From Trueperaceae bacterium (lineage in GTDB: Bacteria > Deinococcota > Deinococci > Deinococcales > Trueperaceae), in assembly GCA_965213925.1 (NCBI GenBank), contig OZ243927.1, positions 4,192,001 through 4,256,000 on the forward strand: DNA of 64,000 bases. Direction: 5' to 3'. Made by a program: the position numbers and the translations under genes. Below, in pieces: positions 1 through 64,000 of this stretch. A model generated the notes under the pieces. The model made no database searches. It saw nothing but the letters and a program-made list of their open reading frames with translations, and was not told where the DNA came from. Each line of letters begins with the position of its first letter. The stretch's first letter is position 1.

Positions 1-356
1 CCGTATTCTGCTAACACGTTCACCATCACCGCTTCTAAGTTGCGCAAGTAGTTGCGCACTTTTCGACCAATCGGCAAAATCGGATAGCCCACGAGCTGCC
101 CCGGTCCGTGGTAGGTCACATCGCCGCCGCGCTCGATGTCGTAGAGCGAAAAGCCCTGCGAAGCTAAGAAAGCTTCGTCCGCCAAGAGGTTGCTGCGCCC
201 GCCCTTCTTGCCGAAGGTGATAACGGGTGGATGCTCGACCAAGAGGAGCGTCGGCGGCGCGTCGCCGCTCGCAACGGCGGCGTGCGTTTGGAGCTGCACG
301 CCCCACGCTTCCTTGTAGTCTAAGCGTCCTAAGTCGCGTACGACGAGCGTTTTCAC
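1..356 (-). CDS. lipB: lipoyl(octanoyl) transferase LipB, 5' part (runs off the window)
   Basis: Manual minus-strand translation from GTG at 356: MKTLVVRDLGRLDYKEAW...LLLVEHPPVITFG...ERGGDVTYHGPGQLVGYPI, the LipB signature. Not in the ORF track. Confidence 0.93.
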   Translation of the reverse strand, partial: MKTLVVRDLGRLDYKEAWGVQLQTHAAVASGDAPPTLLLVEHPPVITFGKKGGRSNLLADEAFLASQGFSLYDIERGGDVTYHGPGQLVGYPILPIGRKVRNYLRNLEAVMVNVLAEY

Positions 357-651
357 CCCTTCATCATAGCACTTCAAGCCTCTTTTTCAGATGCGCCGCG
401 TTGCATTGACTAGGGTGCGGCTCGGCGAAAATCTCACTTCAGTAAGTAAAGAGTGAAGCCCTTATGAAGACCTGCTCATAAGCGCTTGTATTTTTTGTGG
501 TTATGGCTTACACTATCTTTACTGCGAGAGAGCAAATTTCAGAGCTTTTCGTAGCTCGAGCCCAAGCTCGAGAAGTGTTTAGTGATTGAGTGCGCGATAT
601 TGAGATGCAGTATCCAAAAAGCGCTCAGTCAGTTAGGAAGATAGGTAAAAC

Positions 652-888
652 ATGGCAACAGGTAAAGTAAAATGGTTCAGTAACGAAAAAGGCTTCGGCT
701 TCATCGAGCAAGACGACGGCAGCGCCGATGTCTTCTGCCACTTCTCAGCGATCAGCGGCAACGGCTACCGTAGCCTCAACGAAGGCGACGAAGTAGAGTT
801 CGACGTCGAGCAGGGTCAGAAGGGTCTCCAGGCGAAAAACGTCACCGTGACGAACGCCGCACCCGCGCCTGCACGTCAGCGCTACTAA
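652..888 (+). CDS. cold-shock protein (CspA family)
   Basis: [15 protein letters not shown] (RNP1) and VFCHFSAI (RNP2) motifs. Confidence 0.96.
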
Positions 889-907
889 GCTTTTTCAACG
901 CAACAAC

Positions 908-937
908 AAAAGCGCTCGAGTCTCTCGAGCGCTTTTT
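908..937 (+). terminator. intrinsic terminator, possibly bidirectional
   Basis: AAAAGCGCTCGAG-tct-CTCGAGCGCTTTTT hairpin after the csp stop. Confidence 0.8.
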
Positions 938-1000
938 CCTTTGGGCTTTTCTCGAACTTCTAGCAGCCACGAGAGGTCGCGACCTCTCGTGGCTGCTGTG

Positions 1001-2176
1001 TCAGTCTGCTTGCGCCGCCTCAGCGCCGCCCGTAATCCGGTAAAGCGTCCCCGAAAAGTCCGCGACGTAAACCTCGCCCGCTTCGTCCTCGCCAAACGCG
1101 ACGAGGTTTCGCCCGGTCTCTAAAAGCTTCTCGCTCGACCACGCGCCGTCCTCGCCCTGGGTCGCGCCCCAGAGGTTGCCGCTCACAAAGTCGCCGAAGA
1201 GGTAGACGCCCTCCAAGCTCGGCGCTGCTTCGCCTCGGTAGCGGTAGCCGCCTGTGATGGAGCGCCCCTCGCCCGAAGCGTGGCTATATTCCAGAATAGG
1301 CAGCGTGTAGGGTTCCAACTCGCAACCCGAAAGGTAACAGTGCGCCCCCTCGGTGGGGTTCCAGCCGTAGTTCTCGCCGCCCGCGCTCGAGGCGGGCTGA
1401 AAGTCGATCTCCTCGTAAGCGTTCTGCCCCACATCCCCGATAAAGAGGTCGCCCGTTTCACGGTCGAAGGAGAAGCGCCACGGGTTGCGCAGCCCATACG
1501 CCCAAATCTCCGGCCTCGCGTTCTCGTCGTCCACAAAAGGATTGTCTTCAGGAACGCCGTAGGGGTCATCACCTGTTGCGTCAACGTCGATGCGCAAAAT
1601 TGCGCCTAAGAGCGTACCGGGGTCTTGCCCGTTATTCTCTGGGTCGCCGCTCGAGCCGCCGTCGCCTAGCCCGATATAGAGGTAGCCGTCCGGTCCGAAC
1701 GCCAACTCGCCGCCGTTATGGTTCGAGTAGGGTTGCTCAGCGGTGAGGAGCACGCGCTCGGAGTCTGCGTCGGCCACATTCGGGTCGTCCGAGACGCTGT
1801 ATTCGGCGATGACGGTATCGCCGCTCGTATCCGAATAATGGACGAAAAAGCGCCCGTTCTCCTCGTAGTTCGGGTGAAAGGCGACATCTAAAAACCCGCG
1901 CTCGCTGTTCGTAGCGACCATGTCGCTGAGGTCTAGGAAGGACTCGGGCAAGACTTCGCCGTCTTGAACGATAGCGAGTTCGCCCCCTTTCTGGGTGACG
2001 AAAAGCCGCCCCGAGCCGTCGCCCGCGTGCGTGATGGCGGTGGGTTGGGAGAGGTCGCTGGTTTGGGGCTCGAGCCCAACGCCCTCGCTCACTTGCGCGT
2101 TAGCCGAGGAGTCACACGCCACCAGAACGAATAGAGAGGCGAGTAAAAGGGTCATTTTCCAAGCTGAAAAGTTCAT
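1001..2176 (-). CDS. PQQ-dependent sugar (glucose/sorbosone) dehydrogenase family lipoprotein
   Basis: Lipobox LVAC; ERGFLDVAFHP, NHNGGELAFGPDGYLYIGLGDGG and YGLRNPWRFSFD motifs. Confidence 0.92.
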   Translation of the reverse strand: MNFSAWKMTLLLASLFVLVACDSSANAQVSEGVGLEPQTSDLSQPTAITHAGDGSGRLFVTQKGGELAIVQDGEVLPESFLDLSDMVATNSERGFLDVAFHPNYEENGRFFVHYSDTSGDTVIAEYSVSDDPNVADADSERVLLTAEQPYSNHNGGELAFGPDGYLYIGLGDGGSSGDPENNGQDPGTLLGAILRIDVDATGDDPYGVPEDNPFVDDENARPEIWAYGLRNPWRFSFDRETGDLFIGDVGQNAYEEIDFQPASSAGGENYGWNPTEGAHCYLSGCELEPYTLPILEYSHASGEGRSITGGYRYRGEAAPSLEGVYLFGDFVSGNLWGATQGEDGAWSSEKLLETGRNLVAFGEDEAGEVYVADFSGTLYRITGGAEAAQAD

Positions 2177-2283
2177 AGCTCAGTCTAGCAAGCGTTTGTG
2201 AAACAAAATGCAATGTGGAATCTGGAAGGAGGCGATTGGCTTTTAGCCGTTAGCGATTAGCTAAATTCGCTGGTCGCTAAGCG

Positions 2284-2940
2284 CTAATGACTTGCGGTTT
2301 TTTGAAAGGGTATCCCCTCTTCATCTAGTTCGGGAAAAGGCTCACCTCTTTCCTCTAAAAGCGCCGCTTGGCGCGGGTAGAGCCACCGAAACGCCTGGTT
2401 GTTCATCGCCTCGTCCGAGAGCTTGGGCGCGTCGTAGAGACCTGCTGCCAGCCGCTGCCGCTGCGCCTCGAAGAGAATCACCGCCGTCGCTACCGATACA
2501 TTTAAGGAGGGCACCATGCCGAGCATCGGGATGACGATATGCGCGTCGGCGAGTTCGGCAGCCTCTGCCGACACGCCCTCCTTCTCGTTGCCGAAGAGGA
2601 CGCAGGTCGGCTTTGTATAGTCCACCTTGCGGTAGTCCACCGCCTCGTTTGACAGGTGCGCCGCCAGAAGTTGCATCCCGCCAAGTTCACGCTCGACCTC
2701 TTGCAAGGACGAGAAGACGCGCAAGTTGACCCACTTGTTCGCGCTCGCGCTCGTCTCGTTATAGGTCGGCACGCCGCCCGTCGGGTTGAGCGCGTGCACC
2801 GTGCCGATGCCCACCGCGTCGCCCGTGCGGATCATCGCCGAGAGGTTATGCGGCTTGTAGACGTTCTCCGCTAGAATCGTTAAGTCGGGCTGGCGTTTAC
2901 GCAAGACCGCCATGATTTTTTGATACCGCTCTTTCGTCAC
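2284..2940 (-). CDS. trmH: tRNA (guanosine-18-2'-O)-methyltransferase TrmH
   Basis: SPOUT motifs KPHNLSAMIRT, FGNEKEGVS, IPMLGMVPSLNVSVA; start placed at the GTG 7 nt after a TATGCT -10 box. Confidence 0.93.
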   Translation of the reverse strand: MTKERYQKIMAVLRKRQPDLTILAENVYKPHNLSAMIRTGDAVGIGTVHALNPTGGVPTYNETSASANKWVNLRVFSSLQEVERELGGMQLLAAHLSNEAVDYRKVDYTKPTCVLFGNEKEGVSAEAAELADAHIVIPMLGMVPSLNVSVATAVILFEAQRQRLAAGLYDAPKLSDEAMNNQAFRWLYPRQAALLEERGEPFPELDEEGIPFQKTASH

Positions 2941-3083
2941 ACGTTGTAGCATAGCGGAGAGAAGCGTGTCAGCCAGTCAGCCAGTCAGCTTACGCAAGTT
3001 TTGACTTTGTCAAACCGTTCGTTCCTGCGGAAGCTAAAGCCACCAGCTTGACTGGATTTCAGGGTTCGCGATTGTCAGGTTAC

Positions 3084-3339
3084 TACACCGTTAATTAAGT
3101 TCTGCAACACTGTTGTCACCCTGTTCACGCAGTTAGACGAAGTCCGGCGAAGGCGTAAGGGTCTCGTTTGGCTGCGCCAAAACTTAGTAACTCGCAATCT
3201 CGGCAAGAGGAGTCAGCAAGGTCAGAGATTCTTTCATCAGGCGAAGCCCATCCTGTAAAGGGCTCCACTTCGTGGAGTCTATCCTATAGCTCGCTGTAGG
3301 GTTCAGAATGACACGAGTCATTTTTTACTTGACAATACA
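3084..3339. repeat. MITE/REP-like element family A, expanded copy
   Basis: Reverse-complement blocks match 12523-12689 (TACACCGTTAATTAAGTT, TGTCACCCTG, CGAAGGCGTAAGGGTCTCG, GAGGAGTCAGCAAGGTCAGAGATTCTTTCA, GTTCAGAATGACA). Confidence 0.85.
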
Positions 3340-3450
3340 TTGCGGTTGAACGTTCACCTATGCTGACTCGCTGAGATGCTGCGCGCCCAATATCTCAACA
3401 ACGTCTGACAACGCACTTTGTAAAACGCTCATCATGCTACGTTGCATTTT

Positions 3451-3873
3451 ATGGCTTCAACCGAAAAACCTCTCTACACCGAACTCATCTGCCCTGTACG
3501 CACCTACGATATCGACTCGGCGGGAATCGTCAGCAACATCGTCTACGTGCGTTGGTTGGAGGATTTGCGCTCGGAACTTTTCAAGGACGTGTACTCCTTG
3601 GAGGAGATGGAGCGTACAGGCGTCGTACCTGTCGTTGCCGCGACGAACGTCAACTACAAGCGCTCCGTCACGCTCCTAGAAGAGGTTCATAGTGCGATGT
3701 GGGTTGCGAAGGCGGGACGCAGCAGCCTAACTTTAGATGCAGAGTTCAAGGTAGACGACACGCTCGCCGTGCAAGCGACGCAGACGTGTGTTTTCGTCAA
3801 CTTGCGAGAGAAAAGGGCGACGCCGATTCCTAATAAGGTGCGCGAGAGGCTCGAGCCCGTCGGTGAAGTCTGA
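3451..3873 (+). CDS. acyl-CoA thioesterase (YbgC/FadM hotdog family)
   Basis: VRTYDIDSAGIVSNIVYVRWLE motif. Confidence 0.88.
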   Translation: MASTEKPLYTELICPVRTYDIDSAGIVSNIVYVRWLEDLRSELFKDVYSLEEMERTGVVPVVAATNVNYKRSVTLLEEVHSAMWVAKAGRSSLTLDAEFKVDDTLAVQATQTCVFVNLREKRATPIPNKVRERLEPVGEV

Positions 3874-3907
3874 GATGGATGAGGTCTGAAATGGACAAGA
3901 GCAGAAC

Positions 3908-4576
3908 GTGTCCGTAAGTGAAGTTATCGTCGCCTCGGACGTTGAAGGCACGCTCACGACCGGCGAAACCTGGCGCGCCCTCGGACGCTACTATCAGCAG
4001 AACGAGCAAAGGGGAGCGTACCGCCGCTTCTTCGCCGGGCGAATGCCGGGCTTCGCGCTCATGAAACTCGGTTTGATGGACGAAACGGCGTATAAAACGC
4101 GCTGGATTGAAGACCTAACCCGGTTCTTCGCCAGCATGAACGAGCGTGAACTGGCGCGGGTCGCCGCTTGGGTCGTCGAGCACGAGCTGTGGGCGAAGCG
4201 CCGCCCAGAGGTGGTCGCGGAGCTAGAGCGCCACCGCCAAGCGGGACACACACTCGTCTTAGCGTCGGGTGTGTATCAGCCTATCTTGGAGGTGCTAGCC
4301 GAGAGGTTGGGCGCAGTCGCGGTCGGCACGCCTTTAGAAATGACGCCTGAAGGCGCGGCGACCGGGCGGCTCGTCAGCGAGGTCAATACGGGCGAAGCGA
4401 AGCGGGTGAGGCTCGCGACTTGGCTGGGCAGGCGCACTTTGAGCGTCGCTTACGGTGACACCGAAGCGGACGTGCCGATGCTCGAGGCTGCACAAGAAGC
4501 CGTCGCCGTGCACCCTGACGCCGAACTTGAGGAGGTCGCCAAGGCGAGAGGATGGCGCGTACTGGGCGCGACTTGA
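3908..4576 (+). CDS. HAD-IB family hydrolase (SerB-like)
   Basis: SDVEGTL motif I, LASG motif II, AYGDTEADVPML motif IV. Confidence 0.88.
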   Translation: MSVSEVIVASDVEGTLTTGETWRALGRYYQQNEQRGAYRRFFAGRMPGFALMKLGLMDETAYKTRWIEDLTRFFASMNERELARVAAWVVEHELWAKRRPEVVAELERHRQAGHTLVLASGVYQPILEVLAERLGAVAVGTPLEMTPEGAATGRLVSEVNTGEAKRVRLATWLGRRTLSVAYGDTEADVPMLEAAQEAVAVHPDAELEEVAKARGWRVLGAT

Positions 4577-4853
4577 GAGCGGCACGAACAGTCTTTGAGA
4601 TACCTCAAAAAGTTATATGGGTGAGGAAACAGGGGTAGGTTGAGGTGTGAGGATTCATAAGAGTTCAGGGTTCTCGAGCCCCGAGTCAGCAAACCCACTG
4701 CCGCTGCGGGTCGCCTAAGCACCTCGCTCTTTGTCCACCTTTGGCAGCCTCCTTCGCGATTCTCGAGCAGGCGCATGTTTGGCACATCCGAATCCCAGCA
4801 CAAAAATACAGACCTCCAAAGAGGTCCGTATTAGTAGCGTTGGTCTCTATTTT

Positions 4854-5840
4854 TTACGGCGCGGCGCTTACCACGTCCGCTTCGGAGGTCGAGATTTCCA
4901 CGTTCGCTTCGCGCTCCGCTAAGTAGCGCTCCGCCGCCATCGCCGCCCGCGTGCCTGCGCCGACGCTCGTGCCGAGCTGACGGTACACCTCGTCCGCCAC
5001 GTCGCCCGCGGCAAAGAGCCCTTCGACGTTCGTGTAGATTTCGTCTCGCACGTCGATGTAGCCGCTCTCGCGCAGTTGCACCAAATCCTCTAAATACTTG
5101 GTGTTCGGCACGTGACCGATATAGATAAAGACGCCGTCCGCGCTCAGGACGCTCTCTTCGCCCGTCTCGACGTTCGTCGCACGCACGCCCGTCACTTGGT
5201 CGTCACCTAAGACCTCTTCGACCACCGTGTTCCAAACCCAGTGCATCTTAGGGTTGGCGAAAGCCCGCTTTTGCGCTTCGCCGTTCGCGCGGAGTTCGCC
5301 CCGGCGGTGCACGATGGTGACTTTGTCCGCGAACTTAGTTAGAAACATGCCCTCTTCAACGGCGGCGTCGCCGCCGCCCACCACGATGACCTCTTTGCCG
5401 CGGTAGAAAAAGCCGTCGCAGGTCGCGCAGGTCGAGACGCCGCGCCCGTAAAACTCGTCCTCGCCCGGCACGCCCAAGCGACGCGGGTTCGCGCCCGTCG
5501 CGATAATGACCGCTTTAGCACGGTAGGTCTTGTCGTACCCCTTCACTAAGAAGTCCGCGCCCTGCCGCTCGACGCCCAAAACCTCTTCCATCGCGATTTT
5601 CGCGCCGAACTTCTCCGCTTGGCGCACCATGCGCTGAGACAGCTCGGGACCGCTCACGACCTCGTCGAAACCGGGGTAGTTCTCGACCTCTTGCGTCTGC
5701 GCAATCTGGCCGCCCGGGAGCCCTTTTTCTAAGATGATGGTGTCTAGCTGACCGCGCCCCGCGTAGATGCCCGCCGTGAGCCCCGCTGGACCGCCACCGA
5801 CGATAACGACATCCACGTGTTCATATTGTGTTTGACTCAT
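4854..5840 (-). CDS. trxB: thioredoxin-disulfide reductase
   Basis: GGGPAG FAD motif, CATCDG redox motif, [14 protein letters not shown] motif. Confidence 0.96.
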
Positions 5841-6041
5841 GAAAATCCTCCTACACTATTCCGATAGTAGCATCCTGCGACGGCGGAGACTGTACAATAA
5901 AATACCTATAGGGGGTATATTTGGTGCGGTTCACACCTTTACTATTTCAGGGTTCGTGTCGTTTCAAGGACAGACTTTCTTGCGACTGGAACGAACTCCC
6001 GTTCCTCCCTCCTACTTTAGCAGCATCGCCGAGAGGTCTTG

Positions 6042-6690
6042 CTAAGTTTTAGCGTTTAACGTCGCGACGAAGTCCGCTACTTGCTGAGGATTCTCGAGGT
6101 GGATGACGGTCTTGCCCTCCAACCGCTTCAGCTTCTCCAAGATGAGGGGTCGCCGCGTCTTGGGGTAGTTCCAGATGTAGCGGAAGAAGTCTGGGTCGAG
6201 TTTCTCGGGGTTGCCAGGAGCCATGTCGGGGCGCGTGGTGTTGCGGTAGGTGATACGAATTCCGATTGATTCGCTATGTTAGCGAATCAATCCGAGCGGA
6301 TGCGAGAAGGAAAGAACATACGGATGGAGTGTATGGACTATCACCGAGGCTTTTTCTCGGTGATAGGGAATGAAGCGGAATCCGTATGAGCCAGCGTTTG
6401 AGAACGCGGTAGACGCAAAAAAACCTCGGTAGGTCGAGAAAGATCACCGTGTCAGCAGCCCCTATCCGCTCGTTCATGGTGCTGCTGTAGTTACCGTCCA
6501 TCACCCAGCGTTCTCGCGCTAACAACGCTTCATGACGCGCCTCCCATTCGGACGTGGGCGTTTCCGTCCACCCGGCGTTCCAGAAGTGCTGGTCTAGGTG
6601 GATGACAGGTAGGCTGAGCTTCTTGCCGACCTCTTTAGCCAAGGTGGACTTACCCGCGCCACCTGAACCGATGATGGCTACACGCTTCAT
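6042..6690 (-). pseudogene. FlaR/topology-modulation-type P-loop kinase, interrupted by a small element
   Basis: N-half GSGGAGKST...WVMDGNY...DLPR; C-half TYRNTTRPDMAPGNPEKLD. Removing 6254-6389 restores the frame (RWLTYRN). Confidence 0.88.
6254..6386. mobile_element. MITE-like element family B (resembles Deinococcus small non-coding repeats)
   Basis: Terminal inverted repeats TACGAATTCCG / CGGAATCCGTA, TGA duplicated on both sides (6251-6253, 6387-6389), two internal hairpins. Confidence 0.85.
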
Positions 6691-6691
6691 G

Positions 6692-7651
6692 CTAAAAATC
6701 AACCTCTTGTCCCCGCCCTGTCTCGAGCGCGCGCTCATACACCTGCCACGCTGCCACCAAATCCATCCAAGCGAGCCCTACCCCACCATAAATTGTGATT
6801 TGCGACGCCCGTTCGCGCCCCGCTTTCGTCCCCGCGATGACCTCACCGAGTTCAGCGTGAACAGCGGTCTCACCGAGCCCGACATTGCCGAGCGCGCCCA
6901 TCTCCACCGCTGAGCCTCTATCATCACAGACGAACACGCTCTCTTCGATGAGGTCCGCCGAAACCTCCGCTTTGCCGGGCTCATCCGCACCGAGCGTCGC
7001 AACGTGCGCTCCCGCTGAAACCATACCCGAGGTAAGAAAAGGACGTTGCGCCCAGGTTGCACAAACAATTATATCCGCGTCCGAGACGGCTTCGGCGAGC
7101 GAATCAGCGGCGGTGACGCTTGCGCCCGTCACTTCGGCGACGCGCCGTACGAACAGACCCGTCTTAAAGGGAGCCGTGTCGAAAACCCTGACCTGTTCAA
7201 CGCGCCGCACCTCTTTAAGCAATCTCACCCCCTGTTCGCCCTGCGTTCCTGCGCCGATGATGGCGAGGCGGTTCGCGTCGGGTCTCGCCAACACGTCCGC
7301 CGCCACCGTCGCGGCAACTGCCGTGCGCACAGCGGTAAGGTAACTCGACTCCAGCACCGCTAAAAGCTCTCCCGTAGAGAGGTCGTGTAGGTGGACGAGC
7401 CCCCGAATCGCCGGACTTTGCCCTGGGAACTTCGCGTGGACTTTAACGGTGTAGGCGGGAATATCGGGAACGAGACCGGGAAAGAGGACGGTTGCGCTCG
7501 AGCCCTCTTGCGGCAGCGACGACCGCGCTCTTTGGGCGGGCAGGTTACGGCTTAGTGAGTAGGATTTAAACGCCTCTTTCATGGGCCCCAGGAGTGCGGG
7601 AGGCTCGAGCAGCGCCTGCACCTCTTGACGGTTAAGTAGTAAGGTAGACAT
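6692..7651 (-). CDS. ornithine cyclodeaminase/mu-crystallin family protein
   Basis: LTAVRTA, IIGAGTQG, GADEPGKAE, GVGLAWMDL motifs. Confidence 0.9.
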   Translation of the reverse strand: MSTLLLNRQEVQALLEPPALLGPMKEAFKSYSLSRNLPAQRARSSLPQEGSSATVLFPGLVPDIPAYTVKVHAKFPGQSPAIRGLVHLHDLSTGELLAVLESSYLTAVRTAVAATVAADVLARPDANRLAIIGAGTQGEQGVRLLKEVRRVEQVRVFDTAPFKTGLFVRRVAEVTGASVTAADSLAEAVSDADIIVCATWAQRPFLTSGMVSAGAHVATLGADEPGKAEVSADLIEESVFVCDDRGSAVEMGALGNVGLGETAVHAELGEVIAGTKAGRERASQITIYGGVGLAWMDLVAAWQVYERALETGRGQEVDF

Positions 7652-7780
7652 AGCCCCGAGTTTACCCGCCACACTACGCCAAGCACCGCATCAGCCTCTG
7701 CATTGCCTTCCCCACCAAACTTCTCTCACCTTACATGAGGTAATATCCTCCGAATAGCTCGACCAGCAGAAGGGGGCGTC

Positions 7781-8818
7781 ATGAACCGAAACAGCGAAAC
7801 AACCTACCAGCGGCGGCTACTCTACACCGTTTTAGTCGTCGGGCTTTTTGTCGGGCTTGTCCTCTTTGTCTGGCGTGTCGCCGACATCCTTTTGCTCCTC
7901 TTTGTCGGGCTCCTACTCGCCATCTTGCTGCGCACGCTCGCCCGCCCCCTTACGCGCCGCACGCCACTACCAGCGGCCGCGTCACTCGCAGCGGTGATTT
8001 TCTCGCTCGTCGCCCTCTTCGGCGCGGGCGGCTACTTTCTCGCGCCGCAACTCGCGAACCAGATTAGCGGACTCGTACAACAACTTCCCGAGGCGGTGAA
8101 CGAGGTGCAGCGCACAATCAACCAGTACGACTGGGCGGAGCCAGTCCTGAACCGCTTACAGTCCGTGCGGGAGGGAAGCAACTTTCTTTCGCGCATCACC
8201 GGCACCTTTTCCACCACGCTCAACGCGCTTACGCACACGATTTTCATCCTCTTCGTCGGCGTGTTTTTGGCGAGCAACCCCGCGCTCTACCGCGCCGGTT
8301 TCCTCAAGCTCGTTCCCCCGCAAAGGCGCGAACGCGCGGCGGAGGTGACGGATGAGGTCGTGCAGACGCTCCGCGAGTGGCTCTTGGGTCGCTTCGTCTC
8401 GATGGCGGTCATCGGCGTGGTAGCGACGGTCGGGCTGTGGCTCATCGGCGTGCCTTTAGCGCCTTCGCTCGGTATTCTGACCGGGCTTCTGGAATTCATT
8501 CCCGTCATCGGACCCTTCTTCGCCGCCGTGCCCGCGATTCTACTCGCCTTTACGAACGGGTACGGGCAGGTGCTCTGGGTCATCGGGCTCTTTATCGCCA
8601 TCGAGCAGTTGGAGGGCAACCTCTTGGTCCCCTTGGTTCAGCAGCGCACCGTCTCGCTCCCGCCCGCCGTGACGCTCACTTCGGTACTCATCTTCGGGGT
8701 GCTCTTCGGCTTTTTGGGTTTGCTCGTCGCGACGCCTCTCGCAGCCGTGATTCTGGTGCTGGTGAGAAGGCTTTATGTCGAGGATACGTTAGGAGACACA
8801 CCCGAAATAGAAGCGTGA
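7781..8818 (+). CDS. AI-2E family transporter
   Basis: Multi-TM; FIPVIGP, EQLEGNLLVPLVQ, GFLGLLVATPL. Confidence 0.9.
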   Translation: MNRNSETTYQRRLLYTVLVVGLFVGLVLFVWRVADILLLLFVGLLLAILLRTLARPLTRRTPLPAAASLAAVIFSLVALFGAGGYFLAPQLANQISGLVQQLPEAVNEVQRTINQYDWAEPVLNRLQSVREGSNFLSRITGTFSTTLNALTHTIFILFVGVFLASNPALYRAGFLKLVPPQRRERAAEVTDEVVQTLREWLLGRFVSMAVIGVVATVGLWLIGVPLAPSLGILTGLLEFIPVIGPFFAAVPAILLAFTNGYGQVLWVIGLFIAIEQLEGNLLVPLVQQRTVSLPPAVTLTSVLIFGVLFGFLGLLVATPLAAVILVLVRRLYVEDTLGDTPEIEA

Positions 8819-8835
8819 GCCTTACGCATATTCGT

Positions 8836-9438
8836 TCAGTCACGCACCCAATACCAAATACCTTGCGCGTCACGAACCGGTCCCCCCCAATTCCCTTCGC
8901 CGTAGCCGTGTGCGACGAGTGACCTCTTGACCGGGCTCGGCGCTCGCTCGGCGTGAACGCTGCCGGGAAAGGTCATGCGGACGCAAGTACACGCATAGCC
9001 CCGTTCGTGACCGGGGAAAAAAGCGACGGGCTCAAAGCCCACCGCCTGATAGAAGCGAAACCCTGCCGCGTTCTCCTGAGCGCAGAGCACGTAGCCGTTC
9101 GGCTCGAGCTGCGGGCGAACGTGAGCGACGAGCTTAGCGCCGATTCCTCTCCTGTGATGGTCAGGGTCTACGAACATCCAGGTGATTTCTTCGGCTCGCA
9201 CGCCGATGAACCCGACGACCTCTTCGCCGTCAGCAAGCGCAACGAAGATATCGCTCTCGAAAAACGCGCCGTCCTCGTTCACGGCCTGCACCATCTTCAA
9301 GCTGGGGTCGTTCTTGATGAATTCTTCAGGCATAAAGTGCTGAACCTCGAGCGGACGCGCCCCATCGTGAACGCGGCAGACACCCTCCCAATCGCTCTCT
9401 CGGTACGCGCGAATCCGTATTCCGTTCATACGTTCCAT
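8836..9438 (-). CDS. GNAT family N-acetyltransferase
   Basis: MFVDPDHHRRGIGAKL and N...FYQAVGF. Confidence 0.85.
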   Translation of the reverse strand: MERMNGIRIRAYRESDWEGVCRVHDGARPLEVQHFMPEEFIKNDPSLKMVQAVNEDGAFFESDIFVALADGEEVVGFIGVRAEEITWMFVDPDHHRRGIGAKLVAHVRPQLEPNGYVLCAQENAAGFRFYQAVGFEPVAFFPGHERGYACTCVRMTFPGSVHAERAPSPVKRSLVAHGYGEGNWGGPVRDAQGIWYWVRD

Positions 9439-9459
9439 CCTAAACGTTCCAGCGACCCC

Positions 9460-9951
9460 CTACAGAAGCTTCGCCATGCTGTACTCGTGGACGTAGCGCC
9501 CGTTCACCTTGAGACTATTGCGCAGCAATCCTTCAACTACGAAATCCCGCTTGTGATAGAGCGCTAAGCCTGCGCGGTTGTGGGTCATGACGGTGAGTTC
9601 TAGGCGAGTGATATCACGCTCCTGCGCCCACACCTCCGCCTTCTCGAAGAGTGTCGTGCCGACGCCTCGAGCCGCGTAAGCTTGCAAAATCCCGATAACG
9701 ATGTAGGCGCAGTGGCGTTTGCGCCGAGGCTGATAGCCGCGACACGCAAGAAAACCGATGAGCGCTTCATCCTCCTCAGCTACGAAAATCGTTTCGTTCT
9801 CCCCCAAGCTCTCGAGTCTACTGCGCTGCTCCTCTACGTCTAAAGTGCGCTCGCCGGGCTCCAACATCATCAGCGTCGTCTCTTCATCCAACCTCTTACA
9901 GAGCGCTAGAAACGCCTCGGCGTCGTCCGGTTCAATACGCCGAATGGTCAC
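9460..9951 (-). CDS. GNAT family N-acetyltransferase
   Basis: AARGVGTTL, RLELTVMTHNRAGLALY. Confidence 0.9.
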   Translation of the reverse strand: MTIRRIEPDDAEAFLALCKRLDEETTLMMLEPGERTLDVEEQRSRLESLGENETIFVAEEDEALIGFLACRGYQPRRKRHCAYIVIGILQAYAARGVGTTLFEKAEVWAQERDITRLELTVMTHNRAGLALYHKRDFVVEGLLRNSLKVNGRYVHEYSMAKLL

Positions 9952-11306
9952 ACCCAGCCCTGTTCACGCGCGTAGCGCTGCAAGACCTCTTCCGCCTCGT
10001 CTCGGTTTCGCACGTCCCCTACCGCCTCCGCTTCTTGTACCAGGCGTACCGCCTCGCCAACCCTTGGACCCGGCTCGAGACCTAAAAGCGCCATCACGTC
10101 GCGCCCGTCTAAAAGAGGTCTGTCAGGCGCAGGTTCGGCGAGGATTTCTAAAACGCGCCCTAATGCTAAGCGGTACGCCTGCCGCCCTGCCGCCGACGCT
10201 CTGCGCCCCCGCGCCGCCTCGCGGTCGGCGATCATCAGCTTTAAGAGGTCGGGCAGCAGCTCGCGGCGGCGGTGGACGAACCTTCGCGCCTCCTTCTGAT
10301 TTTTGGGCAGCGGCAGCATGTGGTAGCGCACGAGCGCGCCCACGCGCTCGGCAAGCTCGCCCGGCTGACGCAAGCGGCGCAGCATCCTCTTGGCGATGTC
10401 GCTGCCGACCTTATCGTGCGCGTAGAAGGTCATGCGGTTCCTAAACTCGTCGTAGTCTCTCGTCGGCGGCTTGCCGATGTCGTGCAGGAGCGTCCCCCAG
10501 CGCAGCGCGAGGTCGGCGTCGGGGAAGCCGTTCAGAAGTTGATTAAGCGCCTCTATAGAATGGTCCAGCACGTCCAGGTGATGCAAGCTGCCCTGTTCGG
10601 TTCCTTCAGCGTCGGCGAGTTCGGGGAGGTAGACGTTCATAAGCCCCAGTTCGTGAAGCAGCTTGACGCCCCGCGCGGCGCGCGCGCTCGACATGAGCTG
10701 GTTTAACTCTTCGCCTACGCGCTCCCAGGCGGGAAGAGGTTCGCCTCCGGTGAGCTGCGCGGCGGCGTGTCGGCGAATCGCCGCCAGCGTCTCCCCTTCT
10801 AGCGCAAACCCTAACGTCGCCGTAAAGCGCACCCCGCGAAGTGGGCGCAAGGGGTCGCTGTAGAGGTTCTCCCGGCTCACCATCCTGAGCGTCTGCGCTC
10901 GCAAGTCTTCACGTCCGCCTGTCGGGTCGATGAGGTCGCCTGCTAAATCCAACGCTAGGGCGTTGACGGTGAAGTCTCGAGCCTCCAAATTCTCCTCGAT
11001 GTCACCCACCAGCGGCGCGTAGTCCCGCGTTTCACCCCCCGCCACAACCCGCCAATGCCCCCTCGCTTCGTCCAACACGAAGGCGCTGCCACCAAGCGCA
11101 TCCCCCGCCTCTTTCGCGCTCCGCTCGGGGTTAGGGACGACCCAATCGAGGTCGTTCGTCTTTCGCCCCAAGAGCGTGTCGCGCACCGCGCCGCCGACCA
11201 AATAACCGCCCCCAGAATTCGGTGCGGGCAGTGGCGTAAACTGATGCATGTCCACTTTAGGGTCCGGCTCTGTTTTCGTTTTGAATAGCCTCGAGAAAAG
11301 CTTCAT
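9948..11306 (-). CDS. class II tRNA nucleotidyltransferase with HD domain (probably CC-adding type)
   Basis: LVGGAVRD..DLD, RDFTVNA, DPLRPLRGVRF, LLHDIGKP; start 7 nt after TATAAT. Confidence 0.88.
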   Translation of the reverse strand: MKLFSRLFKTKTEPDPKVDMHQFTPLPAPNSGGGYLVGGAVRDTLLGRKTNDLDWVVPNPERSAKEAGDALGGSAFVLDEARGHWRVVAGGETRDYAPLVGDIEENLEARDFTVNALALDLAGDLIDPTGGREDLRAQTLRMVSRENLYSDPLRPLRGVRFTATLGFALEGETLAAIRRHAAAQLTGGEPLPAWERVGEELNQLMSSARAARGVKLLHELGLMNVYLPELADAEGTEQGSLHHLDVLDHSIEALNQLLNGFPDADLALRWGTLLHDIGKPPTRDYDEFRNRMTFYAHDKVGSDIAKRMLRRLRQPGELAERVGALVRYHMLPLPKNQKEARRFVHRRRELLPDLLKLMIADREAARGRRASAAGRQAYRLALGRVLEILAEPAPDRPLLDGRDVMALLGLEPGPRVGEAVRLVQEAEAVGDVRNRDEAEEVLQRYAREQGWV

Positions 11307-11318
11307 CAAGGTCATTAT

Positions 11319-11918
11319 ATGAAACCCAAGCGCACCGGGCTCACGGGCAACATCGGCTCGGGCAAGTCCACCGTCGCGCAGATGCTCGTAGAGAAAGGCG
11401 CGGCGCTCATCGACTCGGACGCACTCGCGAGAGAAGCGACCAAAGACCCGGATATTTTGCGAAGAATCGCGGACGCGCTAGGCGACGACCTCATCCGAGA
11501 GGGCGAACTCGACCGACCTAGGGCGGCGGAGCGCGTGTTCGGCGACAAGGAAGCGAGGGAGGCGCTGAACGGAATTATTCACCCGTGGGTGCGGCGTAAG
11601 AGCGAAGAACGCGCAGAAGAACTAGAGAGGCGAGCCTCTCCACCCGAAGTGATTTTACTGGACATTCCGCTGCTCTACGAAAACGGTTTAGAAGAGGGTC
11701 TGGACGCGGTCATCGTGGTGGACGCACCCTTGGAGACTCGTGTAGCGCGCGTGCAGGAGCGCAGCGGCTTGAGCGAGCAAGAGGTCAGGGCGAGAGACGA
11801 CGCGCAGATGCCGCTAGAAGAGAAGGTCGCGCGGGCGGACTATGTGGTGGATAACAGCGGAGATAAAGAGGCGCTCGAGCCGCAGCTCGAGCGCCTTTGG
11901 TCGCAACTCACCGCTTGA
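11319..11918 (+). CDS. coaE: dephospho-CoA kinase
   Basis: GLTGNIGSGKSTV, IIHPWV, DIPLLYE, ADYVVDN. Confidence 0.96.
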   Translation: MKPKRTGLTGNIGSGKSTVAQMLVEKGAALIDSDALAREATKDPDILRRIADALGDDLIREGELDRPRAAERVFGDKEAREALNGIIHPWVRRKSEERAEELERRASPPEVILLDIPLLYENGLEEGLDAVIVVDAPLETRVARVQERSGLSEQEVRARDDAQMPLEEKVARADYVVDNSGDKEALEPQLERLWSQLTA

Positions 11919-12413
11919 TTAGGGGTGAATGTTGTAGCCAAAGCGCAGCTTTACGCCAAAGGCATTGGCTTCGCTCGAGCTGGACGAACCGCCCAATCCA
12001 CTTGCAATGTAGTAACCAGGGTTAAGCTCAGTGAAAAAGCTAAAGTGCGAGGTAAGACGGAGTTGAACACCGCCGACACCATAAAGATTCAATACCGTAC
12101 CGTTACCAGCAGCCAGTCCCGCTCCCACGCCAAGATAAAAAAGTGGACGTTTCGATAAGGGGAAGAGGAGGTCGCCGCTCAGCTCGAGCGAAGCAAAGTC
12201 GGTGCTAATCACCTCTCTAAATCCAAAGGGTCCGAATAGGTTGTAGTCACCTGCGTGGATTTCAGCCGCAATGGGAGGAAGAACGATGAGATCATTATAA
12301 AAATCCGCTGCTGGACCTAGCTCGAGTTTAAGACCCGTTCCAATAAACTCACTCGACTGCGCCGAAGCGCCACCCGAAACCATTAAAACGAAAAGTAAAA
12401 GAATCTGTTTCAT
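11919..12413 (-). CDS. putative small outer-membrane beta-barrel protein
   Basis: Signal peptide, alternating hydrophobic strands, C-terminal LRFGYN; paralog of 12766-13224. Confidence 0.7.
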   Translation of the reverse strand: MKQILLLFVLMVSGGASAQSSEFIGTGLKLELGPAADFYNDLIVLPPIAAEIHAGDYNLFGPFGFREVISTDFASLELSGDLLFPLSKRPLFYLGVGAGLAAGNGTVLNLYGVGGVQLRLTSHFSFFTELNPGYYIASGLGGSSSSSEANAFGVKLRFGYNIHP

Positions 12414-12522
12414 CTGTCTCCTTAAAGGCTCCTTGAGCCCTGGGGAAACGTACCACGCGCATTTTTAAGCCTCCGCGCATTTTTGCACAAGAAAGCAAAA
12501 GGGTGCTCGGAGTTTCACTCAG

Positions 12523-12689
12523 TACACTGTTAGCTAAAAAATGAAGCATGTCATTCTGAACGCAACGAAGTGGAGTGAAAGAATCTCTGACCTTGCTGAC
12601 TCCTCTGACAGAGAACGAAAGGCGAGACCCTTACGCCTTCGGCTCAGGGTGACATCAGCAATAAGTAGCAAAACTTAATTAACGGTGTA
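12523..12689. mobile_element. MITE/REP-like element family A, compact copy
   Basis: Imperfect 15-bp TIRs TACACTGTTAGCTAA / TTAATTAACGGTGTA, flanking CTCAG duplication, internal TGTCATTCTGAAC...TCAGGGTGACA palindrome. Confidence 0.82.
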
Positions 12690-12706
12690 CTCAGTTTTAT
12701 AAACGT

Positions 12707-12738
12707 AAAAGAGGGCTGAGACGCGCCCAGCCCTCTTC
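12707..12738 (-). terminator. intrinsic terminator
   Basis: AAAAGAGGGCTG...CAGCCCTCTT hairpin downstream of the 12766 gene. Confidence 0.7.
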
Positions 12739-12765
12739 GGGTTATTGCGTGTAAGCCTAGTAAGC

Positions 12766-13224
12766 CTAAAGGTCGAAGTTCACCCCGAAGCGGAGCGCCG
12801 CGCCGAACTCGCTGTCGCCGTCACCGATGTAGATGCCGGGGGCAACTTCGGCGAAGATGGAGAGCTGGTCAGAAGCTAAGAAGTCAACCCCGCCCACACT
12901 GCGGATGTTAAAGAACGCGCCGTCACCGATATAAATTCCTAAGCCGCCGCCTACATATGGCGTCAGTTCAGCGTTGCTGGTCTGGAAGGGAAAAAGGGCG
13001 TCGCCTGCTAGCTTGATGTAAACGTCCGGGCTGAGCCCTAACCCTAACGTTCCTCTGCCGCCGAACGACCCGAATAGTCCGTAATCGCCTACGTGACCAT
13101 CTAAAGAAACGAACGTCGGACCGACAAACTCGAGTTCGATACTGCCCCCGGCGAAGAGGTCCGACTGAGCCGAGGCGCTGCTCAGCCCGATGACGACCAA
13201 CAGTACGATAAGAATACGCTTCAT
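12766..13224 (-). CDS. putative small outer-membrane beta-barrel protein
   Basis: Signal peptide (SASAQ), TPYVGGGLG, C-terminal LRFGVNFDL; RBS GGAGGAG. Confidence 0.75.
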   Translation of the reverse strand: MKRILIVLLVVIGLSSASAQSDLFAGGSIELEFVGPTFVSLDGHVGDYGLFGSFGGRGTLGLGLSPDVYIKLAGDALFPFQTSNAELTPYVGGGLGIYIGDGAFFNIRSVGGVDFLASDQLSIFAEVAPGIYIGDGDSEFGAALRFGVNFDL

Positions 13225-13514
13225 AGTTCTCCTCCAAAGATGATGTGGACCCGAAAGTGTTGTGGATAGGGAGCCCGAAGGGAGTATAGCTTATTTCACA
13301 CGTAAGGTCATCTATCTCATGATGAGGGCTGCTGGGCGGCGTATTGTACAGAATTACATAGCTTACTTATCCTAACTGAGGGCGTCTGAGCTTACTATCA
13401 CAGATAGGCATGGCTTCGTTTGAAAGAACGAAGCCATGCAACCTCGTATTAGCAGCACGAAAAAAGGCTGAGGATAGCCCTCAGCCTCATCGGATTTTAC
13501 GTCCCGCTCGAGCC

Positions 13515-15239
13515 TTACTCCCAGTCCACCTCGGTCTCGCTGTACGAGGTGACGCCCTCCTCAGAGCGCTCGCTGTAGCTGACGCTGTCGCCGAGCCTCG
13601 AGGCGACGAAGCTGAGAAACTCCTCTAAAACGCTGCTCGCGTTCTCCACCTCGTCGAAGTTGAGACCCGACGCGCCGCCTAAACCGGCGGCAAGCTCCAA
13701 CTGAGACCCGATCTGCTGCGCCGAGCCTTCGAGCGTTGCCTGGGCGTCCGAGTAGGCGGCGCTACTGGCACCTTCTGGCACGACGCCGAAGTCGACGTCC
13801 AAGGGCTCCTCCGCCTCTAAAACGCTCCGCATGGCGTCCTCTGTCGTGGCGATGAGCGCGTAGCCGTCCGTGACGGCGTAGGAGAGGCTGACGCCGTCGG
13901 TGACGTCGTATTGCGTGACCTCCACGTCACCGATTTGCGCCGTGCTCGACGTTGCGCCGCCCGAGCCGCCCATCGGATCGCTAAAGGCGGCGATGGACCG
14001 GCTGAGACTTTCGAAGAGCACGGCTAAGCCCTCCTCAGCCTCACTTTCGTCGCTCGCCCGGATGAGGTAGACGGCTTCGCCCAAAAGGTTCTCGCTCGGC
14101 ACACCCGGCTCAGCGACCTCGCTCAAGCCCGTCGTCACGGTAACGACTTGTCCGTCTGACCAGTCGAAGAAGCTTTGACGCAAGTTGACGCCCGTGAAGG
14201 ATAAAAGGAGGCTGTCCAGATCGCCGCCCAACTCGGGCACGCTCGTCGCTAAGCTATTGAGGTAGTCGTACCAGCCGGAGAGGTCCGTGGCGCTGACGCT
14301 GTAGCCGAGCGCGTCCTCGGGGGCGAAACGTTGCGTGTCTAAGTCCGCCGCCTCGCCGCTCGTCAAGAGGTCGTACAGCCCGCTGTCGCCACCCGCCTCG
14401 TTCACCGCTTGAAAGCCCTCTGTGACGACGCCCTCGTCCGTGAGCCGCGCCACGCCGCCTGTCACGCCCGCCGTCTGAAACGCTGAGCTAAGCCTCGAGA
14501 TGAACTGGTCGAAACCGAGCCCTTGCGAGAAAGGTTGAGCGACGTCAGCGATGCCTGCGTAGTCTAAGTAGCCGTAGAACGTGCCGCCTGAGAGCGTGCC
14601 GAGCGTCTGCGCGTAGCCCTCGCTCTCCGCGAAGTTGGGCTCGCTCGCGCCGCCCAAGCGCCGCAGTACGCCGCGCAGCACCTCGGGGTTGGTCGAGATC
14701 ATCAAGAGGTCGTCGGCTTGCGCGTAGGCGACGACCTGGATGGGGTCGGCGTCGGGGGTGGGAAGTTGGTAGAAGGTGTAGTCACCTTCGGTGAAACTCT
14801 CGGGGTTCTCTTGAGCGTTGGCTTGCTCGAGCAGCGGACCGACCTGCTCCACCGCTTCGGGCGTAAGCTGCGTGACGAGCGTCGCCGCAGGTAGTGGGCT
14901 AAAGGACGAGGCGGATAGCGCGATCCACGCCTCTTGCCCCAGCACCTCTAAGCTGAGGAGCGCGCCCAGCTCGTCGGATTCCGCCATCTCGCCCATGCCG
15001 CCGGTCGCGCCCACGTCCTGCGACTCGAATAATGTCGTAAGCGCCTCGCCGACTTCCAAACGCTCGAATTCAGCCTGGAAGGGCTCCAACCGCTCTTCCG
15101 CTTCGCTGAGCCCCTGCATCCCGAGCGCGAAGATGGTGTCTTCGGGCAACAGCTCGGCTAAGTCTTGCGCGGCGGCGAAGCTGCCAAAAACAAGCCCCAA
15201 GGTGAGTGAGAGTAGAATGGTGAATTTTCGTAATGCCAT
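13515..15239 (-). CDS. secreted acidic hypothetical protein (DUF3352-like)
   Basis: Signal peptide AAAQ then LAELLPEDT; long ORF with AGGAGG RBS. Confidence 0.7.
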   Translation of the reverse strand: MALRKFTILLSLTLGLVFGSFAAAQDLAELLPEDTIFALGMQGLSEAEERLEPFQAEFERLEVGEALTTLFESQDVGATGGMGEMAESDELGALLSLEVLGQEAWIALSASSFSPLPAATLVTQLTPEAVEQVGPLLEQANAQENPESFTEGDYTFYQLPTPDADPIQVVAYAQADDLLMISTNPEVLRGVLRRLGGASEPNFAESEGYAQTLGTLSGGTFYGYLDYAGIADVAQPFSQGLGFDQFISRLSSAFQTAGVTGGVARLTDEGVVTEGFQAVNEAGGDSGLYDLLTSGEAADLDTQRFAPEDALGYSVSATDLSGWYDYLNSLATSVPELGGDLDSLLLSFTGVNLRQSFFDWSDGQVVTVTTGLSEVAEPGVPSENLLGEAVYLIRASDESEAEEGLAVLFESLSRSIAAFSDPMGGSGGATSSTAQIGDVEVTQYDVTDGVSLSYAVTDGYALIATTEDAMRSVLEAEEPLDVDFGVVPEGASSAAYSDAQATLEGSAQQIGSQLELAAGLGGASGLNFDEVENASSVLEEFLSFVASRLGDSVSYSERSEEGVTSYSETEVDWE

Positions 15240-15363
15240 GAACGCCTCCTGGTATCTACTATTTTGCATCTACTACCTTACAAAGAATACCGCCCCTCAC
15301 CAGTTTAGAGAGGGACGGTTTAGATTTAATGAAGCTGGCTAAAGGTAAGGTGGTCTCGAGCCT

Positions 15364-17355
15364 CTAGCCTAGAAGCCCTTGCGCTACTTTCGCGATGTTA
15401 TCGGGCGTGAAGCCGAGCTTCTCCATCACGACGTCGCCGTCTGCTGACGCGCCGAAGCGGTCTAGGGTCACGGTCGCGCCGTCCAAGCCGACGTACTTGT
15501 GCCAGCCGAGCGTCGCGCCCGCTTCGACTGCGACTCTCGCCCGCACCGACGAGGGCAAAATGGACTCGCGGTAAGACTCGTCTTGCGCGTCGAAGAGTTC
15601 GAAGCACGGCATACTCACCACGCGGACGTTCGCGCCTGACATCTGCTCTTTCGCCTCCAGGCACTTGTGCACCTCTGAGCCCGTCGCGATCAAGATGACG
15701 TCGGGCGAGCCGTCCGAATCCGAGATGATGTAGCCGCCTTTCTCAACGCTGCTTTTAGGCACGTCCAAGTTGGGCACATCTTGCCGCGTGAAAACCAGGG
15801 CTACGGGATGCTTGCTGCCCACCGCGTACGCCCACGCCTGCGCCGCTTCGTTGCCGTCAGCGGGACGAATCACGTTCATGTGAGGGATGGCCCTAAGCGC
15901 CATGAGTTGTGCAATCGGCTGGTGCGTCGGTCCGTCGCCGCCAAGTCCGATGGAATCGTGCGTGAAGACGTAGATGACGGGCTGCTCCATCAATGCCGCC
16001 AAGCGCAAGCTCGGGCGCAAGTAGTCCGAGAAGATGAGGAACGTGCCGACAAAAGGTTTGACACCGCCGTGCAGCGACATGCCGTTCGCCGCCGCCGCCA
16101 TCGCGTGCTCGCGCACCCCGAAGTAGATGTTGCGCCCCGCGTACTCACCGCGCTTGATAATCTCCGTATCGTCAATGTCGGTTTTAGTGGAGCCTGCAAG
16201 GTCCGCTGAGCCGCCCAAAAGCTGCGGTACGTGCTTCGCTAAAGCGTTCAGCGCCGCATTTGAGGCTTTGCGCGTCGCGGTCTCCTCGCCCGTCTCGAAT
16301 TTGGGGAGGTACTGCTCCAAGTCGTCTGGCAACTCGTCCGCCATGACCGCTTCGAACTGCTTGGCTAAGTCGGGAAACTCATTCTTGTAGTTCTCAAAGC
16401 GCTCCTGCCACTCCTGCTCGGCTTTTTCGCCCCGCTCGACCGCCTCCAAGTAGTGCTCCTTCACGTCGTCCGGTACGGTAAAAGGCTCCCAGTCGATCTT
16501 TAAGTTCTCTTTCGCCTCTTTTGCGCCCTCATCACCTAAGGGTGAACCGTGAACCTCGTGCGTATCCTCATTTGGCGCACCGAAACCAATAATCGAGCGC
16601 ACTGCGATGATGCTGGGCTTGCCCGTCTCGTCCTTGGCGTTTTGAACGGCTTCTTCAATCGCCGCGACATCGTTGCCGTCCGTCACGCGCTGGGTGTGCC
16701 AGCCGTACGCCTCGTAGCGCTTCATTACATCTTCGCTAAAGGAGACGTTCGAGTCTGCGTCCAGCGTGATTTCGTTCGCGTCATAAAGCACGATGAGTTT
16801 GCCCAAACCCAAGTGACCCGCTAAGGAGCCCGACTCCGCCGTGACCCCTTCCATGATGTCGCCATCCGAGGCGATCACGTAGGTGTAGTGGTCCACAATC
16901 TCGTGACCGGGGCGATTATAAATTGCCGCTAGGTGCGCCTCCGCGAGCGCCATCCCCGCCGCTGTTGCGAGACCTTGTCCGAGCGGTCCCGTCGTGGTCT
17001 CAACGCCTGGCGTCAGAAAGTGCTCGGGATGCCCCGGCGTCTTGCTCTCCCACTGGCGGTAGCCCTTGAGGTCCTCCATCGAGAGGTCGAAGCCCGTGAG
17101 GTGCAAGAGGCTGTACTGGAGCATCGAGCCGTGCCCGGCTGACTGAATATAGCGGTCCCGGTTTGCCCACTGCGGGTTTTTCGGGTTGAAGTTCATCGTC
17201 TCTTTGAACAATACGTAGCCCATCGGCGCTGCGCCCATCGGCATTCCGGGGTGCCCCGAGCCCGCTGCCTGCGTTGCGTCTATGGTGAGGGCGCGAATCG
17301 TATTGATGGCGCGTTGCTGAAGTTCGCTGACGTTTTTCTCTATCGTCTGTGGCAT
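15364..17355 (-). CDS. tkt: transketolase
   Basis: [41 protein letters not shown]. Confidence 0.97.
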
Positions 17356-17590
17356 GTTCTCCTCCTGTGAGATACTTTACGCTTTTCGAGCGGCGGTGTT
17401 TCGTCTCACCTTGTACTGACCCGATTTGTGAGCTAACCCCCTTATATGCTTACCTTAATCGCGGCTCGCCCCTCAGACGTTTCGTCAGCTTGCAAAGTGA
17501 CAGGAGTATCTGGGTGTCAAGGAAGATGGAGATGAAGCCTCGCGAAGCTCTGTCTAAAATAGTTAGTAGAACAGCGAACCTTCTACGCAA

Positions 17591-17735
17591 TACGGATTCC
17601 GGGTGAATCCACTACAAAATACATTCGTATTTTTCCGTTACTCACTTCGTGGAGCTGCGCGATCACCGGAATCCGTAGCTGTTTATACTCGCTACGCTCC
17701 GGTTAATTCCTAAAAGAATTAACCGGAATAGGGTA
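17591..17735. mobile_element. MITE-like element family B, second copy in opposite orientation
   Basis: TACGGATTCCG ... CGGAATAGGGTA ends flanked by CAA on both sides; shares the CTCGC-CGCTC-GGTTAATTC hairpin module with 6254-6386. Confidence 0.72.
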
Positions 17736-17749
17736 CAACACCGGAGCCG

Positions 17750-18241
17750 CTAAACTTCTTCTAAAGGATGGCCCGTAAGGGGGCTTCTAGCGCCCTCCTT
17801 AAAGTCCTCGAGGAGTTCGGGAAAAACGTATACGACGCCGCCCGAGTCAGTAATCCAGATATCTGCTACCCCCTCTTTGATGAGCCCTTTGAGTACCTGA
17901 TGACTCTCAGCGACGCTTAGCTTCGTCGCTGCCGCCACCTCAGAAGCGCTCAGCCGCCCTTTCGCCGAACGAGCGAGCAACATGACATGTCCCTTAACTG
18001 ATGAAGACGGCCTAGGGTCGGGGTGCTCCTTTGCCGGAGGCTCATCGGCTAAAGCGCGTAGGGTGTAGCGCGTTACGAGTCCGCTAGCCCAAGCTGCTGC
18101 GACGAAGCCGAACAGATAAAGAACGCGAAGTTCGCCTTGCGTCAACGCTTTGGTGAGAAGCGCAAGTGCAAATACGGAGCTAAACAGCGCGGCGCTTAAC
18201 CCCGAGCCTGCTATCAGGGAGAGATAACTTTTTCTATCCAT
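17750..18241 (-). CDS. two-TM membrane protein with C-terminal winged-helix-like domain
   Basis: Two hydrophobic helices then GRLSASEVAAATKLSVAESHQVLKGL...GGVVYVFPEL. Confidence 0.7.
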   Translation of the reverse strand: MDRKSYLSLIAGSGLSAALFSSVFALALLTKALTQGELRVLYLFGFVAAAWASGLVTRYTLRALADEPPAKEHPDPRPSSSVKGHVMLLARSAKGRLSASEVAAATKLSVAESHQVLKGLIKEGVADIWITDSGGVVYVFPELLEDFKEGARSPLTGHPLEEV

Positions 18242-18337
18242 AGATGTCCGAAATCCTATTCTCCAAACGTTAGCTCTAGCCTAAACTAACGTGAGAGATG
18301 GAGAGTCTAAAAAATTCTCTTTGGAAGGCTTAGGCGC

Positions 18338-18838
18338 GTGCATCGTCAATTTCATCCTCTTCAACTCAGCGTTGTCGGTCTTATGGCTACGGTCTGGCTC
18401 CTTCACGTTCTACGGCCTGGTACGCAACCCTTCGTGCCATTTCAGGTTATCGACTTGCTGCCTAACCAACTCGGGCATATGCTGTTCGCATCCTTCGGTG
18501 AACTCCTCGGATACCTCGGCGGTCCGGTCGTGCAGGTTGCGTTCCCGCTCAGTTTGTCTTGTTACCTGTTTGCCTCGAGAAAGCTCTTTTTCGTCTCGCT
18601 AGCGCTCTTCTGGGCGGCGCAAAGCCTCTTCGACGTGGCGCTTTACGCCAAGGACGCCCGCGCGCTCACCTTCGTTCTCATAGGGGGTCCGGACCATACC
18701 TGGAACATGATTCTGAGCCGCTTAGACCTCTTAGAACTCGACCAGTTTATAGGTACGCTCATCTACCTGGGCGGCGTTTTCACGCTTTTTGTCGCGCTGC
18801 TGGTGGGCTTACTCGCCGCAAGAAAGTCCGCGCCATGA
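18338..18838 (+). CDS. membrane protein resembling M50-like metallopeptidases, catalytic motif degenerate
   Basis: NQLGH where HExGH is expected; FG...GG..Q, FW, Y..DARA, HTW motifs. Confidence 0.6.
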   Translation: MHRQFHPLQLSVVGLMATVWLLHVLRPGTQPFVPFQVIDLLPNQLGHMLFASFGELLGYLGGPVVQVAFPLSLSCYLFASRKLFFVSLALFWAAQSLFDVALYAKDARALTFVLIGGPDHTWNMILSRLDLLELDQFIGTLIYLGGVFTLFVALLVGLLAARKSAP

Positions 18839-18896
18839 GCATGTCGATGTGGGCGAGTGAGACGCGGACGATGGGCACGCTGAGAGGCGTTCAAAA

Positions 18897-19235
18897 ATGA
18901 CGCTTGCCGCCAGAGTGTGGCGTCTCGCGCGTGCACAGCTCGGTACTTACCTAAACGAGCCGGAAGCGGACACAACTTACCGAACTGGCAAAAACACGCC
19001 CTACGCAGCGGAATACAGCACGCTTCTCGCTGAGTATTACGCAAACTTAGAACTTCCCTACGGCGCACCCGCTGAGGCTGTCAAAACGGCGCGGCGGAGG
19101 CTCCTAAAGGCTTACCACCCGGACCGCTTCGCCTGCGATTCTGAAAAAGCCGACGTAGCAGAGCAGCTTGTTAAGACGCTCAACCGTGCGCATGACGAAC
19201 TGCTTCGCCACCTCGAAGGGGAGCGCCATGCTTGA
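18897..19235 (+). CDS. small J-domain (DnaJ) protein
   Basis: YYANLEL...VKTARRRLLKAYHPD...LNRAHDEL with HPD motif. Confidence 0.85.
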   Translation: MTLAARVWRLARAQLGTYLNEPEADTTYRTGKNTPYAAEYSTLLAEYYANLELPYGAPAEAVKTARRRLLKAYHPDRFACDSEKADVAEQLVKTLNRAHDELLRHLEGERHA

Positions 19236-19379
19236 GGCTGGGATGGCAACGTCTGCGCGGCGTGGTGTGTGCACCTTACGCGCAGAGGTTCGTAACCCAA
19301 ACGCTAAATTTACACTCGCCCACATTTTTAATCTCAACGAACTCAACGCTTTCAGTTCTATCCAAAAGGAGTTATCGCT

Positions 19380-20099
19380 ATGTTCAACCTCTTTATGCGT
19401 CTCGCCAAGATATTCCAAGTTCAAGCGGACACAGCGCTGTCTCGGCTCGAGGACCCCGTCAAGCTGAGCGAGCAGGGCGTACGCGACCTCAAAAGTAGTT
19501 TGTCAGAGGCAGTCGTCAGCCTTGCCCAAGTCAAAAGTGTCGCGATCCGGGTGCGTAAAGAAGCCGAGGATGAAAAACGTCGGTCTGAAGCATACGAACA
19601 GAAGGCTGTCGCGCTTCTCACTCGGGCTCAAAGAGGCGAGCTTGCCCTCGCCGAGTCCGACCGACTCGCCTCGGAGGTGCTCCGCCTTAAAAGTGTCGCC
19701 GACGCACGCCGCGGTACGCTCGAGGCGAATGCCAAGCAGCAGGAACAACTCGCCGCGCAACTGCAGAGCCGAATCGAGCGCCTACGCCACGACATCAGCG
19801 GTTATGAGGACGAACTCGTCACGCTCCGGGCACGCGCCGCAACAGCGCGTTCGGTCAAGCAGATTAACCAACATCTTGCTGAAGCGGAGGGCTCAGGCAC
19901 GGTAGCGATGTTGGAAAGGATGCGTGAAAAAGTCGTCTACGAAGAAGCCCTAGCCGAAGCTTACGAGCAGCTTGGTGGTACGCCCGACCTTGAACGTGAA
20001 GTTGACAACGCTCTGTCTCAAAACTCGGCGAGCGGCTTGCAGGTTGCGGACTCGCTCGCCGAGCTTAAAGCTCGGTTAGATACGAAACACAACACCTAA
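19380..20099 (+). CDS. pspA: PspA/IM30 family protein
   Basis: MFNLFMRL...LEDPVKLSEQGVRDL, coiled coil, MLERMREKV...EALAEA, LAELKARL. Confidence 0.9.
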   Translation: MFNLFMRLAKIFQVQADTALSRLEDPVKLSEQGVRDLKSSLSEAVVSLAQVKSVAIRVRKEAEDEKRRSEAYEQKAVALLTRAQRGELALAESDRLASEVLRLKSVADARRGTLEANAKQQEQLAAQLQSRIERLRHDISGYEDELVTLRARAATARSVKQINQHLAEAEGSGTVAMLERMREKVVYEEALAEAYEQLGGTPDLEREVDNALSQNSASGLQVADSLAELKARLDTKHNT

Positions 20100-20127
20100 A
20101 CGCTACTTTAACGGCGCGACCATCATC

Positions 20128-20616
20128 CTAAGCCAGCGGCTGCGCTCGCCTCTTTGCGATTCCCTCTTTGACCTCTTTCGCGATTTCAAAGTGACGGCGC
20201 TCGGCGTCCGTCTCGACGCGCAGGTTCGGCACGGGGCGCGGCTTCTTGTCCTCGCCGATCGCTACGAAGCTCATGTGCCCGATCGTGCAGAGCTTGCGCT
20301 CACCTTCTGACGGGTTCTCGCTGTAGACCTCAGTTCTAACGATCATGCTGCTGCGCCCCGCATACGCCACGCGGCTCTTCACCTCGATGATGTCGCCTAC
20401 ATAAATCGGACTGCGAAAGTCTACGGGCTCCGTCGAGGCGGTCACAGCGGGCATCCGGCAGAAGCGCCAACAGGCGATGCTCGAGTTGATATCCATCAGC
20501 TCCAGCACTCGCCCGCCGAAGAGCGTGCCGAGCGGGTTCACCTGATTGGGAAAGACGAGGTCCACCGTGCTGACCCATTCGGAGATACATACTTTTGAGT
20601 TTGAGGGCTCTGACAT
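20128..20616 (-). CDS. acyl-CoA thioesterase (YciA-like hotdog)
   Basis: VFPNQVNPLGTLFGGRVLELMD, GRSSMIV. Confidence 0.9.
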   Translation of the reverse strand: MSEPSNSKVCISEWVSTVDLVFPNQVNPLGTLFGGRVLELMDINSSIACWRFCRMPAVTASTEPVDFRSPIYVGDIIEVKSRVAYAGRSSMIVRTEVYSENPSEGERKLCTIGHMSFVAIGEDKKPRPVPNLRVETDAERRHFEIAKEVKEGIAKRRAQPLA

Positions 20617-20629
20617 GCGGTTAGTATAG

Positions 20630-21280
20630 TCAGGGAGATTCCGCCGGGATGTAAGGAGAATCGGGCGTATCGAAGTAAGGCGGCGCGACCTCACCTCTCA
20701 CTAGTTCGAACACGAAAGGAACCCAGTGGCGGTGCCCGTAATGAAGCTCAGGTAGGTCATTTTCAGCGAAGTAGTCTATCTCGAGCGCCTCAGCGCTCAC
20801 CTGCGGCTCGCCGTTCACGATTCTCGCCTCGAACATCACGTGGTAGAGCTGCGACTTGACGAGGCTGTGCCAGAGCCGCGAGTCAAACACCGCCAAGAGC
20901 CGCGTCACTTCGACCTCGCAGCCAATCTCCTCTCGCGCCTCGCGAACCGCACCTTCCGCGAGCGTCTCGCCCACGTCGGACGCGCCGCCGGGCGTCGCCC
21001 AAAGTTTCGTATCGTGGCGCTTAATAAGGAGTAAGCGGTCTTCTCTAAAAATTGCCACGTCTGTACCGGCTAGGGGAGTCTCTTGAGCGAGGTTGCCTCT
21101 AAACTGGGCTAAGACCTCTTCGGCGTCTCGGTTCTCAGCGTTGGCGATGAGCCTCGAGCCGAGTGCCAGAACGCGCTCATACCGCTCTCTGTCGTAGTCG
21201 TCTCTCGCGTAGGTCAAGCCTTGCGACGCCAGGGCGCGGAGTTCATCAACGATTTCGTAGATCGTTTTCAGCGTAGCCAT
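20630..21280 (-). CDS. NUDIX hydrolase with N-terminal Nudix_N domain
   Basis: ASQGLTYARDDYDRERY; Nudix box GG...GETLAEGAVREAREEIG. Confidence 0.9.
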   Translation of the reverse strand: MATLKTIYEIVDELRALASQGLTYARDDYDRERYERVLALGSRLIANAENRDAEEVLAQFRGNLAQETPLAGTDVAIFREDRLLLIKRHDTKLWATPGGASDVGETLAEGAVREAREEIGCEVEVTRLLAVFDSRLWHSLVKSQLYHVMFEARIVNGEPQVSAEALEIDYFAENDLPELHYGHRHWVPFVFELVRGEVAPPYFDTPDSPYIPAESP

Positions 21281-21421
21281 AACGCACGATGCACCATAGA
21301 CCGACGTCACAACTGTGTATCCTCCTGCAAAAAGTCCGCCAACCATACTTTACGTTTGAAACTATCTCACAGAAACATCAAGGTGCTCTCGTGCTTGATG
21401 TCATCATCTAAAGGAGGAACT

Positions 21422-22183
21422 GTGTATAAACATCTCTTTCTCGCAGTCCTGGCGTGCGCTCTAAGTGTAAGCGCCGCGCAGAGCGAACCCACGACGTACA
21501 GCTTCGACACAAACGTGGGGACGCTCGAGGTCACGCCGATAGGTCACGGGTCGTTGCGGCTCGAGCTAAGCGAGACCGTCATCCACGTGGACCCTTACAG
21601 CGGGGTCGCCGACTACAGCCAGCAGCCCGACGCGGATTGGGTTTGGATTACCCACGAGCACGGCGACCACCTAGACCCTGCCGCCTTGCAAGAGGTCGTC
21701 ACAGAGACGCGTTTCGTGATGGACAGCCGCTCGGCGGAGCAGTATAGCTCAGGCAGCAACGCGGAAACGGGCGGCGCACAGAGCCGCGTCACCGTCATGG
21801 CGAACGGCGACAGCTTAGAGCTAGATGGTTTCACACTGCAAGCCGTACCCGCCTAAAACATCGTGCGCGAGCCTGACGGCAGGCAAAAGTATCACCCCGA
21901 AGGCTGGTACAACGGCTACGTCTTGGAAATTGGCGACTTCCGGTTGCATATCGGTGGTGACACCGAGTGCGTGCCCGAGGTTGCCGCGTTGGAGGATATT
22001 ACGGTCTCCTTCTTGCCTACGAACTTGCCCTACACGGTGCCGCCCGAAGAGGCCGCCACATGCTACAAAGTGATGCAGCCCGAGATTGCGGTGCCCTATC
22101 ACCAGGGGGAATCGAACCCGCAAATTGTCGCCGACCTGCTTACCCCTTCAGATGTCGAGGTGCGCGTGCTGGAGTTGCCCTAG
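21422..22183 (+). pseudogene. secreted MBL-fold metallo-hydrolase with in-frame nonsense codon
   Basis: ITHEHGDHLD motif; VPA-TAA-NI at 21854-21856, where the family has VPAYN; the downstream ORF continues in the same frame (GDTE, VPYH). Confidence 0.82.
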
Positions 22184-22302
22184 ACTCGAGCTTTACGAAG
22201 TCCTTTGATCGTATTGAACGTAGTTTTTAAGTGAGACGAGCGACGCATTCAAATGGGATGCGTCGCTCTTTTGTACCTTCTGCTATGTTGTGCTTCGCTC
22301 TA

Positions 22303-22475
22303 TAGCAGTTCCATTATTCACGGCTACACCATGGATTGCGTCTGTTTCTATAAGGCTCCGCGTTTCGCAAAAGCGAAAACTACGTAGCGCGCGGGCCGCT
22401 CCCGCTAGAGACTTCGTAACCGCATCCGCTCACACGAGAAGCTGCTACCTACAGCAGCTTCTCGTGGAAATGCTA
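22303..22475. repeat. MITE-like element family C
   Basis: Terminal inverted repeats TAGCAGTTCCA / TGGAAATGCTA; internal hairpin CACGAGAAGCTGCT...AGCAGCTTCTCGTG. Confidence 0.6.
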
Positions 22476-24035
22476 TTAGTTGCCGCTCGCGTTGATGTCT
22501 CCGCGCATACTCCCCGTATGCACGCCGCAGTTGTAGCGCTGCAATTCGTCCGCGAGTTCAGGGGTCAGTGTAAAGATGATGGCGTCGTCGCTGGTTTCAA
22601 AATTCACCGCGTCGTCGTCTTCGAAGCTGCCTGTCAGCGCATTTTGAGCGAGCAAGAGGTTCTCGTCCCCTTCACCGTTCAGTTCAAAGGGATGCACGTC
22701 GCTGTTGACGCTGCTCAGATCGAACTTGTAGCGCGTGCCGACCTCGAGCTGCAATGCCGCGTTCTCCTCACCCGTCTCAGCAAAGTCGTCCGCCCCCTCA
22801 GCCGAGGTCACTTGCCACGCGGTCGTCCCGACGTTGGTGAATTTAGCGGTGACGTCCGGTTCTTCATTCTCACCGTCACCCGGTTCGCTCGGCTCTTCCG
22901 GTTCACTCGGCTGTTCACCGCTCAGTTGAGCACGCAACTCCCCGTCCTGGTAGGTCTCGCTGTGGATATTGATGTAGTAGCCGCCCGCTCTAAAGACCGC
23001 TTGCTCGTCGGTGGAGAGCCGCTGGGTGAGCGAGAAGCTGCCACCTTGCGCGTCGTCATCGGCAGAAACCTCCAAAGGAAAGGCGATAGGACCGTTTTCG
23101 CCTGCGTCGCCTACATGAATATGTGCGGGGCTGCCGTCTACGTCGTAGAGGTCGCCCTCGAGGTCGTCAAAGTCACCCGTCACACTGAGGGTGTTCCCTG
23201 CTAAAGTTACCGTCGCGCTGCCGCTCGCGCCCGTGTCCACCGGGGGAACTTCGGAGCTGCCCGCCAGTTCGACCTCGTAGGTCACATCGTCTTCGCTCGG
23301 CTGCTCGTCGCTCAGTTGCCCGCGCAGTTCGCCGCCGTTAAAGGCGTCCGTGTGGAAGTTGATGTAGCAGCCGCCCGCCTCGAGCGTGGCAATCTCGTCC
23401 ACGGTGAGGGTCTGTTCGCCCGTAAACGAACCGCTGCGCCGACCCTCGTCCAGTTTGACATTCAGCGCGAAGAAGATGTCGCCGTTCTTGCCCGCTTTGC
23501 CAAAATGGATGTGTGAGGGGCTGCCGTTAATGGGGAAGGGGTCGCCCTCAAGGTCGTAAAAGTTGCCGTTCACGGTGAGGACGTCGCCGATGAGCGTGGC
23601 GCTCGCCGTGCCGTAAGCGTCCGTCTCGATGGGCGGCACTTCGTTCTCGCCTGAGAGGACGATATTTTTGTACGTGAGCGTCTTCTCGGCGGGCGCTTCA
23701 CTCGTCCCGCTCACCTCGATGACCAAGGAGCGGTTGCGCGTGCCCCGGTTGTTGTTGGCGATGAGCATGTATTCGGTGGTCTCGGTTGGGTTTACGGTGA
23801 CACTGCTGCGCCCCGTCACGTCGCCGATGCCCGGTAAAAGGGTCAAGGTGATGGGGCTCGAGCCGCTCACCTGCCAGTTCAAAGTCGTGTTTTCACCCGC
23901 GCTGATGGTGTTCTCCAAGGCGGTAAAGGTCGCAATCGTCGGCGCGGTAAAGCGTGGCAGGGCGTCGCCGAGACCCAAATCACAGGCGGTCAGTAAGAGC
24001 GTAAGTAAGACAGTACTATAGAGTGCTCGTTTCAT
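22476..24035 (-). CDS. lipoprotein: Ig-like domain, two CHRD domains, C-terminal cupredoxin-like domain
   Basis: Lipobox LTAC; two (L)SG.NEVPP...HIH.G.AG.NG...YIN.H....GELR.QL repeats; C-terminal H...CGVHTGSM. Confidence 0.85.
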   Translation of the reverse strand: MKRALYSTVLLTLLLTACDLGLGDALPRFTAPTIATFTALENTISAGENTTLNWQVSGSSPITLTLLPGIGDVTGRSSVTVNPTETTEYMLIANNNRGTRNRSLVIEVSGTSEAPAEKTLTYKNIVLSGENEVPPIETDAYGTASATLIGDVLTVNGNFYDLEGDPFPINGSPSHIHFGKAGKNGDIFFALNVKLDEGRRSGSFTGEQTLTVDEIATLEAGGCYINFHTDAFNGGELRGQLSDEQPSEDDVTYEVELAGSSEVPPVDTGASGSATVTLAGNTLSVTGDFDDLEGDLYDVDGSPAHIHVGDAGENGPIAFPLEVSADDDAQGGSFSLTQRLSTDEQAVFRAGGYYINIHSETYQDGELRAQLSGEQPSEPEEPSEPGDGENEEPDVTAKFTNVGTTAWQVTSAEGADDFAETGEENAALQLEVGTRYKFDLSSVNSDVHPFELNGEGDENLLLAQNALTGSFEDDDAVNFETSDDAIIFTLTPELADELQRYNCGVHTGSMRGDINASGN

Positions 24036-24118
24036 CTTTTCTCCTTCTTGTTAGCTAGAACGACAAAGAGGCAGAGGGCACGGGGAGGCCGTGCGCCCTC
24101 TGCCTTGCTATTTAACGT

Positions 24119-25633
24119 TTAGTCGTCGTCTTCAGCCGTTATCGTGACCGTAACCTTCGCAGTCGCGCTGTAATTGCCGTAGTAGAAGGTGTACTCATAT
24201 TCGTCTTGCGGATAGTAAACGTCGTCATTAGGCTCGTACTCGATGTAATCGTAGTCGTCCGACACTTCAACCTTGCCGTAGAGCGGCGCTTTAGTAATCT
24301 CTACGCGAAGCTGGTCTTTAGAAACGTAGTACATGTCGTTTGCCAGTACGTCGGTCTCGACAGATTCGCCCTGTTCGGTCTGAGCGCTGTCGTCGTTCGC
24401 CTGAGGCTTTTTCTCCTCGTCAGCTTGGTTGATTTTGACCGTCACTCTTGCTGTCGCGCTGTACTCGCCATAGTAGAGGGTGTACTCGTAATAATCTTCT
24501 TGGTAGTAGGTCTCACTCGGCGTGTAGGTGATGTACTGGTAGGAGTTGAAGACCTCGGCTTTGCCGTATAGGGGCGCTTTCGTGACCTCTAAGCGAATCT
24601 CGCTCTTGTCCACGTAGTACTCGTCGTTCTCGAGCACGTCCGTATTGACTGATTCACCTTGCTTGGTCTCAGCGTTGTCGTCGTTCGCCTTGGGCTCTTT
24701 CTCCTCCTCGACCTTGTTGATGACAACAGTCACGGTCGCCGTCGCGCTATACTCACCGTAGTAGAAAGTGTACTCGAACGAATCCTCTGGGTAGTACGTC
24801 TCAGCGGGCGTGTAGGTCACGTACTCGTAGGCGTTGAAAACCTCCACCTTGCCGTACTGAGGCGCTTTGGTGATTTCGATGCGAATCTCTTCTTTGGGGA
24901 CGTAGTAGCTGTCGTTGGAGAGCACGTCGATGTTAATAGGCTCGCCCTGATCGGTGGTGGCGCGGTAGTCGCGGGCTTCGGGCTTTTGCTCCTCGCCCTG
25001 CCGGTTGATGGTTATGGTGACGGTAGCGCTGACGGCGTATTCGCCGTAGTAGAGCGTGTATTCGTAGGAGTCTTGCGGCTGATAGTCGCCGCTCGGCGTG
25101 TAGGTGATGTACTCGTAGCCGCCCACGACCTCGGTGCTGCCGTACTGCGGCGCTTTGGTGACCTCTAAGCGGACTTGGCTCTTATCGACGTAGTACTCGT
25201 CGTTCGCGAGCACGTCCGTGTTGACGGGGCTGTCCTCCTGGGTGGTGGCGGTGTCGTCAACAGCTTGCGGCTCTCTTTCAGGCTCCGGCTGCTGGTTCTC
25301 TCCGCTCACGGTGATGGTGATGCTCTGCTCGCGCGTGCCCCGGTTGTTGTTCGCGGTGAGCTTGTAGGTCGTCGTCTCGGTTGGGCTGACCGTCACGCTA
25401 CTGCGTCCGGTTACGTCGCCGGGCTCGGGCGTGAGGGTGAGGGTGACGGGACTCGAGCCGCTCACCTGCCAGGTCAGTACGGTGCTCTCGCCAGCGGCGA
25501 TAGTCTCCTCCGAGGCGGTCAAGGTCGCAATCGTAGGCGCTTCGAAGCGGGGCAGGGCGTCGCCGAGACCCAGGTCGCAAGCGGTTAATAAAAGTAGCAG
25601 GGCGGGTGTAAGGAAGCTAAGGGTGCGTTTCAT
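24119..25633 (-). CDS. lipoprotein with four tandem Tyr-rich Ig-like (Big_9/cadherin-like) repeats
   Basis: Lipobox LTAC; four ~97-aa repeats P.A.DD.A.T.Q...DVL.ND...P.YG...ITYTP...D.YEYT. Confidence 0.85.
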   Translation of the reverse strand: MKRTLSFLTPALLLLLTACDLGLGDALPRFEAPTIATLTASEETIAAGESTVLTWQVSGSSPVTLTLTPEPGDVTGRSSVTVSPTETTTYKLTANNNRGTREQSITITVSGENQQPEPEREPQAVDDTATTQEDSPVNTDVLANDEYYVDKSQVRLEVTKAPQYGSTEVVGGYEYITYTPSGDYQPQDSYEYTLYYGEYAVSATVTITINRQGEEQKPEARDYRATTDQGEPINIDVLSNDSYYVPKEEIRIEITKAPQYGKVEVFNAYEYVTYTPAETYYPEDSFEYTFYYGEYSATATVTVVINKVEEEKEPKANDDNAETKQGESVNTDVLENDEYYVDKSEIRLEVTKAPLYGKAEVFNSYQYITYTPSETYYQEDYYEYTLYYGEYSATARVTVKINQADEEKKPQANDDSAQTEQGESVETDVLANDMYYVSKDQLRVEITKAPLYGKVEVSDDYDYIEYEPNDDVYYPQDEYEYTFYYGNYSATAKVTVTITAEDDD

Positions 25634-26036
25634 TCAATCTCCTCTTTTGGAATCGGTATGCGTTTACAAAACATCTTCTTTTTTAGGCGTGACAATGCTC
25701 ACATCAAACCTCTCGCCCCCTTTCATATGAAGAAACGCACAAAAGCGCCAGGCATATGCATCCGTCACCGCGGCGCGGCGAGATTTGTGCATATCAATAG
25801 GAAAAGTGCGTCAGGAACGAAAATTTTAACGATATGTTCACTGACAAGGGTTTGAGGCTGTTAGCATTTAGCTGAAAATTCGGTGCTGATGGCGAACCGT
25901 TGAGAGCTTTATTTGCTCTTTGTGTGGTTTCTTCAGCGTGGTCTACCAGTACTAGCTGAACATTCACTTAGCGCTATAAGCCAAAAAAGAACGCCGCAGA
26001 TAGAGTTTGCGGCGTCTCCACTCGAAAGGCGGCACT

Positions 26037-27188
26037 TTAGGGCGTCTCATCTAGCATCAGCAAGGATTCGGGCTTGATGACGGTGAGTGCGCCCGACGGT
26101 GCGGGGTCAACGGCTCCTGTGAGGCTCAGCACGTCGTCGAAGCGCAGCACCGCGTCGAGCACCTTGTCACCGACGTAGAGCGCCGACCCGTCGAAGACCA
26201 GGTCGGACGGGTTGCCAAACCCCGTGTTCGGTCCGGCGAGCTGCGCCTTGACCTCCGTCTCGCCGTCAGCGCGGCTGGCGTTCTCGATGACGAAGAGCTT
26301 GCCGTCGGTATCGAACCCTGGCTCGTCAGAATCTTTAGCAGGACCGAAGTCCGCTGCGAAGAGCGTGTCTTGCTCAGGTAGATAGAGCAGCCCATGTAGG
26401 TTGGCGGAAGCAAGCTCCCCCTCCAGCGTCGGAACGATGATGCGGTCAGGTCCGCCTCGTCCGCGCGTCAGCAGATAGTCGTCGTAGACGAGGATAGCTC
26501 CGTCGGTTGCGGCGACGTAGAGACGCTGCTGCGCCGAATCAACCTCGACAGCCCAGGGCTGGCGCTCGTTCGCTGCGCCAGGGGTGGGTTGCCCCAAGTC
26601 GGTGATGTTGAAGAGCGGAGCCACGTTGCCACTCGCTTGCGTATCGAAGCCTTTGACAGTATTCGTCGCGAAGTCCGCCACGATGACCACGCCGAGTCCG
26701 CTGTCCACCGCCAAACCTTTGGGTTCGTCCAGTCCCGTCGCCGCGCCGCTGATGCGCCGGTCGCGCTCGGGGTCGAAGCCGTCAGGTTGCTCCGTGAAGT
26801 GTGGCATCGCGAGGATGCCACCGGGAGCGTCGGCGTCCGCGCCCACGTCGAAGCTGAGAAAGGCGGTGTCGGTGTCGGCGAGGCGCAGGTATTCAAAGCT
26901 CAGCACCTCACCGTCAGCGCTAAAGAGGTCGCTGCTGGTCGAGAGATCGGGCTCGAGCCTCACCACGGCAGAAGCGGGGTCAGACTCTAAAACGGCTAAG
27001 GGCGGTTTGCTCACAGCGAGAATCGTTCCTGAATCCAAGCTCGAGGCGCTCGCGCCGCCCGTATCTGCTCCCCCCGTACCCTGCGCCCAAGCACAGCTCA
27101 GGGTTAGAAGTAGCAAAAGTCCGCTCAGAAGCGGTAGAGTCGAAAACGGTAGCGTGAAGTGCGGGGCGAAGCGGTTGTGTGGAAACAT
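26037..27188 (-). CDS. secreted beta-propeller (NHL-like) protein
   Basis: Signal peptide; repeated blades GLDEPKGLAVD, QPWAVEVD, NLHGLLY, GNPSDLVFD. Confidence 0.7.
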   Translation of the reverse strand: MFPHNRFAPHFTLPFSTLPLLSGLLLLLTLSCAWAQGTGGADTGGASASSLDSGTILAVSKPPLAVLESDPASAVVRLEPDLSTSSDLFSADGEVLSFEYLRLADTDTAFLSFDVGADADAPGGILAMPHFTEQPDGFDPERDRRISGAATGLDEPKGLAVDSGLGVVIVADFATNTVKGFDTQASGNVAPLFNITDLGQPTPGAANERQPWAVEVDSAQQRLYVAATDGAILVYDDYLLTRGRGGPDRIIVPTLEGELASANLHGLLYLPEQDTLFAADFGPAKDSDEPGFDTDGKLFVIENASRADGETEVKAQLAGPNTGFGNPSDLVFDGSALYVGDKVLDAVLRFDDVLSLTGAVDPAPSGALTVIKPESLLMLDETP

Positions 27189-27314
27189 AAATTCCCCCTT
27201 AGTTGATTTGTAACGGGCTCATTCTATCCGCTCAAATCTGTGAAGACTATGAGCGTCACTGCGTGTTGGCTATCCTTTCTCTTCATCTCCTCGCCACAGC
27301 GTCCCCTATCGACC

Positions 27315-28466
27315 TCACTCGCTTGGCGCGTAGTTCAGCGTGAGCGAGTCCGTCACAACCTCGTCGCTCGCCGTCGTTGCTTGCACCTCCAGACGGTTCT
27401 CCCCACGCTCCAGCCCCGACACTGTGAACATGAAGCGCCCGCTCGAGAAGGGTGCAGTGGTGAAGCCTTGGTCGTTAAGGCGGTAACGTAGCTCGCGCAC
27501 TTCGCTCCCTACGTTGCCACGCACCACCGTGCTGTCTGCGCTCAGCGTCGCGCCGTCTTCTGGGCTCGAGACCTCGATAGGGCTCGCCGCCTGGTCGCCG
27601 CTAAGCGGAACGCTGCTTAGTGGGTCCGTGGGCTGGGGGCTGCCGCCGGGGGGCTCCACGCTCAGATAGAGGGACGCGAAGCCTTCAGTGGACACCTGAA
27701 ATACGGTGCCCTGCGAAACCTCTAAAGAGGTCAATTGCTCACCGCTCTGCGGGCTCCAGTCGTCGCTGGTGTGTCCCCAGGCTTGATAAACGCGCCCGGC
27801 TGGGGGCGGCTCCGCAAGCACGAAGAGTGCGTCGCCAGGGCGCGTGAGCGCCGCGCCGAGGCGTGCATCGGCTTCGTCGTAGAGCGTCACGCTCTGCACG
27901 TTAGGCGCAGTGAGAAAGCGCGTGAGGAGGTCTTGCTCGGCTCTCACCTGTTCCAGCGCGAGCTGCGTGCGGTAACCTTGAAACAGCCCTGCACCCGCTA
28001 ACACGAGACACGCGGCGCACGCGGCGACAAGCCAGCGTGGAAGGCGGGGTGGGCGGTCCTGAATGACTTTGGGTAAAGAGGTTGAGGGCAAAGAGGTAGA
28101 GGGCGCTGCTTGGCGCGGAGCCGCAGGGATTGAGGGTGCGGGTAAAAGGGCCACCCTTTCTCCATCTTGTACAAAATCGGCATTGTCGGAGTCTCGAGCC
28201 TCACTCAGTCCCCCCGCCTGCTCAGTGGTCTCAGGTGTTTCAGCCCGCGCCTCGCCTTTGATGCGGCTCATTAGCCTAGCTTTCGCACCTTCAGGCGGCG
28301 CGACTTCGGGCAGCGCGTCCACCCAATCCGTCAAGACATTATCGAACTGACGCACCTCTTCGCGGCACGCTTCGCACTCCTTGAGGTGCGCCTCGACCGC
28401 CGCCGCCTCATCGGGGTCTAAGAGCCCCAAGGCGTAGTCGGGTAGCTGCGCTTTAGGGTGCTTCAT
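27315..28466 (-). CDS. anti-sigma factor (ZAS + TM + RskA-like) with extra C-terminal Ig-like domain
   Basis: YALGLL...HLKECEAC zinc motif, one TM, YQAW...SVEPPGGSPQPT, then an Ig-like tail; overlaps the sigma gene. Confidence 0.87.
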   Translation of the reverse strand: MKHPKAQLPDYALGLLDPDEAAAVEAHLKECEACREEVRQFDNVLTDWVDALPEVAPPEGAKARLMSRIKGEARAETPETTEQAGGLSEARDSDNADFVQDGERVALLPAPSIPAAPRQAAPSTSLPSTSLPKVIQDRPPRLPRWLVAACAACLVLAGAGLFQGYRTQLALEQVRAEQDLLTRFLTAPNVQSVTLYDEADARLGAALTRPGDALFVLAEPPPAGRVYQAWGHTSDDWSPQSGEQLTSLEVSQGTVFQVSTEGFASLYLSVEPPGGSPQPTDPLSSVPLSGDQAASPIEVSSPEDGATLSADSTVVRGNVGSEVRELRYRLNDQGFTTAPFSSGRFMFTVSGLERGENRLEVQATTASDEVVTDSLTLNYAPSE

Positions 28467-28995
28467 GATGCTCCATGACCTCTCGTAATTTGAGGAGTGC
28501 CCGTCTAATCTTACTCCGCACTGTGCCCAGCGGTTTTTCTTTAAGTTCGGCGATTTCCGCGTAGCTGTAGCCTAAGAAGTAGGCGTGCTCGAGGAGGTCG
28601 CGCTCCTCGTCGCTTAGGCGGGCTAAACCGCGCTCGAGCCAGAGCCGCGTCGTCACATCCGCCTCCGCCACCTCGAAAGGCACGCTCGGGTCATGAACGT
28701 CCCAGGCGTCCGCCTTGAGGGGTCGGGACTGCCGCTTGCGCAGCTTTGAAAGCGCCTCGTTACGCGCCAGCGTGTAGATAAACGCCCTCGGCGAACGCTC
28801 CCAGGTGTGATAGCCCGTCTTCATGTTGAAAAGTTTGTAAAAGGTCTCTTGCAAGACCTCTTCAGCCTCCTCACGGCTGCCGATAAGCTGAAACGCCAAG
28901 GTGAATACCTTGGTGCTCAAACGGTCATAAAGTTCACTTAGGGCTGCTTCGTCACCTTGAGAGACGCGGGCGAGCAGCGCGGCTTCGGGGTCCAT
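28453..28995 (-). CDS. ECF sigma factor (SigK-like)
   Basis: GDEAALSELYDR, AEEVLQETF, ARNEAL, SYAEIA...PLGTVRSKIRRAL. Confidence 0.93.
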   Translation of the reverse strand: MDPEAALLARVSQGDEAALSELYDRLSTKVFTLAFQLIGSREEAEEVLQETFYKLFNMKTGYHTWERSPRAFIYTLARNEALSKLRKRQSRPLKADAWDVHDPSVPFEVAEADVTTRLWLERGLARLSDEERDLLEHAYFLGYSYAEIAELKEKPLGTVRSKIRRALLKLREVMEHHEAP

Positions 28996-29373
28996 GAGCC
29001 TCGCTTAGGGATAAGGTCTATAAGCTGAGCATAGCAAGAGACGGCTTTAAGTCGCTTCTCAAGGGTCAGGTGCGAGAGGCGAGTGGCGGGATGCGCAGCA
29101 CATCGGGCGGATGGAGTTGGATATATTGAGGTAAGAGCGTGTAGTATGCAAGGTGACCTCCTGAGCCGTGGCTCACCTAAAGAAACGCGAGTTGTGAATG
29201 GTTGTATGCAGAAAGAAGCCTATACTACATTGCTGCGCATCATCAACGTGAATGAGTGCTCGTCATCAGCGAAAAGCCTCTGCTAATTGCTAACGACCCT
29301 AAGAACCCTTCTTTTACGCGCTATAGATGCACACGATGCGTTGAACCATCGTTAGAAAGCCTGAACTGAAAAC

Positions 29374-29976
29374 TTAACGGTCTACCAGGAGCGGCAGCGG
29401 GTCGATGACCTCTCGGTTACAGGTGCGCCTCGAGCCGCTATACACCCCGAAATGCAGGTGCGGCGGTGTAGTCGCAGCGTTACCGCTGTTGCCCACGAAA
29501 CCCAGCACCGTATCCGTCGTGACGTACATCCCCTCTGCGATATCCGCCCAGTCCTCTAGGTGCGCGTAGTAGTAGCGCCTGCCGCCCGCCCCGGCGACGA
29601 ACACGAGCTTACCGCCCAAGCTGCCTGTACCGATGCGGTAGATGTAGCCGGGCGTGGCGGCGTAAATCGGCGTGCCGCGCGGCGCGAAGATGTCCTGACC
29701 CTTGTGCGTTCTGCCGCCCCCTCTCGGTGCGCCCCACGTGTCCGCAACCTCGGCGACGCGCACGCCCGCGACGGGCATGAGGAGTTGCGCCACCGGCGTG
29801 TTCGGAAGCATCGCCTGGTACACCAAAAGCCGCTCGCGGTAGCGCTGGCGGCGGGCAGCCTCTTCGCGCTCTTCGGCGGTCTGCGGGACGGACGGCTGAT
29901 AGTCACAGGTTTGAGCAAGGGCGTGAGGGATGAACATGAGCAGAGTAACGGTGGCGAAAACAAGAGGTGTATTCAT
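29374..29976 (-). CDS. M23 family metallopeptidase
   Basis: HKGQDIFA, YAHL, HLHF motifs; signal peptide. Confidence 0.92.
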   Translation of the reverse strand: MNTPLVFATVTLLMFIPHALAQTCDYQPSVPQTAEEREEAARRQRYRERLLVYQAMLPNTPVAQLLMPVAGVRVAEVADTWGAPRGGGRTHKGQDIFAPRGTPIYAATPGYIYRIGTGSLGGKLVFVAGAGGRRYYYAHLEDWADIAEGMYVTTDTVLGFVGNSGNAATTPPHLHFGVYSGSRRTCNREVIDPLPLLVDR

Positions 29977-30112
29977 CTGTGTGAATCATAACAAGGCTGC
30001 TTTTTTGACGAGACTGATACGTCACCGAAAACTTTACGACACGCTATGTGTTGCACCTCAACAGAACGGGCTTAGACGACGACGCACTTTGACGTTATAC
30101 TAGCTCTCGCTT

Positions 30113-30197
30113 TATAGCAGGTATCATCTGGTCAGCGACGCGCTTACTCGAGAAGACACTGACCTAAATTCACTTTATTAAGATGATTTCTGCGTGA
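30113..30197. repeat. small palindromic repeat family D
   Basis: TATAGCAGGTATCATC...GATGATTTCTGCGTGA; reverse complement matches 63260-63343 and 63373-63480. Confidence 0.75.
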
Positions 30198-30247
30198 TAC
30201 AAGCTCAGTTTTGAAAGGCTTTGTAAAACAGACTTTAGGAGGTCTTT

Positions 30248-30838
30248 ATGACAAGCCCAACCCTCACCCGTCCCCTTATCCACCGCCTCATCCCCATTCG
30301 TCAAGACGCCTTGCGCATCCCCTTACAACTCGCGCTCGGTGTGGCGCTGATGGCGCTACTCGCGCAAATTGAATTCATGATTGGTCCCATACCTGTGACC
30401 GGACAGACCTTTGGCGTGCTTCTTATCGGCGCGGCGTATGGACTTGGGCTCGGCAGCTTGACGATGGTGATTTACCTCTTGCTGGGCGGCTTCGGGCTTA
30501 GTATCTTTTCGGGTGGTGGCGCAGGTTGGGCGCATTTCACGGGGGCAACAGCAGGCTACCTCGTGGGCTTTCTCCTTGCAGCCGCTTTGGTCGGCTACTT
30601 GGCACAAAGAGGTTGGGATAAGCGTTTTTCCACCACCGCGCTTGCGATGCTCTTAGGGAACATCATCATCTACATTCCCGGACTTCTGTGGCTCTCTCAG
30701 CTTATGCCAAACGCGCAAGCAACGCTGCAAGCCGGACTGTATCCTTTCATCCCCGGGGACGTGCTCAAGCTGCTCTTAGCCTCGAGCCTCCTACCCACCG
30801 CCTGGCACTTTTTAGGACGACAAAATAAGCGTGGCTGA
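30248..30838 (+). CDS. bioY: biotin ECF transporter S component BioY
   Basis: PIPVTGQTFGVLL, GATAGYLVGF, PFIPGDVLK. Confidence 0.93.
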   Translation: MTSPTLTRPLIHRLIPIRQDALRIPLQLALGVALMALLAQIEFMIGPIPVTGQTFGVLLIGAAYGLGLGSLTMVIYLLLGGFGLSIFSGGGAGWAHFTGATAGYLVGFLLAAALVGYLAQRGWDKRFSTTALAMLLGNIIIYIPGLLWLSQLMPNAQATLQAGLYPFIPGDVLKLLLASSLLPTAWHFLGRQNKRG

Positions 30839-31286
30839 CTCGGACCTAAAGGTCGTCCAAGCCGGACTCCAACACTTAGACGAACTCACACAACTCTTCG
30901 ACGGTTACAGGCAGTTCTACCGCCAAGCCTCCGATGTATCAGGGGCAAAGGCGTTTTTGCACGAGCGGCTCTCGCAGGGGGATTCGGTTGTCTTCATCGC
31001 GTTTTTAGACGGTAAACCCGCAGGCTTTACGCAGCTCTACCCGTCTTTCTCATCCGTCTCTATGGCGCAGATTTGGATACTGAATGACCTCTTCGTAGCG
31101 CAACACGCGCGGCGGAGCGGCGTGGCGAAGGCGCTCATGGAACAAGCCGCAACCTTTGGCAAGGAGACGGGCGCGGCGCGGCTCACGCTTACAACTGAGG
31201 TCACAAACGAAAACGCCCAATCGCTCTATGAGGCGCTCGGGTGGGAGAAAGACACGTCGTTCTATACCTATACATTCGCCGTTTGA
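30831..31286 (+). CDS. GNAT family N-acetyltransferase
   Basis: LFDGYRQFY, GFTQLYPSFSS, LNDLFV...RRSGVAKAL. Confidence 0.92.
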   Translation: MADSDLKVVQAGLQHLDELTQLFDGYRQFYRQASDVSGAKAFLHERLSQGDSVVFIAFLDGKPAGFTQLYPSFSSVSMAQIWILNDLFVAQHARRSGVAKALMEQAATFGKETGAARLTLTTEVTNENAQSLYEALGWEKDTSFYTYTFAV

Positions 31287-31298
31287 CTTAGGAACTGA

Positions 31299-31580
31299 AT
31301 GGGCATTGAATACGCGCTGAAGCTGAGCAAGGTTGATAGAGACCGGCTTGACAGATTGCTCAGAACGCACCCTCAGTTTGCATCTTTTCTACCAGAGTTC
31401 GACCTTTATGAGTTCAGAGGGGTGGCGAATGCTGGTGGGATGCCGGACGCGGACGCAGCGTTGCAGGCTTATGGACTCTACTTCTGCGACAAGGGTGGAG
31501 AGGGTCAAAAGATTCTCGAGCGTCTTATCACCAAAATAGAAAACGAATATGGACAGGTCACGCTCGAAGATTTAGAGTAA
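31299..31580 (+). CDS. hypothetical protein
   Basis: 93-aa ORF with AGGA RBS, co-oriented with the GNAT gene. Confidence 0.6.
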   Translation: MGIEYALKLSKVDRDRLDRLLRTHPQFASFLPEFDLYEFRGVANAGGMPDADAALQAYGLYFCDKGGEGQKILERLITKIENEYGQVTLEDLE

Positions 31581-31589
31581 TTCCAAAAA

Positions 31590-31762
31590 ACCAAAAGGAA
31601 ACAGCCTCGAGACGATCTCGAGGCTGTCGGTGCCCGCCTGGTACTGAGGATAAACAACTCTTACGAAAGTCCCTCAGTCCGGGACATGGTCAGTTACCCT
31701 CGGCGGGTACCTCCACTGGTCATGTCATTTTGTAAAATTCGGACCACCTCCTTTCTGTGGTA
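31590..31762 (-). ncRNA. candidate structured small RNA with extended Shine-Dalgarno-like 5' end
   Basis: TATACT -10 (31768-31773), 5' AGAAAGGAGGTGGTCC, two stem-loops, terminator ACAGCCTCGAGA-tcg-TCTCGAGGCTGT-TTCCTTTT. Confidence 0.6.
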
Positions 31763-31881
31763 GGAAAAGTATACAACAGATTTTTAAGGCGTATGTGTAT
31801 TTCGCTACTAAAGGCGTGCAGACGGGGAGAACTCGTGTTCTTTCTCAGCGCATAAAGAGGTCAACTTCACCTACGCAAACT

Positions 31882-33021
31882 CTATAAAAACGCCGCCGCG
31901 TAGTCCCCGAAGCGGCGCTGAATATCTCTAGCGCTGAGCCCGAAGTCTTCCAAGCTGTACTTATGCTTGCCGTGCTTGTGCTGCGGATTCTCCCTGACGT
32001 AGCGCTCTAGCGAGTCGCTTAGCTCAGAGGTGTATTCAAGTTCGTAGTGCCCGTAAATCCCTTTGACGACCCCAACAGGGTCACTCACCAAGTCGGCGTA
32101 GCGGACGTCGTAGACGCGCCCCGGATGGCGCGCTCTCGCTCGCAAGTTTTGCTCAACCGTCGTCTCTAACAGGTCGAGGTTCGCCTGCGTGCCAGCGTCT
32201 CGTTCTAGGTCGTCCGTCCCGATCTGCCGCGTCTTGTGGTTCAAACTGCACCAGCTCGCGCATTGGTCTGCGGGGTCGCGGTGCGTCTGGACGATGAGGG
32301 CGTCGGGGACAACCTCTAAAAGGGCGTCCAGCGCGTCCGTGTGCGCGGGTTCTTTTAAGACTAAGCGCTTGTCGGGCTTGCGCCGCTGCAAGGCTCTAAG
32401 CATGTAGGCGTATTCCCGGTACTTCTCTCGCCTGTCTTGCGCCCTGTACCACTCGAGATACCCATACACCGAAGCCACATCCCAGAAGAGCACGCTCTCA
32501 AAGGTCATGCTCAACATGTGGCGGCACTCTTCGGGCAGGTCGGCTTCGACGTGGTGAGCGGCGCTAATTTCAGACCAGCCGAGCAAATCTAGGAATTCAT
32601 TTGCCCTTTGCTCTCTGCGCGCGGGCGTGTCTTGGCTGCCTCTAGGCAGCGGCGAGACGACCTCCCAAAAGGGCGCGGCGCGGTGGCGCGAATCCGACGC
32701 GAGGAGCCTATGCAGATGCGTCGTACCGGTGCGCGGCAAACCGATCACGATAAGGGGTGGTCGTAGAGATTCGGCGAAACGTTCGGGCAACCCCTTCTGC
32801 GCGTGAATGAAGGTGAGACGGTTCTCTAAAGCGTTCAAGACCAGACGGCTCAAAACCATCTCGCCGTAAGCGTTGAGGTCCGCGTCCTTTCGGACCGACG
32901 AGAGAAGCTTTTCTAAACCCACGCGGTAGTAGCTAGAGCCGAAGTCAGCGACGCCTATGCGCGCTGCGGCGGCAGCTTCTAAAGCGTCTATCTCTAAACT
33001 CAGCTTTGCACCTTCGATCAT
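31882..33021 (-). CDS. sulfotransferase family protein
   Basis: PAPS loop GLPRTGTTHLHRLL, LVLKEPAH, QTHRDP. Confidence 0.9.
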   Translation of the reverse strand: MIEGAKLSLEIDALEAAAAARIGVADFGSSYYRVGLEKLLSSVRKDADLNAYGEMVLSRLVLNALENRLTFIHAQKGLPERFAESLRPPLIVIGLPRTGTTHLHRLLASDSRHRAAPFWEVVSPLPRGSQDTPARREQRANEFLDLLGWSEISAAHHVEADLPEECRHMLSMTFESVLFWDVASVYGYLEWYRAQDRREKYREYAYMLRALQRRKPDKRLVLKEPAHTDALDALLEVVPDALIVQTHRDPADQCASWCSLNHKTRQIGTDDLERDAGTQANLDLLETTVEQNLRARARHPGRVYDVRYADLVSDPVGVVKGIYGHYELEYTSELSDSLERYVRENPQHKHGKHKYSLEDFGLSARDIQRRFGDYAAAFL

Positions 33022-33088
33022 ACCTGCGCATCCATGAGCGACTATACCTCCTTGCGCTGATAAATTTTTGCCACCATCCGGGACGGCT

Positions 33089-33118
33089 AAAAAAGGGACG
33101 GCTCATGAGCCGTCCCTG
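33089..33118 (-). terminator. intrinsic terminator
   Basis: AAAAAAGGGACGGCTC-at-GAGCCGTCCCT. Confidence 0.75.
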
Positions 33119-33136
33119 CACGTTCTCACTCCTGCG

Positions 33137-33706
33137 TCAATTCGACGCGACGATGTAGACCTTTTCCATCTTGTCGGGCTGCGCGCCCCCTGGTCGGGTC
33201 GGGTCTACGCGGGTCAACTCGTCTAAGACCTCGAGCCCCTCGACTACTTTTCCAAAGACCGCGTGCCTGCCGTTTAAGTGCGGCGTCGGTCCGAAGGTGA
33301 TAAAGAACTGCGAGCCGTTGGTGTTGGGCCCGGCGTTCGCCATCGAGAGCGTGCCCTTCTCGTCGTGCTCGAGGTCCGAGTCGAACTCATCTTCGAAGCG
33401 GTAGCCCGGACCGCCGCGCCCCGTGCCCGTCGGGTCGCCGGTTTGCGCCATGAAATCCTCTAACACGCGGTGAAAGACGACGCCGTCGTAGAAGTGATTG
33501 CGCGCCAAGAAGACGAAGTTGTTGACGGTTTTAGGCGTTTCATCCTGAAAGAGGTCGACGACGATGCGCCCTTTACTCGTTTCGATGACAGCCTGGTAGT
33601 CGTGACCCTCTTCTAAGACCTCTTCGGCGTGATCGAATTCGGTTTTACGACCTTCGTTTAGCGGCTCTAAAATTTCGTAGCCTTCGGGTGAGTAGCGGTT
33701 TTCCAT
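33137..33706 (-). CDS. cyclophilin-type peptidyl-prolyl isomerase (cytoplasmic)
   Basis: [34 protein letters not shown]. Confidence 0.95.
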
Positions 33707-33829
33707 GTACGGCTCCTTTGAAATGCTGCAACGTAGGGGTCGGGCAGCAGAGATCAGCGTAGCGAGACCAACTGCTAAATTCTGACTGACTACTTTATCT
33801 TCCTCCGCTGCTTCACGCTATCTTGCTGC

Positions 33830-34891
33830 TTAGTTGCCCTCAGCCGGACGCTGAATGATCGTTACAGTTTCCATCACGTCGGGCTTGGGGAAAAACCCTA
33901 TCACAGTATCTTGCCCGCTGCGCCCGATGACACCTGTGTAGCCCGCAATCTGAAAGGTCTGTCCAAAGGCGGGCATCGCGCCGAGCGTCTCAGAAAGGGC
34001 GGCTTCGGCGCTCATGTCGGGCGTACCGGGAATGTTGATGCCTTGGGCGCTCAAGTCAGCGAGCTTGATGTCTAAAGGAACCACCACTTCCGGGTTTTGC
34101 GGGTTGATGCGCTGGATATTGTCTAGCACGTCGATCCCTTCGGTGACGTTCCCAAAAACGGTGTACTCTCCGTTCAGGTGCGGCGCTCCCGTCAAGGTGA
34201 TGAAGAACTGCGAGCCGTTCGAGTCGGGGTCGGCGGTGCGCGCCATACCCAACACGCCCGCCTCGTCAAAGCCTAAGTCCTCTTGCACCTCTAAGCCGAA
34301 TTCGTAGCCGGGACCACCCGTGCCCGTGCCCGTCGGGTCGCCCGTCTGCGCCATAAAGTCCTCCAGGACGCGGTGGAAGACGACGCCGTCGTAGTAGCGG
34401 TTGCGCGCCAAGAAGATGAAGTTGTTGACGGTTTCGGGCGTTCTATCCTCGTACAAGTCGGCGATGAGCGTGCCCTCGTTCGTTTGGATGACGGCGGCGT
34501 AGTCGGTGTTCTCCTCTAAAACCTCTTGCGGCTCGGCGAAGGTGCGCTGCTGCTCGTTGGAGAGATACGGTGTGAGGGTGTAGCCTTCCGGGATTTCGAC
34601 TTGCGTGCCGCTGGAGACCTCGCTCGAGCCTCCCGTTGCCTCTCCGCCGGTCATAGCCCCGCCGGTCATGTCTCCACCAGTCACCACGCCACCCGTAGCT
34701 TCACTGTCAACGTCAGCTTGCGCGCCGCCTGTCTGTACCTCACTGGACTCGGCGCTTGTCTCAGTCGCCTCGCTCGAGTCTTGGTTTGTGCCGCTTGAGG
34801 CGGATACCCCCGACCCCGGCTGCACGAAAAGCCAGATACCCACGGATATAAGGAGTACGGCGGCTAAAGCGAGTAAAAGCGTTCGGTTCAT
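33830..34891 (-). CDS. membrane-anchored cyclophilin-type peptidyl-prolyl isomerase
   Basis: N-terminal TM, TGG-repeat linker, [24 protein letters not shown]. Confidence 0.93.
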   Translation of the reverse strand: MNRTLLLALAAVLLISVGIWLFVQPGSGVSASSGTNQDSSEATETSAESSEVQTGGAQADVDSEATGGVVTGGDMTGGAMTGGEATGGSSEVSSGTQVEIPEGYTLTPYLSNEQQRTFAEPQEVLEENTDYAAVIQTNEGTLIADLYEDRTPETVNNFIFLARNRYYDGVVFHRVLEDFMAQTGDPTGTGTGGPGYEFGLEVQEDLGFDEAGVLGMARTADPDSNGSQFFITLTGAPHLNGEYTVFGNVTEGIDVLDNIQRINPQNPEVVVPLDIKLADLSAQGINIPGTPDMSAEAALSETLGAMPAFGQTFQIAGYTGVIGRSGQDTVIGFFPKPDVMETVTIIQRPAEGN

Positions 34892-35065
34892 GATTCAACC
34901 TCTTTAATGTGTTGGGTTTGAATAGGATTCACGAGAGGCATTGTACCTAGCTCGTCCACTCGCGCACCTCTTCACACTTTACGAAAGGAGGGGTGCGTGA
35001 AGTTTTTGACTCGAGTGCAACCCCTCGCTACGAATCTATACACCCCTATTCGGTATTCTTAACGT

Positions 35066-36220
35066 ATGAATCTACGCTCAACTTGGTGGACCGTCCCGTT
35101 CCTTTTCGCCCTCCTCACCGCTTGCGCTCCAACCGTTTACGACGAACCTTATCCGGTGGAAGAGGTCGTTTTACCTCGAGACGACGCCGCGCACCCCGCG
35201 CCTATCGAATGGTGGTACTACACGGGGCACCTAGACGCCGAGAGCGGCGAAGAGTACGGCTTCGAGCTAACCTTCTTCAAAGCGTATACGCCGCCGCAAA
35301 TCCAACTCTTCGGCTTCTACCCCGCGCACTGGCTCGTCGACAGAGGTCACGTCGGGCACTTCGCCGTGACGGACAAGTCCGAGGAGACCTTCACGATGGG
35401 CGAACGCGCCGACTTTTGGGGCTATGAGGCGGGCGCGAGCAGCGACGAGTTGGATGTTTATGTCGCAGAATGGAGCGCCGAACGCGCCGAGGACGGCGTG
35501 AGCCACCGCATCCAAGCGAAGGAAGGCGGCTACGAAATCGACCTCGTCCTGACCCCGATGAAACCTGCCGCGCTGCACGGTGACCCGCCCGGCATCCAGT
35601 CGATGGGACCGGGCGGCACGAGCTACTACGTCTCGTACACGCGCATGGCAGTCTCGGGCACCATCAAAACAGGCTGCGACTTCACGGGTTTCGCATGTAA
35701 GACGCAAGAGGTCTCCGGCACCGCTTGGCACGACCATCAGTGGGGCGACTTCGACGTGAGCAGCTATGCGGGCTGGGACTGGTTCAGTATGCAGTTCGAG
35801 GACAACACCGAGCTGATGGTCTACCTCATCCGTATGCCGGACGGCGAATACATCGCGCAGGCAGGCTCATTCATCACCGAAGGCGGGCGTACGTTGGAGC
35901 TAACTGAAGAGGATTTAGAGATCATCGAGACGGGCGAAACCTGGACGAGCGAGGCGACGGGCGCGGTCTACCCTATCGAATGGCGGGTGCGCGTGCCGAA
36001 GCACAGTATCGACGTAAACGTCGTCCCTGTGATTAAAAATCAAGAGATGGACACGCGGGCGTCCACGGGCATCGTGTATTGGGAGGGTGCGGTGGACCTC
36101 ACGGGCTCGCATACAGGCGACGGCTTTGTCGAACTGACGAACTACGACCTCTATCCGTATGGGATGACCGATGAGAACACGCCGTTGCAACCGCTGAGGG
36201 GACCGTTTGGCGGAGGGTAA
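35066..36220 (+). CDS. CrtC/AttH-like lipocalin-domain lipoprotein
   Basis: Lipobox LTAC; EWWYYTGHL, SYYVSYTR, WHDHQWG, GWDWF, YWEG. Confidence 0.87.
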   Translation: MNLRSTWWTVPFLFALLTACAPTVYDEPYPVEEVVLPRDDAAHPAPIEWWYYTGHLDAESGEEYGFELTFFKAYTPPQIQLFGFYPAHWLVDRGHVGHFAVTDKSEETFTMGERADFWGYEAGASSDELDVYVAEWSAERAEDGVSHRIQAKEGGYEIDLVLTPMKPAALHGDPPGIQSMGPGGTSYYVSYTRMAVSGTIKTGCDFTGFACKTQEVSGTAWHDHQWGDFDVSSYAGWDWFSMQFEDNTELMVYLIRMPDGEYIAQAGSFITEGGRTLELTEEDLEIIETGETWTSEATGAVYPIEWRVRVPKHSIDVNVVPVIKNQEMDTRASTGIVYWEGAVDLTGSHTGDGFVELTNYDLYPYGMTDENTPLQPLRGPFGGG

Positions 36221-36398
36221 AGCAGGTGAAAGAGAATAAGGACTGTTACGGAGTTTTTGCCAGAGGCAAAAGGACTGAGTAAAAGCCTTTCTTCTTCAGC
36301 CCTCAGTCCTTTCACCTTTTCTCTTCGAAGTAGCGCCGCATCACTCGAAACGATATGCAGACCGCACATACTCCACCTTTTTCCCTTACAATACTCCG

Positions 36399-38633
36399 GT
36401 GACGAGCCTACGCGAGAGCGCCGCAACTTTTGGACTGTCTGACGAAGAATTTAGTGGCGTTATCGAAGCACTAGGACGCGAGCCGAACGCGCTCGAGGCC
36501 GCCATGTTCGGCGCACTCTGGAGCGAGCACTGCGGCTATAAGAACTCGAGACCTCTTCTTAAACGTCTACCCACCGAAGGTCCGCAAGTTTTACAGGGTC
36601 CGGGCGAGAACGCGGGCGTGGTCGATATCGGCGAGGGGTACGCCGTCGCCTTCAAGATGGAGTCGCACAACCACCCCTCCGCTGTAGAACCCGTGCAGGG
36701 CGCGGCGACGGGCGTGGGCGGAATTTTGCGCGACATCTTCGCGATGGGGGCGCGTCCGGTGGCGGTCTTGGACTCGCTCCGCTTCGGTGATTTAGATAAT
36801 GACCGTACCAAATACCTCTTGAACGGCGTCGTCCACGGCATCTCGCTCTACGGCAACGCGATTGGCGTGCCGACGGTCGGCGGCGACATCGCCTTTCACC
36901 CTTGCTATCAGGAAAACCCTTTAGTCAATGTGATGGCAGTTGGGCTCATGCGCCACGAGCAGCTTCAGTCGGGGACGGTAGGCGAAGTCGGCAACACGCT
37001 CGTCTATGTGGGTTCCAAAACAGGGCGTGATGGGCTCGGCGGCGCGGTTTTCGCCTCGGCGGACCTCTCGGAGCAGAGCGACGCGGATAGACCGGCCGTA
37101 CAAGTGGGCGACCCATTTATGGAGAAGTTGCTGCTAGAGGCGTGCCTAGAAGCCATAGAGCAAGACCTCGTCATCGGCGTGCAAGATATGGGCGCGGCGG
37201 GGCTGACCTCGTCGGTGGCGGAGATGGCGTACCGGGCAGGTCGAGGCATCGACTTTTATGTGGACAAGGTGCCGCGCCGTGAGACGGGGATGACACCTCT
37301 TGAAGTCCTCCTCTCCGAATCGCAAGAGCGCATGGTGCTCGTTCCCAAACCGGGCAAAGAGGCTGAACTCCTGAAGTTGCTGGGAAGGTGGGAACTCGAA
37401 GCCGTCATCGTTGGTGAGGTCGCGAGCCACGGGATGTTTCGGATTGTAGAAAACGGTGAGGTTGTCGGCGACATGCCCGTCGTCGCCCTGAATGAAGCGC
37501 CGACCTATACTCGAGAAGGCGTCGAGGACGAAGAGGTCCGCGCTAAGCGTGAACAGTCTATAGAGGTGGACGTTCCCGATAATTTGGAAGAGGTCTTGCT
37601 TAGGCTTCTCAGTAGCCCCACCATCGCTTCCAAGCGACCTGTTTTCGAGCAGTACGACCACCAAGTGATGACCAATACGGTGGTTCTGCCCGGTCAGGCT
37701 GACGCCGCCGTGTTGCGCGTCAAGGGAACCTCTCGCGGGATTGCCATGACCGTAGACTGCAACCCGCGCTACTGCTACTTAGACCCTTACGAGGGCGCGA
37801 AACTCGCCGTCGCCGAAGCCGCGCGCAACCTCGCGTGCGTGGGCGCGACGCCGCTGGCGATCACAGATAACCTCAACTTCGGGAATCCGACACGCTTAGA
37901 TGTTTACTATCAGATGGAACGCGCCGTCGAAGGGTTAAAAGATGCGTGTCTCGCGTTAGGAACCCCTGTCACAGGCGGCAACGTCAGCCTCTACAACCAG
38001 TACCGCACAACTCAAAGTCAGGCTGATGGACTGCGCGCCGTTCACCCCACGCCGAATGTCGGCATGGTCGGCGTCGTGCCCGATATTTCCAAACGAGCGA
38101 CGCAAGACTTCAAGCGAGATGGCGATATCATGATTCTCATTGGTGAAAGTACGGGCGACGGTACAGATGCGTTGGGCGCGTCGGAATACTTGGCGAGGTG
38201 GCACGCTCTAGAAATCGGGCGTCCGCCTGAGTTGGATTTGGAGCGTGCCAAAGCCCTCCAGGATGCGGTTTCTTCTGTAATTCAACAAGGCTTATGCGAC
38301 ACCGCGCACGACCTCTCCGAAGGCGGGCTCGCCGTGGCGCTCGCTGAGATGGTCATCTCCGGGCAAAAGGGTGTTAAAGTATCTCTGAAAGATGGCGTGA
38401 GGGCGGACGCGCTACTTTTCGGTGAGGGTCAGTCTAGAGTTCTCCTCGCATTAAGACCCGAAGTTGTCATCCCGGTGGAAACCCTCCTGACAAGCTACAA
38501 ACTCCCCTTTCAAACGCTTGGTAAAGTTGGCGGCAAGGGGCTCGAGCTAGAGCTACCAGATCAAACCGTAACCCTATCCCTAAAGACCCTGACCGAAACC
38601 TTTGAACAACCCTTGAGAGAGGCACTTGCATGA
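36399..38633 (+). CDS. purL: phosphoribosylformylglycinamidine synthase subunit PurL
   Basis: WSEHCGYK, ESHNHPS, QDMGAAGL, SESQERM, GGNVSLYN. Confidence 0.97.
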   Translation: MTSLRESAATFGLSDEEFSGVIEALGREPNALEAAMFGALWSEHCGYKNSRPLLKRLPTEGPQVLQGPGENAGVVDIGEGYAVAFKMESHNHPSAVEPVQGAATGVGGILRDIFAMGARPVAVLDSLRFGDLDNDRTKYLLNGVVHGISLYGNAIGVPTVGGDIAFHPCYQENPLVNVMAVGLMRHEQLQSGTVGEVGNTLVYVGSKTGRDGLGGAVFASADLSEQSDADRPAVQVGDPFMEKLLLEACLEAIEQDLVIGVQDMGAAGLTSSVAEMAYRAGRGIDFYVDKVPRRETGMTPLEVLLSESQERMVLVPKPGKEAELLKLLGRWELEAVIVGEVASHGMFRIVENGEVVGDMPVVALNEAPTYTREGVEDEEVRAKREQSIEVDVPDNLEEVLLRLLSSPTIASKRPVFEQYDHQVMTNTVVLPGQADAAVLRVKGTSRGIAMTVDCNPRYCYLDPYEGAKLAVAEAARNLACVGATPLAITDNLNFGNPTRLDVYYQMERAVEGLKDACLALGTPVTGGNVSLYNQYRTTQSQADGLRAVHPTPNVGMVGVVPDISKRATQDFKRDGDIMILIGESTGDGTDALGASEYLARWHALEIGRPPELDLERAKALQDAVSSVIQQGLCDTAHDLSEGGLAVALAEMVISGQKGVKVSLKDGVRADALLFGEGQSRVLLALRPEVVIPVETLLTSYKLPFQTLGKVGGKGLELELPDQTVTLSLKTLTETFEQPLREALA

Positions 38634-40057
38634 TTCCTTTGGACGTTTACGGTGACGTTGATGGTGACAAACCCCGCGAAGAGTGCGGCGTCTTCGCCGT
38701 GCACCTCCCTGAACCTGCAGATATCGCCGCGCTCTGCCATCTAGGGGTTTTCGCCCTCCAACATAGAGGTCAGGAGTCGTGCGGCATCTGCGTGTCGAAC
38801 GGTGAGGACATCGTCATCGAGAAGGACATGGGGCTCGTCGCGGAGGTCTTTACCGAGGAGCGTATCGAGAAGTTGCGCCTACCCAACATGCGTACGGGCA
38901 TCGGTCACACGCGCTACTCCACGACAGGCTCATCCTTACGCTTCAACGCCCAACCGCTGACGGTGCGCTCGAACAAAGGGCTCTTAGCGCTCGCTCATAA
39001 CGGCAACTTCACCAATGCTAAAGCGATTCGCGTTGAGATGCTGGGCAACGGCGCAGTCTTTCAAACCACCAACGACAGTGAAGTCATGATCAACCTCATC
39101 GCCCGCTACAGCCAACTCTCCTTAGAGGACGCCACCGCGCAGGTGATGAGCGAACTCGAGGGTGGCTTCGCCGTCGTCATCATGGACAAGACCAAGATCA
39201 TCGGGCTGCGCGACGCCAACGGGGTGCGACCTCTCGTCATTGGCGGATTAGAGGGCGGCTACGTCTTCGCCTCGGAGGTTTCTGCTCTCCATGTCATTGG
39301 CGCGTCATACCTGCGCGACGTGAAACCGGGCGAACTCGTCGTGGCGGATGACGCGGGCTTGCACTCGAGGCAAGTTTTAGAGCCTATCCCGACCCCCTGC
39401 GCCTTTGAGTGGATTTACTTTGCGAGAGGGGATGGGACGTTGGACGGGGCGGACGTGCACGCCTCGAGAATCCGCATGGGCGAAGTTTTAGCGGAAGAAT
39501 CTCCGACCGACGCCGACGTGATTGTTGGCGTGCCCGAGTCCGGCTTACCTGCTGCGATTGGGTACGCAAGGGCCTCGGGTATCCCCTTCGACTTAGGGCT
39601 TTATAAATCCCCTTACGCCGGGCGCACCTTCATCAACCCTACCCAAAGGCTGCGCGATCTCAAAGTCAAGCTCAAGCTCGCGCCCACCGCCGCTGTTAAG
39701 GGCAAGCGCGTCGTCTTAGTTGACGACTCCATCGTGCGCGGCACGACCTCGGGGCGCATCGTGCAGCTTCTCCGGGACGCCGGAGCTAAAGAGGTTCACT
39801 TTCGCGTCTCCTCGCCACCCATTAAATACCCCTGTTACTACGGCATCGACACGGCGGCGCGTAAAGAACTCGCGGCGGCGACGATGAGTGTGGAGGAAAT
39901 CTGTGAGCGCATCGGGGCGGATTCGCTCTCCTTTATCTCCGAAGCGGGGCTTTCAAAGGCGATTGGGCTGACGCGGACCTGTTTAGCTTGTTTTGATGGA
40001 GCGTATCCGGCGGGGGTGCCGGAGGAGGAGCAAGAGGAGAGTTTGGTGGCGGTTTGA
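38630..40057 (+). CDS. purF: amidophosphoribosyltransferase
   Basis: EECGVF, LQHRGQE, GHTRYST, VDDSIVRGTT. Confidence 0.97.
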   Translation: MIPLDVYGDVDGDKPREECGVFAVHLPEPADIAALCHLGVFALQHRGQESCGICVSNGEDIVIEKDMGLVAEVFTEERIEKLRLPNMRTGIGHTRYSTTGSSLRFNAQPLTVRSNKGLLALAHNGNFTNAKAIRVEMLGNGAVFQTTNDSEVMINLIARYSQLSLEDATAQVMSELEGGFAVVIMDKTKIIGLRDANGVRPLVIGGLEGGYVFASEVSALHVIGASYLRDVKPGELVVADDAGLHSRQVLEPIPTPCAFEWIYFARGDGTLDGADVHASRIRMGEVLAEESPTDADVIVGVPESGLPAAIGYARASGIPFDLGLYKSPYAGRTFINPTQRLRDLKVKLKLAPTAAVKGKRVVLVDDSIVRGTTSGRIVQLLRDAGAKEVHFRVSSPPIKYPCYYGIDTAARKELAAATMSVEEICERIGADSLSFISEAGLSKAIGLTRTCLACFDGAYPAGVPEEEQEESLVAV

Positions 40058-40063
40058 AGGCTG

Positions 40064-41611
40064 CTAACTCTCCATCCTCAAATTGTAGAATATTTCTAGT
40101 TGGGTTTTAACTTTCTCTCTTAGGTCATTCGTGTCATCTGCCGTTAGAACCTGAAATGACTTGATGTTGAAACCCACGTCCTTTGAGAAATCGCTGCCCG
40201 AAATTGACTTGTTGTGAACCAGTATAAAGTTGTCTTGGCTCAAGCCAGCCCCTTTATTGGCACCCATTAGGTAGCCGATTTCATGATAGACATTTTTGTT
40301 TCCGAGAGAGAGGTCAGCAATAAGTAAGCCGCTGTCGTAAATTAGTTGCAGTATCTCACTATCAATCTCGTAAGAATGCCCTTTAAGATACTCATCAATT
40401 CGTATCTCCCGAAGTTCCAGGTCGAGCTTATGCTCCGTGTTTACGTCATTGACAGCATTCATGATTGCTGTATGGTTCGACTTCGTTTCGGAGCTAAACT
40501 GCATTGAAACGAAAATGGTTCTTTTCTTCGCCTCGAGCACACAATTGAAGATTTTGATGAGTTCTTTAGCGTCGGTGTTTTTGGTTTGATAAAGATGATT
40601 TTTGAGCACCCAGTTTGTAAAAACATTCAAGGTCAACTTAGATTTGAAAGCGTAGTAGATGAACGCAGTGAGTAGCCCCTCGTTAGGGTTCCGATAGAGT
40701 CTTTCGTCGCTATAAATTTCGTTGACCGCAGCCAAATGTTTCTTGAAAACATCCAGCTCATCACCTACCTGTAATAAACCACCGTCTAGCAGAAGTTGAA
40801 ACGAGTTGAGCAGGAAGGTGCGCTTAATGCACGCGCTCTCCTGTGGGTCAAGCACTGCCTTAATGTTTTGCAACATTGATAAATTCCAGCTCAGCAGCAT
40901 CTTTCGCGCTAAGACGTAAGATTCACCGAAGGATTTTCTGAGAACATCGTCAGAGAAAAGCGCTTCGTCTTCGAGAATCAGTTTAAGGCTTTGCTCCATC
41001 GTCAGGGCGATTTGGCGAAAGTTGATGTTGTGAAATAGTGCCCGGCTATACCTCTTCAACTCATCGTCTGACCGAAAAAGAACTAAGCAAAACGGCACGT
41101 TGTAGTTGCTGAACTTCTGACGTAACTCTTCGTCTAAACTGTCGCCATGATTCGTGAGAACGCTTAAACGGTGATTGCCGTCTATACGGTGAAACTTGGA
41201 GAAGTTGCTACTCTCCTCGAGCAGCGCATCATCAATCATCAGCCTTGTCCTTCGAAAGTAAATCTTTGAGCGCAATTCGTTAGGGCTTGAACGGCTTGTG
41301 ATGTAGTCCCTGAGCGTGAACTCAGTAAATTCATGTTTTGCGCCTTTGTCACCCTGCAGCGCTAAAATAAAGTCATTTACTCCGCCCAGATTACTACCGT
41401 CATCTAGGCTTGCTCCTAAGATGACCTCGGGAAAGAAAAGGAAACGCTCCTCATTCAAAAAATCAATCATCTCCTGACGATGCTCCGTAATCAGGTCGCG
41501 CTGATAGCTCTCGTCAGGCGCTGAGATTTTGTCCAAATCCCCCAATGACGCAAAGCCGCGCAAGCAGATGAAGTTACCCAGCGAGTTATCTAAGACCCCT
41601 TCTAAAATCAC
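40064..41611 (-). CDS. DGQHR/DndB-like domain fused to C-terminal nucleoside 2-deoxyribosyltransferase/TIR-like domain
   Basis: N-term YQRDL, FFPEVIL, RIDGNHRL, FHNINFRQ; C-term IFVSMQF, RIDE, IADLS..NKNVYHEIGY. Confidence 0.75.
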   Translation of the reverse strand: MILEGVLDNSLGNFICLRGFASLGDLDKISAPDESYQRDLITEHRQEMIDFLNEERFLFFPEVILGASLDDGSNLGGVNDFILALQGDKGAKHEFTEFTLRDYITSRSSPNELRSKIYFRRTRLMIDDALLEESSNFSKFHRIDGNHRLSVLTNHGDSLDEELRQKFSNYNVPFCLVLFRSDDELKRYSRALFHNINFRQIALTMEQSLKLILEDEALFSDDVLRKSFGESYVLARKMLLSWNLSMLQNIKAVLDPQESACIKRTFLLNSFQLLLDGGLLQVGDELDVFKKHLAAVNEIYSDERLYRNPNEGLLTAFIYYAFKSKLTLNVFTNWVLKNHLYQTKNTDAKELIKIFNCVLEAKKRTIFVSMQFSSETKSNHTAIMNAVNDVNTEHKLDLELREIRIDEYLKGHSYEIDSEILQLIYDSGLLIADLSLGNKNVYHEIGYLMGANKGAGLSQDNFILVHNKSISGSDFSKDVGFNIKSFQVLTADDTNDLREKVKTQLEIFYNLRMES

Positions 41612-43044
41612 GCCGCCTCACCTAAGATCATGGCTTCAACTTCACGCTTAGCTTGCTCTAAAGTATTACTTGCTTCGCCTCGTAACTGCTTTGCCTTGAG
41701 TCTAATTGAAGCTATCTCTTGCGCAATAGTTTGCTGTTCCATAAGAGAGGGTAAAGGAATATTTACCTGCGCAAGCGCATCATTGTTGACACCCGATTGG
41801 TTGTTCCAGTTTGTGCAAATTTTGAAGAAAACTTTTCGCCGCTGATACATATTGAGCAAAGCTGTCAGGTAACGAGGTGAAACTACGTTCTCATTGAGAC
41901 TAATGCGCGTGATGTGATTGGAGCAGAAATAATCACCGTCTAAGTCAAATAGTACAGTTTTTCCCACCAGCTCTTGACTGTTAGTGTTGTTGAAAAGCAC
42001 CTCATTTCGTCTCAGTAAATCGTTTTCATGATGTTCTTTTTGCACGTAGTCAATTAGTACGTTCTTTTCAAATATTAACTCTCTCGCGGGACTGATGTTT
42101 GTAGGACGTATCTGAACAATGCCTTCAGATTGCCTTGCCTGGTCTTGCTTCCCGGCAGCAAAGCCCGTCTGAAGGTGTTGTACAACGTCTTTCAATCGCT
42201 CCATAGGATAAGTCGAGCCTTCAAGCATCTTATAAACACCTTGCGTATGAAATAGCGGGTCTAATCTACTACCCGTAACATCGCTGAGTTTCCGGTAAAA
42301 GACTCGATTCTGCAAATCGTTTTTTTCCTCGAGCGGCTTTTCGATACCTAGAGCCTCGAGCAGGTAATCATCTATCCCATCTAAAAGCTGCTGAGCGGCG
42401 GCTTCTTTTTGTTTTTTCAACTCGTAGGCAGCGTTAATCTTAGCTACTACATTCTCTTGTACCTCTTTTGATGGCAAAGGGATAGGTAGACTTTTATATT
42501 CTTCTGCGTTTATGTTTGGCTGTCCTGCTGCACGTTGCACTGCTTGAACCCACTTCTGATATACGCCAAGCTGAGTGAATGCAAAGAGGTAGTCTGGGCT
42601 TATCAGCTCAGAATTCACAACGAGACGAATCATATAACCAGCAAAAAAACATGGGTAGTCAACTGATTCAGTTTTATGTATGTACGCTTTGCCTACTGTG
42701 GCACCACTCCGAGCGAACAGAAGATCGTTGTTTTCGAGTAGATACTGATCTTCTATAACGTCTGCTGTAACACCAACTTCGTTTCTCAAAAGACCATATT
42801 CATCAACATCCGTAATCCTGATATATCTCGGTTCGTCTAAACTCAATCTTTCTTTCCCCGGCTCATTGGCTCCATACTGAGGTTTCTTCTGTAAAAGCGT
42901 CCCGAGTTTTCTGGGCTCGAACTTGTAGTGCGTAATAGTTCTGTTGTATAGAACCATTAAAGGGTCAAATCTAGCTTGAAGCTCGCTGAGATTAGCTATA
43001 AAAATTTTCGGCTCGTCTGTACTTATTGAAAGCTCAAAACTCAC
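41608..43044 (-). CDS. hsdS: restriction-modification specificity subunit (HsdS-like, two TRDs)
   Basis: RFDP/RLDP, YIRITD, DLLFARSGATVGK, QPNIN...PIPLPSKEVQ, then a second TRD with NIPLPSLMEQQTI. Confidence 0.9.
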   Translation of the reverse strand: MSFELSISTDEPKIFIANLSELQARFDPLMVLYNRTITHYKFEPRKLGTLLQKKPQYGANEPGKERLSLDEPRYIRITDVDEYGLLRNEVGVTADVIEDQYLLENNDLLFARSGATVGKAYIHKTESVDYPCFFAGYMIRLVVNSELISPDYLFAFTQLGVYQKWVQAVQRAAGQPNINAEEYKSLPIPLPSKEVQENVVAKINAAYELKKQKEAAAQQLLDGIDDYLLEALGIEKPLEEKNDLQNRVFYRKLSDVTGSRLDPLFHTQGVYKMLEGSTYPMERLKDVVQHLQTGFAAGKQDQARQSEGIVQIRPTNISPARELIFEKNVLIDYVQKEHHENDLLRRNEVLFNNTNSQELVGKTVLFDLDGDYFCSNHITRISLNENVVSPRYLTALLNMYQRRKVFFKICTNWNNQSGVNNDALAQVNIPLPSLMEQQTIAQEIASIRLKAKQLRGEASNTLEQAKREVEAMILGEAA

Positions 43045-45173
43045 GCTTGCCCCTGCTCAACAGCCCGAATGAACCTGCTCAACTCCTCACCTATCGCCCC
43101 AAGCTCACTGTTATGCGTCTCTTTACCCGTCGCGTCATAACCGATGTCTTCGGCTATCGCCATGAGTATCGGGTAATCGTCTAAGACCTCTTGTTTGCGC
43201 TCGTCGTAGCTTTCTAGTAGCTCTTCTTTTAGCGCATCTACCTGCTGCCTGTAATATTCGCTCACCTCTTTGCGCCAGTCCTTGTAAGCTTGGTTGTCGC
43301 GTAACGCCTTGCCGCTCAAATCTTGCGCGTTGTCAAAGCCGCGCAGCTCGGCGAGGTGCTGCTTTTTCGCGTCGTCAATCTCTTGTAATCGTTGCAAATA
43401 GTCGTGGTCAGTGAGGATGTCACTCTGCAGGGAGGCTTTTTGCTGTTTGATGCGTTCGGTGGCCGCCTCGTCGTGCTTTCTCAGGAAAAGCACGGAGCTT
43501 TTGACGCCTGCGCCCGTCGCGGTAAAGGCGGTCTGGGGCATACTGACAACGGCTACGACGCGGTACATCTCTTCGATATTGTCGCGTACGTATTGGAGGC
43601 TCGAGTTCGTCAGGATGCCGTCGGGCACGACCATTGCTAAGTAACCGCCCGCTTTTAAGAAGTTGTGACACTGTTCTATAAAGAGAACTTCGGTGCTTTG
43701 GTTGGGGCGCTCGCTGCGCTTGCTCTTGGGGTCGAGCCAGCTCCCTTCTTTGTAGGCAAAGCCGTAGTTGCCCATGTAAGCCTGCTCGGTTTGTTTAACA
43801 ACGGAGCCAAAAGGCGGATTGGTGATGACAAAGTCAAAGGTCCCGTAGGTGAAGCCTTGATTTTTAGTACGGTTGTAGATGTCCTCACCGCTGATGAGCC
43901 CGTCTGCTGCGATGACGTTGGTGTGTCCGTCGTCGTGAATGATCATGTTCATCTTAGCAACCCTAGCGATTTGCTCGTTGATTTCAATACCGAAGAGGTT
44001 TTTCTCGGCGAACGTGTGCCAATGTCGGTAGTGATTTCTACCTTCAGGCGTTTTCTCGTCTCCGATTTCATTAGGGTAGTAATCATCTGCTTCACGTCTT
44101 ACTTTGTCTAGCGCATGAAGTAAAAAACCACCACTACCGCAGGAGGTGTCTAATACTTTTGACGTATGAGTTATAGGTAGCACATCAACAATGAACCTAA
44201 CAATAGGGCGTGGTGTGAAGTACTGTCCAAAATCTCCCCTGAAAAATGACCCCATAAATGTTTCAAAGGCTCGCCCTTTGCTATCTAAGTCAGTTTCTCC
44301 TAAATTTACACTCTGTAAGTACCCCACGACTGTACGTAATTTGTCAGCGCTCAAACGTATGTCTTCCTTAAAGACCTCAGTGTCCCTCTTGCGACCTTCT
44401 TGGTAAAGGGATTCAATCCGTTTAAGTAGCTCTTGATTTGTCTTCCCCTCAGTGTCTTCTTGAAAAATTTGGAACTTATAGGGCTCACCTGATTTACAGT
44501 TTCGCTCATCCCAGATTTTGCAGAAGATGAGTTTATCTAGCTCATCAAAGGCTGACGAAGGGTTGAGTTCGCCGCCACCCCATAAAGCTTGATGTGCTTG
44601 CTTGAAGCACCTAGTTAATTCACCTTCTTCAACCACTTCTAAGTCAAAAAACCTTTGACCGTTCGGAGTTGTACCACCACCCTTGACGTATTTGTACTTC
44701 GCAATATTGGTGACACCGTACTGGGGAATGTCAGGGATGGTCAGACGGTCTTTAGGCTTCTTTTTGGGGACTTCGTAGTAAACATCTTTGATTCCTGACG
44801 TAACCCACACGTACCTAGCGCCCTCAGCTACGGCGTAGCTAAACGCTTGTTCAACGGCTTGCTTGAACTCGAGTTCTGAAACGTCTTCCTTTTTGCACTC
44901 CACAACGATATGAGGAGAAAGGTGCTGGTCATCGTTGTAGACGATGATGTCGGCTTCGCGTTGGCTCGAGCCCATCGTCACGCTCACGAAAGAGCGTATC
45001 CTGTTAGGCGAATATCCGTAGGTGAGAATAAGCTTTAAGAAGGTTTCTGCTTGTACCTTCTCTTCCGGGTTAGCGTAGTTGCGGCGTCTGTTCTCATTCA
45101 GATAAACAACGTTTTTCTTGTCGTTGTCAATTAGAATAAAATTTTGCTTCACACCGTGTTCTATTAGGTTCAT
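43041..45173 (-). CDS. fused HsdR_N-type nuclease / N6-adenine DNA methyltransferase (type IIB/IIG-like RM subunit)
   Basis: PEEKVQ, ADIIVY...VECKK nuclease motif; GQYFTPR, LDTSCGSGGFL, NPPF. Confidence 0.9.
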   Translation of the reverse strand: MNLIEHGVKQNFILIDNDKKNVVYLNENRRRNYANPEEKVQAETFLKLILTYGYSPNRIRSFVSVTMGSSQREADIIVYNDDQHLSPHIVVECKKEDVSELEFKQAVEQAFSYAVAEGARYVWVTSGIKDVYYEVPKKKPKDRLTIPDIPQYGVTNIAKYKYVKGGGTTPNGQRFFDLEVVEEGELTRCFKQAHQALWGGGELNPSSAFDELDKLIFCKIWDERNCKSGEPYKFQIFQEDTEGKTNQELLKRIESLYQEGRKRDTEVFKEDIRLSADKLRTVVGYLQSVNLGETDLDSKGRAFETFMGSFFRGDFGQYFTPRPIVRFIVDVLPITHTSKVLDTSCGSGGFLLHALDKVRREADDYYPNEIGDEKTPEGRNHYRHWHTFAEKNLFGIEINEQIARVAKMNMIIHDDGHTNVIAADGLISGEDIYNRTKNQGFTYGTFDFVITNPPFGSVVKQTEQAYMGNYGFAYKEGSWLDPKSKRSERPNQSTEVLFIEQCHNFLKAGGYLAMVVPDGILTNSSLQYVRDNIEEMYRVVAVVSMPQTAFTATGAGVKSSVLFLRKHDEAATERIKQQKASLQSDILTDHDYLQRLQEIDDAKKQHLAELRGFDNAQDLSGKALRDNQAYKDWRKEVSEYYRQQVDALKEELLESYDERKQEVLDDYPILMAIAEDIGYDATGKETHNSELGAIGEELSRFIRAVEQGQA

Positions 45174-45438
45174 TAGCTTGTAATAATAACGTTTTTGAGC
45201 AGTCCTGGTATCATCTCAAAGATGAAGCAACCATGTTCCTCTCACTATTCCAAGAGTCTCCTACCGTATCTCCCGCGCCAGCAACCCTATTCCTGAAAGG
45301 ACCTCATGACCCGCCAACAGGTCCTCGAGAAAACCAAACACCTCCACGCTTTAGATGACGAGGCGCTCGAGCCAACCAACGCCATCCTCTAAAAAGGCTA
45401 CACTAAGGGCTACAAATACTACCTTCAAGGAGGTCACG

Positions 45439-45698
45439 GTGAAGCGTGTCGGTATCCGCGAATTCAAAGACAAAGCCACACCGCCCTGATTGCCGAAGAG
45501 AAGGGTTTGGTTATCGAGAAGCACGGCAAACCTGTCGGGTTTTATATTCCGCTTCCCAAAAAGGACAAGGTAAAGACGAAAGAGGCGGCGCGGAGGCTCG
45601 AGCACACCATCGAAGGTATTTTAGAGCGCACGGGCATGAACCGCGCCGAACTCGAGGCGGCTTGGGACGAGGCGGAGCGCGTCTCGAGTCTTCAATAA
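45439..45698 (+). pseudogene. Phd/YefM-like antitoxin, frameshifted
   Basis: AAGGAGG RBS, GTG start, MKRVGIREFKDKAT, frameshift at GCCACACCGCC, then ALIAEEKGLVIEKHGKPVGFYIP. Confidence 0.75.
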
Positions 45699-45713
45699 AG
45701 TAGAATGAACTCT

Positions 45714-46262
45714 ATGGTAGCAGGCGCACCCAAACACACCTTCACAGCAGATGAATTTCTGCGGCTCGCCGAGCTTAACTTCTTCGGTGAGGGCGAGCGC
45801 GTCGAGCTTTTAGAGGGGGAAATCTACCACATGTCGCCTACCGGTCCTTCTCACGGCGCGGCAGTAGCTCGCCTTCACGAGCGTTTACTCCTTGCCCTTG
45901 TCGGGCGTACCATCCTCTGGAACCAGTCCTCGGTACGTTTGGGTATATCTATGCCAGAACCCGACTTAGCGCTTCTAGTACCTAAAGCTGACTACTACGC
46001 AAGCGCAAATCCTGAACCGGAGGACATTTTGCTTGTAATTGAGGTGGCGCAAACCTCTTTAGCCTACGACCGCGCTAAGCTCGCTATTTACGCTCGTAAC
46101 GGCGTGCAAGAGGTGTGGATTGCTGACCTTGATGGTGAGTTGCTCGAGGTCTACCGAGAACCGGGCGCGGGTACGTATAGAACTTCGTTCGCCCTGAACT
46201 TCAACGAACCGCTGAGTCCGCTCGCGTTTCCTGATGAAGCTGGGGTGTGGTTGGGTCAATAG
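45714..46262 (+). CDS. Uma2 (DUF820) family endonuclease
   Basis: RVELLEGEI..MSP, PEPDL, LVIEVA, K..IYA..GVQEVWIADL. Confidence 0.92.
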   Translation: MVAGAPKHTFTADEFLRLAELNFFGEGERVELLEGEIYHMSPTGPSHGAAVARLHERLLLALVGRTILWNQSSVRLGISMPEPDLALLVPKADYYASANPEPEDILLVIEVAQTSLAYDRAKLAIYARNGVQEVWIADLDGELLEVYREPGAGTYRTSFALNFNEPLSPLAFPDEAGVWLGQ

Positions 46263-46265
46263 CGG

Positions 46266-46889
46266 CTACTGCATCTCCCGCGCCAAGAGCCCCGTCGTCG
46301 AAACCAGCACCGCGTAACGCTTAGGTTCCCTCGCCGGCACGAATGTCGCGGAGCCGTAGCGGGCGTCCACGAGGGTTTCTAAGGGCTCGTAGCGCTGCAC
46401 CATCCTGAACATGTCTAGCTCGAGCGGCTTCTCCTGCGCCAACGAATACACCGTGCGCGGACGGGTCTGCTCGTCGTCCAAAAGGTCATAGCGCCCTGCC
46501 ACCCGGTCGAGTTCGTACATCGTGCGCAAGCCTAAAAGGTTCGCCCTCGGATGCCACTTGAGGATGTGCGCGTCAACGAAGAGAGCGTCGCCTGCAAGCT
46601 CAAACGTCTCGGTTCTGCCGTCTGGAAATTCGAACACGGCGCGGTAGCGCTGCGTACCAAGAGGTTCGATGGAAACCGTCGCCGCTACCGTCTCCTGGAT
46701 GAGCGACTGATACCCTCTCGTCGCGACGCTCACCAAGCCCGAAGCCGCCGCGATGACGAAGAGGGCAAGGCTGAGAAACCCTCTAAAGGTTGCGCTTCCC
46801 CAGTGCCGTTTCCGGGAGGCGAGCACCGCGTAAACCAGCAGCACGAGCGCGAGCAGCGCGGGTACCCAGGTGAGCAGCGTGAGCATCAC
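46266..46889 (-). CDS. hypothetical membrane protein
   Basis: Two N-terminal TM helices and a soluble domain. Confidence 0.7.
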   Translation of the reverse strand: MMLTLLTWVPALLALVLLVYAVLASRKRHWGSATFRGFLSLALFVIAAASGLVSVATRGYQSLIQETVAATVSIEPLGTQRYRAVFEFPDGRTETFELAGDALFVDAHILKWHPRANLLGLRTMYELDRVAGRYDLLDDEQTRPRTVYSLAQEKPLELDMFRMVQRYEPLETLVDARYGSATFVPAREPKRYAVLVSTTGLLAREMQ

Positions 46890-46913
46890 ACTGTGAATTT
46901 TACAGTATGAAGA

Positions 46914-47858
46914 TTAGAGCGCGTCTTCCGCCTCTTCGGTGGGCGGCCACGACCCGCCGAGTCTGAGCCACGCCTCGACCATATCGGTAGGCACTTGCGC
47001 GGAGAAGGTGATGGCGTGATTGTCCTGCGGGTGCGGCAGCGTGAGGCGGTGGGCGTGCAGCGCGTGGCGGGAGATGGTTGAGGAGCCTTTGCCGTAAACG
47101 CCGTCCCCTAAGATGGGTGCGCCCAAATGCGCCAGATGCACGCGAATCTGATGCGTTCGCCCCGTGTGCGGCTTCGCTCTGACCAAAAGGTAGCCGTTCG
47201 CCCGCGCCAACACCCGGAAGTACGTCGTCGCGCTCCTCGGGTTGTTGCCGCCGACCATCATCTTGCGCCCGTGGACGGGGTGCCGCCCGATGGGTCCGTC
47301 CATATAGAGGTCGTCATCTAGCTTGCCCACGGCAATGGCGATGTACTCCTTTTCCGTGAGGCGCTTTTTGAACGACTTGGAGATGTGGCGGTGCGCCTCG
47401 TCGCGCTTGGCGACGACCATCACGCCGGAGGTCTCCTTGTCTAAACGGTGGACGATGCCGGGGCGGTAGTCTTCGGCTTCGGGGTCAAAGGCTTTATCTT
47501 TGGCGAGTTCGACGCGGCCTAGAAGGGCGTTCACGACGGTGCCTGTTCGCAAGGAGGCGGTAGGGTGCGCCGTCATGCCGGGCGGCTTGTTGATAGCGAT
47601 GAGGTCGTCGTCTTCGTAGATGATGTTCAAAGGGACCTCTTCGGGCTCGACCATCATCGGCTTAGGGGGCGGCAGCATCACCGAGACGAGTTCGGCTCCT
47701 GAGAGCTTGGTGGCGGGTTTGGCGACGGGTTGCCCGTTCAGTTGCACGTAGCCCTCGCTCACGAGTTCTTTGGCGTAGGTGCGACTGGTCTCCAGCTCTA
47801 AAGAAATCGCCACGTCCAACCGTTCGCCTGCAGGCGCTTCGAAAACACGAAAATCCAT
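46914..47858 (-). CDS. RluA family pseudouridine synthase (RluD-like, S4 domain)
   Basis: INKPPGM, GIVHRLDKETSG, TGRTHQIRVH, ALHA. Confidence 0.95.
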   Translation of the reverse strand: MDFRVFEAPAGERLDVAISLELETSRTYAKELVSEGYVQLNGQPVAKPATKLSGAELVSVMLPPPKPMMVEPEEVPLNIIYEDDDLIAINKPPGMTAHPTASLRTGTVVNALLGRVELAKDKAFDPEAEDYRPGIVHRLDKETSGVMVVAKRDEAHRHISKSFKKRLTEKEYIAIAVGKLDDDLYMDGPIGRHPVHGRKMMVGGNNPRSATTYFRVLARANGYLLVRAKPHTGRTHQIRVHLAHLGAPILGDGVYGKGSSTISRHALHAHRLTLPHPQDNHAITFSAQVPTDMVEAWLRLGGSWPPTEEAEDAL

Positions 47859-48033
47859 TGGGTCTAGTCTACCGCGAGAGTATGAAAAGTGGGGCAAAGT
47901 GGTCCTTGAAAAGGCGTAGTCAGTAACCAGTAGTCAGAATTCAGCACGAAATCCTCCTGACTACTGAATTCTAACTACTGACTACTGCTCCCCCGAATAG
48001 CCAAACCCCACCCTCTCATTTATAATGCTCCCA

Positions 48034-49050
48034 ATGAAACCGATAGCGTTAGATGCGATGGGCGGGGACGCGATGCCGGAGGCGGCTGTGGAGGGAGCTT
48101 TGCAGGCGCAAGAGGCGGGCATCCCCATCGTTTTGGTAGGCAATGAAAATAAACTTCAAGAAACGATAGGTGGGCGCGGCGAGTTGCAGGTTCACCACGC
48201 GGGCGACGTGATGACGATGAACGACGCGGCGTCGGACGTGCGCAGGAGAAGAGACTCGAGCATCATGAAAGCCATGTCTTTAGTGAAAGAGGGCGGCGCG
48301 TCGGCGTGCGTCTCGATGGGGCATTCCGGCGCAACGATGGCGGCGGCGCTGCTCGTGTTGGGGCGTCTCAAAGGCGTGGAGCGTCCGGCGATTCTCGCGA
48401 ATATTCCGGCGGGAAATGGTTTTACGGCGCTCGTAGACGCGGGCGCGAACGCGGACTGCCGACCTGCACATCTTCAACAGTTCGCGGTGATGGGCTCGGT
48501 TTATGCCCGCGCTTTCTACAGCAAAGCGGAGCCGAGCGTGGGGCTCATGTCCATCGGGGAAGAGGAGGAGAAGGGCAACGAACTCACCCGCGCGGCGCAC
48601 GGACTCCTCAAAGAAACCCCCAACATCGCCTTTTACGGCAACGTCGAAGGGCGCGACCTCTTGAAAGGTACAACCGATGTCGTTGTGACAGACGGCTTTA
48701 CGGGCAACGTCATGCTCAAGCTGGCAGAAGGCGAAGCGAAGGCGATTTTCGGCTGGCTGCGCGAGGGGCTCGCGGGCGGCAACCTCTTCACGAAGCTCGG
48801 CGCGGCGCTCGTCAAGCCTGCGCTTAAAGGCGTGGCGGCGCGGCTCGACCCCTCGGAGTACGGCGCGCAACCGCTTCTGGGCATCAGCGGTCACGCTTTC
48901 ATCGGTCACGGCTCTGCCGACGCGAGAGCGGTGCTGAACGCGCTCCACACGGCGCGGCGAGCGGTGGACGCGCAGCTCGCCGAGAGGATTGCTACAGGGC
49001 TAGAGGTATTGAGCGCATCTAAACGTGAAGTTGCGCACTCGGAAGAATAA
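48034..49050 (+). CDS. plsX: phosphate acyltransferase PlsX
   Basis: IALDAMGGD, RPAI, DAGAN, GNVEGRD, DGFTGNV. Confidence 0.96.
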   Translation: MKPIALDAMGGDAMPEAAVEGALQAQEAGIPIVLVGNENKLQETIGGRGELQVHHAGDVMTMNDAASDVRRRRDSSIMKAMSLVKEGGASACVSMGHSGATMAAALLVLGRLKGVERPAILANIPAGNGFTALVDAGANADCRPAHLQQFAVMGSVYARAFYSKAEPSVGLMSIGEEEEKGNELTRAAHGLLKETPNIAFYGNVEGRDLLKGTTDVVVTDGFTGNVMLKLAEGEAKAIFGWLREGLAGGNLFTKLGAALVKPALKGVAARLDPSEYGAQPLLGISGHAFIGHGSADARAVLNALHTARRAVDAQLAERIATGLEVLSASKREVAHSEE

Positions 49051-49171
49051 GTGAGGGAAAAGATAGCCCTTTCACAGTGACTCCTCAAAGGCGCATTATA
49101 CGCTTAACGGGCGAGGGGTAGGGATATGTAGCTATAGCGGTTATCATAATCGCTGAGGTTGAGGTGAAGGC

Positions 49172-50608
49172 ATGTCAGTAACACCGTCCACAACACCAGA
49201 GGCGACGACGCCAGATGCGGCGCCAGATGCAGGCTCAGGTGCGGCCAGCTCGGATGCGGCTGGGTCTAGCACGACGGGGACCGACTCAACGGGCTTAGGC
49301 TTGCCGGGATTCGGCGGCGAGTCAGCGCCGGAGACAGACCCTACGTCAACCTGGTTCAGCGATCCCACGTGGTTCGACGAGATTGAAGACACCACCTGGC
49401 TCACCGAGTTAGGGGCGACGATAAGCAGCGACCCGCTCGCCTTCACCCTACAGGTTTTAGCGGACGCCGGTATCGCTCTGGTGCTCTTCTTGATGCTCTG
49501 GTTTATCGTCTCACGCTGGAGCCGCTCGTCGCTGCGCACCATAGAGCAGCGCGAGCTGTGGGACGAGGGCCGCAAGGAAGCTGAGCGCCTCCGCACGGTG
49601 CTGTTAAGGCGCTACCTCGCAACGGCGTCAGCAGGACTCGGCACCGCGCTCTTTTTGGGTCTCTTCGCCTTTCGCTACAACGTGCCCATCTTGCGCGGTA
49701 TGGCGGTCGCCGTGCGCGACTGGCTGGCGGGCGGCGGCATCGGGCGCGTGCTCAGCATCGTCGTCGTCGGGCTTATCATCTGGACGCTGCTGCGCGTGGT
49801 GCGCAAAGCGGCGCGGGCGCTCACGCCCACCGAAGGGCAACGCTTCGAGCGGCAGGTGGCGCGGGCGGCCACGATCCGCAGCGTCGTCGAGTCGGCGGCG
49901 CGCATCGTCCTCGTTACGCTCTTTATCCTCTTCGTGTTAGGTCAGCTCGGCACGAACATCACTGCGCTTTTAGCGGGTGTGAGTATCCTCGGCTTAGCCG
50001 TCTCGTTCGGCGCGCAGTCGCTCGTCAAGGACGTCATCACGGGTTTTTTCATTCTCGTCGAAGACCAGTTCGGCGTGGGCGACGTGGTCACGATCGCGGG
50101 GCTCACGGGGCTCGTCGAGCAGATCAACTTGCGCATCACCACCTTGCGCGACCTAGAGGGGCGCGTCCACGTCATCCCGAACGGTCAAGTCGATAAAGTC
50201 ACCGTGATGAGTAAGGAGTGGTCACGCAGCGTCATCGACCTCGAAGTGGCCTACCGCACCGACCTCGACCACGCGCTCAAGGTCATCGGCGAAGAAGCCG
50301 AAGACTTCGCCGACGCGCTCGGCTGGAGCTGGCGCGTGATGGGTTCGCCCGAAGTGCTAGGCGTCGAGCGCTTCGGCGCGTCGGGCATCGCGATTCGCAT
50401 CCTCTTCAAGACGCTGCCCAAAGAGCAGTGGGGCGTGGGGCGCGAGTTCCGCAAGCGCATCAAAGCCCGCTTTGACCGCGAGGGCATCGAGATTCCCTTT
50501 CCGCATACGACGCTCTATTGGGGCGAGGAGCAGATGCCTAAGATACAGGGGGATAGCCGGGCTTCGGGTACGCCGCAGTTGGGGCGGGAAAGCGTGAGTA
50601 CGGACTAA
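49172..50608 (+). CDS. MscS family mechanosensitive channel
   Basis: GLAVSFGAQSLVKDVITGFFIL.EDQFGVGD, IEIPFP. Confidence 0.93.
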   Translation: MSVTPSTTPEATTPDAAPDAGSGAASSDAAGSSTTGTDSTGLGLPGFGGESAPETDPTSTWFSDPTWFDEIEDTTWLTELGATISSDPLAFTLQVLADAGIALVLFLMLWFIVSRWSRSSLRTIEQRELWDEGRKEAERLRTVLLRRYLATASAGLGTALFLGLFAFRYNVPILRGMAVAVRDWLAGGGIGRVLSIVVVGLIIWTLLRVVRKAARALTPTEGQRFERQVARAATIRSVVESAARIVLVTLFILFVLGQLGTNITALLAGVSILGLAVSFGAQSLVKDVITGFFILVEDQFGVGDVVTIAGLTGLVEQINLRITTLRDLEGRVHVIPNGQVDKVTVMSKEWSRSVIDLEVAYRTDLDHALKVIGEEAEDFADALGWSWRVMGSPEVLGVERFGASGIAIRILFKTLPKEQWGVGREFRKRIKARFDREGIEIPFPHTTLYWGEEQMPKIQGDSRASGTPQLGRESVSTD

Positions 50609-50628
50609 CTTTCGGCTAAAATGTCAGG

Positions 50629-50817
50629 ATGAAGCCAAAATACGTTTACTGGCAAGACGAGGAGATGTGGCTCGGTTATCTCGAGGACTACCCCGACTAC
50701 TGGACACAAGGCGAGAGCGAAGAGGAACTCAAAGAAAATCTCCTCGACCTCTATCAAGACCTTAGCGGCGGCGAAGTTCCCAATGTTCGCCGCGTCGCTG
50801 AACTCGACATTGCGTGA
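50629..50817 (+). CDS. HicB-like antitoxin
   Basis: YWQDEEMWLGYLEDYPDYWTQGESEEELKENL. Confidence 0.85.
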   Translation: MKPKYVYWQDEEMWLGYLEDYPDYWTQGESEEELKENLLDLYQDLSGGEVPNVRRVAELDIA

Positions 50818-50823
50818 GGCGGC

Positions 50824-51048
50824 GTGACCTCAGACGATACGGATAAGCGGCGCGTCAAAGAGCTACCTCGAGACTTAGATGAGCGCGTGCGCTTCACGTT
50901 AGACCTCTCGCGCAAACAGCACCGATTTTTGAAACGGTTAGCCTTCGAAGAAGAGGTCAATGCGAGCGCGGTGCTGCGGGCGCTGTTGACTAAGCTCGAG
51001 GAGGACGAAGCGCTCGCTGAAGAGGTTAAAGCCAAGCTAAGGACTTAG
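50824..51048 (+). CDS. ribbon-helix-helix (CopG-like) DNA-binding protein
   Basis: VRFTLDL strand followed by two helices (HRFLKRLA, ASAVLRALL). Confidence 0.65.
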   Translation: MTSDDTDKRRVKELPRDLDERVRFTLDLSRKQHRFLKRLAFEEEVNASAVLRALLTKLEEDEALAEEVKAKLRT

Positions 51049-51113
51049 AGTTTTTTCTCTTTAGTTGTTAGGCGCGGTCAGACTTTGTGACTCGAGTTCG
51101 CTTCTCAATTTAC

Positions 51114-51140
51114 CTAAGTATATACTTAGATATGCTATAC
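51114..51140 (+). promoter_or_regulatory. 16-bp perfect palindrome next to an extended -10 box
   Basis: CTAAGTATATACTTAG (51114-51129) then TGCTATACT. Confidence 0.55.
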
Positions 51141-51199
51141 TAAGAGAGGTAGAGGAGAGCAATTCTTGCAAGTCATCAACGCCGAATGAAAGGGGCAAA

Positions 51200-51415
51200 A
51201 TGCCACATATTAACGTAAGAATTGGCGAGCACGACTTGGTTTTCAAATACGAGGAGGGCGCAAACGGATTTGTAGAGATTCAAGACGCTAACTCAGATAC
51301 GTCACTACACGTTCGCGACGAGGACGGAATGCTCATGGCGCTTCATTTCGTAGAAGGCGAGCAAGACCCTACCTCTCAGATTGAGTTGCTAACGGGTGAT
51401 GTTCATATAGATTGA
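51200..51415 (+). CDS. small acidic hypothetical protein
   Basis: AAGGGG RBS then MPHINVRIG...; 71 aa. Confidence 0.55.
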   Translation: MPHINVRIGEHDLVFKYEEGANGFVEIQDANSDTSLHVRDEDGMLMALHFVEGEQDPTSQIELLTGDVHID

Positions 51416-51454
51416 GATAGCTAAAGCCGCACCGCCTTCTAGCTCGAGAACTCT

Positions 51455-52303
51455 TTAATGACCTCGAGCAAGAAGGTCGGCTAGTTGGTTTTTGTCTACG
51501 AACCCGTGTAAATTTTTTAGGGCAAACTGCCGGAAAGTATCGTTTCCCAGCTCCATCTTTCTGGCTATGCTCAGGTCTAAATACTCTTTTTCCTTGTCTA
51601 TGCCGAGGAATCTTCGGTTTAGTAAATTTGCGGCAATACCTGTTGTGCTACTTCCGGTAAACGGGTCTAAAATCCACGCTCCTTGTCTGCTCGAGGCGAG
51701 AGTGAGACGCGCTAGAACCGCTAGTGGTTTTTGCGTCGGATGCTTGCCGCAGCCTTTCTCCCACTTGGCTAGAGCAGGCATCCTCCACACATCTTTCATC
51801 TGCTTTCCGCTGTTCAACTCTTTCATCAAATCGTAGTTGTAGTAGTGCGGTATATCAGCGTGCTTTCTAGCCCAAATAATCTGCTCTGTAGAGTGCGTAA
51901 AGTAACGGCAGGAGAAGTTAGGAGGTGGATTGGTTTTTTCCCAAGTTATGACGTTAAGTATTTTGAAATCAAGCTCTCTTAAAACCCGTCCAACTTCAAA
52001 TATGTTGTGCATCGTTCCGCTGACCCAAAGAGTTGCATCTTCTTTCATCTTTTGGCGGACCAATGAAAGCCAAGTTTTATTGAACTCGTATATCGCTTCG
52101 AGACCTGCTGATTTGTCCCAAGCACCTTTATTTACGCTTACGACTTTTCCATTTTTGACAGTTAAACCGTCGTTGGAAAGAAAATAAGGTGGGTCAGCAA
52201 ATACTAAGTCGAACTTATGGTCGAACCTCTCAAGTAACTCAAAAGAATCTCCATGCAACAGCGTGAAATGTTTGTCCGCCGATTTATAGTAGGCTTCTAT
52301 CAC
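51455..52303 (-). CDS. beta-class amino DNA methyltransferase (DpnA-like)
   Basis: ADPPYFLSNDG, HPTQKPL, LDPFTGSSTTG. Confidence 0.9.
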   Translation of the reverse strand: MIEAYYKSADKHFTLLHGDSFELLERFDHKFDLVFADPPYFLSNDGLTVKNGKVVSVNKGAWDKSAGLEAIYEFNKTWLSLVRQKMKEDATLWVSGTMHNIFEVGRVLRELDFKILNVITWEKTNPPPNFSCRYFTHSTEQIIWARKHADIPHYYNYDLMKELNSGKQMKDVWRMPALAKWEKGCGKHPTQKPLAVLARLTLASSRQGAWILDPFTGSSTTGIAANLLNRRFLGIDKEKEYLDLSIARKMELGNDTFRQFALKNLHGFVDKNQLADLLARGH

Positions 52304-52908
52304 TACAAATCAATGATCGTTTTTAGGAAGGGTACTCGAGCGTAAAAGGCTCTCGTCGTACTTCCGTGCCCTGTCCCCTTCGTTCTAGGTTGTATATACT
52401 TGCCCATTTTCCCGCTTAACTTGTCAAAGCCTTCTTCTGTGATTACTTTTCTGACTAAATCATAGTCTGCTTTCACTTGTGCGTATACTTCAGGATCATC
52501 GAGGTCAAAAGTGTGAATGCCGTAGAGAGTAGAGGTTGGCTCATCTACGCTTTCCCAAATTCTCGAAGCTATGAGTCCCTTTTGCATCTTTGCTAATAAG
52601 TGGCTCTTTTCAAAAGGGGTATTGCGGACATTGTAAGCATCAATTTTCGTAATGGACAATGTTTCCTTGACGGTCAAAGTGCCTGATTTGAGATACTTTA
52701 ACGAAGCAGTTTTCAGCTCCCAGGAGCCAAAATTCGGAGATTGAGCCGAGTTTAGCGGAAGCCCTAAATAACGTTCGATAACATGTCCCGCCCAACCCTT
52801 ATTCTTTTTTCCCTCTTTGAACACAGTGACCTCGTATTTCTCAGCCATTGCTCTCAAATCTCTACCCTTGATCTTGTCAAGCAACACTATTGCTTCTTCC
52901 CGCTCCAC
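52303..52908 (-). CDS. MutH/Sau3AI-like endonuclease, single domain
   Basis: KNKGWAGHVIERYLG, WELKT, KYIQPRTKG, RAFY. Confidence 0.82.
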   Translation of the reverse strand: MEREEAIVLLDKIKGRDLRAMAEKYEVTVFKEGKKNKGWAGHVIERYLGLPLNSAQSPNFGSWELKTASLKYLKSGTLTVKETLSITKIDAYNVRNTPFEKSHLLAKMQKGLIASRIWESVDEPTSTLYGIHTFDLDDPEVYAQVKADYDLVRKVITEEGFDKLSGKMGKYIQPRTKGTGHGSTTRAFYARVPFLKTIIDL

Positions 52909-53831
52909 TAAAACCGCTCTCCAAAATTCGCGATTAGCAGTTCAGATAGTTTCCCTCGACCGGACGCTTTGGAATTGATAGCTCTATTTGCCATAACCCG
53001 TGATACGTTATGATTCGAATACAAGCTATCAAAAAATTCATCTTGGGTCTCTTGAGTTTTCACATCTGAGTTGCTAAGCAGCCATTTGCAGCCTTTTGCG
53101 TCCAAGAGGTCGCAGAATTCTTTCAAGCGCACTTGCTCACTGTCGTTAAAGACTCCATGAGAGTAAGCGTTGAAACTAGAGGTCTTGCTAATAGGTTTAT
53201 ACGGAGGATCAAGATAAACGAAGGTTTCTTCAGTCACATGCTCTAAGACAATTTCATAGTCCCCATGTAGTATCTCTACGTTTTGCAACCGCTCATGAAC
53301 AATAAGCAAGTTGGTTTCGTCGCAAATTGTTGGATTCTTGTAGCTACCTATAGGAACATTGAACATATTTTTTCTATTGACTCTGTAAAGTCCATTGAAG
53401 CAAGTCTTATTGAGGAAAATAAACAACGCTGCTTGCGTAGTGTTATCAGAGGTGCGCGAATTGTATAACTCTCGTTGTGAGTAATAAAATTTGCTTCGTT
53501 CTTTAGGTTTTTCCGAAAGCGTATCGTACAGCTTCTGCCACTTTTTTAGCGGCTCGATAACTGCATCAACATCCTGAGCGATACACCTGTAGGTGTTGAT
53601 TAAGTCGGCGTTTATGTCGTTAATAACAACGTTTCTAACATTTGGGTAGTTGTTGAGTATCCAAAATAAAACTGAACCTCCGCCAACGAACGGTTCAATA
53701 TACGTGAAGCTTGCTTGATGAGAATATGGCATTCTGCGAGCGATAGCGTCTAAAAGTTGCGTCTTCCCGCCTGCCCATTTCAAAAAGGGTTTTGCGTTAG
53801 CAAAAAGATTGAGCATGTTGCAACTTACCAT
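52908..53831 (-). CDS. Dam/DpnM-like DNA adenine methyltransferase
   Basis: [26 protein letters not shown]...FNVP, YLDPPY. Confidence 0.93.
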
Positions 53832-53959
53832 CTTACGCGGTTAAGACAGCGAGCGGACGTGCGCATACATCAACCTCTCGACTTCCGCGCTATACTTCTC
53901 TATCTCGAGCCCCAAGTCGGCTCTTCTTTTTTACCCTTTCTAATCTTGGAGTAACACCT

Positions 53960-55312
53960 ATGTCTGGAAAAGTCGGTTTCGTAAGTTTGGGCTGCCCCAA
54001 AGCCTTAGTAGACAGCGAGCGCATCCTCACCCAGCTCCGCGCGGAGGGCTACACGGTCTCGCCGACCTATGACGAGGCAGACGTGGTCGTGGTGAACACC
54101 TGCGGCTTCATCACGCCCGCCGTCGAGGAGTCTTTGGGCGCAATCGGCGAAGCGCTAGAGCAAAACGGCAAGGTCATCGTGACGGGTTGCTTGGGTGAGC
54201 GACCTGAAGAGATTATGGAGCGCCACCCGAATGTCTTAGCGGTTACAGGGCAAGCCGATGTCGAGGGCGTCATGAAGAACGTCCACAAGGTCGCGCCGCC
54301 CGACGAGAACCCCTTTACGAGCCTCGTGCCGCCGCAGGGCGTCAAGCTGACGCCGCGTCACTATGCGTATCTTAAAATTGCGGAGGGGTGTAACCACAAG
54401 TGTTCGTTTTGCATCATCCCGCAGATGCGCGGGCTGCAGGTCTCTCGCGATGCGGGCGACGTGCTCTACGAGGCGTACCGGCTGGTCTCGAGCGGCACAA
54501 AGGAACTCATGGTCATCGCGCAAGACTCCTCGGCGTACGGTGTGGACATCCGCTACCGTGGGAGTGAATTTCAAGGGCGACAGGTGAAAGCGCACCTCGT
54601 CCCCTTGGTCAACGAACTCGCGCAGATGGGCGCGTGGCTGCGGCTGCACTACGTCTATCCGTACCCGCACGTGAGGGGGCTCATTCCGCTGATGGCGGAG
54701 GGGAAACTGCTTCCTTACTTAGACGTACCACTTCAACACGCGAGCCCGAAGATTTTACGCGCGATGCGGCGTCCGGGTGGGGCGAAGAGCCACCTGGAGA
54801 CGATTCGCGAGTGGCGGAGCATCTGCCCCGAACTGGCGATTCGCTCGACCTTTATCGTCGGTTTTCCCGGCGAGGCGGAAGAGGACTTTGAGCTTCTTTT
54901 AGACTTTTTGCGAGAGGCGCGGCTCGAGCGCGTCGGCGCGTTCACCTACAGCGAAGTGCCCGGCGCAGCCGCCAACCAGTTCCCCGACCAAGTGCCTGAA
55001 GAGGTCAAGGAAGAGCGTTTGGAGCGGCTTATGGCGTTGCAGCAGGAAATCAGTTTGGAGAAGAACCGGGCGAAAGTGGGGCAAGAGGTCGAGATGATTG
55101 TTGACGACTACGGCGACTTGCCCGGCGACCTCATCGGGCGCACCAAAGCGGACGCGCCTGGCATTGACGGCACCGTAACCGCCACCTCGGACGGCACGGT
55201 TAAAATTGGCGACATTGTCAAGGTTAAAGTGACGGATGCGGATACTTACGACCTCTTCGGTGAGGTCGTCTCGCAAATCGTGTGGCGTCCGAACGTACTC
55301 AGCATGGTATAG
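53960..55312 (+). CDS. rimO: ribosomal protein S12 methylthiotransferase
   Basis: [30 protein letters not shown] domain. Confidence 0.96.
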
Positions 55313-55359
55313 GCTTTGCGGAAGTTATCCGGTTGCTTTAAGCGAGAAGATGAGTTGAA

Positions 55360-55465
55360 AGCAACGAGCAATGAGTGAAACCCTTTAGACTCACTGCTCA
55401 CCGTACCGTTTGCTTCGCAAGATTACATAACCAGCTCGACTGGATTGCTCGGAACTCATTGCTAT
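55360..55465. repeat. heptamer-based palindromic repeat, copy 1
   Basis: 34 bp (55360-55393) identical to 56663-56696. Confidence 0.8.
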
Positions 55466-55467
55466 CC

Positions 55468-56598
55468 CTAAAATCCCCGTCGGTTCAACAGGCGCTCCGG
55501 CTCCTTCTCGCTGCTCGTCTGCACGTCCCCCTTTTTCTGCGTCAGCATCAAACGGAATTCGTGCGAACTGGTCGCCATCGCGAGGGCGTCCTCCATGCTG
55601 ATCTGCCGCTCTAAGTAGAGGTCAACGAGGTGCTGGTCAAAGGTCTGCATCCCGCGGATGTTGTCGCTCAGCATCGCCTCTTTGATGAGGTGCGTTTTCG
55701 TCTCGTCTTTGATGTAGTCGCGAATTAAGGGCGTGTTGACGAGTATTTCTAGTGCGAGTACACGCCCGGTGCTGTCCGCCCGAGGCAGGAGCCGCTGGCT
55801 CATGATGCCTAGGAGCGACTCCGCCAACATGATGCGAATCTGGTCACGCTCGTGCGGCGGGAAAAAGTCGATGATGCGGTTGACGCTGCGCACGGCGTCC
55901 AAGGTGTGGAGCGTGCTGAAAACGAGGTGCCCCGTTTGTGCCGCTGAAATCGCCGCCTCGACGGTCTCCTTGTCGCGCATCTCGCCGATCATAATGACAT
56001 CCGGGTCTTGGCGCATGGCGTATTTGAGTGCGTGAACGAAGTTGTCGGTGTCGAGCCCGACCTCGCGCTGGATGACGAGTGAGCGCTGGTTATGGTGCAA
56101 GATTTCGATGGGGTCCTCGATGGTGATGATATTGCGCGGGTAGCGGCGGTTGATGAAGTCGACCATCGTGGCGAGCGTCGTGGACTTACCGGAGCCCGTC
56201 GGTCCGGTGACGAGAACTAAGCCGCGGGTTTGACTCGAGAACTCCGTCAGCGTCGGCACAGGTAGCCCGAGCGTCTCGAAACTCGGCACGGTGTCACCCA
56301 CGACGCGCATGACAATCCCCACCGAAGAGCGCTGCATAAAGGCGTTGCAGCGGAAGCGGGCGACTTGCGGGATGGAAAAGGCGAAATCTAACTCGTGATG
56401 ATGCTTGAAAAGCTCGCGTTGCGGCTCGCTCATCATCGCTAGAGCAATCTGTTCGGTCTGTTGCGGCGTGAGAGGCGGGATGCCCTCTAAAGTCTGCAAG
56501 CTTCCGTCCACGCGCATGTGCGGTGGCGCACCCGCTTGCAGGTGAATATCCGAGGCGCGTTGCGCCACCATCGTGTTGAGCATATCGGCAATTTTCAT
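55468..56598 (-). CDS. pilT: type IV pilus twitching-motility ATPase (PilT/PilU family)
   Basis: ASDIHL, GPTGSGKSTT, TIEDPIE, DPDVIMIGEMRD, GMQTFDQ. Confidence 0.92.
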   Translation of the reverse strand: MKIADMLNTMVAQRASDIHLQAGAPPHMRVDGSLQTLEGIPPLTPQQTEQIALAMMSEPQRELFKHHHELDFAFSIPQVARFRCNAFMQRSSVGIVMRVVGDTVPSFETLGLPVPTLTEFSSQTRGLVLVTGPTGSGKSTTLATMVDFINRRYPRNIITIEDPIEILHHNQRSLVIQREVGLDTDNFVHALKYAMRQDPDVIMIGEMRDKETVEAAISAAQTGHLVFSTLHTLDAVRSVNRIIDFFPPHERDQIRIMLAESLLGIMSQRLLPRADSTGRVLALEILVNTPLIRDYIKDETKTHLIKEAMLSDNIRGMQTFDQHLVDLYLERQISMEDALAMATSSHEFRLMLTQKKGDVQTSSEKEPERLLNRRGF

Positions 56599-56655
56599 CC
56601 CCTTTAGTTTGACGGAGCCGCGCCTCTTGGCGTGTGAAATCTGTCGCCTTTTAGG

Positions 56656-56755
56656 AGCAATGAGCAACGAGCAATGAGTGAAACCCTTTAGACTCATTGC
56701 TCGTTGCTCATTGCTTTCGACTTTCCTTTCCTCGTTGCTCTTGATTCATTACTGT
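56656..56755. repeat. heptamer-based palindromic repeat, copy 2
   Basis: (AGCAAYG)n-gtgaaaccctttagact-(CRTTGCT)n. Confidence 0.8.
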
Positions 56756-56992
56756 CTTTTACCCATCCATCTTTTTGCAGACTGTGTTACAATTCTCTAT
56801 GGAACGAAAACCATCTTCATTGCGGATGCTGGAGGCGCTGTTCGAGTGTGAGCAACCCCCTGTGGAGAGCCTTGCCAAGAGGTCACAAGAGAAAGCTCAA
56901 CACGTTGCGCGACACTCGAGGTGGAACACGAAGGGTCGCTCGCCCGAAGTGTCCACGCGGGACGCGCAAGACGTCGCACAGTAAGAGAGGGG

Positions 56993-57736
56993 TCAGTGCG
57001 CTAAGCCGATGAGATGCGGCGCGGCGGCGCTGTAGCGGCTCTTGTCAAAGTCGCCGTACACTTGAAGCTGCGCGAAGCCCGCTCCATAGAGCATCCTCTC
57101 TAACTCAAAGCGTGTAAAGTAGCGCTGCGTAAGCGTGCTTTTCGTGCGCGTTAAGATGCCTTGCTCATCCGTCTGGTCGAGATAGTAGTGCGATGTGATC
57201 ATCTGCGCGTCCGGGTCGTGGTGCTGCACTAAGAAGAGGTCGCCCTTGTCGCTCACATGAGACCATTCGGGCTCGAGCCTCATCACTCCGAAGTCTCCAA
57301 AGTTTTTCTCATTCGGATTGTAGAGGTCAAACGCAAAGCGTCCGCCGAGTTCTAAATGCGCCCTCACCGTTCGCAAAGTCGCATCTTGGTCCGCGAGCGT
57401 ATAAGCGTGCATCAGCGTATTAAAAGGTGCGATGACGAGCGGGAAGCGCTGCTCTAACCTGACCTCGCGCATGTCACCTTGACGGTACGTCACGTTTTCT
57501 TGAAGCCTCGCCTCTACAAGCCGCGCCTGACCTCTTCCGATCATCTCGCCCGAAAGCTCTACCGCCACAACCTTATGCCCTGCTCTCGCCAGCGCCGCGC
57601 TCACCCTCGCGCTGCCCGCGCCGAGTTCTAAAACAGGGCTGCCGTAGTCATCCGCTAAACGAGTGTAAAACGAGAGGTCATCGCGGTAGTGGGCGTACTG
57701 CAGGTCGTAAAGCTCAGCTAAGGGGTCGTAATTCAC
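56993..57736 (-). CDS. class I SAM-dependent methyltransferase
   Basis: VLELGAGSAR, GDMR, HLELGGRFAFD. Confidence 0.9.
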   Translation of the reverse strand: MNYDPLAELYDLQYAHYRDDLSFYTRLADDYGSPVLELGAGSARVSAALARAGHKVVAVELSGEMIGRGQARLVEARLQENVTYRQGDMREVRLEQRFPLVIAPFNTLMHAYTLADQDATLRTVRAHLELGGRFAFDLYNPNEKNFGDFGVMRLEPEWSHVSDKGDLFLVQHHDPDAQMITSHYYLDQTDEQGILTRTKSTLTQRYFTRFELERMLYGAGFAQLQVYGDFDKSRYSAAAPHLIGLAH

Positions 57737-57751
57737 GCTTTGCCTCGAGCG

Positions 57752-58189
57752 TTACTGTGCAAAGACAAAGGCGAGCTGCGCCTCCGCCGCCACCTCGTCA
57801 CCGACGAGCGCCGCCGCGCTCACCTTGCAGAGCCTGCGCCGAAAGAGGAGAATCTCGCCCGTCAAGCGGAGCTGATCGCCGGGCACGACCTTGCGCTTGA
57901 ACTTCGCGCCGTCGATACCTGCGAAGTAGCCGACTTGTCCCTCCTGCAGCCCGTCACGCACCGCCAAGCCCACCGCCGCCGCCTGCGCGAGCGCCTCGAT
58001 GATCATGACACCGGGCATCACGGGCTCTTGCGGAAAGTGTCCTTGGAAAAAGGCTTCGTTGTGCGAGACGTTTTTAATACATTCGAAGTGGTCGCCCTCT
58101 TGCGAGACGAAGGCGTCCACCATCAGAAAGGGGTAGCGGTGGGGGAGGATGGCGCGGATATCGACTTTTTGCTGTGTTTCGGAAGTCAT
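57752..58189 (-). CDS. fabZ: 3-hydroxyacyl-ACP dehydratase
   Basis: LPHRYPFLMVD, FQGHFP..PVMPGV..IEALAQ. Confidence 0.96.
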   Translation of the reverse strand: MTSETQQKVDIRAILPHRYPFLMVDAFVSQEGDHFECIKNVSHNEAFFQGHFPQEPVMPGVMIIEALAQAAAVGLAVRDGLQEGQVGYFAGIDGAKFKRKVVPGDQLRLTGEILLFRRRLCKVSAAALVGDEVAAEAQLAFVFAQ

Positions 58190-58344
58190 AGGCGTAGTTT
58201 ACCTTTAGAACTTGTGGAAAGGCTTAACGGCTTTAAGGTGACCTTGTCAACTTTGTTACATTCGATTATACTCACCTCACCACTGGTCTAATCCTTCGCC
58301 CTAATTCAGTTTGTATACGCAGTTACAAGCTGCTAAGGAGACGT

Positions 58345-58821
58345 ATGTCTGACGTTCGTAGGGAAGATTTTACCGGTAACCTCTTCACCTTTCTCGTCGA
58401 GACCTTCGAAGGTCCACCGAAGTCTGCTAGTGCTTACTTAGACCAGAAGGCAGGGCTGTTCGACACGCTCGAGCACCTCTCGGCAGACCGAGCCTCACAA
58501 CCTGTCACCGAAGGCGCGACAAGTATTGCCGCCCAAGTCGAGCACATACGCTTTTACATGGACGTGCTCGAGCAGTTCATGGATGGACGGACCGAAAAGG
58601 TTGATTGGAAAGACAGTTGGGGCGTACAGAAGGTGACGCCCGAAGCGTGGGCGACTTTGAAACGAGACCTAAAAGCCGCGTACGACAGCGTCACCGAGAA
58701 GTTCGAAAGCACAAACGAGTGGGGAGATGATGAAGTGGGTGACCGCCTAGCAATCGTTGTTCACACGGCGTACCATCTAGGGGCGATTCGTCAGATGGTT
58801 AAGGTGATAACTGCAACTTGA
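58345..58821 (+). CDS. DinB family protein
   Basis: SIAAQVEH...HTAYHLGAIRQ. Confidence 0.82.
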   Translation: MSDVRREDFTGNLFTFLVETFEGPPKSASAYLDQKAGLFDTLEHLSADRASQPVTEGATSIAAQVEHIRFYMDVLEQFMDGRTEKVDWKDSWGVQKVTPEAWATLKRDLKAAYDSVTEKFESTNEWGDDEVGDRLAIVVHTAYHLGAIRQMVKVITAT

Positions 58822-58948
58822 GGTGAGCGAAGCAACTTGGCGCATGGTTGAGAAAACTCCACCTCTTCGTTAGGAGCGAAGAACGTAGGCAGATCGCTTC
58901 TGAAAGCGTCCATATAGGGTTTGTCAAAATCTCGGTTGTGAAGTTGCA

Positions 58949-59389
58949 TCACGGTTCAAGGCTTCCCCCAAGCCAATGCACCTCCAACCCAGCAGCCTGA
59001 GCAAACCGCGCTTGTTGCTTGTCATTCGTTACAAAGCCGCGTGTTCCGTAGCGCAGACAGCTTGCAACGTGCAGCGCGGCAAGTGTCCTGCTCGGTTGAT
59101 GAACGTCACCTAAAAGCCGAACTGCTTCGCTCAAAGTATCTTGGCTCAGCTCTAAACGCCGCGGGGTTCTGGAGAGGTCGTAGCGTGCTCTTTCGAAGAT
59201 ACGCGCTGCTTGTTCAGTACTGAGAACGCCCGCTCGCTCATACCTGGCTAGCCCGGAGCGCAGTTCAACGAGGGTTAAAGTGGAGGTGACGAGCTGTCCG
59301 AAATCTCGCGACAGAGCGGCTTGCGCAGCCTTGGAGGTTGACTCGCTGAGGTAGAGCGGCAAGATAGCACTTGTATCAAAGTACCTAAT
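58949..59389 (-). CDS. VapC/PIN toxin, probably attenuated
   Basis: YFDTSAI, LVELRS, RTLAALH (Asp replaced), VTNDKQQ; only ATT/GTT available as an in-frame start. Confidence 0.78.
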   Translation of the reverse strand: MRYFDTSAILPLYLSESTSKAAQAALSRDFGQLVTSTLTLVELRSGLARYERAGVLSTEQAARIFERARYDLSRTPRRLELSQDTLSEAVRLLGDVHQPSRTLAALHVASCLRYGTRGFVTNDKQQARFAQAAGLEVHWLGGSLEP

Positions 59390-59630
59390 AACGCTCGCCT
59401 TGCCGCGCTTCTACGATGATGTTCGTTTCAACGTGTACGCCTAAAGACGCTCTAAACGCTTCTAACGCTTCAACGTCAATGGGCTCGGCACTCTCGGTGG
59501 ACCTGAGTTCTGCGCTCGGCTTACCGCGCCTTGTAATCGTGACCGTTTTGCCACGCTCGACGAGGTCAAGATACGCTGCTAAATTGTCACGAAATTCGGT
59601 CATGCTGACCTGAAGAGGTAGATTATCCAT
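59385..59630 (-). CDS. Phd/YefM family antitoxin
   Basis: VSMTEFRDNLAAYLDLVERGKTVTITRRGKPSAEL. Confidence 0.9.
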   Translation of the reverse strand: MDNLPLQVSMTEFRDNLAAYLDLVERGKTVTITRRGKPSAELRSTESAEPIDVEALEAFRASLGVHVETNIIVEARQGERY

Positions 59631-59638
59631 ACACTAAT

Positions 59639-59653
59639 TGTACATTATGTACA
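59639..59653. promoter_or_regulatory. putative TA operator overlapping the -10 box
   Basis: TGTACATTATGTACA palindrome just upstream of the antitoxin ATG. Confidence 0.65.
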
Positions 59654-59730
59654 GAAGCGTGATCGTATCTTTTAGGGTATCGTTGTATCAAGTTAAGTGC
59701 AATATACCCCTCTTACGAATTGGAGACCAT

Positions 59731-61515
59731 TCAACGCATATCTTGGTCTTCATCCGGCTCACCGGGGAAGGGATCGGGCTCTATAGGCGGCTCCCCCTCC
59801 ACGGGCGGTTCCACCTCATCATCCGAAGGCGCGTCCTCACCTTCAGCCCCGCCTCCTGCGCCACCACTTTCGTCACCAGTCGCTTCCCCATCTTCACCAG
59901 CCACCTCAACCGTGAGGATTTCGCTGCCGCGCACCGGATAAGGGAGCGACAAGCGCGTGAGTTCTCGCAGTTCGTCGTCTACGTACGCTTCGACGATGAG
60001 GTCGCTCGAGGGGTCGTTCTGCCGCAACACCTCTAAAAGCTCGTCAAAGGAGAGAAGCGGTTCGCCGTCGCCGGTGGCTTCGCCGGGCTCTAAACCACCT
60101 CTTACTGTAAGGTCGAGCGGTCCTGAAAGCTCGTCGGGTAGGGGAATGCGTAACGTTTCCACCTCAGGCTCGGCGCGGTAGGGCTGCAAACGGACGTAAG
60201 CGGTGAGCATCTCGCCCGGCAGCACGTCGCCCTCGCCCTCGCGCACCACCTCGACGATGTCGGCGTAGCGCTCCTCTTTCTCGTAACTAACCGTCAAGTT
60301 GACGCGCTCGATGTCGGGGTCTTCGAAAACGTTCTGGGCGAGAATCTCCAGAGGCTGCGCCGCCAGTCCTGCACTCGCCGCCGCGATGTCGGCGGGGTCG
60401 CTGATTTGCTCCAAAAGGCGCACGGTTTCGCCGCCCGCCAACCTAATCTCCCAAGCGAGGTCGGCGGTTCCTTGGCTCACTTGCTCTAAAACCTCATCAA
60501 AGGCTTGCACGCTCGCCGCCGCCAAAAGAGGTGCGTAAAAACGCTCGTCGCTCGTCACTTCGAAGCGCTTCGTCACGCTGCCCGCGTCGCCGTTCAAGGT
60601 GAGCGTCACCGGGATGAAGTCGGGCTGCTCGCCCACTAAGCCGCTGATCGCGTAGGGGCGGTCCTGCGTGATCGCGCCTAAAATTCGCTTGCCGTTGTCC
60701 GCTAGCTTAAAGGGCACGTCTTTGCTCGGCACGATGTACGAGACGTAGGCGGGCGCGAGCGCCAGCGAGACGCCGCCCTGACCCGACAGCGGATGCCCGA
60801 ACGCCCATAATTTTCCGTCCTCGATAAGCGTCACCGTGCCGACTGCGCCGATCGTGATGTCGCCGCGCACGAGTTGGACGCTCACGGCGCTGCCCGGTTC
60901 TAAGGAATAGTCCGCGTCCTGCTCGCCCTGCTCGGTCCAGCTTCCGCTACTCTGCACGGGAAGTAAAGAGGTCTGACCGCTGGCGAAGAGGTCTTTTAGA
61001 GGCTGCGTCGCCCGCTCAGAAAGCCCCGCCATGAGGAGCGGCGTACGTACGGGAACCGCGTCCGCTAAATCCAAAGTTACATCTCCAAAAGGTTCGGGGG
61101 AGTCGAGTGACGCTTCGGCTTGCACCCCCGGCTTAGCGCGTCGCATCGTCTCGATGGGCGTGACGAGCCCTAAGCCCACCTCACTATTAGGAAAGGTGAA
61201 GCCGATGGCTCCTAAAAGGGCGTCTTCACCGTCCAGGGACAGATAAACAGGACTCCCGCTCATCCCCGCTGCGATGCCGCCCGAACGCTCGATAAAGTCG
61301 CCACTTGCGCGGATGAGCACGAGCGGAAAGCCCGTGCCTACGTCATACTGCAGCGCTAAAATCTCGACGGGAAAACGCTCCAAGACGTTGCCCGCCCCCG
61401 CCGTAATCGCGTAGCCTGTCTGACCGGGTTCTAAATTTTCTAAAGGATAGGTTTGTGCGTAGACGCTAGATAATCCTGTAAAAAAAATGGTGAGGACACA
61501 GAGAAAAAACTTCAT
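59731..61515 (-). CDS. SpoIVB peptidase S55 domain protein
   Basis: Signal peptide; GIAAGMSGSPVY, AVGTVT...AFGHP. Confidence 0.88.
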   Translation of the reverse strand: MKFFLCVLTIFFTGLSSVYAQTYPLENLEPGQTGYAITAGAGNVLERFPVEILALQYDVGTGFPLVLIRASGDFIERSGGIAAGMSGSPVYLSLDGEDALLGAIGFTFPNSEVGLGLVTPIETMRRAKPGVQAEASLDSPEPFGDVTLDLADAVPVRTPLLMAGLSERATQPLKDLFASGQTSLLPVQSSGSWTEQGEQDADYSLEPGSAVSVQLVRGDITIGAVGTVTLIEDGKLWAFGHPLSGQGGVSLALAPAYVSYIVPSKDVPFKLADNGKRILGAITQDRPYAISGLVGEQPDFIPVTLTLNGDAGSVTKRFEVTSDERFYAPLLAAASVQAFDEVLEQVSQGTADLAWEIRLAGGETVRLLEQISDPADIAAASAGLAAQPLEILAQNVFEDPDIERVNLTVSYEKEERYADIVEVVREGEGDVLPGEMLTAYVRLQPYRAEPEVETLRIPLPDELSGPLDLTVRGGLEPGEATGDGEPLLSFDELLEVLRQNDPSSDLIVEAYVDDELRELTRLSLPYPVRGSEILTVEVAGEDGEATGDESGGAGGGAEGEDAPSDDEVEPPVEGEPPIEPDPFPGEPDEDQDMR

Positions 61516-61623
61516 TACATCCACTATAAACCGCACGTCTGAGCGTTCGCTGACCTGCCTGGACAAGGGGGAACGAACAAGTTGTGATGAAATATTTCTT
61601 ACAAAGCTAAAAGTTTGGGGCAT

Positions 61624-61947
61624 TTACGCATGTTGCTTCGACGCCAAGTGCTGCTGACCCCAAGCGTCAATCGCGTCGATGACGTCCTGGAGCGCTAAGC
61701 CCGCCTCGGTCAAACGGTAAGAGGTGCGCGGCGGCATGGTGGATTGGATGCGCTTTTGGAGGACGCCAGCGTTTTCTAACCGCTCGAGCCTCTGCGTCAG
61801 CGTCGTCGGGTTGCACCCGCCGATGTCGCGCCCTAATTCATTGAACCCTTTCGCACCTTGCAAGAGCGAGCGCACGATGTGGAGCGTCCACTTCTCCTGC
61901 AAGAGGTTGATGGATTCGTAAACGGGGCAAAAGTCGTGTTCAGCCAT
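61624..61947 (-). CDS. HxlR family winged-helix regulator
   Basis: CPVYESINLLQEKWTLHIV...PPRTSYRLTEAG; divergent from wrbA. Confidence 0.92.
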   Translation of the reverse strand: MAEHDFCPVYESINLLQEKWTLHIVRSLLQGAKGFNELGRDIGGCNPTTLTQRLERLENAGVLQKRIQSTMPPRTSYRLTEAGLALQDVIDAIDAWGQQHLASKQHA

Positions 61948-62085
61948 CTCTGCTATCATTCTAACACACAAACTTTGTAAGCTGGAGTAGTTGACAATCT
62001 ATAGTACTCTATATTATGGTTAAACGAGTCAAACGGACGCACAAAGTTTCAGCCAGTAAGCTTCACCCTTTCAGGAGGTCACACT

Positions 62086-62763
62086 ATGCCAACAAACGTA
62101 CTCATCCCTTTTTACAGCACCTTCGGTCACACCTACAAGATGGCGCAAGCCGTTCATGAGGGCGCGAGCGGCGTTTCGGACACCGAGGTGAGACTCCGCC
62201 GCATCCCTGAACTCGAGCAGGCACGTCAAGCCATGTCCGGCATGGACGCCTACAATCAGGCGCAAGAGGCGATGTCCGAGCACCCCGAAGTTACCCACGA
62301 CGATTTGCGCTGGGCGGACGGCATCATCTGGGGCTCGCCCACGCGCTACGGCAATATGACCGCGCAGATGAAGCAGTTTATCGACACGACGGGCCCCTTG
62401 TGGCAAAACGGCGAGTTGGAAGATAAGGCGACGGGCATGTTCACCAGCACCGCCACAATTCATGGCGGGCAAGAAACCACAATTATTACAAGCCTAGTTC
62501 CCTTCTTGCACCTCGGCATGATTTTTGTTGGCACGCCGTACGGTCAAAACCCGCAGATGATGGTGACGGACGGCATCGGCGGCTCCCCCTACGGACCCGC
62601 CACCCTCGCAGGCGGTGACGGTTCGCGTCAACCCGTCGAAGACGAGCTGGTGACAGCACGAAATCTGGGCAGCCGCGTCGCTAAGGTGGCGGCGGCGATG
62701 AAGCAGGTACGCGCTGATAATCAGCAGGGTCAGCAGGGGGACGCTGACACGTACAGCGAGTAG
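62086..62763 (+). CDS. wrbA: NAD(P)H:quinone oxidoreductase WrbA
   Basis: FYSTFGHT, GSPTRYGNM, STATIHGGQETT, GGSPYG. Confidence 0.93.
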   Translation: MPTNVLIPFYSTFGHTYKMAQAVHEGASGVSDTEVRLRRIPELEQARQAMSGMDAYNQAQEAMSEHPEVTHDDLRWADGIIWGSPTRYGNMTAQMKQFIDTTGPLWQNGELEDKATGMFTSTATIHGGQETTIITSLVPFLHLGMIFVGTPYGQNPQMMVTDGIGGSPYGPATLAGGDGSRQPVEDELVTARNLGSRVAKVAAAMKQVRADNQQGQQGDADTYSE

Positions 62764-62782
62764 GTCCAGATTCGGTAATTGT

Positions 62783-62818
62783 AAAGAGGTTGGCGCTTAG
62801 GTGCTGACCTCTTTTTTG
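62783..62818 (+). terminator. intrinsic terminator
   Basis: AAAGAGGTTGGCGC-ttag-GTGCTGACCTCTTTTTT. Confidence 0.75.
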
Positions 62819-62847
62819 TGGCGCTGTCTCTTCGTAAAATAAATGAC

Positions 62848-63210
62848 GTGTCTGTCACCGAGCCTCCCTTTAGCCCGCAACTCTTCTTGCTCATCGTCCT
62901 CTTTTTCTTGGCGATTGCAGTGGGTGCGCTGCAACTCGCCGCTGTCATCCTGAAAGCGCCGCACCGCAGCTTTGCGCGGGCGCTCGTCGGGGCGACGGTG
63001 GGCGCGATTTTCTATGCGTTCGGTTCGCTGCTTGCGCTCTTCGGTCTCACTATCGCCTTTATCTGCACGTCGATGGCGTACGCCTCGATTTTGGGGACGG
63101 CTCTGCCAAGAGGTCTGGCGGCGGCGGCGCTGCAACTTCTCTTTGTAGGTGCGTTGGTGGCGATTTTTCGGTTTTTAGGGCTGTTTCAGCTTTTGCGGGA
63201 TGTAGCTTGA
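62848..63210 (+). CDS. small multi-TM hypothetical protein
   Basis: Four hydrophobic segments; GTG 7 nt after TAAAAT. Confidence 0.6.
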   Translation: MSVTEPPFSPQLFLLIVLFFLAIAVGALQLAAVILKAPHRSFARALVGATVGAIFYAFGSLLALFGLTIAFICTSMAYASILGTALPRGLAAAALQLLFVGALVAIFRFLGLFQLLRDVA

Positions 63211-63239
63211 GGGTTTGGTTTGTTGGTGGAGAATCAGCG

Positions 63240-63485
63240 GAATTTCTACTGAGATTGTGTCACGCAGGAATCATCCCTAAATGTGGTTACTCAGAAATGC
63301 TTTATCCGCTAAGAGTGTTTGTGACCGGATGATACCCGCTGTAAAATTAGAGAAATTTTCACTGAGATTGTCTCACGCTTACGAAGTTTTCGCTCCGCGA
63401 AGGGAATCATCTCTGAATGTGATTGCTCGGAGGACGCTTCGTCCACTGGGAGCGTCCCTAGTCAGATGATACCTGCTATAAATTC
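63240..63485. repeat. two tandem copies of repeat family D
   Basis: ACTGAGATTGTSTCACGC...GGAATCATC...GATGATACCYGCTRTA occurs twice. Confidence 0.75.
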
Positions 63486-63618
63486 TGCGTGGGTAGGCTA
63501 GCCACGCCTACAGCTACCGAACGTATCGGTCTAAAGTGTCACTCTCCGAAGAGCCACGCAGTACATGAGTTTAGAATGTGAGCCTAAGTTTGTCATGAGA
63601 GTGTCAGCCTTAATTAGA

Positions 63619-64000
63619 TTACATAAGATGCTGACCATTGACGTCTAACCCAAACGTACAGCCCAAAAACTCCGAGGCGCTGCGGCACATGACCATGCGG
63701 GCTAACGAAATTTCGAAGTAATCCATCACCGAGGCAATGTCGGCATCTATTTCGAGTTCCAACGTGATGCAGCACTTATCTGGCTCCACGCGCAAGAACG
63801 ATCCTGTCACGGCGTAGTTGACCCGGTCGTGGATGTCGAAGTTCGAGTCTGTGTTGGAGTCTTGGACCCTCGAGCGGTGCACGTCCGCCTTGTCCGCCAA
63901 GATGAGCGCCGCTGCGATAGGGCTCGTCGCGTGCCCCCGCGCCTCCTCGTGGTTGCCGATGGCTCCCATAATCAGCGCGATTTCGCCCATGTCCATGCCC
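63619..64000 (-). CDS. HD-domain phosphohydrolase, 3' part
   Basis: [32 protein letters not shown]. Confidence 0.8.

Follow-up and report, generated by a model that had tools for sequence, protein, structure and literature searches.

A candidate Shine–Dalgarno-led mini-ORF RNA in Deinococcota, related to the actinobacterial sRNA Ms_IGR-5

We report that the minus strand of the window, by which we mean the whole 64-kb stretch of DNA analysed here, probably carries from ~31761 to 31590 a real and self-contained RNA gene of ~170 nt with its own promoter and terminator. Judged by its sequence, the RNA is a reduced and divergent member of a widespread family of Shine–Dalgarno (SD)-led mini-ORF RNAs, the actinobacterial core of which is Ms_IGR-5; we regard both this family identity and the predicted fold as very likely to be correct. 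It is a known but uncharacterised kind of RNA, found here in a new phylum.

Ms_IGR-5 has so far been listed as an actinobacterial sRNA without known function. The same design now appears in Deinococcota and consists of a 5′ complement of the 16S rRNA tail, a mini-ORF in which the frame is kept but the peptide is not, and a covarying fold in which an internal mimic of the anti-SD clamps a second SD. A motif scan also places this design in two Terriglobales MAGs (among the matches listed). Its retention over such distances makes it a strong candidate for direct interplay between an RNA and the ribosome.

Results

The first-pass annotation of this DNA, made from the letters alone, had proposed a stand-alone structured RNA that is followed by no normal gene, preceded by a TATACT −10 element and closed by a strong terminator. 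This held: the −10 element and an intrinsic terminator were found at the expected places (Table 1), and the next ORF downstream is convergent. The span proposed there, 31590–31773, covers promoter to terminator, but the RNA proper extends only from ~31761 to 31590. Its predicted fold has an energy of −71.5 kcal/mol (z = −4.67), and none of 200 shuffled sequences folded as well. The two arms of the terminator form a duplex of −24.5 kcal/mol.

We located the start of the RNA from its relatives. In 91 of 119 sequences (118 listed loci, described below, and the window) TANNNT stands at −18 or −19 from the motif GAAAGG, and in 108 of them an A stands at −6. The RNA should therefore start ~6 nt before GAAAGG. 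The predicted start in the window (~31761) is indeed an A six nucleotides before GAAAGG, and TATACT lies at −18, so that a promoter at the fixed distance of the family is present. A generic sigma-70 scan did not call the TATACT site.

The same-strand neighbour is a sulfotransferase gene ending at 31882, and the other neighbour is the convergent ORF, which has 93 codons and no Pfam match. The flanking genes depend on the lineage: Thermoleophilia have gyrA beside the RNA, the Gaiellales type has an O-methyltransferase gene, and Nocardioides has genes for an ABC transporter, a photolyase or PNPOx. No neighbour gene was conserved across classes among the loci of the listed relatives that we compared. 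The RNA is an independent gene. No second copy of the element was detected within the 64-kb window, and blastn of the element against plasmids returned only three short chance matches (E≥0.1, inside coding genes).

Table 1. Features of the predicted RNA gene, with positions counted in the window
Feature	Position	Strand	Basis or pairing
−10 promoter element TATACT	31768..31773	minus	direct sequence reading; at −18 from GAAAGG
Whole predicted RNA, ~170 nt	31590..31761	minus	R1 match 31763–31625, Ms_IGR-5 alignment 31761–31595 and terminator; ends as predicted
H1 5′ strand CCAC	31757..31760	minus	pairs with GUGG 31713–31716; 4/4 pairs in the window
AGAAAGGAGGTGGTCC, 15/16 match to the complement of the 16S 3′ tail	31741..31756	minus	direct reading and site count
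GAAAGGAGGUG, single-stranded SD bulge (SD1); GUCC, H2 5′ strand	within 31741..31756	minus	family consensus
Mini-ORF ATT TTA CAA AAT GAC ATG ACC AGT GGA GGT ACC CGC CGA GGG TAA, 14 codons and stop	31694..31738	minus	frame homologous to the family ORF
GUGGAGG, H1 3′ strand and second SD-like GGAGG (SD2)	31710..31716	minus	SD2 split between H1 and P1
P1 5′ strand GGTACCCGCC (RNA GGUACCCGCC)	31702..31711	minus	pairs with 31629–31638
P2 5′ strand GAGGGU; the TAA stop begins at its last base	31696..31701	minus	pairs with AUCCUC 31646–31651
Inner hairpin GUCCC-GGACUGA-GGGAC; loop GGAC complementary to 5′ GUCC	31669..31685	minus	direct reading
P2 3′ strand AUCCUC; overlaps CCTCAGT of a rival stem in the first-pass annotation	31646..31651	minus	model alignment
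P1 3′ strand GGCGGGCACC, ending in the conserved anti-SD-like CACC right before the terminator	31629..31638	minus	P1 pairing
Intrinsic terminator: 13-bp stem (7 G-C pairs) 31628–31600, 3-nt loop, T-rich tail	31585..31628	minus	terminator prediction

The window was scanned against Rfam at the curated cut-offs and then at permissive thresholds. At gathering level there was no match in the 64 kb. Below it, the RNA was matched by RF02471 (Ms_IGR-5) over model positions 1–184, corresponding to 31761–31595 (29.3 bits, E=6.3e-5; cut-off 45 bits), and over its full length by RF01867 (CC2171) (19.9 bits, E=0.041; cut-off 75 bits). Both alignments lie on exactly the strand and extent of the RNA, and both consensus sequences open with ..GAAGGAGGUG.

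For relatives we used a genome scan with a pattern made of the 17-mer of the window, a gap and GAGGT. It returned at least 118 loci, and the genomes it reached included none of Deinococcota. Among the 118 listed loci, 116 belong to Actinomycetota (Actinomycetes, Thermoleophilia, Acidimicrobiia, Gaiellales and others) and two are the Terriglobales MAGs; related sequences occur among them, so that counts over these loci are not independent. The pattern itself demanded the bases of the 17-mer and of GAGGT, and the conservation of these bases, SD1 included, can therefore not be read from the loci that it retrieved.

When 20 of the listed loci were compared with Rfam, 12 scored above the Ms_IGR-5 cut-off (52–157 bits), three scored ~30 bits on this model, as the window does, and five gave nothing at E≤0.01. 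Because of this split, the Rfam model of Ms_IGR-5 appears to capture only the core of a broader family, which suggests that the model and its consensus structure are too narrow. No CC2171 match at E≤0.01 was found among the same 20 loci. A link to CC2171 (19.9 bits against a cut-off of 75 and none of 20 family loci matching) is too weak to call.

We then relied on a covariance model, R1, built from an alignment of 66 relatives (A2) from which the window was left out. R1 found the window RNA at 31763–31625 over the full length of the model (48.1 bits, E=2.9e-9; runner-up site, 10 bits), and the RNA forms 20 of the 23 pairs of the model. The 51 hold-out loci all matched R1 as well, with 28.7–91.4 bits. 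An Rfam search and a de novo covariance model were among the checks that the first-pass annotation had named, and both returned the RNA, the former as a full-length match to Ms_IGR-5 at 29.3 bits and below the cut-off. The annotation had not recognised the RNA as a named family. This is right in so far as the match stays below the cut-off, but the RNA is related to RF02471 and is connected through its relatives with members that score above the cut-off.

Its nearest relatives among the matches listed are the Gaiellales-type group and locus L095. Compared with them, the window RNA is a shortened version that lacks both their P2 insert and the 3′ domain of most other members. The hairpin of this 3′ domain, which has a GUCC loop complementary to GGAC of the ORF, is absent from the window; a plain terminator follows P1, and the best 3′ site in the window for the ORF segment reached only −3.5 kcal/mol. 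The PurL protein encoded in the window is 72% identical to proteins of Truepera sp. MAGs and 65–67% identical to those of Deinococcus species; this makes the host a deinococcotal bacterium of Trueperaceae-like kind, whereas the family description of Ms_IGR-5 names Actinobacteria.

At the 5′ end, the 16-nt near-complement of the 16S rRNA 3′ end that had been described before is present as AGAAAGGAGGTGGTCC, with 15 of 16 positions matching. The 16S tail used for this comparison was the canonical one, which we take to represent that of this genome; no rRNA was found in the 64-kb window by Rfam at curated cut-offs. AGAAAGGAGGTGGTCC is the sole site in 64 kb with ≤1 mismatch to the canonical complement, and sites with ≤3 mismatches number two, compared with 0.51 expected. 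The complementarity lies 7 nt from the predicted 5′ end of the RNA.

The family consensus places SD1 between helices H1 and H2, and the 16S-tail complement is an 11-nt single-stranded SD bulge plus one strand of H2. This 16S-complementary 5′ element appears to be a conserved hallmark of the family. An earlier idea that the RNA binds or sequesters 30S subunits was partly sustained; a purely sequestering role seems less likely in view of the conserved start codon and open frame described next. Across the family, SD1 is predicted to be only modestly more accessible than SD2 (0.52 vs 0.36 unpaired; 77 of 102 sequences). In the window RNA, SD1 is predicted to be less accessible than SD2 (0.48 vs 0.89 unpaired).

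Members of the family carry an ORF of 10–17 codons. In 101 of the 119 sequences (118 listed loci and the window), ATG, GTG or TTG stands 7–13 nt after GGAGG and in frame with the conserved stop; canonical starts in the other two frames occur only 1 and 10 times in the same set. Among the remaining 18, there are 16, the window included, with ATT, ATC, ATA or CTG at a spacing of 8, and two of the 119 have no start of any kind. The ATT of the window lies 8 nt after GGAGG and so within the spacing of the family, as a near-cognate start. AUU is a weak start codon. For S. aureus, the cited passages of PMC13009471 describe extended SDs that drive initiation at AUU and AUA.

The stop codon is TAG in 100, TGA in 11 and TAA in 8 of these 119 sequences. 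It follows the second GAGG at a distance of 10 or 11 nt in all 118 listed loci and of 13 nt in the window. Within the variable loop, a stop in frame 0 occurs in none of 102 distinct sequences, compared with 23 expected from shuffles, and the other two frames have 8 and 58. The encoded peptides, by contrast with the frame, diverge (...TREVAAR, ...GTLEVSGR, ...GSGGTSG; window ...TSGGTRRG). Codons 2–5 vary freely, and subfamilies differ in how they read GGAGGU (GAG-GUG or GGA-GGU).

The mini-ORF thus seems to be conserved as a frame and not as a peptide. Because the peptide is unconserved and the frame of GGAGGU differs, the targets of selection would be translation and the RNA and not the product. 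Real initiation is what the conserved start codon and the open frame suggest, and we consider that the mini-ORF is probably initiated or translated. According to the cited passages of PMC4974804, homologues of Ms_IGR-5 in two mycobacteria, M. abscessus and M. smegmatis, carry ribosome footprints. The ATT…TAA frame read in the first-pass annotation coincides with the conserved mini-ORF of the family. Its other candidate, ATG-ACA-TGA, exists at 31727–31719 but does not share the reading frame of the conserved ORF. It also suggested a micro-peptide RNA, for which a functional peptide is unlikely, given its unconserved sequence.

The fold of the family was derived from A2, which comprises 66 of the 102 distinct 5′ domains, namely those of ≤145 nt, with 15 loci of ambiguous P1 3′ end and locus L020 left out. 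P1 was located by requiring a GGU:ACC end; its 3′ site in 16 loci was the second-best one, chosen by eye, and one of these, L020, was dropped. In RNAs as GC-rich as these, an unconstrained duplex search for P1 gave no information when compared with shuffled strands (median z = −0.85), and searching leniently for pairing produced many sites that were spurious. The RNAalifold structure from A1, a MAFFT alignment of the window RNA and its 20 nearest listed relatives, was set aside, since the 3′ half of the window RNA was misaligned owing to the large P2 insert of the relatives.

On A2, RNAalifold found helix H1, in which the 5′ leader pairs with the bases just before the second GGAGG. The pairs observed include CCAG:CUGG, CACG:CGUG and CACU:AGUG, with CCAC:GUGG in the window; three of the four pairs changed on both sides, and 99.2% of the H1 cells in A2 are paired. 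H2 is GUCC:GGAC in the family and closes a loop that contains the start codon. In the window only two of its four pairs form in the register of the model; a shifted 4-bp helix GGUC:GACC is possible.

For P1, five of nine pairs changed on both sides in the family. Compensatory examples are GGUGGCUGC with GCAGUCACC, GGUGUCCGUC with GACGGACACC, GGUACCAGCGG with CCGCUGGUAACC and GGUGCUGGGG with CCCCGGUACC, to which the window adds GGUACCCGCC with GGCGGGCACC; in the register of the model, its P1 is GGUACCCGC:GCGGGCACC, with eight of nine pairs. P2, the 5′ strand of which holds the stop codon in the family fold, forms all six pairs of the model alignment in the window.

The four-helix structure pairs 91.9% of the cells of A2, compared with 30–39% when the partners are slid, and 90.9% of those of the hold-out alignment A3 (32–51% slid). 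A2 contains 158 double-change cells as against 68 in shuffles, and none of 500 shuffles reached 158. Homologues with covarying stems, the absence of which the first-pass annotation would have taken as evidence against its proposal, were thus found, and H1, H2, P1 and P2 are all backed by covariation in the family. The first helix of Ms_IGR-5 in Rfam (GGUGGU:GCUGCC) was rejected: it is 79.7% paired compared with 74.7% at slide −3 and could not be distinguished from slid controls.

Single-sequence thermodynamics gave a different preference for the window RNA. In the model, its 5′ domain has a minimum-energy fold of −42.3 kcal/mol, a rival of the family fold (−40.1 to −40.7 kcal/mol), and the predicted pair probability is 0.85 for GACAUG:CAUGUC but ~0.09 for H1 and P1. 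This rival fold is made of the stems listed in the first-pass annotation together with a pairing of CACC with GGUG of the first SD, so that neither fold leaves CACC unpaired. The listed stems do exist (GACATG/CATGTC at 31726–21/31688–83, TACCC/GGGTA, ACTGAGG/CCTCAGT). As the main fold, however, they did not stand up, for they belong to the rival fold and are without comparative support here. Conversely, the pairing of GGTACCCGCC with GGCGGGCACC, which was rightly seen but given as the alternative, is the covariation-supported P1. The suggestion of a switch agrees with the two mutually exclusive folds lying within ~2 kcal/mol of each other.

Discussion

The reading that we prefer is that of an SD-led mini-ORF RNA whose conformation is set by translation. 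Taken as a whole, we hold its chances to be evenly balanced; that remodelling by translation is the function of the RNA is a more tentative proposal, and we are inclined to doubt it. According to this reading, a 30S subunit would dock on the GAAAGGAGGUG bulge through the 16S 3′ tail, and the duplex, by extending into GUCC, may open H2. Initiation would occur at the codon 8 nt downstream (AUU in the window), and the ribosome would translate 14 codons while melting H2, H1, P1 and P2. When the ribosome reaches the stop codon, its anti-SD could pair with the second GGAGG, 13 nt upstream, and this second SD may hold the terminating ribosome. What would matter is the act of translation and not the peptide. 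Ribosome loading would decide between the family fold, the rival fold (CACC with the first SD) and an unfolded state, and the state or stability of the RNA would report initiation capacity.

Several other explanations start from the same features. The RNA could be a 30S-binding element that is not translated, in which a STAB-SD-like 5′ SD binds the 16S tail and thereby blocks 5′-to-3′ decay by RNase J or titrates 30S, the ORF being tolerated and not productively translated. Such an element would account for a 16-nt complementarity that goes far beyond the needs of initiation and lies 7 nt from the predicted 5′ end, and it fits the near-cognate starts, the only ones in 16 of the 119 sequences (window included), as well as the two sequences with no start. 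STAB-SD binds 30S near the 5′ end without directing translation and blocks RNase J1 (cited passages of PMC4113751). Pure docking, however, needs neither in-frame canonical starts (101 of 119, against 1 and 10 in the other frames) nor an open frame (no frame-0 stop in 102, 23 expected), and it explains neither the helices nor where the stop codon lies; we consider it unlikely. A base-pairing regulatory sRNA seems quite improbable to us. It would target ribosome-binding sites of mRNAs through a seed in either the conserved junction (GAAUCCA in relatives, GUACCA in the window) or the anti-SD-like CACC strand, with the internal SDs auto-inhibitory and the mini-ORF unmasking the seed. CACC and the junction before it are conserved, P1 and H1 jointly pair SD2 like a split anti-SD, and C-rich loops (GUCC or CCUCC) occur in the 3′ domain of relatives; but the window RNA has no such 3′ domain loops, and its CACC is base-paired in both of its folds.

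That the locus is a micro-protein gene with the 14-residue peptide as its functional product is very improbable: a start, open frame and stop are conserved as such a gene would have them, but not the peptide, with codons 2–5 free and GGAGGU in differing frames. Still less do we expect a leader-peptide transcription attenuator or a cis-regulatory leader of a neighbour gene. The layout is alike (promoter, SD, ~14 codons, alternative folds, terminator), and sRNAs derived from attenuators exist, such as rnTrpL/peTrpL in the cited passages of PMC7968998. We rejected the attenuator nevertheless, as no antiterminator was found and the next ORF downstream is convergent: the best upstream partner of the 5′ arm of the terminator reached −12.0 kcal/mol, compared with −10.8±2.1 for shuffled arms and −24.5 for the two terminator arms themselves. 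Moreover, the flanking genes differ between lineages, and the mini-ORF has no repeated regulatory codons.

A broader version of the ribosome-directed reading can be formulated, which we offer as speculation and think rather unlikely to be right. The RNA would be an ancient ribosome-engaging RNA of Actinomycetota, Deinococcota, Acidobacteriota and, via CC2171, perhaps Alphaproteobacteria. The single-stranded 3′ tail of the 16S rRNA would pair along its whole length with the invariant 5′ bulge, and a split anti-SD mimic (leader CC and CACC) would clamp the second SD. Such an RNA would be neither an mRNA nor a base-pairing sRNA. Its target would be the ribosome itself: it could, for example, park or titrate 30S or 70S (one at SD1, a terminating one at SD2), or report or check the state of the 16S 3′ end.

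The dual-function sRNAs SgrS/SgrT, RNAIII/hld and SR1/SR1P, like the trans-acting attenuator RNA rnTrpL/peTrpL, are small terminated transcripts in which a regulatory RNA structure encloses an SD and an ORF of very few codons. The window RNA shares this layout. It differs from such trans-acting attenuator and dual-function sRNAs in having no downstream operon, no antiterminator and no conserved peptide. STAB-SD of the Bacillus thuringiensis cry3A mRNA is likewise SD-like and close to an RNA 5′ end, and it pairs with the 3′ end of 16S rRNA without serving a normal gene (cited passages of PMC4113751); the corresponding feature of the window RNA is the 15/16 match to the assumed 16S tail, 7 nt from the predicted 5′ end. 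Unlike the window RNA, STAB-SD sits in the 5′ UTR of a long mRNA, without a conserved mini-ORF and without a covarying fold.

Ms_IGR-5 and CC2171 are characterised here from their Rfam names and the cited passages. Ms_IGR-5 (RF02471) aligns in full length with the window RNA and shares with it the 5′ AAGGAGGUGGUCCGA, followed exactly 25 nt later by a second GAGGU, and a CACC ahead of the terminal hairpin. The window RNA differs from it in its deinococcotal host, a score of 29.3 bits (below 45), the AUU start and a plain terminator without the GUCC-loop 3′ domain; the Rfam consensus structure, for its part, contains neither H1 nor P1, unlike the fold found here. CC2171 (RF01867), a Caulobacter or alphaproteobacterial sRNA, resembles the window RNA in its 5′ GAAAGGAGGUG, in CCAGUG, in a terminal hairpin and in full-length alignment. 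A literature search did not find the 15-mer AAGGAGGTGGTCCGA, nor did it find a functional study of this RNA, in the papers covered. As to expression, Ms_IGR-5 RNA is an expressed sRNA unit in Streptomyces (cited passages of PMC8079986 and PMC8780764), and CC2171 is a stand-alone sRNA validated by northern blot in Methylorubrum (cited passages of bioRxiv 10.1101/2022.01.24.477521).

The window RNA also contains an inner hairpin with a GGAC loop (Table 1). A similar hairpin, with a GGACC loop, occurs in its nearest relatives among the matches listed.

Hairpin and possible pseudoknot in actinobacterial relatives

Among the matches listed for the relative loci L001–L118, many actinobacterial members carry a hairpin 21–26 nt past the 3′ strand of P1, the helix that pairs the bases after the second GGAGG. 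Its loop contains GUCC(C) and is complementary to GGAC/GGGAC in the mini-ORF, the very segment that forms the 3′ strand of H2, the GUCC:GGAC helix closing the start-codon loop. A fifth loop:ORF pair sometimes fits as well (GGGAC:GUCCC, AGGAC:GUCCU, UGGAC:GUCCA). This complementarity suggests that loop and ORF may pair as a pseudoknot in these members. Such a pseudoknot would compete with H2 and would thereby free the full 16-nt element complementary to the 16S rRNA 3′ tail. The GUCC-loop hairpin is absent from the RNA of the window.

Possible likeness to CC2171

The RNA in the window has a sub-threshold match to the alphaproteobacterial Rfam family CC2171 (RF01867). Read by eye from the gapped CC2171 consensus rather than from individual sequences, a GUG lies ~7 nt past GGAGG, and the frame that it begins runs, apparently uninterrupted, for ~22 codons to a UAA. 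This arrangement suggests that CC2171 may also be a mini-ORF RNA led by a Shine–Dalgarno sequence.

Genomic neighbourhood

Among the matches listed, gyrA adjoins the RNA gene in Thermoleophilia, either upstream (L005, L013, L027, L047, L050, L058, L067 and L080) or as the downstream-side neighbour (L003, L007 and L070), and an HNH endonuclease gene often occupies the side away from gyrA (L005, L009, L027 and L058). This synteny is specific to that lineage and not common to the other classes.

Protein-coding features noted in the window are given in the Table. The convergent ORF, which has no match in Pfam, stops ~10 nt short of the RNA's predicted 3′ end. The N terminus of the second cyclophilin-type isomerase is extended by a long low-complexity segment with many T, G, S and E residues.

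The GC content is 0.46 at 40001–44000 vs ~0.57–0.59 elsewhere. Within this low-GC stretch lies a restriction-modification cluster of three ORFs. One combines N6 DNA methylase and HSDR_N domains, another encodes an HsdS-like type I specificity protein, and for the remaining ORF (515 aa) Pfam gives no match. The cluster probably represents a defence island gained by horizontal transfer. A Dam-like methyltransferase gene lies in a second stretch of reduced GC (0.51).

Table. Protein-coding features in the window
Feature	Positions	Strand
93-codon ORF, converging on the terminator of the RNA	31299–31580	plus
ECF sigma factor gene, overlapping anti-sigma factor gene (zf-HC2 and RskA_C domains)	27315–28995	minus
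M23 peptidase gene, near the sigma/anti-sigma pair	29374–29976	
Cyclophilin-type peptidyl-prolyl isomerase genes, tandem pair	33137–33706, 33830–34891	minus
Restriction-modification cluster, three ORFs	40064–41611, 41608–43044, 43041–45173	minus (all)
D12-class (Dam-like) N6-adenine DNA methyltransferase	52908–53831	minus

Follow-up and report, generated by a model that had tools for sequence, protein, structure and literature searches.

The three-gene insert beside purF

Three translationally coupled genes on the minus strand occupy positions 40064–45173 of the window (the whole 64,000-nucleotide stretch of DNA analyzed here), forming an insert of ~5.1 kb. The first gene encodes the restriction-modification (RM) subunit (43041–45173; 710 aa, ATG start), the second the specificity subunit S (41608–43044; 478 aa, GTG start), and the third an accessory protein designated D (40064–41611; 515 aa plus stop, GTG start). 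The RM/S junction, read directly on the minus strand, is GTGA (43044–43041), as is the S/D junction (41611–41608), and thus each downstream GTG start overlaps the upstream TGA stop. The start of D fits the family alignment, in which its relatives begin M-I/K-L in the same column. The D stop codon (40064–40066) is separated by six bases from that (40055–40057) of the convergent gene purF (38630–40057; Pfam GATase_6/7 plus Pribosyltran). GC content is 0.43–0.53 over 40000–45499 compared with 0.54–0.66 in the flanks. ORFs, junctions, and GC content all agree with the preliminary description of a low-GC operon with GTGA overlaps that ends 6 bp from the purF stop.

D was found in 1 of 41 related genomes, namely that of the window itself, and the same site between purF and Uma2 in a same-genus genome carries three small ORFs, one of them for a PIN protein. 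We conclude from these two observations that the cassette was gained by horizontal transfer. PADLOC models for dnd, ssp, pbe, and dpd matched none of the 47 window ORFs scanned (3 at E≤0.1 and 44 at E≤1e-5) among the 66 of at least 150 aa, consistent with the earlier statement that the window holds no dnd, pbe, or dpd genes; the other 19 ORFs are mostly nested in longer ones or are genes named by Pfam.

RM consists of a PD-ExK nuclease (residues 36–150; HSDR_N_2; D75, E92-x-K94, Q109), a helical connector, a gamma-type N6-adenine methyltransferase (motif I at 342–351, NPPF at 452–455), and a C-terminal helical tail. It matched Pfam HSDR_N_2 (2.2e-16) and N6_Mtase (5.7e-37) and the PADLOC model MTase_I PDLC03030 (649 bits), and among solved chains RM.BsaXI is the nearest to it (8w0p; E 1.2e-39 over residues 28–573). 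Of 83 D-linked relatives, 81 retain the nuclease residues and NPPF (the other two being gaps), as do all 23 D-less relatives. In the RM alignment (n=71), D75, E92, K94, and Q109 are each kept in 67–68 sequences and NPPF in all 71. S matched Methylase_S (2.8e-20) in two stretches, corresponding to two target-recognition domains (TRDs), and Specificity_I (1.9e-52), with Specificity_I models covering both halves.

The cassette encodes no HsdR translocase-nuclease, as a type I restriction-modification system would; the only hsdR-like genes are on contig C5 and, at a distance of 1.6 Mb, on C1. MADS was also rejected, because MAD2 (304 bits versus a cut-off of 720) and MAD5 (92 versus 400) fell below threshold and the cassette has no other mad genes. 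Judged by their sequences, the first two genes encode a type IIB-like (BsaXI/BcgI-like) enzyme. Like BsaXI and BcgI, it has one chain that unites an N6-adenine methyltransferase with a PD-ExK nuclease at its N-terminus, lacks HsdR, and has a separate HsdS-like subunit with two TRDs, although the window RM has 710 aa compared with 916 aa for the BsaXI chain. Cleavage on both sides of a bipartite site, as in type IIB enzymes, is predicted by analogy. Thus, the RM module named in the preliminary description is indeed present and can be specified as type IIB-like with its own nuclease. The available portions of the BsaXI literature describe RM and S alone (PMC11997821; PMC9159934), and a term search of the accessible text of the cryo-EM paper returned 'operon' and 'ParB' zero times (PMC11997821).

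Domain composition of D

Clustered at 90% identity, the D family yields over 1,130 clusters; at 50% identity it has 176 representatives (E≤1e-30). The motifs noted beforehand are all present in the translation: YQR (36–38), FFPE (59–62), IDGNHR (143–148), and FHNINFRQ (193–200), followed by FVSMQF (367–372), RIDE (404–407), IADLS (431–435), and NVYHEIGY (440–447). Among 109 family members, with identity down to about 22%, the catalytic-type residues are near-invariant. G145, N146, H147, R148, F193, N197, and F367 are kept in all 109, Q37 and R38 in 108 (the other row being a gap), N440 in 107, and E444 in 108 (again with one gap). This conservation argues that the motifs did not arise by chance.

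The N-terminal part (residues 1–200; 41012–41611, minus strand), with YQR, FFPE, IDGNHR, and FHNIN, is a DGQHR-type ParB-fold nucleotide-binding domain. Its DGQHR signature is absent as such: the motif is D-G-N-H-R, kept in 108–109 of the 109 rows, with Q replaced by N in every family sequence. TIGR03187 DGQHR matched 49 of 51 D relatives at E≤0.1 (best 2.9e-15), DGQHR_dnd_1 matched 23, Pfam DndB 20 (E≤0.1), DpdB 19, and GmrSD_N 17. The window D itself lies below every curated profile cut-off; it scored 14 bits against TIGR03187 (E 0.031; cut-off 58.85), and the full protein had no match in Pfam, PF14072 DndB included. In Foldseek, the top 11 hits of the N-terminal model (pLDDT 92) were ParB, Noc, and pNOB8-ParB (best 7bm8; E 6.4e-4, TM 0.54 on target). 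VIA-align gave PadC, SspE, pNOB8 ParB, and KorB as the best but weak matches (Z 5.5–5.9). SspE and BrxU, both among its six best, aligned weakly to residues 9–358 (Z 5.6 and 5.2; rmsd 10–12 Å). The proposed DGQHR/ParB domain therefore holds at the family level, where TIGR03187 matches nearly all relatives and the best fold matches are of the ParB type.

The ParB alignments extend over 268–292 columns of the 358-residue model. The ParB fold runs on into a helical stretch that corresponds in place to the DNA-binding domain of ParB. According to the secondary structure of the model, the middle of D (residues 201–359; 40535–41011, minus strand) is all-helical and is either a linker or a possible DNA-binding part.

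The C-terminal part (residues 360–515; 40067–40534, minus strand) is a flavodoxin-like, putative N-glycosidase domain of the NDT (nucleoside 2-deoxyribosyltransferase) type, related to TIR and carrying Glu444. Residues 360–512 matched 7m5h, TIR domains, NDTs, and MilB in VIA-align with Z of 11–13; the scores to the TIR domains of TIRAP, MAL, RPS4, and SARM1 (Z 10–12.5) tied with those to NDTs. At the profile level, Pfam Nuc_deoxyrib_tr (PF05014) matched 55 of 88 D relatives at E≤0.1 (best 8e-8), and the TIR profiles CAP12-PCTIR_TIR, ThsB_TIR, and TIR_2 matched 18, 2, and 1, respectively. The window domain alone matched nothing in Pfam, and the PADLOC TIR effector model matched D at E 0.0034. 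Against the PDB, the family profile found Trypanosoma brucei NDT (2a0k; 3.2e-5) and the CMP N-glycosidase BcmB (4jen; 2.9e-4). The family's hEiGy was aligned with fEvGc of 2a0k and iEiGw of 4jen, placing E444 on their conserved Glu. E444 opens the helix that follows the central strand, which is the position of the catalytic Glu in NDTs, and the NDT nucleophile is a Glu according to literature cited in the consulted part of PMC3710099.

The earlier assignment to an NDT/TIR-like fold thus stands for the family and can be narrowed: by sequence comparison, the C-terminus appears closer to nucleoside 2-deoxyribosyltransferases and the CMP N-glycosidase than to TIR. TIR-type NADase chemistry may nevertheless apply, given the 18 CAP12-PCTIR_TIR matches and the tied fold scores, and an NDT-like fold can also be a ligand sensor or act on DNA. 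NDT, DNPH1, MilB/BcmB, and CAP12-type TIR share the fold and the position of the conserved Glu with D; in contrast to these, the D domain is the C-terminus of a 500-aa ParB fusion encoded in an RM operon. Among shorter proteins we found no stand-alone relatives of this domain, only fragments of the D family. As read from these comparisons, D joins a ParB/DndB-type nucleotide-binding domain to an NDT-type glycosidase domain. We found no description of the family in print and no PADLOC 2.0 model for it.

Genomic linkage of D and its slot

Among 70 D-centred genome loci with 3.7 kb or more of upstream sequence, 69 have the RM gene directly upstream of D, in line with the coupling to an RM module proposed beforehand. 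In the single exception, D lies three ORFs downstream of, and on the same strand as, an Eco57I-like type IIG nuclease-methylase gene. Of 80 D loci, 73 contain an S-family ORF, with a median overlap of 4 bp between the S stop and the D start. On a viral contig (L172), D occurs without a methyltransferase and adjoins a sigma70-TRD fusion protein and an Mrr nuclease.

Conversely, of 52 metagenome loci that are centred on RM and have 3.1 kb or more of downstream sequence, 29 carry D and 23 do not. On the RM tree of 53 rows, the distribution of D implies a minimum of 11 gains or losses, and the closest relatives of the window RM (about 70% identity) are RM-S fusions without a third gene. Because D almost never occurs without the enzyme but the enzyme often occurs without D, D serves this enzyme class as a dedicated accessory, not a core subunit, and its genomic dependence on RM is one-sided. 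Whether D is present is not mirrored in any residue of RM (frequencies differ by at most 0.46, and such changes are conservative), and RM and D identities correlate weakly (rho 0.18, 82 loci). These two results give no sign of a co-evolved RM-D interface.

In other cassettes of the same class, the D slot is filled by abortive-infection or type IV restriction genes. Found in or beside it in D-less cassettes were genes for AbiJ_NTD5-kinase, SoFic, a CAP12-type TIR protein, ORF6N, KAP NTPase, DUF3375, HEPN_Apea, GmrSD, DUF1016, AbiH, and Zeta toxin. Frequent additions at D-centred loci were Mrr, GmrSD, McrBC, Ymh-HEPN, HEPN_LA2681, and DUF4062. The surroundings of D are defence islands. In one RM lineage (L118 and L124), a TGT-like gene follows D, and in L118 this is followed by an Ogg-like N-glycosylase/DNA lyase gene and a QueC-like gene.

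Possible function of D and comparison with known systems

The sequence data establish how the genes are arranged, what the domains are, that catalytic-type residues are retained, and that D depends one-sidedly on RM in its genomic distribution; an enzymatic activity, its substrate and trigger, any contact with RM, and a defence phenotype are inferred. RM and S should assemble into (RM)2S, as in BsaXI, and this enzyme would methylate sites in the host and cleave incoming DNA that lacks the methylation. D follows the plan of GmrSD, SspE, and BrxU, in which a ParB-fold NTP-binding module is joined through a helical linker to an effector, with an NDT-type N-glycosidase replacing the HNH nuclease. 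The ParB/DGQHR module would most likely be a switch that depends on NTP and on DNA (or the state of RM). The C-terminal domain, with Glu444 as nucleophile, would cleave N-glycosidic bonds of deoxynucleotides or nucleotides, possibly of NAD, so that phage replication is starved or poisoned when restriction alone is insufficient. The actions suggested beforehand, with D guarding the RM complex or sensing phage nucleotides and then destroying dNMP or NAD or making a signal, likewise stand as hypotheses. D is probably a second line of phage defence dependent on this kind of restriction enzyme. RM-linked second-layer effectors have precedents in PrrC and Ronin (10.1101/2023.04.06.535777) and in TgvAB (PMC11411939), according to the consulted sections of these reports. 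Taken as a whole, the reading of the insert as a mobile type IIB-like cassette with D as an NTP-gated N-glycosidase in a second layer is our leading one, held tentatively at slightly under an even chance.

Among the alternatives, the best supported, though unlikely, is that D acts on DNA in a type IV- or GmrSD-like manner: once the ParB-like module has loaded on DNA, bases would be excised or exchanged by the NDT-like domain, for example the hypermodified ones of phages that escape methylation-based restriction, and D would thereby complement RM. The resemblance to GmrSD, SspE, and BrxU, including the GmrSD_N matches, is consistent with this, as is the occurrence of GmrSD, Mrr, and McrBC, which are type IV enzymes, in the same slot. 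Moreover, the solved relatives of the C-terminus include the hydroxymethyl-pyrimidine nucleotide hydrolases MilB and DNPH1 (the latter deposited as a 5-hydroxymethyl-dUMP N-hydrolase), and defence-linked NDT domains have been proposed to attack DNA (PMC3710099, in the part consulted). However, the matched NDT-family enzymes are named for nucleosides or mononucleotides and none for DNA, the SspE and BrxU fold matches are weak, and a type IV-like enzyme needs no tie to a single RM class such as D shows.

It is rather improbable that D defends on its own and simply rides along in the cassette (guilt by embedding), with no functional dependence on RM. Such a passenger would suit a slot that houses many unrelated stand-alone defence genes, the shuffling of RM and D, and the lack of any RM residue that tracks D, and TgvAB, embedded in a type I RM locus, works without HsdR restriction activity (PMC11411939, accessible section). 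Yet D, unlike the other slot genes, accompanies this RM class almost without exception, a TRD-bearing protein adjoins it even on the viral contig, and its C-terminal domain has no stand-alone relatives among shorter proteins.

Slightly less credible is a DndB-like regulator that binds DNA and nucleotide and tunes expression or the balance of methylation and restriction, with the C-terminus as a ligand sensor. DndB and DpdB share the DGQHR domain, DndB is described as an ATP-modulated repressor in the passages available (PMC4507180; discussed in PMC10853773), and the ParB fold of D reaches the site of the ParB DNA-binding domain. On the other hand, the complete or almost complete conservation of the NDT-type Glu and of the neighbouring N440 and G446 in the 109 sequences speaks for catalysis; unlike typical controller genes, D is translationally coupled and comes last, or in the middle, in its operon; and RM is unchanged in the 23 cassettes without D.

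The TGT-, Ogg-, and QueC-like genes hint at a further option, a long shot: D as a DNA transglycosylase/glycosylase aimed by the restriction enzyme, with the DGQHR/ParB module serving the NDT domain as DpdB serves the transglycosylase DpdA. NTP-driven opening of DNA would then allow bases to be excised or exchanged on the deoxyribose at or near the sites set by S, so that host DNA would gain a second chemical mark or phage DNA would suffer abasic damage. Finally, an obligatory enzyme subunit, such as an NTP-dependent sliding clamp for inter-site communication, would accord with the ParB-CTPase fold, translational coupling, and RM linkage but is very improbable, since D is absent from 23 of 52 cassettes with intact nuclease and methylase motifs, including the ~70% identity relatives of the window RM, and since BsaXI was reconstituted from RM and S alone (PMC9159934, as far as its consulted text goes).

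Among the closest known counterparts are GmrSD, BrxU, and SspE (DUF262 ParB-like NTPase plus DUF1524 HNH). Common to these and D are a ParB-fold NTP-binding N-terminus, a D-G-x-x-R motif, a helical linker, a C-terminal effector, and a context in defence islands or linked to RM, BREX, or Ssp. D differs in its NDT-type effector and in its motif, DGNHR instead of DGQQR; GmrSD_C is not among the families listed for full-length D relatives, which match DGQHR/DndB models more often than DUF262, and the fold matches are weak. DndB and DpdB share the DGQHR-type ParB domain, but the partner of D is a predicted adenine-methylating type IIB enzyme and D adds the NDT-like domain. Orthology with DndB or DpdB was rejected, as the window scan found no dnd or dpd genes and the neighbours are RM and S genes in 69 of 70 loci.

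As in PrrC-EcoprrI and Ronin, the putative effector gene D is found in steady linkage with genes for RM subunits. The part of the report consulted describes a further layer of defence triggered by a block of restriction (10.1101/2023.04.06.535777); a comparable caging of D by RM would be hypothetical. PrrC is an anticodon nuclease and RonA a 61-aa membrane protein (same source), and D is neither. Ronin lacks a nuclease, whereas the D cassette keeps one.

The cassette and its surroundings

ORF calling placed three genes on the minus strand at 40064-45173, encoding a nuclease-methyltransferase (RM, 710 aa), a specificity subunit (S, 478 aa) and a third protein, D (515 aa). Each start overlaps the preceding stop, because the RM/S and S/D junctions, read directly, are both GTGA. 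The D stop codon occupies 40064-40066, and 6 bases separate it from the stop of the convergent gene, whose Pfam domains identify it as purF. GC content is 0.43-0.53 within the cassette versus 0.54-0.66 in the flanks; purL and purF lie to one side, a Uma2-family gene to the other. The preliminary description had reported three coupled low-GC genes next to purF, and the ORFs, junctions and GC content bore out every detail. At the island ends, searches for Rfam families, tRNAs, flanking direct repeats and clear terminators found none, and promoter-like and terminator-like counts equalled the shuffled expectation.

Several neighbouring features were recorded. Upstream of the RM gene, an intergenic stretch of about 275 bp (45405-45680) recurs at 76-78% identity elsewhere in three related genomes; on direct reading it resembles a small gene broken by an early stop, and it matched no Rfam family or tRNA. 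The adjoining Uma2-family gene (45705-46262, plus strand) matches the PADLOC candidate PDC-S03 (1.4e-8), and a 238-aa ORF farther from the cassette (20633-21346, minus strand) matches PDC-S07 (1.2e-9). A 207-aa ORF (46266-46889, minus strand) had no Pfam or PADLOC match and has no counterpart at the syntenic position in the same-genus genome G001, making a second indel adjoining the cassette. Three adjacent genes at 51455-53831 (minus strand) encode a 282-aa type II methyltransferase, a protein of 201 aa that matches a model of type II restriction enzymes, and another methyltransferase, of 307 aa. They lie at a second stretch of low GC (0.46 at 51000-51999) and resemble a type II restriction-modification system in its own right.

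Among 41 related genomes, D was present only in the window's own. The purF-Uma2 site of the same-genus genome holds instead about 1.4 kb with three ORFs (227, 73 and 144 aa), of which the 144-aa one encodes a PIN protein. D was found in none of the phage records searched and in 4 of 2.9 million viral contigs. One of the viral contigs (L172:83-7575) carries D with no adjoining methyltransferase, in the order RdRP-like protein, 280-aa ORF, ECF sigma factor fused to a type I target-recognition domain (TRD), D and Mrr-type nuclease. A single plasmid, from Leisingera (L081:5864-8107), carries a D hybrid. In this ORF and in five family representatives (P0322, P0324, P0294, P0295, P0325), the N-terminal part of RM or part of S is joined to the C-terminal part of D; such chimeras may be what deletions left behind, or genuine fusions.

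The restriction enzyme and its association with D

The RM protein consists of HSDR_N_2 PD-ExK and N6_Mtase domains (Pfam) and matched the PADLOC type I methyltransferase model at 649 bits. Membership in the methylation-associated defence system (MADS) was rejected, as RM scored below the MADS cut-offs. Among solved chains, the nearest to RM is the RM subunit of BsaXI, a type IIB enzyme (E 1.2e-39, residues 28-573). Residues D75, E92, K94 and Q109 are kept in 67-68 of 71 aligned sequences, the remainder being gaps, and NPPF in all 71. S resembles HsdS and carries two TRDs. Together, RM and S look like a BsaXI/BcgI-type (RM)2S enzyme (PMC11997821), which would therefore require no HsdR for restriction. 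The hsdR-like genes of the host genome lie on another contig and 1.6 Mb away.

We scanned one genome per species (185,579 species) for D and obtained 377 pattern matches, 232 of which encode a relative; the best 80 were examined. Hosts included Proteobacteria, Bacteroidota, Firmicutes, Verrucomicrobia, Planctomycetes, Thermotoga, spirochaetes and others. Among these best 80 of 232, an RM gene was present in 69 of 70 loci whose upstream sequence extended for at least 3.7 kb. tblastn detected S in 61 of these 69; in the remaining eight, an S-family ORF is present, but S either forms part of RM as a fusion or has diverged beyond the reach of tblastn. ORF clustering found an S-family ORF in 73/80 loci. 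The position of D varies, either after S or between RM and S. The exception is L073 (1774-9584), where D lies three ORFs downstream of an Eco57I-like type IIG enzyme on the same strand: this methylase of 1,156 aa is followed by a 601-aa protein that belongs to no known family, an ion-channel-domain protein and then D.

In the reverse direction, metagenomes were scanned with the RM protein; since RM was the query, these loci were not selected for D. Of the best 80 loci, 28 were too short to judge and 52 had at least 3.1 kb of sequence on the downstream side of RM; D was present in 29 of these 52 and absent from 23. In the nearest relatives of the window's RM (about 70% identity; loci L089, L090 and L127), S is fused on to give one chain of about 1,190 aa, and no third gene lies downstream on the same strand. 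In or beside the slot, other D-less cassettes carry AbiJ_NTD5-kinase, SoFic, a CAP12-type TIR protein, ORF6N, KAP NTPase, DUF3375, HEPN_Apea, GmrSD, DUF1016, AbiH or Zeta toxin genes. The RM nuclease and NPPF motifs are intact in 81/83 sequences with D (2 gaps) and in 23/23 without it. D requires at least 11 gains or losses on a 53-row RM tree, compared with a shuffled mean of 17.7 (0/500 shuffles as low). RM and D identities correlate weakly across 82 loci (rho 0.18; 0/300 permutations as high), and a search for RM residues tracking D presence as an interface signature found none. D depends on this enzyme class, and the enzyme does not depend on D; this one-sided dependence is the pattern of a dedicated accessory.

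Domains of D

The D family is large and full-length, with at least 1,130 clusters (90% identity) at E<=0.001 among 8,000 candidates examined, and its C-terminal profile retrieved 176 representatives (50% identity) at E<=1e-30. The window's D itself had no Pfam or NCBIfam family above threshold. Among 51 relatives, however, the N-terminus matched the DGQHR domain TIGR03187 in 49 (best 2.9e-15), DGQHR_dnd_1 in 23, Pfam DndB in 20, DpdB in 19 and GmrSD_N in 17. An AlphaFold model of residues 1-358 (pLDDT 92) gave ParB, Noc and pNOB8-ParB chains as all 11 best Foldseek matches (top E 6.4e-4). VIA-align placed PadC, SspE, pNOB8 ParB, KorB and BrxU in its six best, but at Z 5.2-5.9, level with PAS domains, which makes for modest fold evidence. 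Searched by sequence against solved structures, the full-length and N-terminal profiles matched nothing. The earlier DGQHR-type assignment stands on the TIGR03187 and Foldseek matches. For the helical middle, we considered HEPN because Makarova et al. assign it to the DndB C-terminus (PMC3632139), and dropped it; the R-x4-6-H motif is not conserved in that region.

At the C-terminus, residues 360-512 of the full-length model (pLDDT 88.7) matched 7m5h, TIR domains, nucleoside 2-deoxyribosyltransferases (NDTs) and MilB at Z 11-13. The Pfam matches of 88 relatives were Nuc_deoxyrib_tr (55), CAP12-PCTIR_TIR (18), ThsB_TIR (2) and TIR_2 (1). The family profile matched T. brucei NDT (3.2e-5), the CMP N-glycosidase BcmB (2.9e-4), L. 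mexicana NDT, Cap12 and Rcl/DNPH1, and the conserved Glu of the family aligns on the Glu of these relatives. In the protein atlas, the only leads were below 0.9, namely NDT, Cap17-like and CAP12 TIR clusters. Fold and family thus agreed with the NDT/TIR-like domain first proposed, which the sequence matches refine, leaning towards NDT-type rather than classical TIR. Across 109 aligned sequences, the most distant at about 22% identity, G145, N146, H147, R148, F193, N197 and F367 are invariant, and E444 is kept in 108, the other being a gap. Fusions of D were sought among proteins of more than 902 aa and none was found (weak evidence); among proteins of less than 283 aa, the C-terminal domain retrieved only D-family fragments.

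In one RM lineage, a TGT-like gene follows D (L118:5460-7667, L124:7487-8440; tgt_general 3.9e-6, below the cut-off), and in L118 N-glycosylase/DNA lyase-like (1.4e-34) and QueC-like (1.1e-31) genes come next. The genes beside D in these two loci look like a deazaguanine-type DNA-modification module adjoining a DGQHR protein.

Possible function and comparison with known systems

Our leading reading, held tentatively, is that D forms a second layer as an NTP-gated N-glycosidase whose most likely targets are deoxynucleotides or nucleotides. A ParB-type nucleotide switch would control an NDT-type N-glycosidase effector; the trigger, the substrate and any contact between D and the enzyme are what we infer. 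That D acts on DNA, which its ParB-like N-terminus might suit, is unlikely beside the nucleotide-directed enzymes matched by its C-terminus. Less probable still is an independent passenger gene: the weak correlation between RM and D identities fits it, but RM accompanies nearly every D. A DndB-like regulator, to which the DndB matches point and the NDT-type domain does not, is at most about as probable as a passenger. An obligatory subunit is very improbable, given intact enzymes lacking D.

As a second-layer N-glycosidase, D would give a DGQHR protein a function outside sulfur or deazaguanine DNA modification, and it is open to direct test in E. coli. The third-gene slot of type IIB-like enzymes is swappable and offers a place to seek further defence genes. 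PADLOC 2.0 has no model for D, and only its TIR effector model matches (E 0.0034). The literature searched contained no description of the D protein or the RM-S-D trio, and nowhere connected restriction with an NDT-type N-glycosidase governed by a ParB-type nucleotide switch.

Embedded defence genes are a known theme (PMC11411939; 10.1101/2024.01.29.577857), and PrrC and RonA are precedents for an RM-dedicated accessory (10.1101/2023.04.06.535777). PrrC, Ronin and TgvAB are second-layer effectors wired to restriction enzymes, and reveal how bacteria respond once phages defeat restriction; the D cassette adds a widespread candidate, with 232 relative-encoding stretches in many phyla. Judging from its domains, D copies the architecture of GmrSD, SspE and BrxU, with a putative N-glycosidase in place of their HNH nuclease.
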